This document shows, in pieces, positions 1 to 20,000 of a stretch of DNA of 20,000 bases. Position numbers and translations under genes: made by a program. Location: IMG/VR virus record IMGVR_UViG_3300008117_000066. One strand, written 5' to 3'. This DNA is from an uncultured virus (IMG/VR IMGVR_UViG_3300008117_000066) (lineage: Duplodnaviria > Heunggongvirae > Uroviricota > Caudoviricetes). Position 1 is the first letter of the stretch; each line of letters opens with the position of its first letter. Below the pieces are notes generated by a model. That model had not been told where the DNA came from. It was given only the letters and a program-made list of their open reading frames with translations, and did not search any database.

Positions 1-2
1 CA

Positions 3-179
3 GTTGATTATGCAACAGGAAAGATTGAGCTGATTAACTTTGGCAACATAGCTGCTGACAATAATAGAATCAAAGTATATGCAAAAACAAAATCCAAGGA
101 TGTTGCATCCAAACGTAATGTTATTCTGACAATTCTAAGAGAAGACATAAATATTGACGTTAACCAAGTAAGAGAATAA
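3..179 (+). CDS. gp6: Baseplate wedge subunit gp6, C-terminal fragment (5'-truncated by window edge)
   Basis: Frame 3 reads VDYATGKIELINFGNIAADNNRIKVYAKTKSKDVASKRNVILTILREDINIDVNQVRE-stop (TAA 177-179). The VDYxTGxI...SxDV...RNxIL pattern and position directly before gp7/gp8 fit the gp6 C-terminus of T4-like phages. Confidence 0.75.
   Translation, partial: VDYATGKIELINFGNIAADNNRIKVYAKTKSKDVASKRNVILTILREDINIDVNQVRE
146..153 (+). promoter_or_regulatory. Putative T4-type (gp55-dependent) late promoter CATAAATA
   Basis: One mismatch to TATAAATA; lies inside the 3' end of gp6, 27 nt before the ATG at 181. Confidence 0.55.
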
Positions 180-180
180 A

Positions 181-2727
181 ATGAAAGACTTTGAGAAACA
201 GATTTCATCGCTGATTGCAAATCAGTTCCCATCCTTGTATGCGGAAGAGGGTCCGTTTCTCATTGAATTTCTGAAAGCTTACTACGAGTGGATGGAGCTT
301 GTCGGTAAACCAGTTTATGAATCAAGAACTCTGTTGAACTACAGGGATGTAGACGAAACAGTAGACGAGTTCTTGATTCACTTTAAGAAGAAGTTTCTGG
401 CTGATATTCAGTTTGAAACTACAACAAACAAACGTTTATTCATCAAAAATGCTCTTGATTTTTATCGCTCGAAAGGTACAGAAAGATCGGTTGAGCTGCT
501 GTTCAAGCTTGTTTATGGCGAGGATCCAGAAGTATATTTCCCATCAGAAGATATTTTTAGACTGTCTGATAATGAGTGGGTCAAACCAACATATTTGGAA
601 GTTACACCATCACCATACAATGCACTGTTTATCAATGAACAAATTGTTGGTGTAACATCTGGGGCAACTGCTTTTGTCGAGCGTTATGTGAGAAAACGTG
701 TTGGTACAAAATACGTTGAAGTGCTTTACATCTCAGTCCCAACTGGCGACTTTGAAACTGGCGAGATTCTGCGTTTATCTGACGGTTCTGTTGTAGAAAA
801 TCTACCAGTCGTTGTTGGATCGACAACAACTCTTGATGTGGTTGGTGGTAGCTTGGGGTTTGCTGTTGGTGATATTGTATCATTCGAATCAGAAACAGGA
901 CTCCAGGGTAAAGCTCGTGTAGCAGAAATCTCTGATGTTACTGGTGTTGTTGATTTCAATTTGGTGGAAAGTGGGTTTGGTTATTTTGCAAACTCCCCTG
1001 TTGTGGTCTCAACAAAATCTCTGAACCTGACCAACACATCAAACACAAACTTCGTTCTCTTTGAAACCGTAACTCAACCAAAAGCAAACGTTCAGTTTGA
1101 CACCCTTATTGGATCGTTTGTTGCAAATGATGATGTGTACTTTTATTACTCTGACGATAGCTCGGCTGGTGTTGGTAAAGTTCTTGAGCAGTCTAACACT
1201 GAGCTTTATATTAGCTTGATCTCTGGCGGTATAAAGACTTCGCTATCGACTGTTAATGCAGCAATATCGACAAATACCATAACAGTAAAAGCACAATCAA
1301 ACGCCGTGACTGCAAATGTTACAGCGTTCATCAATAAAACCTCAACTGCTAACTTGATGGGTGTTGCCACAAACAACGGTGTTATTGGATTGACTACTAT
1401 TTTTGGGACTTTTGTTTCTCTCCCAGGTAATTATATTGAGCTTTCAAATAGCGGAATAACAGCAAACGTCACGTCAGTCAGCACTGGTACTGGTGCTACG
1501 TTCCAGATCGCAAACTTAAACAATCAGGAATCTATTTGGTTCTGGACTGATAGAATTTCAAGTAAAAATAACGGAAACGTATATTTCTATGACCTTCGTC
1601 TTGATGGATCAAACGCAAACAATGCTGGAAGTACATACGGGTTTCCAAAGTTTTTAGATGCAAATACATCAACTGTTCTTTATACTGCTTTGAATATTGC
1701 ATCTGGAAATATTGGTGGTGTATCTTCTATTAAAGCAGAAAACCCAGGAACAGATTATAATGTTGATCCTTTTGTTCTTATCCTTGAGGATGATATCTAT
1801 GGATTTGATAAACGAGATTATGTAATTGATTTTACATACAACACTGGCTCTGTCGAGTTTATTGTTGGTGAAAAGATTTCTCAGGTACTGACTATTCCAA
1901 ATAGCGTTACATTAACAGTAACGCAAGCTGGCGCTGGTATTAATTTTGGTGATTATATTTTCCAGTCAGATGGTGTGTCAAACGTGGCTACAGGTATCGT
2001 CCAAAGCTATTCTATTGTATCAAATACTGGTACTATAGTTGTCAATAGCGTAAGTGGAACTTTTGATCCAGCATATGATATCACCTTCTTGTCAACGTCA
2101 AATACTGCAAACGTGTCTAGCGTTAATGCAACTGCTGTAAGTACAACAGCATCTGGAGTAATTAAAAGCATAATAAATGCAAACGCAATGACAGTAAAAA
2201 GAATATCTTTTGCTAATTCTTTCTCTAATACTGGCGGTGCTATTATTGGTGCTGCTACAGCTGCAAGCGCAAATATTGTATTAGCCACCCCACAAACAAA
2301 CGCTCTTCCTATTGGTATAAATGCCGTAGTTTCAGCAAATGTACAAGCTGGTGCTGGTGCTATTACTGAACTTGAAGTAGTAGATTCTGGTTTCGGCTAC
2401 GTTCAGGATGATATAATTTCGGGCACCTCTGAGGACGGTTTGAGAACAGTTAGCTTGAAAATTAACCTTGGTAAGCAAGGTATCAGCGAGGGTTATTACA
2501 ACTCCATGAAGAGCTTTGCCAGTGCTGATAAGTATGTTCAAGATGGTGAATACTACCAGGAATACTCATACGAAATACTATCAAGACTACCGTTTAATAA
2601 GTACGCAGATGTTCTGAGAAAGGCACTTCATGTTGCTGGGACAAGATCTTTTGGATCGGTAGTAATGGCATCAAACAATCAAGCAACAATCACGGCTTCT
2701 TCGAATATTGTTTCCGAAGTAGGCTAA
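181..2727 (+). CDS. gp7: Baseplate wedge initiator gp7-like protein (848 aa) with long beta-rich insertions
   Basis: N-terminus ISSLIANQFP..FIEFLKAYYEWME..LLNYRDVD..FYRSKGTERSVELLFKLVYG and C-terminus DKYVQDGEYYQEYSYEI..LHVAGT match the gp7-like wedge proteins of cyanophage-type T4-like phages; located between gp6 and gp8. Confidence 0.8.
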   Translation: MKDFEKQISSLIANQFPSLYAEEGPFLIEFLKAYYEWMELVGKPVYESRTLLNYRDVDETVDEFLIHFKKKFLADIQFETTTNKRLFIKNALDFYRSKGTERSVELLFKLVYGEDPEVYFPSEDIFRLSDNEWVKPTYLEVTPSPYNALFINEQIVGVTSGATAFVERYVRKRVGTKYVEVLYISVPTGDFETGEILRLSDGSVVENLPVVVGSTTTLDVVGGSLGFAVGDIVSFESETGLQGKARVAEISDVTGVVDFNLVESGFGYFANSPVVVSTKSLNLTNTSNTNFVLFETVTQPKANVQFDTLIGSFVANDDVYFYYSDDSSAGVGKVLEQSNTELYISLISGGIKTSLSTVNAAISTNTITVKAQSNAVTANVTAFINKTSTANLMGVATNNGVIGLTTIFGTFVSLPGNYIELSNSGITANVTSVSTGTGATFQIANLNNQESIWFWTDRISSKNNGNVYFYDLRLDGSNANNAGSTYGFPKFLDANTSTVLYTALNIASGNIGGVSSIKAENPGTDYNVDPFVLILEDDIYGFDKRDYVIDFTYNTGSVEFIVGEKISQVLTIPNSVTLTVTQAGAGINFGDYIFQSDGVSNVATGIVQSYSIVSNTGTIVVNSVSGTFDPAYDITFLSTSNTANVSSVNATAVSTTASGVIKSIINANAMTVKRISFANSFSNTGGAIIGAATAASANIVLATPQTNALPIGINAVVSANVQAGAGAITELEVVDSGFGYVQDDIISGTSEDGLRTVSLKINLGKQGISEGYYNSMKSFASADKYVQDGEYYQEYSYEILSRLPFNKYADVLRKALHVAGTRSFGSVVMASNNQATITASSNIVSEVG

Positions 2728-2730
2728 ATA
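2723..2730 (+). promoter_or_regulatory. Putative late promoter GCTAAATA overlapping the gp7 stop codon
   Basis: CTAAATA variant of the T4-like late promoter, 27 nt before the gp8 ATG (2758). Confidence 0.65.
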
Positions 2731-2757
2731 GATACAGATCGATAATAGTGGATCATC

Positions 2758-4755
2758 ATGGCAAATAAGAGATTAGTAACCGAATTGTTTAAAACACATA
2801 TGGCTCGTCAGCTTGTCGAATCATTGGCTGAGCAGTCGAATACCGCATATTACATGTTCACGGGTAAACATACTCAATACCCTGACGGTGACACCACTGT
2901 AACGCAGCCTGTTGATACCATACAGTCGCTTTATATCGATAGCTATGAAAACATGCTATTTGGTAAAAGAGTCACATCGAATGATGTGAAGCACATGATC
3001 CCAAAAAACACCTGGACAAGTGGTACGGTTTACTCTATGTACGAGCACGACAACGCTGATCTTTTATCTGAAGATTTCTTTGTTGTTGTCAATGAATCAA
3101 GTCTTTATCATGTGTTCAAATGCCTTTACAACAACAATGGTGCAGAATCAACCGTACAGCCAAGTTTCAGCGATACTTCTGCTGATGATACTTTCTACGA
3201 AACCACCGCTGATGGTTATCAGTGGAAATACATGTATACTGTTGACAGCACCACGTTTAACAAGTTCTCCACCCTGGACTTCATGCCTGTTGTTGAAAAC
3301 GCAAACGTCTCTGGGAATGCAGTTAGTGGTGCTATTGATGTTATCACAGTAACCACTGGTGGAGCTGGATATAACAACTATATTTCTGGACAGTTTAATT
3401 CTGGTGGCATAAGAATATCAGGAAACAATATTGCCTATGGTATTTCCAATACAGCTTCATCGACCAATGGTTTTTACACAGACTGTTACATTTATATTAC
3501 CTCTGGAACTGGTAACGGACAATACAAAAGAATTACAAATTACATAAATGATGGGACCGATAAAAAAATTATATTGGAATCACCATTTTCTTCAAATGTT
3601 GATAGTACATCAATTTACTCAATATCTCCAATTGTTGAAATAACCAGTGATGGTAATCAAACAGTTAACTGTGTCGCTCGTGCGTTGATCAACTCATCAA
3701 GCTCGAACTCAATCTATAAAATAGAAATTATTGATCGTGGAGCTGATTACAGAATAGCTTCTGCATCTGTCCTATATTCTAATGTTGTTCCTGTGTCAAA
3801 TACTGCTGGTTTAAAAGTTATCATTGGACCAAAAGGTGGTCATGGTAGCAATCCAATTGATGAACTTGGTGGCACTCGTGTCGGGTTTTCTGTCAAATTC
3901 TCTAACACAGAATCAAGTACAATTCAGGCATCAAACGATTTTAGAACTGCTGGTATTCTTAAAGATCCGCTATTTACTGGCGTTGATTTGAATACATCGG
4001 GAACAGTTGGAACATTTTCCGAAGGTGAAACAGTTTATCAATACAATCCAGTGGCGCTTGATGGAACAGTGTCCATTTCTGATACAGCATCGTCTATTAC
4101 TGGTACTGGCACAACCTTTGGTACTCAAGTCCAAGCTGGTGATTTTGTATTGATCTCTGCTGGTACGAGCAAGCATTTTGGTGTTGTTAATAACGTTGTC
4201 AGCAACACATCTCTTTACCTGACAAGCAACGGAAGCTTTACAAATAGCGCATCCGACTTTGCTCTGATTGAAACGTCAGCCCAAGGAACCGCAAGTGATG
4301 TTTCTACTGGATTGGTTCAGCTGACAAACGTTGCTGGTGTGTTCTCTGACAGCAGTATTATTATCGGCAGAACATCATCTGCCACAGCAACAATAGACAC
4401 TATTGATATCAACGGTGTCACGAAAGGATTCAACACCTTCAACCAAATGAAAGTCTTTGTCGGAGCGAACACTCAGCCGTTTGCTAATGACGAAACAGTT
4501 AGCCAAGCATTTGGTGGAAACGCTAAGTTTCACTCTATAAATAGTGGTAAGATGTTTGTGACAAATCAACTTGGTATTATTAATACTAGCGATACCGTTG
4601 TTGGACAGACTTCTGGAGCAACCTTTACCATATCATCTAAATACCCAGGTGATATCGTAGTTGATAGCGGTGACGTTATCTACGTAGAGAATTTCCCAGC
4701 AATTGAAAGAGCATCGGATCGTTCCGAAACAATCAAAGTAATCGTGGAGTTTTAA
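2758..4755 (+). CDS. gp8: Baseplate wedge subunit gp8 (665 aa, expanded form)
   Basis: Motifs WTSGTVYSMY, VFKCLYNNNG, DGYQWKYMYT, IIGPKGGHGSNPIDELGG, NDFRTAGILKDP and C-terminal SGDVIYVEN..IERASDRSETIKVIVEF are typical of gp8 in T4-like phages. Confidence 0.88.
   Translation: MANKRLVTELFKTHMARQLVESLAEQSNTAYYMFTGKHTQYPDGDTTVTQPVDTIQSLYIDSYENMLFGKRVTSNDVKHMIPKNTWTSGTVYSMYEHDNADLLSEDFFVVVNESSLYHVFKCLYNNNGAESTVQPSFSDTSADDTFYETTADGYQWKYMYTVDSTTFNKFSTLDFMPVVENANVSGNAVSGAIDVITVTTGGAGYNNYISGQFNSGGIRISGNNIAYGISNTASSTNGFYTDCYIYITSGTGNGQYKRITNYINDGTDKKIILESPFSSNVDSTSIYSISPIVEITSDGNQTVNCVARALINSSSSNSIYKIEIIDRGADYRIASASVLYSNVVPVSNTAGLKVIIGPKGGHGSNPIDELGGTRVGFSVKFSNTESSTIQASNDFRTAGILKDPLFTGVDLNTSGTVGTFSEGETVYQYNPVALDGTVSISDTASSITGTGTTFGTQVQAGDFVLISAGTSKHFGVVNNVVSNTSLYLTSNGSFTNSASDFALIETSAQGTASDVSTGLVQLTNVAGVFSDSSIIIGRTSSATATIDTIDINGVTKGFNTFNQMKVFVGANTQPFANDETVSQAFGGNAKFHSINSGKMFVTNQLGIINTSDTVVGQTSGATFTISSKYPGDIVVDSGDVIYVENFPAIERASDRSETIKVIVEF
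4536..4543 (+). promoter_or_regulatory. Putative late promoter TATAAATA (perfect T4 consensus) inside the gp8 3' end
   Basis: Exact TATAAATA 218 nt upstream of the ATG at 4762; a second core, TCTAAATA, lies at 4636-4643. Confidence 0.5.
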
Positions 4756-4761
4756 GCAACA

Positions 4762-7700
4762 ATGACTATTCAGACCGATTTAAACGTGTCTCCATATTTC
4801 GATGACTACACAGCGAACAGCGACTACTACCGTATCCTGTTCAGACCAGGTGTAGCCGTCCAGGTCCGTGAGCTTAACCAGCTCCAAGCCATTCTTCAGA
4901 ACCAAATCGAGAAGTTTGGTGATAACGTTTTCAAGCGTGGTACGATCATCGATGGTTGTAACTTCAACATCATCCCGTACTACCCATATGCCAAGATCCT
5001 GGATCTTCAGATAGATGGTCAGCCTGTAACCCCAGCACTCTATGAAGGCTTGTATGCGAAGAACTCATCTAATCTAGTATCGACAATCGTCAATTACCAG
5101 ACTGGATTCGAGTCCCGTGACCCAGATCTTAACACACTCTACTTCAATTACATCAACAGTGGTGCAAGCAAAACTGATACCGCATATGCTGCTGATCAAA
5201 CTCTTACAGTTTACGATTCAAATAACATCATATACAAAGTTAATATCGTAGCTGGTTCATCTGCCTTCACCAACTCTGATGTTGTTCATATCGTTTCAGC
5301 TATCGGTATTCAAAACTCTGTTGGTGGTCTAACCTTTGCCAATGGTGGATTCACTGTCGGTCAGAAGATCACCCAGGCAACAACTGGATCCACAGCTGTC
5401 ATTGTCGATGTTGACACCACAACAAACACCGAAATTACAATCCTGAAAGTAAAACCAGAATCAACCGACTTAATTAATGCTGCTGCATCGTCAAGCGAAT
5501 GGTCTTTCAGCGAAGGTCTGACAATCACTGCAAACACAACAAGCTCTACAGCTAATGTAATATCGATCATTGGCTCAAGCTCAACTGCAACATTAGTTAC
5601 CGATGGTAGCGGTGTTATCTCTTCTGTTGCCGTAACAAACAGAGGTTCAGGATACTATGTGGCTCCTTATGTTGCGGTTCAGTCTGCAACGGGTATCATT
5701 GGTTCTCTGAACCTTACCGCCCAGAACTATATCGCACAAGTCACTGTTGCCTCGACTGCAAACGCTGTCGGCAACGGCTACGCTTTCGGTATCTCTGATG
5801 GTATCATCTACCAGAAAGGACACTTCCTTCGTGTCGATCCACAAGTGGTTGTTGTTGAAAAATACAATCAATCTCCAGACAGTAAGGCTGTCGGCTTTGA
5901 CACAATCGAAACCATCATCAACAGTAATATCGACACTTCGCTGCTCGACAATAGCACAGGAACTCTGAATACTCAGGCTCCAGGTGCAAACCGACTGAAG
6001 CTTACTCCAACTCTGACTGTTATGTCTTCCGCAAACGCCGAAGCTAACTCAGACTTCTTCACGATTATTGAATTTGCCGAAGGTCGCCCATTCAAGCAGA
6101 ACCGCAAAACCCAGTACAATGCTATTGGTGATGAAATTGCACTGCGTTCATATGAACAAAGTGGTAACTTCATCATTGACAAGTTCAACGTAACCACCAA
6201 GTCACCATCGACAATCAGCAGTGAAGCCAACAACTTCAATCTTGCTGTAGATCGTGGTCACGGTTACATCAATGGTAAGCGTGTTATCACCCAGACAACA
6301 TTCGAAGACACCATTCCAAAGAGCACCACATCTCAGGTTGTGAGCAACACCTACATCAATGTCAGCTATGGTAATTACATCCTGGTCAATGAGCTTGCTG
6401 GTAACTTCTTCTTCCCAGCTGGTACACAGATCTCGCTGAGAGATACTGCTGGTCTGTACTTGACAAACAACCGTACCCGTGTTACCAGCAATACAGCAGC
6501 AGCAATTGCAGTGTCTGGTACTGAGATCGGTAAGGCTCGTATTCGTTCCCTGGTCTATGAAGCTGGCACACCAGGTACACCTGATGCTGTCTACCGCATG
6601 TACCTATTCGATGTTGAGATGAATGCTGGCAAATCATTCAAGGATGCTAAGTCCGTATACCTGAACACAACAGACATTGACGGTATCGCAGATATCTATC
6701 TGACCTATGACTCAACCCTGCAAGCCAACGTTGCTCAGATTCAACAGCAAGGCTACAGTACCTTGATTCTCCCATCTGGTCTGGTTGCTACCAAAGCGGT
6801 AAACAACTTCACCTACGAATACAGAACCATTTCGTTCTCTGGCATCCAAGCAAACACCCAGGGTATCGTTGAGCTTACTCTGTCTGGTAGCGAAACATTC
6901 CCATACACAGGAAGCTTGAGTGCAAACGACAAAGAAGATCTGGTCGTGGTTCCGCTGGCTAACACACAAGCCACAACCAATGCGACAGGCACAATCACAA
7001 CCCTAACCACAAGTCCAAACCTTGTCGGCTCAAGCACAACATTCCTTGCCGACTTCGTTCCAGGTGATTATGTTCTGTTGTCAGATGGTACAAACTCTGA
7101 TATCAGAAGAGTTGAAAAGGTTGTCAACAACACCTTGATGATCGCAGAAGCCAACACAAGCTATGCAAGCAGCGCCGTCAAAGCTAAGATGTTCTACCCA
7201 CACAACGTTCCATTGAATTTATTCCGTGCGGGTCGTGGTGGTAACGTAAGTGTCAACCAACAGTCGCTTAAAATTGCATTTGGTAATGCAATTCCTTCTG
7301 CTGTTAATGTCGCAGTTAGCTATACTGTCAAGGTTGCTAATGCTTCGCTTGATCAGAAAGTTGTGACTCGTGATGCTAAAGTTCGTTTGAACCTGGCAAA
7401 CAACGCTGCATCAAACAGTGGTCCTTGGTGCCTTGGTGTTCCAGAAATTATTCGCCTGAAAGGTGTCTATAAATCTACCGATGTTGCAACAGTCAATCTG
7501 AACTCGGACGATGTTACTTCACACTTCTTTATCGACAGCAACCACACCGAAGACTACTTGGATCTTGGTTATCTGTACAAGAAGCCAACCTCTACTCTGG
7601 CTCTGACAACAAGTGATGCACTGCTTGTCGTTTATGATGCACTGACCCGTACAGGTGACGGTCCAGCAACTGTATCTCAATATCCAATCAATGATACACT

Positions 7701-9366
7701 ACAGCTGGCAAGCGCCTCGGCAACCATGCACACCCTGGAAATCCCAGAAGTGTTTGGTAACCGCGACAACTACTATGATCTTCGTGACTGCATCGACTTC
7801 CGTCCTCGCGTTGTGAACACTGCTGTTGTCACTGCGACTCTGGCTTCGTCTAACATCAACCCTGTTGTGCAGACTGCTGGTGGTAAGTTCGGTAACACTG
7901 TCGATCCAGCCAACAACAAGAAATTCCCAGTACCAGGAAGTGATAACTTCTTCACTGCCGAATACTACTTGGGTCGTAAGGATCGCGTGGTTGTCACAGG
8001 CAACAGTGATATCAAGATCATTGGTGGTACTCCAGACAGCTTGGCTCAGGCTAAGTTCTCTCCACCACCACAAGACAGCTTGACCATCGCAACCCTGGTT
8101 GTCCCACCATATCCTTCGATGCCTCTGACCCTTTCTGCCGAAATGTATCAGTACGCAGAAACGAATGTCATTAACCAAAAGGCTACAGGTCGTAGACGTG
8201 GTTCATACACCATCAGCGTTGATCCTACCAAGGTTCAGACTCGTGGCTACACCATGAACGATATCGGTAAGCTGGAACGCCGTATTGAAGCTCTTGAGTA
8301 TATCTCACAGCTATCGTCAATCGAAGACAGCGTTAAGAACATCAACATCCCAAGCTCTATCGATCCGTTGACCAATCGCTTCAAGTTCGGTTTCTTTGTT
8401 GATAACTTCACATCGCTGAGCCTGACTGACTATGCGGATCCAGAATACAATGCTACCATCCTGGATGGTGTGTTGACTGCTAAGCTTGAACAGCTGAACC
8501 TACCATTGGAAAACACTGGCAACAGCACCATTACATTCGAAGAATTTGATCTGATTAGTCAGACTGGTGCTACTGATGGTCCACTGGTTTCCGCAAACGT
8601 TGAACCAACATCGTCAACCATCTGTGTCCGTCAGTCGAGCACATCGGTTGAGGATCCATCGTTCAAGTATGTCTTCAGTGCAAATAGCGGTGCAGCAACC
8701 CTGTACTTCTTGAACTATGGCGTAAAAGATATGTTTGAAGTTTATCAATCAAATTCACCAGAAATTGAAGGCAATTCTATTGCAACTTTAGCTACTTCAG
8801 CTGTATTATCAACAGCGGAAAAGCAAACATACTTTGCAAATACAACAGCTGCTAATTATGCTACCGCTACAATTGATACTAAAGTGTATGCGTCTGGTGT
8901 TGGTAAAATAAGCTTTACCCACAATCCAGCAAATGGTGTTTACTACACTGTAAAGACCAAGAAGAGCACTGCTAGTTCTAAGTGGGTATATGTTCTTTGC
9001 TACCCATACGACTCGGCTGATAACTCGGCTAACACCACACCACTGCCACAACCAACACGTTATGCTGGTACGATGAAAGTCTCACCATCTAACTACACTG
9101 GCGGTACTATCTTGGTCACACCAGTCACAAGTGCTGCTCTGCCTCTTGCCCCATCGAATCCGCAGTCTTCTATTTCGATCTCGGATCCAAATGCAAGTAA
9201 CACTTCACTGTCGAACAATGCTATTACACCACCTGTTCTGAAATCTGGTTTTGACACATCGATCACTGATGTAAGCTCAATCGTTGCTCCATCAACGCTA
9301 AATATTGAGCCACCAGTAATTATTTCGATTAAGCCAAACTATCAAAGCATGAGTGAGGAAAGATAA
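4762..9366 (+). CDS. Large virion structural protein, VrlC/DUF4815-like, N-terminal and central part (1534 aa)
   Basis: Starts MTIQTDLNVSPYFDDY..YYRILFRPGVAVQVRELNQLQAILQNQIEKFG and contains APGANRLKL, DLRDCIDFRPRV and YTMNDIGKLERRIEALEY..NRFKFGFFVDNF, hallmarks of the giant structural protein that follows gp8 in cyanophage-like T4 relatives. Confidence 0.8.
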   Translation: MTIQTDLNVSPYFDDYTANSDYYRILFRPGVAVQVRELNQLQAILQNQIEKFGDNVFKRGTIIDGCNFNIIPYYPYAKILDLQIDGQPVTPALYEGLYAKNSSNLVSTIVNYQTGFESRDPDLNTLYFNYINSGASKTDTAYAADQTLTVYDSNNIIYKVNIVAGSSAFTNSDVVHIVSAIGIQNSVGGLTFANGGFTVGQKITQATTGSTAVIVDVDTTTNTEITILKVKPESTDLINAAASSSEWSFSEGLTITANTTSSTANVISIIGSSSTATLVTDGSGVISSVAVTNRGSGYYVAPYVAVQSATGIIGSLNLTAQNYIAQVTVASTANAVGNGYAFGISDGIIYQKGHFLRVDPQVVVVEKYNQSPDSKAVGFDTIETIINSNIDTSLLDNSTGTLNTQAPGANRLKLTPTLTVMSSANAEANSDFFTIIEFAEGRPFKQNRKTQYNAIGDEIALRSYEQSGNFIIDKFNVTTKSPSTISSEANNFNLAVDRGHGYINGKRVITQTTFEDTIPKSTTSQVVSNTYINVSYGNYILVNELAGNFFFPAGTQISLRDTAGLYLTNNRTRVTSNTAAAIAVSGTEIGKARIRSLVYEAGTPGTPDAVYRMYLFDVEMNAGKSFKDAKSVYLNTTDIDGIADIYLTYDSTLQANVAQIQQQGYSTLILPSGLVATKAVNNFTYEYRTISFSGIQANTQGIVELTLSGSETFPYTGSLSANDKEDLVVVPLANTQATTNATGTITTLTTSPNLVGSSTTFLADFVPGDYVLLSDGTNSDIRRVEKVVNNTLMIAEANTSYASSAVKAKMFYPHNVPLNLFRAGRGGNVSVNQQSLKIAFGNAIPSAVNVAVSYTVKVANASLDQKVVTRDAKVRLNLANNAASNSGPWCLGVPEIIRLKGVYKSTDVATVNLNSDDVTSHFFIDSNHTEDYLDLGYLYKKPTSTLALTTSDALLVVYDALTRTGDGPATVSQYPINDTLQLASASATMHTLEIPEVFGNRDNYYDLRDCIDFRPRVVNTAVVTATLASSNINPVVQTAGGKFGNTVDPANNKKFPVPGSDNFFTAEYYLGRKDRVVVTGNSDIKIIGGTPDSLAQAKFSPPPQDSLTIATLVVPPYPSMPLTLSAEMYQYAETNVINQKATGRRRGSYTISVDPTKVQTRGYTMNDIGKLERRIEALEYISQLSSIEDSVKNINIPSSIDPLTNRFKFGFFVDNFTSLSLTDYADPEYNATILDGVLTAKLEQLNLPLENTGNSTITFEEFDLISQTGATDGPLVSANVEPTSSTICVRQSSTSVEDPSFKYVFSANSGAATLYFLNYGVKDMFEVYQSNSPEIEGNSIATLATSAVLSTAEKQTYFANTTAANYATATIDTKVYASGVGKISFTHNPANGVYYTVKTKKSTASSKWVYVLCYPYDSADNSANTTPLPQPTRYAGTMKVSPSNYTGGTILVTPVTSAALPLAPSNPQSSISISDPNASNTSLSNNAITPPVLKSGFDTSITDVSSIVAPSTLNIEPPVIISIKPNYQSMSEER
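9297..9304 (+). promoter_or_regulatory. Putative late promoter GCTAAATA
   Basis: Same octamer as at 2723 and 17126; 61 nt upstream of the ATG at 9366. Confidence 0.5.
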
Positions 9367-9947
9367 TGGCAACAGCATACATTAAAAACGGACGAGTTTT
9401 CTGGACCACAACAACGCCTGAAACAAAAGAACAGGCGTTGCTGACCAGCCCAGAGATTTCAGTTCCACAAACTGTGACAAACTTTGCCTTTGAAGTGGAT
9501 TGTTATGGTCTTAAACCATCAACCCGTCATTATTTCTTTGATGGTAATGTGAATAACGACAAAAGTGTTCTGTGTGAGCCAATTGGCGGGAAGAAAGGTG
9601 ATAGCCTTATCACTGACGCTTCTGGTCAGCTGAGCTTCAAGTATTACTTCACTGGTGATACTGTTATCTCTGGATCCAGCACCTTGATTCCAGCATCAGG
9701 TAACACGGCAAACGCAACGATCACCCAGGCTATTGTGTCTGAGGGTGCTCGTCTGTTTATCGTTACTGCGTCTGCTCAACCAGCAGAAAGCTACACAACT
9801 ACAGAGTCATCTTTCGCACACTTCTCGGTGACAATAAGTGCGGGTACAGGCGATATCACCGCGCCAGCAACACCAACCCAGCCTGTCTATGAGGGTGGCG
9901 TTGGCTTGGTAGACGAAACAATTGTTTCATCTAGAAAAGTATTCTAA
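9366..9947 (+). CDS. Virion structural protein (193 aa), equivalent to an internal segment of VrlC/DUF4815-like proteins
   Basis: Contains GLKPSTRHYFFDG and LITDASGQLSFKYYF, recalled as internal motifs of the unsplit protein; TAATG overlap with the upstream ORF and GAGGA upstream. Confidence 0.65.
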   Translation: MATAYIKNGRVFWTTTTPETKEQALLTSPEISVPQTVTNFAFEVDCYGLKPSTRHYFFDGNVNNDKSVLCEPIGGKKGDSLITDASGQLSFKYYFTGDTVISGSSTLIPASGNTANATITQAIVSEGARLFIVTASAQPAESYTTTESSFAHFSVTISAGTGDITAPATPTQPVYEGGVGLVDETIVSSRKVF

Positions 9948-9960
9948 TTAGGACTTATAC

Positions 9961-12312
9961 ATGTATTCATTCGCTCAGACATTTTACATCGATAAAGCAG
10001 CAGTAAAAAGCGCCCCAAGCGTTCTGCTTACGAGTGTAAAGCTTTACTTCAAGAGAAAGCCAAAGGCTACCAATAACCGTTCAGGTATTGTTAATCCTGG
10101 TGTGGTCATTGGGATAAGCGAAACTGATAGCTCATACAGCCCAGACTCGGCTCGTGTTATCAAGGGTACAACAGTCCGTTTATCTTATGATCAGGTTAAT
10201 GCTCTGGCAGATGCCTCTGTTGCATCTGTGTTCACCTTTGACGCACCTGTTTCTGTCGCCTCAGACCGCTTCTACGCTATCGTAATCAAGTTTGAAGACC
10301 CAGACTTCGAATTGTGGCAAAACGTCCAGGGTGACCGTCTGGTGAACACCAACACCCCATCCCCAGGTGCTTCTGGAACTAGCGATGGTAAGTTCTATCA
10401 GTTTAACAACTATTCAGCTCCGCTGGCGATGAATAATGTAGACTTGAAATACAAGGTATCTGTTGCCAAGTTTGCAGCCAATACTGTCACAGTCGATCTG
10501 ATTCCCAAGTCTCAAGAGTTCGTCAAATACTCAACCATGACAGCACCAATGCTTTCTGGCGAGTATGTCTATCAGGACTTTGGTGGTCATGCCAACGGTG
10601 CTCTTGGCGCAAACGTTACGTTCTATGCGACAGGTACAATCAATGTTGCTTCAAACTCAACAATAGTAACTGGTTCCGCAACAGTTGGTTTCATCACAAA
10701 CGGATTAGCTGTTGGTGACTTTATTGTTATCACAGACGGTACTGCTGGCAACACCGATGTTGTTCAAGTCGATCAGATTATCAGCAATACATCGATCAAC
10801 ATTGCAACTAAACCATCGTTCACTGCCAATGGCGTATACTACAAAAAGACTGTGGTTGCCAAATACTTCACCACAGATAAGCTCTCTGATGAAGTTATTT
10901 TCACAGACTCAACTGCAAACGCAACAGCCTACTTTACCAACACTTCTATCCAGACAGCTGCCATAACCAATGGTGGTACAGGATATGCCAACGGTGATAC
11001 CCTTGAAGTATCTGGCGGTGGTTCGACTTCTAACGCTTACGCTACCATCACAACCGATGGAAGTGGTGTCATTAATCGCCTGAACTTCACTAATGTTGGT
11101 CTTGGATTCACAAGCACTCCAACCACAACAATCACCACAGTCGGTGGTGCTTCTGCTACATTCACCTATACCATTGGTAGCTTGATCCGTGGCAGATCAT
11201 CACAGTCAAGACTGAAACTTCAGCAAGTCAATAACAGAAAAACTAAGTTCATCAAGCCGAAAGTTGGTATCAGCCTACCACCAAGTGCTAAAGCTACCTA
11301 CACAATGAACTTCTCGAACACTGCATACAACCTGGACAACAACAGAGAAGTCAAGGGCGAAAACGATAAGATCAAAGAGCTAAACTATGATGCTGTCATT
11401 GCGTCAAGATCAAATGAAGTTCTAAACGGAACTAACTTGTTCAGTGATGCCAACTCGAAGAAACGCTCTGGTAAGATTCGCGTGAAGATTGATATGGCAG
11501 ATTCTGGAAACAGCAGTGTGTCTAGCTTTTCCAGCCCACTTATCTTCGATAACAAGCTTGAACTACTGACAATGAGAGCCGACATTAACAATGATGTTAC
11601 TGGTGAAGAAGGTCGCTATGGTAATGCTGCATGTAAGCATATTACCAAGCGTATCACATTCGGTGAAGGCAAAGCTGCGGAAGATCTAAAGATTTTCATC
11701 AATGCATACCGTCCACCAAACACTGATATCAAGATCTATGCAAAGGTACACAACTCATCTGACCCAGAACCATTTGATGATAAGGGCTGGTCAATGCTTG
11801 AAATTGAGTATGGTGCTGATCAAGTGAGCAACCAAAATACTCCAACCGATATGCGCGAGTATGGCTATGGTCTAACATCATACCCAACATTGGATGCTGT
11901 TCTGACTGGCACATTCCAGACACAAGGTAATACACAAGTTGTCGGTGTTGGATCCTTGGCAAACACAGAGCTTGTCGCAAACGATTTGGTTCGTATCTAC
12001 GATCCGCTGTTCCCAGAGAACTACGAGATCGCTGTTGTTGCAAACACAACAAATACAACCGTGTTTGATATCACAACTAACCTAGTTAACCTGAATGTCA
12101 ACAATATTTCTGGTCTGAAGGTAGATAAGGTCAAGCATAAATACTCCGTATTCAATAACACATCTGGTGATAACGTTGCCAGATACTACAGCACAACAAT
12201 GGTTCCATACGATAAATTCGACTCCTACTCGCTAAAAGTTGTACTCCTGTCTTCTGATGGTATTGCGGTTCCAAGAGTTGATGATATCAGATCACTAGGG
12301 GTTTCCGCATAA
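9961..12312 (+). CDS. Virion structural protein (783 aa), equivalent to the C-terminal part of VrlC/DUF4815-like proteins
   Basis: Starts MYSFAQTFYID..VLLTSVKLYFKRK, contains DLKYKVSVAKF and KHITKRITF..AEDLKIFINAYRP, ends YSLKVVLLSSDGIAVPRVDDIRSLGVSA; AGGA upstream. Confidence 0.75.
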   Translation: MYSFAQTFYIDKAAVKSAPSVLLTSVKLYFKRKPKATNNRSGIVNPGVVIGISETDSSYSPDSARVIKGTTVRLSYDQVNALADASVASVFTFDAPVSVASDRFYAIVIKFEDPDFELWQNVQGDRLVNTNTPSPGASGTSDGKFYQFNNYSAPLAMNNVDLKYKVSVAKFAANTVTVDLIPKSQEFVKYSTMTAPMLSGEYVYQDFGGHANGALGANVTFYATGTINVASNSTIVTGSATVGFITNGLAVGDFIVITDGTAGNTDVVQVDQIISNTSINIATKPSFTANGVYYKKTVVAKYFTTDKLSDEVIFTDSTANATAYFTNTSIQTAAITNGGTGYANGDTLEVSGGGSTSNAYATITTDGSGVINRLNFTNVGLGFTSTPTTTITTVGGASATFTYTIGSLIRGRSSQSRLKLQQVNNRKTKFIKPKVGISLPPSAKATYTMNFSNTAYNLDNNREVKGENDKIKELNYDAVIASRSNEVLNGTNLFSDANSKKRSGKIRVKIDMADSGNSSVSSFSSPLIFDNKLELLTMRADINNDVTGEEGRYGNAACKHITKRITFGEGKAAEDLKIFINAYRPPNTDIKIYAKVHNSSDPEPFDDKGWSMLEIEYGADQVSNQNTPTDMREYGYGLTSYPTLDAVLTGTFQTQGNTQVVGVGSLANTELVANDLVRIYDPLFPENYEIAVVANTTNTTVFDITTNLVNLNVNNISGLKVDKVKHKYSVFNNTSGDNVARYYSTTMVPYDKFDSYSLKVVLLSSDGIAVPRVDDIRSLGVSA
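12136..12143 (+). promoter_or_regulatory. Putative late promoter CATAAATA
   Basis: 168 nt upstream of the ATG at 12312, inside the 3' end of the 783-aa gene. Confidence 0.35.
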
Positions 12313-12518
12313 TGAACGCTGCATTCAAGACAAATGCCGAAGGTTTTATTAGAGATAGATCTACTGCTGCCATCATAAATACAAATGATTCAGAGTATAT
12401 GACTATCCTCAAAGAACGAGAAAAAGCTAAACGTTTGGCTAAGCTTGAGAAAGATGTTGAATCCATAAAGAACGAACTGAAAAGCATTAAAAATTTAATC
12501 GCCAATAGGGATCAATAA
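12312..12518 (+). CDS. Small coiled-coil protein (68 aa)
   Basis: RDRSTAAIINTN motif followed by heptad-like LAKLEKDVESIKNELKSIKNLI; TAATG overlaps at both ends. A similar small gene is recalled after the VrlC-like gene in T4-like cyanophages. Confidence 0.75.
   Translation: MNAAFKTNAEGFIRDRSTAAIINTNDSEYMTILKEREKAKRLAKLEKDVESIKNELKSIKNLIANRDQ
12374..12381 (+). promoter_or_regulatory. Putative late promoter CATAAATA
   Basis: 136 nt upstream of the ATG at 12518. Confidence 0.4.
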
Positions 12519-13390
12519 TGGCAAGAAGTACTCCAAACGTTACAATTGCTACCGACACATTTGGGCAGTGGATAACCAAAACTAACGAACTAGCTGACTT
12601 AGCTTCAACTGGTGCAGTCACTGTTGCTCCTGGTGCTGGTGATACTGTATCGGGTAATGGTACAATTGATGGTATTCTTGTTGTAACTACCCTAGTGGCT
12701 AACGGTGCTATCCGTGGCGGTGATCTTACATCAACAAACACACTGAGTGTAAGCTCTAACCTGGCAGTGACTGGAACTGCAAACGTATCTATCGCAATCA
12801 ATGTTGGCGCAAACGTCACTGCAAACACCACAGCAATTAAGCTTGGTAACAGCACAGTAAACACCGTCATTGTTTCTACTGGTATCGATACAGACGGTAC
12901 GCTGGCTGTCGCTGGTAACGTTGCAGCAAATGGAACAGCCTTTGTTGTGGACACAGCCAATCTAAGAGCTGGTGTTAATACCGCTGCGGTCTCCAACAAA
13001 GCACTGGCAGTTGCTGGTAATACCCAGGTCACTGGCGAGATGTATGTTGATGGAACCCTGGCGATCAAGACTGCTGATATCATTGCAAACACAACAAACG
13101 TCACAGCGACAAATGCTCTTTCTGTAATCGATAGCTTCCCACTGGCTGCTGCAAGCGCCTGTAAGTATTTGATCAACATAAAGAAACCATCAACATCTGG
13201 CAGACACAGCATTGAGATGTTGGTCATGCACGATGGTACTGATGTTTATGCAACTCGTTATGCTGAGTTGTTTAACACATCACTCGGAACATTCACAACA
13301 ACAATAAATGCTACAGCAGTAGCTATCAATTTCACGCCAGCAGCCACAGGAACATTTGAAACAGCGACACTTCGCATTCAAGTAGACTAA
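12518..13390 (+). CDS. Fibre/adaptor virion protein (290 aa)
   Basis: N-terminal TDTFGQWITKTNEL motif, Gly/Ala/Thr/Asn-rich beta-repeat shaft, and a compact C-terminal domain (IDSF..KYLI..EMLVMHDGTDVYATRY..LGTF) of a type common in fibre clusters of aquatic T4-like phages. Confidence 0.65.
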   Translation: MARSTPNVTIATDTFGQWITKTNELADLASTGAVTVAPGAGDTVSGNGTIDGILVVTTLVANGAIRGGDLTSTNTLSVSSNLAVTGTANVSIAINVGANVTANTTAIKLGNSTVNTVIVSTGIDTDGTLAVAGNVAANGTAFVVDTANLRAGVNTAAVSNKALAVAGNTQVTGEMYVDGTLAIKTADIIANTTNVTATNALSVIDSFPLAAASACKYLINIKKPSTSGRHSIEMLVMHDGTDVYATRYAELFNTSLGTFTTTINATAVAINFTPAATGTFETATLRIQVD

Positions 13391-13418
13391 GCCATTAGCG
13401 GATAGGGAGACTTATGGC
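13391..13418 (+). promoter_or_regulatory. Hairpin leader covering the RBS and start codon of the 393-aa collagen gene
   Basis: GCCAT-t-AG (13391-13398) pairs with CT-t-ATGGC (13411-13418); loop CGGATAGGGAGA. It begins right after the upstream TAA. Confidence 0.5.
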
Positions 13419-14595
13419 AACAAATAATAAAGACTTCGTAGTAAAAAACGGTATCGTAGTAACAGAAGACGCAAATATTCAAGGCGTACTGAAGTCTAAC
13501 GGAACAACCATTGTTGATGCTACTGGTGCTTGGGTTGGTAGTACAGCTGGTCTACAAGGAACAACAGGCACCCAGGGGACAACAGGCACTGCTACACAAG
13601 GAACAACAGGATCACAAGGACCACTTGGCATACAGGGTGCTAATGGTGCACAGGGTACTGCTGGAGCAGCAGCTGCACAAGGCGCAACAGGGTCACAGGG
13701 TGCTACTGGTACACAGGGAACCATAGGTACAACAGGTTCAACAGGAACAACGGGTGCCCAGGGCACTGCTGGAGCAGCAGCTGCTCAAGGCGCAACAGGA
13801 TCACAGGGTGCTACTGGTACACAAGGTACAACGGGTGCTAATGGTACAACAGGTACTCAAGGCACGGCTGGTTCTAATGGCACACAAGGTACTGCTGGTT
13901 CTAATGGATCGCAGGGCACACAAGGAACAACAGGTGCTAATGGTACAACAGGTGCTCAGGGCACTGCTGGTTCTAATGGTACTCAAGGTACTGCTGGCAC
14001 TAATGGAACACAAGGCACAACAGGCGCACAAGGTACTGTCGGTGTAACAGGATCGCAAGGTGCTACAGGCACTCAAGGAACGACTGGTACTTCTGGTTCT
14101 AATGGATCACAAGGTACAACAGGTACTCAAGGCACAACTGGTACAACTGGTGCACAAGGCACAGCTGGTACTAATGGATCACAGGGTGTACAAGGTCGCC
14201 AGGGTGCTACTGGTTCACAAGGTACAGCTGGCACTAATGGTACTAATGGAACACAAGGCGCTACAGGTGCACAAGGTACGACAGGTACACAAGGTCCGAC
14301 AGTAGTTCCATTAACAACTAGCACGGCACTAACTACAGCTGATGTCGGTAAATGTACATCTGTTTCGACTAACGTGACTATTCCAAACTCGACATTTGCA
14401 GCTGGTGATATTGTCAGCATTTATAACAATAGCGCATCTTCTATTACGATCAGCGGAACTCTATCTTCCTCTGGCACATTAAGACTAGCTGGAACAACTA
14501 CAACTGGAACCAGAACCCTGGCTGCTTATGGTATGGCTACTGTGTGGTTCAGAACGAGCACTGAAGGCATCATAAGCGGAGCAGGGCTAAGCTAA
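13414..14595 (+). CDS. Collagen-like tail fibre (393 aa)
   Basis: N-terminal KDFVVKNG motif, about 250 aa of Gly-X-Y repeat (13549-14301), C-terminal ~97-aa beta domain ending TLAAYGMATVWF..IISGAGLS. Confidence 0.8.
   Translation: MATNNKDFVVKNGIVVTEDANIQGVLKSNGTTIVDATGAWVGSTAGLQGTTGTQGTTGTATQGTTGSQGPLGIQGANGAQGTAGAAAAQGATGSQGATGTQGTIGTTGSTGTTGAQGTAGAAAAQGATGSQGATGTQGTTGANGTTGTQGTAGSNGTQGTAGSNGSQGTQGTTGANGTTGAQGTAGSNGTQGTAGTNGTQGTTGAQGTVGVTGSQGATGTQGTTGTSGSNGSQGTTGTQGTTGTTGAQGTAGTNGSQGVQGRQGATGSQGTAGTNGTNGTQGATGAQGTTGTQGPTVVPLTTSTALTTADVGKCTSVSTNVTIPNSTFAAGDIVSIYNNSASSITISGTLSSSGTLRLAGTTTTGTRTLAAYGMATVWFRTSTEGIISGAGLS
13549..14301 (+). repeat. Collagen Gly-X-Y coding repeat (9/18-nt periodicity)
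   Basis: Alternating G-x-Q / G-x-T triplets; includes a 65-nt duplication (13651-13715 and 13759-13823, three synonymous differences). Confidence 0.95.
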
Positions 14596-15041
14596 TGTCA
14601 GCACATCAAATGCTATTGAGTACCCCACAATTTGTAGTTAGTATTGGTGATATAGCAAACGCATATGCATCCACATCATCTTCTGATCAAAATATCAAAG
14701 GGTGGACTTTTAAGCCAGATGGTAATACTGTTCTTGCTGTAGCAGCAACCGCAACCCCAACGCTACCAGATTGGGGATCTCCGCTATCAACCGATATTGG
14801 TAGTGGATATTGGGTTAGAGTTTCTTACAATGTGGTTGATAACACCCCATCCATAACACAGACGGGTACATTTGATACATGGCTTCAGATGAATGTTGAT
14901 AGAACTTTTGGATTTTCTAAACCATCAACAGGAAATCCAGGAACAGCATCTACAGCATACACCATAAATATTTCCACAGATTCATCTGGAACAAATATCG
15001 TTGATACCGCAACGTGGACCGTAACCATGGGCTATTTCTAA
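14595..15041 (+). CDS. Putative fibre-tip adhesin / receptor-binding protein (148 aa)
   Basis: TAATG-coupled to the collagen fibre; begins MSAHQMLL; Trp/Tyr-rich beta protein (DWGSP..IGSGYWVRV..TWLQM..ISTDSSGTNIV). Function inferred from position and composition. Confidence 0.5.
   Translation: MSAHQMLLSTPQFVVSIGDIANAYASTSSSDQNIKGWTFKPDGNTVLAVAATATPTLPDWGSPLSTDIGSGYWVRVSYNVVDNTPSITQTGTFDTWLQMNVDRTFGFSKPSTGNPGTASTAYTINISTDSSGTNIVDTATWTVTMGYF
14963..14970 (+). promoter_or_regulatory. Putative late promoter CATAAATA
   Basis: 83 nt upstream of the 44-aa ORF ATG at 15054. Confidence 0.45.
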
Positions 15042-15053
15042 TAGGAGAACAAT

Positions 15054-15188
15054 ATGTCAGTAGGCGCAATCGTAGGAATTATCGTAGTAGTCGGTGTAAT
15101 TTTATTTTTCGTAAAAGGCTCTAAGAAAAAAACAAAATCTGTAGTTTTACCACCAGATACAGACAATCGTCCACCATATGCAAAATGA
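15054..15188 (+). CDS. Small single-pass membrane protein (44 aa), not in the supplied ORF track
   Basis: AGGAGA RBS at 15043-15048, ATG 15054, TGA 15186-15188: MSVGAIVGIIVVVGVILFFVKGSKKKTKSVVLPPDTDNRPPYAK. It fills the gap between neighbouring genes; 20-residue hydrophobic segment followed by a Lys cluster. Confidence 0.8.
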   Translation: MSVGAIVGIIVVVGVILFFVKGSKKKTKSVVLPPDTDNRPPYAK

Positions 15189-15195
15189 GTAACAA

Positions 15196-15528
15196 ATGGC
15201 AACCAAAGCAAATCTAGTAATCGACCAGGGAACAGACTACTCAACAGTTGTTAATGTAACGACTGATGATGGTGACGCAGTTGATTTGACTGGCTATACA
15301 GGTCGCGGTCAGATCCGCAAACACTACACCTCATCAAATTCGGTGTCGTTCAATGTGTCCGTGTCAAATGCTACTGGTGGTGAAGTAAGTCTTGCTTTAA
15401 CAGCCAATCAGACTTCAAGAATAGCTTCTGGTAGATACGTTTATGACGTAGAGGTTGTAAGCTCCGCTAACATAGTATCCAGAATAGTGGAAGGTATTGT
15501 CACCCTGACACCAGAAGTCACCAGATGA
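15196..15528 (+). CDS. Virion adaptor protein (110 aa), BppU N-terminal-like beta-sandwich
   Basis: NLVIDQGTDYS..DLTGYTGRGQIRKHY..GEVSLALTANQT..GRYVYDVEV..RIVEGIVTLTPEVTR is a common small structural family in T4-like aquatic phages; fold assignment is from recall. Confidence 0.7.
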   Translation: MATKANLVIDQGTDYSTVVNVTTDDGDAVDLTGYTGRGQIRKHYTSSNSVSFNVSVSNATGGEVSLALTANQTSRIASGRYVYDVEVVSSANIVSRIVEGIVTLTPEVTR

Positions 15529-15782
15529 AAGCGATAGTTAGACGCAACCAGATAATAACGGTATCGACAGCCCCATCAGGCAGTCTGGTCCAGGATGCGC
15601 CTATTACCCTAAAAAACAGTATTGCAGATGGAACCGTAGCCACAATTGAGTCTATTGGAGATGTGGATGAAGTTAACGTCACAAATGGCGCAACACTGGT
15701 CTATAATTCTGAAATAGATAAATATGAGATAAAGCTACTATCATCAGACAGCATAAGCGGTTTAGATGGCGGAACATTCTAA
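15525..15782 (+). CDS. Small virion connector protein (85 aa) ending LDGGTF
   Basis: ATGA overlap with the upstream gene; contains IGDVD..NGATLVYNS..KYE repeat unit; C-terminal LDGGTF. Confidence 0.7.
   Translation: MKAIVRRNQIITVSTAPSGSLVQDAPITLKNSIADGTVATIESIGDVDEVNVTNGATLVYNSEIDKYEIKLLSSDSISGLDGGTF
15717..15724 (+). promoter_or_regulatory. Putative late promoter GATAAATA
   Basis: 76 nt upstream of the ATG at 15801. Confidence 0.45.
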
Positions 15783-15800
15783 TAATAATAAAGGTAATAT

Positions 15801-16859
15801 ATGGCTAACTCAACAATTCAAGTAAAAAGAAGTACAACTAATGCTGCGCCTACTGGGTTGGCTAATGGTGAATTAGCCTATACCGCTAATGGTGAGGTTC
15901 TTTTCATAGGCTCACCAAATGGTAATGGCTTATCGATAGCTATCGGTGGTAGACGATTCCCTGGTGTCCTGACTGCTAACCAGGTATTGGTCGCAAACGC
16001 AACGAGTGCTATTGACAAAGTAATTGTCGCTAACTTAGTCCCAACTCAAATTTACGCCAACGGTGGTTTTGGTACAGCGGGTCAAGTTCTACATTCTGGA
16101 GATTCTGGTAATGTTTACTGGGCAAATACAACTGCTGATATCACTTCAGTAGTTGCTGGTGACGGTTTAACTGGCGGTGGTACTGAGGGTGCTGTAACAC
16201 TTAACGCTGTTGCTGGTAACGGTATCTCCGTAACGGCTGATGCCATAGCTGTTTTTGCCAACACATCAAGTGGTCTAGTTGCCAACGTAACAGGTCTTCA
16301 TGTTAAGACTGGTGTTGGTGTAAGTCTAGACGGCAACGGAAACTTGGCTATCGGTCAGGCTGTCGCAACCACATCCAACGTCACCTTTAATGACATTACC
16401 GCATCTGGTAACCTGGTTGTTAACGGTACGCTAGTCACCCTTGACGTAGAAACCCTACAAGTCGAAGATCCGCTGATCGCCCTGGCTCGTCTGAATACTT
16501 CTGCGGATACCGTAGACATTGGTCTGTATGGCACATACAACGATGGTTCGACACGCTACAGCGGTTTGTTCAGAGACGCTTCAAACAGCGATATCTGGAC
16601 ATTCTTCGCCAACACAACCGTTGTACCAACAACAACCGTTGATACAGGTGGTACTGGCTACACATTAGCTGAAATCCTGGCTGGTTCTGGTCGTTTTAAC
16701 ACAGCCTTGACCCTACCATTCTTGGCTAACAACGGTGTTCTGATTGGTCAAAATACAAGCAGTATAGCTGCGGTATCATCTTCAACAGAGGGTCATGTCC
16801 TACAGATCAATTCATCTGGCATTCCAGCATTCGGTGTGCTTGATGGTGGTACGTTCTAA
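15801..16859 (+). CDS. Tail fibre segment (352 aa) with Mtd_N-like N-terminus, ending LDGGTF
   Basis: IQVKRSTTNAAPTGLANGELAY..LFIG N-terminal domain; fibre motifs DITSVVAGDGLTGGG, GNLVVNGT..LQVEDPLI..VDIG and EGHVLQINSSGIP; C-terminal LDGGTF. Confidence 0.75.
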   Translation: MANSTIQVKRSTTNAAPTGLANGELAYTANGEVLFIGSPNGNGLSIAIGGRRFPGVLTANQVLVANATSAIDKVIVANLVPTQIYANGGFGTAGQVLHSGDSGNVYWANTTADITSVVAGDGLTGGGTEGAVTLNAVAGNGISVTADAIAVFANTSSGLVANVTGLHVKTGVGVSLDGNGNLAIGQAVATTSNVTFNDITASGNLVVNGTLVTLDVETLQVEDPLIALARLNTSADTVDIGLYGTYNDGSTRYSGLFRDASNSDIWTFFANTTVVPTTTVDTGGTGYTLAEILAGSGRFNTALTLPFLANNGVLIGQNTSSIAAVSSSTEGHVLQINSSGIPAFGVLDGGTF

Positions 16860-16863
16860 AGGC

Positions 16864-16891
16864 TTGACAAATCTGAAAAACCTGGTATAAT
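16864..16891 (+). promoter_or_regulatory. Sigma70-type (early) promoter: TTGACA-16 nt-TATAAT with extended -10 TG
   Basis: TTGACA 16864-16869, TGG 16883-16885, TATAAT 16886-16891; intergenic, 31 nt before the ATG at 16923. Confidence 0.85.
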
Positions 16892-16922
16892 TGGGATGTC
16901 TTCCTTCATATAGGATTGGTTT

Positions 16923-17108
16923 ATGGATATTGAGTTTGTTAATGAGTTTCTGAGTGTTCAGAGAAAGACTGTAGAGGAATTGGTATCAAAGACATTAGTC
17001 TTAGAAACCCAAAAAAACCTGACAGAGAGTAAACTACTAAAGGCTTCTACCAGAATAGAAGAGTTGGAAAAACAACTTGCTAAGGCTACAAAGAAGGGGA
17101 CTGCATAA
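16923..17108 (+). CDS. Small coiled-coil protein (61 aa)
   Basis: AGGA RBS at 16912-16915; all-helical heptad pattern (VEELVSKTLVLETQKNLTESKLLKASTRIEELEKQL); own promoter and terminator. Confidence 0.8.
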   Translation: MDIEFVNEFLSVQRKTVEELVSKTLVLETQKNLTESKLLKASTRIEELEKQLAKATKKGTA

Positions 17109-17125
17109 GTTCCCTTTTCTTTTTT
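17092..17125 (+). terminator. Rho-independent terminator overlapping the end of the 61-aa gene
   Basis: Stem AGAAGGGGACT (17092-17102) / AGTTCCCTTTT (17108-17118) with two G-U pairs, loop GCATA, followed by CTTTTTT. Confidence 0.8.
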
Positions 17126-17133
17126 GCTAAATA
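17126..17133 (+). promoter_or_regulatory. Late promoter GCTAAATA immediately after the terminator
   Basis: Intergenic, abuts the T-tract, 55 nt before the ATG at 17189. Confidence 0.7.
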
Positions 17134-17140
17134 CTATCAA

Positions 17141-17186
17141 TGGTTACATAACCAGGCTTTTTGATAGATATCAGTAAATTGGAGCC
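17141..17186 (+). promoter_or_regulatory. Structured 5' leader (twin hairpins, RBS-sequestering stem) of the 925-aa fibre gene
   Basis: TGGTT-ACAT-AACCA (17141-17154); TGAT-AGAT-ATCA (17162-17173) nested within GGCTTT (17155-17160) / GGAGCC (17181-17186), which contains the GGAG RBS. Confidence 0.55.
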
Positions 17187-17188
17187 AT

Positions 17189-19966
17189 ATGGCAAATACA
17201 AGATACCAGGCGAAGAGAACTTCGGTCTCAGGAAGAACGCCCAATACAACAGATCCAGCAAACACTCAGTACATAGCTGCTGGTGAATTTGCCATAAATC
17301 TACCAGACAAAAAAGCTTTTACTTCAAACGGTTCTGTATTTTTTGAAGTTGGTGCTAATTTATCCAATCTTAGTATTTCTGGTTCAGAAGTTATTAATTC
17401 TTCTGGTACATGGGTTGGCAGTCCTACTGGATTGCAAGGACCACAAGGAACCACAGGATCTCAAGGCACAACTGGTGCTCAAGGCACTAATGGAACACAA
17501 GGCACGACAGGATCACAGGGTGCTACGGGTACTACAGGCACACAAGGTACTACAGGATCACAGGGCACTGTAGGTACACAGGGCACTGTAGGTACACAGG
17601 GCACTTCAGGCACTAATGGGACACAAGGCACGACAGGTGCGCAAGGAACATCGGGAACTAACGGAACCCAGGGAACAACAGGTTCCCAAGGTGCTACGGG
17701 TGTACAGGGAACCACTGGCGCTCAAGGTGCGACAGGATCTCAAGGTGCTACAGGCACACAAGGCACCGTAGGTACACAAGGTACAACAGGTGCACAAGGC
17801 GCAACTGGTACGCAAGGCGTACAAGGCGTTATTGGATCACAGGGAACCACTGGCGCTCAAGGTGCGACAGGATCTCAAGGTGCTACAGGCGCTCAGGGTA
17901 CAAACGGTACGCAAGGTACGACAGGATCGCAAGGTGCAACGGGTGCTCAGGGCACTACTGGTGCACAAGGCACCGTAGGCACACAGGGCACAACAGGCAC
18001 TCAGGGCACAACTGGTGCTCAGGGTACAAATGGTACACAAGGTACAACAGGTTCTCAGGGCACTACTGGTGCTCAAGGTATAACAGGATCACAAGGTGCG
18101 ACAGGTACTCAAGGTATTACTGGTCGTGATGGTAATTTTGGTGGTGCCACCTTCGATTTCACTTTCGATACAACAACTACCGCTGGCGATCCTGGTACTG
18201 GTAAACTAAGATTTAATAATGCTAACGTAGCATTAAGTACTGCAATGTACATCGATACAACAAATGATGCAGCTACTGATATACGAAATTTCTTAATAAC
18301 AATTGACGATAGCACAAGCACAATCAAAGGACATTTCCGTGTAAGTAATAAATTTGATGCCAATGATTTTGCTTTATTCACAATATCTGCACTGACAGAT
18401 AACACAACTTACTTTACTGTAACCAGTGCATATGTTAGTGGTAGTGCGACCACATTCAGTAATAGTGAAGACATTCTTATTACATTTGCTAGAACTGGTG
18501 ATAAGGGCGACACAGGATCACAGGGCGCAACTGGTGCCCAGGGTGCAAATGGTACTCAAGGTACTAACGGAACACAGGGCACTGTAGGTACACAGGGCAC
18601 TACAGGCACACAGGGCACCACGGGTACACAAGGTGCTACAGGTACACAAGGTACAACAGGCACTCAAGGTACAACAGGCACTCAAGGTACAACAGGTACG
18701 CAAGGTACCACGGGTACACAAGGCACAACTGGTAATACAGGTTCGCAAGGTGCTACTGGTGCTCAAGGTGTTCAGGGTGTTTTAGGATCTCAAGGTACAA
18801 CAGGAGCACAAGGCGCTACTGGTGCACAGGGAACTAATGGCACGACAGGATCGCAAGGCGCAACGGGTGCTCAAGGTGCAACGGGTGCTCAAGGTACTAC
18901 TGGTGCCCAGGGTGCGACAGGCACACAGGGTGTGACAGGATCTCAGGGTGCTACTGGTGCTCAGGGTACTACAGGAACCACGGGTACACAGGGTACGACA
19001 GGCGCACAAGGGACCACGGGATCGCAAGGCACAACGGGTGCACAGGGTGCAACGGGTGCACAAGGAACACAAGGTACAACTGGTGCTCAAGGTGCAACAG
19101 GAGCACAGGGTGTTCAAGGTATAACTGGTCCAGTATCTGGATCTAACACGCATGTTGTATTCAATGACTCAGGTGTGGCTAATGGTTCAGCATCCTTTAC
19201 CTTTATTAAATCAAACAATACTATAACTGCTGCGAATTTAATTGTTAATACGGCATTTACTCAGCTGGCTGGTAATGCAAACTTTGACAGCGGTGTTCTG
19301 TTTGTTGATGGAACTAATAATAGAGTTGGTGTTGGTACGACATCCCCTGCGACATTATTGAATTTATCTGGCTCAACAGCAGCTGAACAATTAAGAGTTA
19401 CTACTTCTTATGATGCAAGTAGAAATGCTCGTGGTGGTATTACATGGGCAGACGGAACTAACATAACTGGTAGAATTATGACCGAGTACGATGGTACTAT
19501 GGTTAGTATGAGATTTACTAGTTTGTATAATAGTGGGTATAACTCTAATGATTTAATGATTATTCGAGGAAATGGTAATGTCGGTATTGGTACAACAACT
19601 CCAGGATATAAACTTGAAGTCAACGGATCCTTCGCAGCTACAACTAAGAGCTTCGTAATTAATCACCCAACAAAACCTGACATGAAACTCCGCTACGGTT
19701 CTTTGGAAGGACCAGAGAACGGAGTGTATGTTCGTGGTCGTGCTAAAGGCGATACCATCCAGCTTCCTGATTACTGGACTGGCTTGGTTGACGAGTTCTC
19801 TATCACAGTAAATCTGACACCCATCGGTAGTCATCAGAAGCTTTACGTCAAGAGTATCGATAAAAACGTTGTAACTATCGGTGGTGGATTATTTGATCAA
19901 ATGGAATACTTCTATACTGTGTTCGCAGAACGCAAAGATGTTGATAAGCTGATTGTGGAGATTTGA
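17189..19966 (+). CDS. Long collagen-like tail fibre (925 aa)
   Basis: Mtd_N-like start ([26 protein letters not shown]), collagen tract 1 (17429-18139), ~120-aa globular domain, collagen tract 2 (18497-19135), [16 protein letters not shown] beta repeats, and C-terminal [25 protein letters not shown] domain. Confidence 0.85.
17429..18139 (+). repeat. Collagen Gly-X-Y coding repeat, tract 1 of the 925-aa fibre
   Basis: About 237 aa of G-x-Q/G-x-T; exact 52-nt duplication (17704-17755 and 17839-17890) and an 18-nt tandem at 17561-17605. Confidence 0.95.
18497..19135 (+). repeat. Collagen Gly-X-Y coding repeat, tract 2 of the 925-aa fibre
   Basis: About 213 aa of G-x-Q/G-x-T; 18-nt tandem CAAGGTACAACAGGCACT around 18647-18696. 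Confidence 0.95.
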
Positions 19967-19967
19967 T

Positions 19968-20000
19968 ATGGGAACATATTACAATCCACGAATTGTTACT
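19968..20000 (+). CDS. Start of next gene (3'-truncated), possibly a LamG/ConA-like lectin tip protein
   Basis: GGAG at 19957-19960, ATG 19968, MGTYYNPRIVT. The PxIVT start resembles the PRIVTDGLV N-terminus recalled for phage LamG-domain proteins, but only 11 codons are visible. Confidence 0.5.
   Translation, partial: MGTYYNPRIVT

What the first reader, a model, noticed from the sequence alone, without database searches (positions are those of the whole stretch)
15196..17350. Head-to-tail connector code: LDGGTF C-termini followed by QxKR[ST] N-termini suggest a daisy-chained modular fibre
Seen: two consecutive, otherwise dissimilar proteins (85 aa and 352 aa) end in the identical hexapeptide LDGGTF-stop with different codons (TTAGATGGCGGAACATTC vs CTTGATGGTGGTACGTTC), so the peptide rather than the DNA is conserved. 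The next structural gene in each case starts with a related domain (MANSTIQVKRSTT..P..L..GELAY in the 352-aa protein; [20 protein letters not shown] in the 925-aa protein). Known: this N-terminus resembles the Mtd_N-like fibre attachment domain. Inference: DGGTF is a docking strand that completes the N-terminal domain of the next subunit. That would give a chain of 110-aa adaptor > 85-aa connector > 352-aa extender (socket and plug) > 925-aa terminal fibre (socket only), with gene order matching assembly order and segments added or swapped like couplings.
Basis: partly seen in the sequence, partly recalled or inferred. Interest (0 to 1): 0.8.

Follow-up and report, generated by a model that had tools for sequence, protein, structure and literature searches.

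The report
Plug-and-socket joints between phage fibre proteins
Two neighbouring tail-fibre proteins of a T4-like marine phage end in the same six-residue tail, which most likely clips as an extra strand onto the small starting domain of the next fibre protein, the kind of joint that links gp36 to gp37 in phage T4, so fibre assembly order may be partly readable from gene sequence.

Summary
Confirmed. The 85-aa (15525-15782) and 352-aa (15801-16859) proteins both end in LDGGTF-stop with 4 of 6 codons different; the 352-aa and 925-aa proteins start with related ~50-residue domains. The window is the baseplate/fibre block of a T4-like marine myophage. All 120 listed homologues of each protein keep a terminal [LIVM]D[GAC]GxF. 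A DNA scan found at least 123 LDGGTF-TAA sites in viral contigs against 5 for a scrambled order; 36 of 77 such ORFs have a socket domain starting within 100 nt (control ORFs: 23 of 1325). A 3+3 complex model lays residues 77-85 of the 85-aa protein as a parallel strand on residues 4-11 of the 352-aa protein (score 0.75, best control 0.00: supports, does not show, binding). Natural single-chain proteins join the connector domain directly to the fibre shaft, without plug and socket. The socket is of the T4 gp37 N-terminal type and T4 gp36 ends in DFGYY: this is the gp36-gp37 kind of joint, used twice, begun by an LtfC-like anchor (fold match to DT57C/T5). The 352-to-925 and 110-to-85 links are inferred only, and exceptions exist. 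The peptide rule was not in the papers searched; this scan noted it before on at least eight other genomes.

The parts
15196..15528 (+). 110-aa LtfC-like beta-sandwich protein, proposed anchor at the start of the chain; its TGA overlaps the ATG of the next gene (ATGA)
   Evidence: phrog_1084 E 5.2e-31, phrog_3304 'L-shaped tail fiber protein assembly' E 3.3e-25; Pfam LtfC E 0.018 and BppU_N E 0.0048, both under cut-off; AF2 model with 37-row alignment pLDDT 91.8; Foldseek top hits DT57C baseplate 8hqz_Q/T (E 1.3e-07, TMq 0.77-0.79) and T5 tail tip 7qg9_J/L
15525..15782 (+). 85-aa connector protein: conserved core (PITLKN...GATLVYNS..DKYE.K), variable linker, terminal plug
   Evidence: 702 representatives at E<=0.001 in the 50%-clustered library
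15762..15779 (+). plug 1: LDGGTF, followed by TAA
   Evidence: residues 77-85 form the modelled interface
15801..16859 (+). 352-aa fibre segment with socket at the N-terminus and plug at the C-terminus
15801..15950 (+). socket 1 (about residues 1-50, MANSTIQVKRS...GELAY...LFIG)
   Evidence: HMM i-E 1.7e-20; residues 1-12, 15, 17-18, 26, 39 touch the partner in the model
16839..16856 (+). plug 2: LDGGTF, followed by TAA
16864..16891 (+). sigma-70 consensus promoter-like site (TTGACA-16-TATAAT, 12 of 12, TG before the second hexamer)
16923..17108 (+). 61-aa coiled-coil-like ORF between the two fibre genes; a small ORF with a similar start holds this place in related loci
   Evidence: no PHROG at E<=0.01
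17092..17128 (+). intrinsic-terminator-like hairpin and T run
17189..19966 (+). 925-aa collagen-like terminal fibre, socket only
   Evidence: Pfam Collagen E 1.2e-67; ends ...KLIVEI, no plug
17189..17356 (+). socket 2 (residues 1-56), T4 gp37 N-terminal type
   Evidence: tblastn to the N-terminus of the gp37 homologue of Yersinia phage fHe-Yen9-01, E 6e-4, 40% over residues 4-55; HMM i-E 6.9e-08

Best explanation
The four genes encode one segmented tail fibre that is held together by non-covalent peptide-in-domain joints. The last residues of a proximal segment (consensus [LIV]-D-G-G-x-F-COOH, on a flexible linker) lie as an extra, parallel beta-strand against the first strand (I-Q-x-K-R-S) of the N-terminal cap domain of the next, trimeric segment, each plug sitting between the N-terminal strands of two socket subunits. 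Because the strands run parallel, the polarity of the fibre carries on through the joint. Proposed order: LtfC-like 110-aa anchor, then 85-aa connector, then 352-aa extender (socket and plug), then 925-aa collagen-like distal fibre (socket only). The joint is of the same kind as the one where gp36 binds the N-terminal region of gp37 in the T4 long tail fibre. Shown: sequence conservation, gene linkage, fusions. Modelled: the 85-to-352 interface. Inferred: that the invariant Lys-Arg of the socket clamps the Asp and the free carboxylate of the plug (which would explain why the motif always stands at the very end); the 110-to-85 link (by analogy with LtfC, whose sheets are extended by strands of the fibre's N-terminus); the 352-to-925 link (by analogy with joint 1 and with T4).
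For: Conservation of the peptide alone: 120 of 120 and 120 of 120 listed homologues keep the end; in the 85-aa family the stretch between the core and the plug varies in length and sequence while D81, G83 and F85 are invariant over 54 aligned sequences. Of 133 short (<=150 aa) representatives from the exhaustive profile search, 121 end in x[GAC]Gx[FY] and the other 12 in D[FLESND]G-x-[FY] variants. Enrichment: at least 123 against 5 for the scrambled pattern. Linkage: 36 of 77 plug ORFs have a socket start within 100 nt, 12 within 101-1000 nt, 1 beyond; controls 23 of 1325 within 100 nt; of 95 distinct sockets in those loci 76 have an ORF with a plug-like end stopping within 150 nt upstream (loci were chosen for plugs, so this is biased). 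In four complete phage genomes the socket profile finds 6 sockets and no others, each preceded in the chain by a gene ending VNGGSF, IDGGTF (P-HM1), INAGAF, IDGGSF (Mosig), QDFGYY (T4), IDFGTY (fHe-Yen9-01); 4 directly, 2 across one small ORF (the profile held these sequences). Model: score 0.75 (runs 0.75, 0.70, 0.82), best of 3 controls 0.00; the mark was reached by 116 of 157 solved complexes and 2 of 215 mismatched pairs (counts hold only roughly: own alignments, 3+3 copies); runs agree in at least 79% of contacts; partner pLDDT at least 66. The verdict is that the model supports binding and does not show it. Contacts keep j = i+73 or 74 (4-77, 5-78, 6-80, 7-81, 9-82, 10-84, 11-84), i.e. 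parallel strands. No like complex is solved by sequence: T4 gp36 has no PDB relative, the 352-aa protein none relevant, the socket profile without Mtd none at E<=1. Fusions: in P0316, P0353, P0373 and P0383 residues ~10-80 align to the 85-aa protein and the next residues to the 352-aa protein from residue ~53-83 on, so plug and socket are both replaced by a peptide bond; P0278 keeps a degenerate pair in one chain (...SIDGSITPLKIKFTDQAMPLGIANGELAYS..., socket HMM i-E 7.7e-07). Covariation over 137 distinct adjacent pairs: plug position -5 D/E goes with R/K at the socket column of R10 in 75 of 79, N/Q with R/K 17, W/Y/F 16, other 2, and other residues with non-basic, non-aromatic ones in 18 of 23; 0 of 10000 shuffles reach the observed mutual information; 12 loci carry two different pair types. 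[quoted passage not shown] Anchor; LtfC mechanism from PMC10713586 (passages read); 62 of 67 distinct LtfC-like genes in the loci are followed by a small plug ORF and then a socket.
Against: No experiment. 28 of 77 plug ORFs have no socket in the sequence held downstream (at most 2.5 kb; 4 of them have under 1 kb): 14 are one ~540-aa fibre family followed by a coiled-coil ORF and non-fibre genes, and 5 contigs of that family (9.7-36 kb, 5-17% complete) hold only the fibre's own socket; 5 are 82-87-aa proteins ending FDGGTF or LDGGTF among replication-type genes. In the window the 352-aa and 925-aa genes are separated by a 61-aa ORF with its own promoter-like and terminator-like sites, and that joint was not modelled. 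Both plugs are LDGGTF and both sockets carry K-R, so the sequence gives no reason why the 352-aa protein should not bind itself head to tail or why the 85-aa protein should not bind the 925-aa protein. In a related group of phages the coiled-coil protein that sits between fibre and next socket itself ends in [SAK]GG[ST]F right before that socket, so plugs outnumber sockets there and the fibre's own plug may have another partner. The covariation is not corrected for relatedness: the W/Y/F and Q/S types come from one group of related loci. The 85-aa family shows no likeness to gp36 beyond the last residues (hhalign probability 0.5%). The word-index search for longer forms found none.
Confidence: 0.75

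Rival explanations
1. The hexapeptide is only the natural end of a conserved C-terminal fold (a cap of the trimer or its own last strand) and binds nothing else; plugs and sockets lie side by side because fibre genes are syntenic.
For: In the 352-aa family some 25 residues before the end are conserved too (...TEGHVLQ..SG.P.F..LDGGTF). All linkage counts come from related gene clusters. 28 of 77 plug ORFs have no socket nearby.
Against: In the 85-aa family only the last six residues are kept behind a variable linker. The motif stands at the very end in 240 of 240 listed homologues. The model puts it on the partner, controls 0.00. Fusions drop plug and socket together. Plug and socket residues covary.
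Confidence: 0.1
2. The plug does dock on sockets, but the assembly is not the linear chain in gene order: the 352-aa protein polymerises head to tail, or the 85-aa connector carries either fibre, giving branched or alternative fibres.
For: Both plugs are identical and both sockets carry K-R. The 352-aa protein has both parts. Where pair types differ within one phage, the fibre's own plug type matches its own socket type (N with K-[WYF]), not that of the next socket. Branched fibres are known in DT57C (PMC10713586, passages read).
Against: T4 uses the homologous joint in a linear fibre (PMC3004832). The model also shows contacts outside the hexapeptide (partner 54-55, 73-75 with socket 17-18, 26, 39), which could give specificity. 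Fusions join the connector to the shaft of the 352-type protein.
Confidence: 0.12
3. The C-terminal peptide is a tag read by an assembly factor (for instance the small coiled-coil protein encoded next to it, in the manner of the T4 fibre chaperones) or by the LtfC-like protein, not by the next fibre protein.
For: A small coiled-coil ORF follows the socket-and-plug fibre gene in the window, P-HM1, Mosig, L190 and many contigs. T4 fibres need chaperones (PMC3004832).
Against: The 85-aa protein's plug is followed directly by the socket gene, with no coiled-coil ORF between. Model, fusions and covariation point to the socket. No test of this rival was run.
Confidence: 0.03

Closest known systems
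Phage T4 long tail fibre, distal half: gp36 bound to the N-terminal region of gp37
   Same: The 925-aa socket matches the N-terminus of a gp37 homologue and T4 gp37 aligns with both window sockets (MATLKQIQFKRSK...GELAIN). gp36 ends in QDFGYY (T4) or IDFGTY (fHe-Yen9-01), and DFGTF/DFGEY ends occur in the 85-aa family. Gene order equals order in the fibre; trimer joins trimer (PMC3004832, passages).
   Different: The joint is used twice in a row here, with a segment that carries both parts. The 85-aa protein is not a gp36 homologue. There are no gp34 or gp35 counterparts; the chain starts with an LtfC-like protein. I found no account of the terminal peptide as the binding element in the passages read.
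LtfC collar protein and LtfA fibre of T5-like phage DT57C (T5 counterpart in PDB 7qg9)
   Same: The 110-aa protein has the LtfC fold and matches the PHROG named for it. In DT57C the fibre is fixed by donating beta-strands to the sheets of LtfC (PMC10713586), the same principle of strand addition as modelled for the plug.
   Different: There the fibre's N-terminus gives the strands and the acceptor is a dodecameric ring on a siphophage tail tip; here a myophage, oligomer and site unknown, and the 110-to-85 contact is untested.
Mtd of Bordetella phage BPP-1, N-terminal domain (Pfam Mtd_N, PF18454; PDB 1YU0)
   Same: Mtd aligns with the sockets by eye. 5 of 19 sockets hit Mtd_N (best E 3.9e-05). 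True Mtd_N heads (E 1e-12 to 1e-14) lie downstream in clusters of relatives of the 352-aa protein. The gene before mtd, bbp9, ends in ADLGGIA.
   Different: The window's sockets do not hit Mtd_N. A profile without Mtd does not find Mtd in the PDB at E<=1; hhalign probability 3%. The bbp9 end departs from the motif. The Mtd crystal entries listed name Mtd only.
Donor-strand complementation of chaperone-usher pili; adaptor domains of branched tailspike sets (G7C, CBA120). Both recalled, no call
   Same: Works like: a strand of one subunit completes or extends the sheet of the next, or N-terminal adaptor modules let receptor-binding proteins be stacked and swapped.
   Different: No homology claimed or tested. 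In pili the donated strand is N-terminal and fills a groove of an incomplete Ig fold.

Membership tests
T4-type gp36-gp37 fibre joint | Distal partner starts with a gp37-type N-terminal domain | tested here: met
   tblastn of 925-aa residues 1-69 hits the gp37 homologue of fHe-Yen9-01 at its N-terminus, E 6e-4; T4 gp37 aligns with both sockets
T4-type gp36-gp37 fibre joint | Proximal partner ends in D-x-G-x-aromatic at its very C-terminus and is encoded just upstream | tested here: met
   LDGGTF twice in the window; QDFGYY and IDFGTY in gp36. That this peptide is what binds in T4 is my inference, not taken from a paper
T4-type gp36-gp37 fibre joint | Proximal partner is a homologue of gp36 | tested here: not met
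   hhalign of the 85-aa family against T4 gp36: probability 0.5%
T4-type gp36-gp37 fibre joint | The two proteins bind each other | not testable with these tools
   Model only: score 0.75, best control 0.00, mark reached by 116 of 157 solved and 2 of 215 mismatched pairs; it supports binding and does not show it
Pfam Mtd_N (PF18454) | Match to the family model | tested here: not met
   No hit for the 352-aa or 925-aa protein at E<=0.1 nor for the 55-residue socket at E<=10; 5 of 19 related sockets hit, best E 3.9e-05
Pfam Mtd_N (PF18454) | Profile of the window's socket family recognises Mtd | tested here: not met
   No PDB hit at E<=1 without Mtd in the profile; hhalign probability 3%; the hit is by construction
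LtfC / T5 collar protein | Sequence match | tested here: inconclusive
   phrog_3304 E 3.3e-25, but Pfam LtfC 16 bits against a cut-off of 27; phmmer to 8hqz_Q E 0.5
LtfC / T5 collar protein | Same fold | tested here: met
   Model pLDDT 91.8; 8hqz_Q/T E 1.3e-07 to 1.7e-07, TMq 0.77-0.79; 7qg9_J/L E 3e-07 to 4e-07
LtfC / T5 collar protein | Forms a ring that takes up strands of the fibre's N-terminus | not tested
   The one complex job went to the plug-socket pair

The most novel reading that the evidence does not exclude
The terminal peptide and the cap domain form a widespread, partly orthogonal coupling code of tailed phages: the residue at plug position -5 and the residue after the conserved basic residue of the socket (D with R, N with W/Y/F, S/A/K with Q/S/N) decide who joins whom, so that several different joints can coexist in one virion, the order of fibre segments can be read from a genome, segments with both parts can be inserted or stacked, and fibres could be re-wired by swapping six residues.
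Probability: 0.3. Interest if true: 0.85.

Novelty: new variant of a known kind. Interest (0 to 1): 0.68.

Why it matters
Multi-protein fibres joined end to end are known from T4, but what makes the joint has not been spelled out in the papers I could search ('DGGTF'; gp36/gp37; 'strand complementation' with 'tail fiber'; 'major tropism determinant' with attachment terms; subscription journals are mostly not covered). A six-residue C-terminal tag paired with a ~50-residue N-terminal cap would give annotators a rule for telling which unnamed fibre genes of uncultured phages belong to one fibre and in which order. It would explain how receptor-binding segments are exchanged as cassettes. It would also offer a small, portable connector for building chimeric fibres in laboratory phage-host pairs. 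The 85-aa connector family alone has 702 representatives in the 50%-clustered library.

Tried and rejected
Megablast of the region against isolated phages: no match. tblastn of the whole 352-aa protein: one partial hit. No whole genome is held; the nearest record G001 (46 kb) ends inside the 925-aa gene and holds the same 2 sockets and 2 plugs, so what follows the 925-aa gene is unknown. A strict regular expression for sockets missed many and was replaced by an iterated HMM. Single-sequence AF2 of the 110-aa protein gave pLDDT 61 and a meaningless Foldseek list; repeated with an alignment. Paper search 'Mtd_N' matched mtDNA and was useless. A search for cryo-EM work on cyanophage fibres listed none on a T4-like cyanomyophage among the 15 of 95 shown (listing only). 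T4 late-promoter motif TATAAATA with 1 mismatch: 23 matches against 20.3 expected, nothing. Rejected: a DNA repeat or recombination scar as the source of the shared hexapeptide (4 of 6 codons differ); readthrough or frameshift joining of the 85-aa and 352-aa frames (18 nt with three in-frame stop codons, TAA TAA TAA).

Full report
WHAT IS THERE. The window is the baseplate and fibre block of a T4-like myophage of the marine cyanophage/pelagiphage kind. ORFs upstream match baseplate wedge PHROGs (phrog_17744 E 3.4e-168, phrog_438 E 3.2e-85) and DUF4815. The nearest isolates by protein are Pelagibacter phage Mosig and Prochlorococcus phages P-HM1, P-HM2 and MED4-213. On the + strand lie:
- a 110-aa ORF (15196-15528);
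- an 85-aa ORF (15525-15782, its ATG overlapping the previous TGA);
- after 18 nt, a 352-aa ORF (15801-16859);
- a 61-aa ORF (16923-17108);
- a 925-aa collagen-like ORF (17189-19966).

Both the 85-aa and the 352-aa protein end in LDGGTF-TAA, and four of the six codons differ. The 352-aa and 925-aa proteins begin with related domains. An HMM of such N-termini finds just these two in the window. For the second pair a 61-aa ORF intervenes.

IS IT MORE THAN CHANCE?
- All 120 listed homologues of the 352-aa protein start M..IQIKRS...GELA and end in [LIV]DGG[TVSL]F, although their middles differ in length from 352 to 611 aa.
- All 120 listed homologues of the 85-aa protein end in [LIM]D[GAC]G[TSLE]F.
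- In an alignment of 54 of them, D81, G83 and F85 are invariant. The stretch between the conserved core and the plug varies in length and sequence, as expected of a tether that carries a terminal tag.
The scrambled LGDGTF-TAA gave 5.

LINKAGE WITH SOCKETS. In the 80 loci fetched around the pattern matches I called all stop-to-stop frames and searched them with an iterated socket HMM. Results for the 77 distinct ORFs ending in [LF]DGGTF:
- 36 have a socket start within 100 nt downstream on the same strand, 12 within 101-1000 nt, and 1 beyond.
- 28 have none in the sequence held (at most 2.5 kb; 4 of these have under 1 kb).
- Among 1325 control ORFs of 60 aa or more without a plug-like end, 23 have a socket start within 100 nt.
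- Conversely, 76 of 95 distinct sockets have an ORF with a plug-like end stopping within 150 nt upstream. This set was chosen for plugs, so that number is biased.

The plug-bearing proteins are very diverse. They include high-G+C contigs and proteins without a socket of their own.

In four complete genomes the socket profile finds six sockets and no others: two each in P-HM1 and Mosig, and gp37 in T4 and in fHe-Yen9-01. Each is preceded in the gene chain by a protein ending VNGGSF, IDGGTF, INAGAF, IDGGSF, QDFGYY or IDFGTY. P-HM1 and Mosig show the same order as the window: LtfC-like gene, ~75-85-aa plug protein, socket-and-plug fibre, small coiled-coil ORF, socket protein.

THE MODEL. Three copies of residues 1-110 of the 352-aa protein (alignment of 39 rows) were folded with three copies of the 85-aa protein (54 rows).
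- Scores were 0.75, 0.70 and 0.82 (median 0.75). The best of 3 controls scored 0.00.
- The mark was reached by 116 of 157 solved complexes and 2 of 215 mismatched pairs in the tool's calibration. That calibration holds only roughly here (own alignments, several copies).
- The runs agree in at least 79% of contacts, and the partner's pLDDT is at least 66. The verdict is that the model supports binding and does not show it.
- The confident interface is partner residues 54-55, 73-75 and 77-85 against socket residues 1-12, 15, 17-18, 26 and 39.
- The closest pairs keep a constant offset (4-77, 5-78, 6-80, 7-81, 9-82, 10-84, 11-84), so the strands are parallel. Residue 82 also touches residues 4-6 of a second socket copy.
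- K9 and R10 lie next to G82-F85. That they clamp D81 and the terminal carboxylate is my inference.
- The pass is unlikely to come from memory of a solved like complex. T4 gp36 has no PDB relative, and the socket profile without Mtd finds nothing at E<=1.

FUSIONS. The exhaustive profile search with the 85-aa family found 702 representatives at E<=0.001. Of the 148 newly returned proteins among the 150 listed, 133 have at most 150 residues. Of those, 121 end in x[GAC]Gx[FY] and the other 12 in D[FLESND]G-x-[FY]. Among the 15 longer ones:
- P0316, P0353, P0373 and P0383 align with the 85-aa protein over their first ~75-80 residues. They then continue straight into sequence that aligns with the 352-aa protein from about residue 53-83 onward. 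Plug and socket are both absent and a peptide bond takes their place.
- P0278 keeps a worn pair within one chain (SIDGSI, three residues, LKIKFTDQAMPLGIANGELAYS). The terminal Phe and the Arg are the residues that have changed.
- These proteins still end in a plug of their own.
This is Rosetta-stone evidence that the connector sits on the N-terminal side of the shaft of the 352-type protein.

COVARIATION. Counts over 137 distinct adjacent pairs:
- D or E at plug position -5 goes with R or K at the socket column of R10 in 75 of 79 pairs.
- N or Q goes with R/K in 17, W/Y/F in 16 and other residues in 2.
- Other plug residues go with non-basic, non-aromatic socket residues in 18 of 23.
- No shuffle of 10000 reaches the observed mutual information, and this column pair has the highest value of those compared.
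- Twelve loci carry two different pair types in one phage.
The sequences are related and the unusual types come from one group of loci, so this is a lead, not proof.

WHAT IT IS LIKE. The 925-aa socket hits the N-terminus of the gp37 homologue of a T4-like Yersinia phage. T4 gp37 starts MATLKQIQFKRSK...GELAIN, and gp36 ends QDFGYY. The T4 review states that trimeric gp36 binds the N-terminal region of gp37 (PMC3004832, passages). A 2026 preprint on T4 models (gp36)3-(gp37)3 only at low resolution (passages). The 85-aa protein is not a gp36 homologue.

The label Mtd_N is only loosely right. The window's sockets miss the Pfam model, while 5 of 19 relatives hit it. True Mtd_N heads occur further down the clusters of relatives. 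In BPP-1 the fibre gene before mtd ends in ADLGGIA.

The 110-aa protein has the fold of LtfC of DT57C and of its T5 counterpart. LtfC fixes the lateral fibre by taking up strands of the fibre's N-terminus (PMC10713586, passages). In 62 of 67 distinct LtfC-like genes of my loci, a small plug ORF and then a socket follow.

WHAT SPEAKS AGAINST, AND WHAT IS OPEN.
- One fibre family (14 of the 28 ORFs without a nearby socket) carries a plug but has no second socket on contigs of 9.7-36 kb. These contigs are only 5-17% complete.
- Five small proteins ending in FDGGTF or LDGGTF lie among replication-type genes, with no socket nearby.
- In a group of related phages the coiled-coil protein between fibre and next socket itself ends in [SAK]GG[ST]F directly before that socket. 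There plugs outnumber sockets. The window's 61-aa ORF ends in KKGTA instead.
- Both plugs of the window are identical, so what sets the order, and what prevents self-joining of the 352-aa protein, is unknown.
- The 110-to-85 and 352-to-925 links were not modelled.

EARLIER NOTES OF THIS SCAN. After I had formed this reading, a look-up showed that first readers and follow-up agents had described the same plug-and-socket idea on at least eight other genomes, most naming the T4 gp36-gp37 joint. These are not independent evidence. Those summaries do not mention the strand-level model, the joint-bypassing fusions, the covariation or the LtfC fold match reported here.

VERDICT. It is a variant of a known kind of assembly (the T4 long tail fibre) whose binding element, a terminal hexapeptide, I did not find described in the papers searched.

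Noticed in passing
window 16864-17128: The 61-aa coiled-coil-like ORF (16923-17108) is bracketed by a perfect sigma-70 consensus (TTGACA-16-TATAAT with TG, 16864-16891) and a terminator-like hairpin (17092-17128). Small ORFs with a similar start hold the same place in P-HM1, Mosig, L190 and many contigs. In one group of phages they are 160-190 aa long and end in [SAK]GG[ST]F, in others in ..DDF or ..NEF, here in KKGTA. Possible chaperone, placeholder for the socket, or branch; unresolved.
   Followed up: partly
loci L070, L075, L094, L097, L121: A family of 82-87-aa proteins ending in ...[IV]DVKFDGGTF or ...VKMNLDGGTF lies among replication-type genes with no socket within 2.5 kb: a plug-like end in a non-structural setting.
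   Followed up: no
locus L182 10838-18115 (Prochlorococcus phage P-HM1): The 2426-aa protein that carries the second socket (MATRIKLKRSTVAATVPTTSNLVDGEIALN) is annotated in the record as gp7 baseplate wedge subunit. If that were right, the plug of the 560-aa fibre would dock on a baseplate protein and the polarity of the chain would need rethinking.
   Followed up: no
protein P0278 (991 aa), residues about 170-225: A natural single chain with tandem connector-like repeats, then a degenerate plug (SIDGSI) three residues before a degenerate socket (LKIKFTDQAMPLGIANGELAYS); the terminal Phe and the Arg of the usual pair are replaced.
   Followed up: partly
locus L181 4599-6125 (Bordetella phage BPP-1, - strand): bbp9, the putative fibre gene just before mtd, ends in ...LADLGGIA: D, one extra residue, GG, two more residues, then the end. 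Possibly a distant form of the plug.
   Followed up: partly
window 13414-14595 and 17189-19966: Long collagen-like G-x-y arrays (GTQ, GAQ, GSQ) in the 393-aa and 925-aa proteins (Pfam Collagen E 1.6e-36 and 1.2e-67). The many antisense and off-frame ORFs listed there are by-products of the repeats.
   Followed up: no
window 14595-15041: The 148-aa ORF before the LtfC-like gene has no family match and ends in ...TVTMGYF (G at -3, F at the end). It is not followed by a socket and was not counted as a plug.
   Followed up: no
loci L017, L030, L041: Longer chains in related phages: LtfC-like, ~83-aa plug protein, ~540-610-aa fibre (socket IQLK[WY]S, plug NGGxF), coiled-coil protein ending GG[ST]F, socket protein (IAIRQS, IELRQS or IQLKNS). 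In L017 and L030 that protein ends in D-Y-G-T-L at or one residue before its end; in L041 it ends differently. Last comes a protein with a true Mtd_N head.
   Followed up: partly
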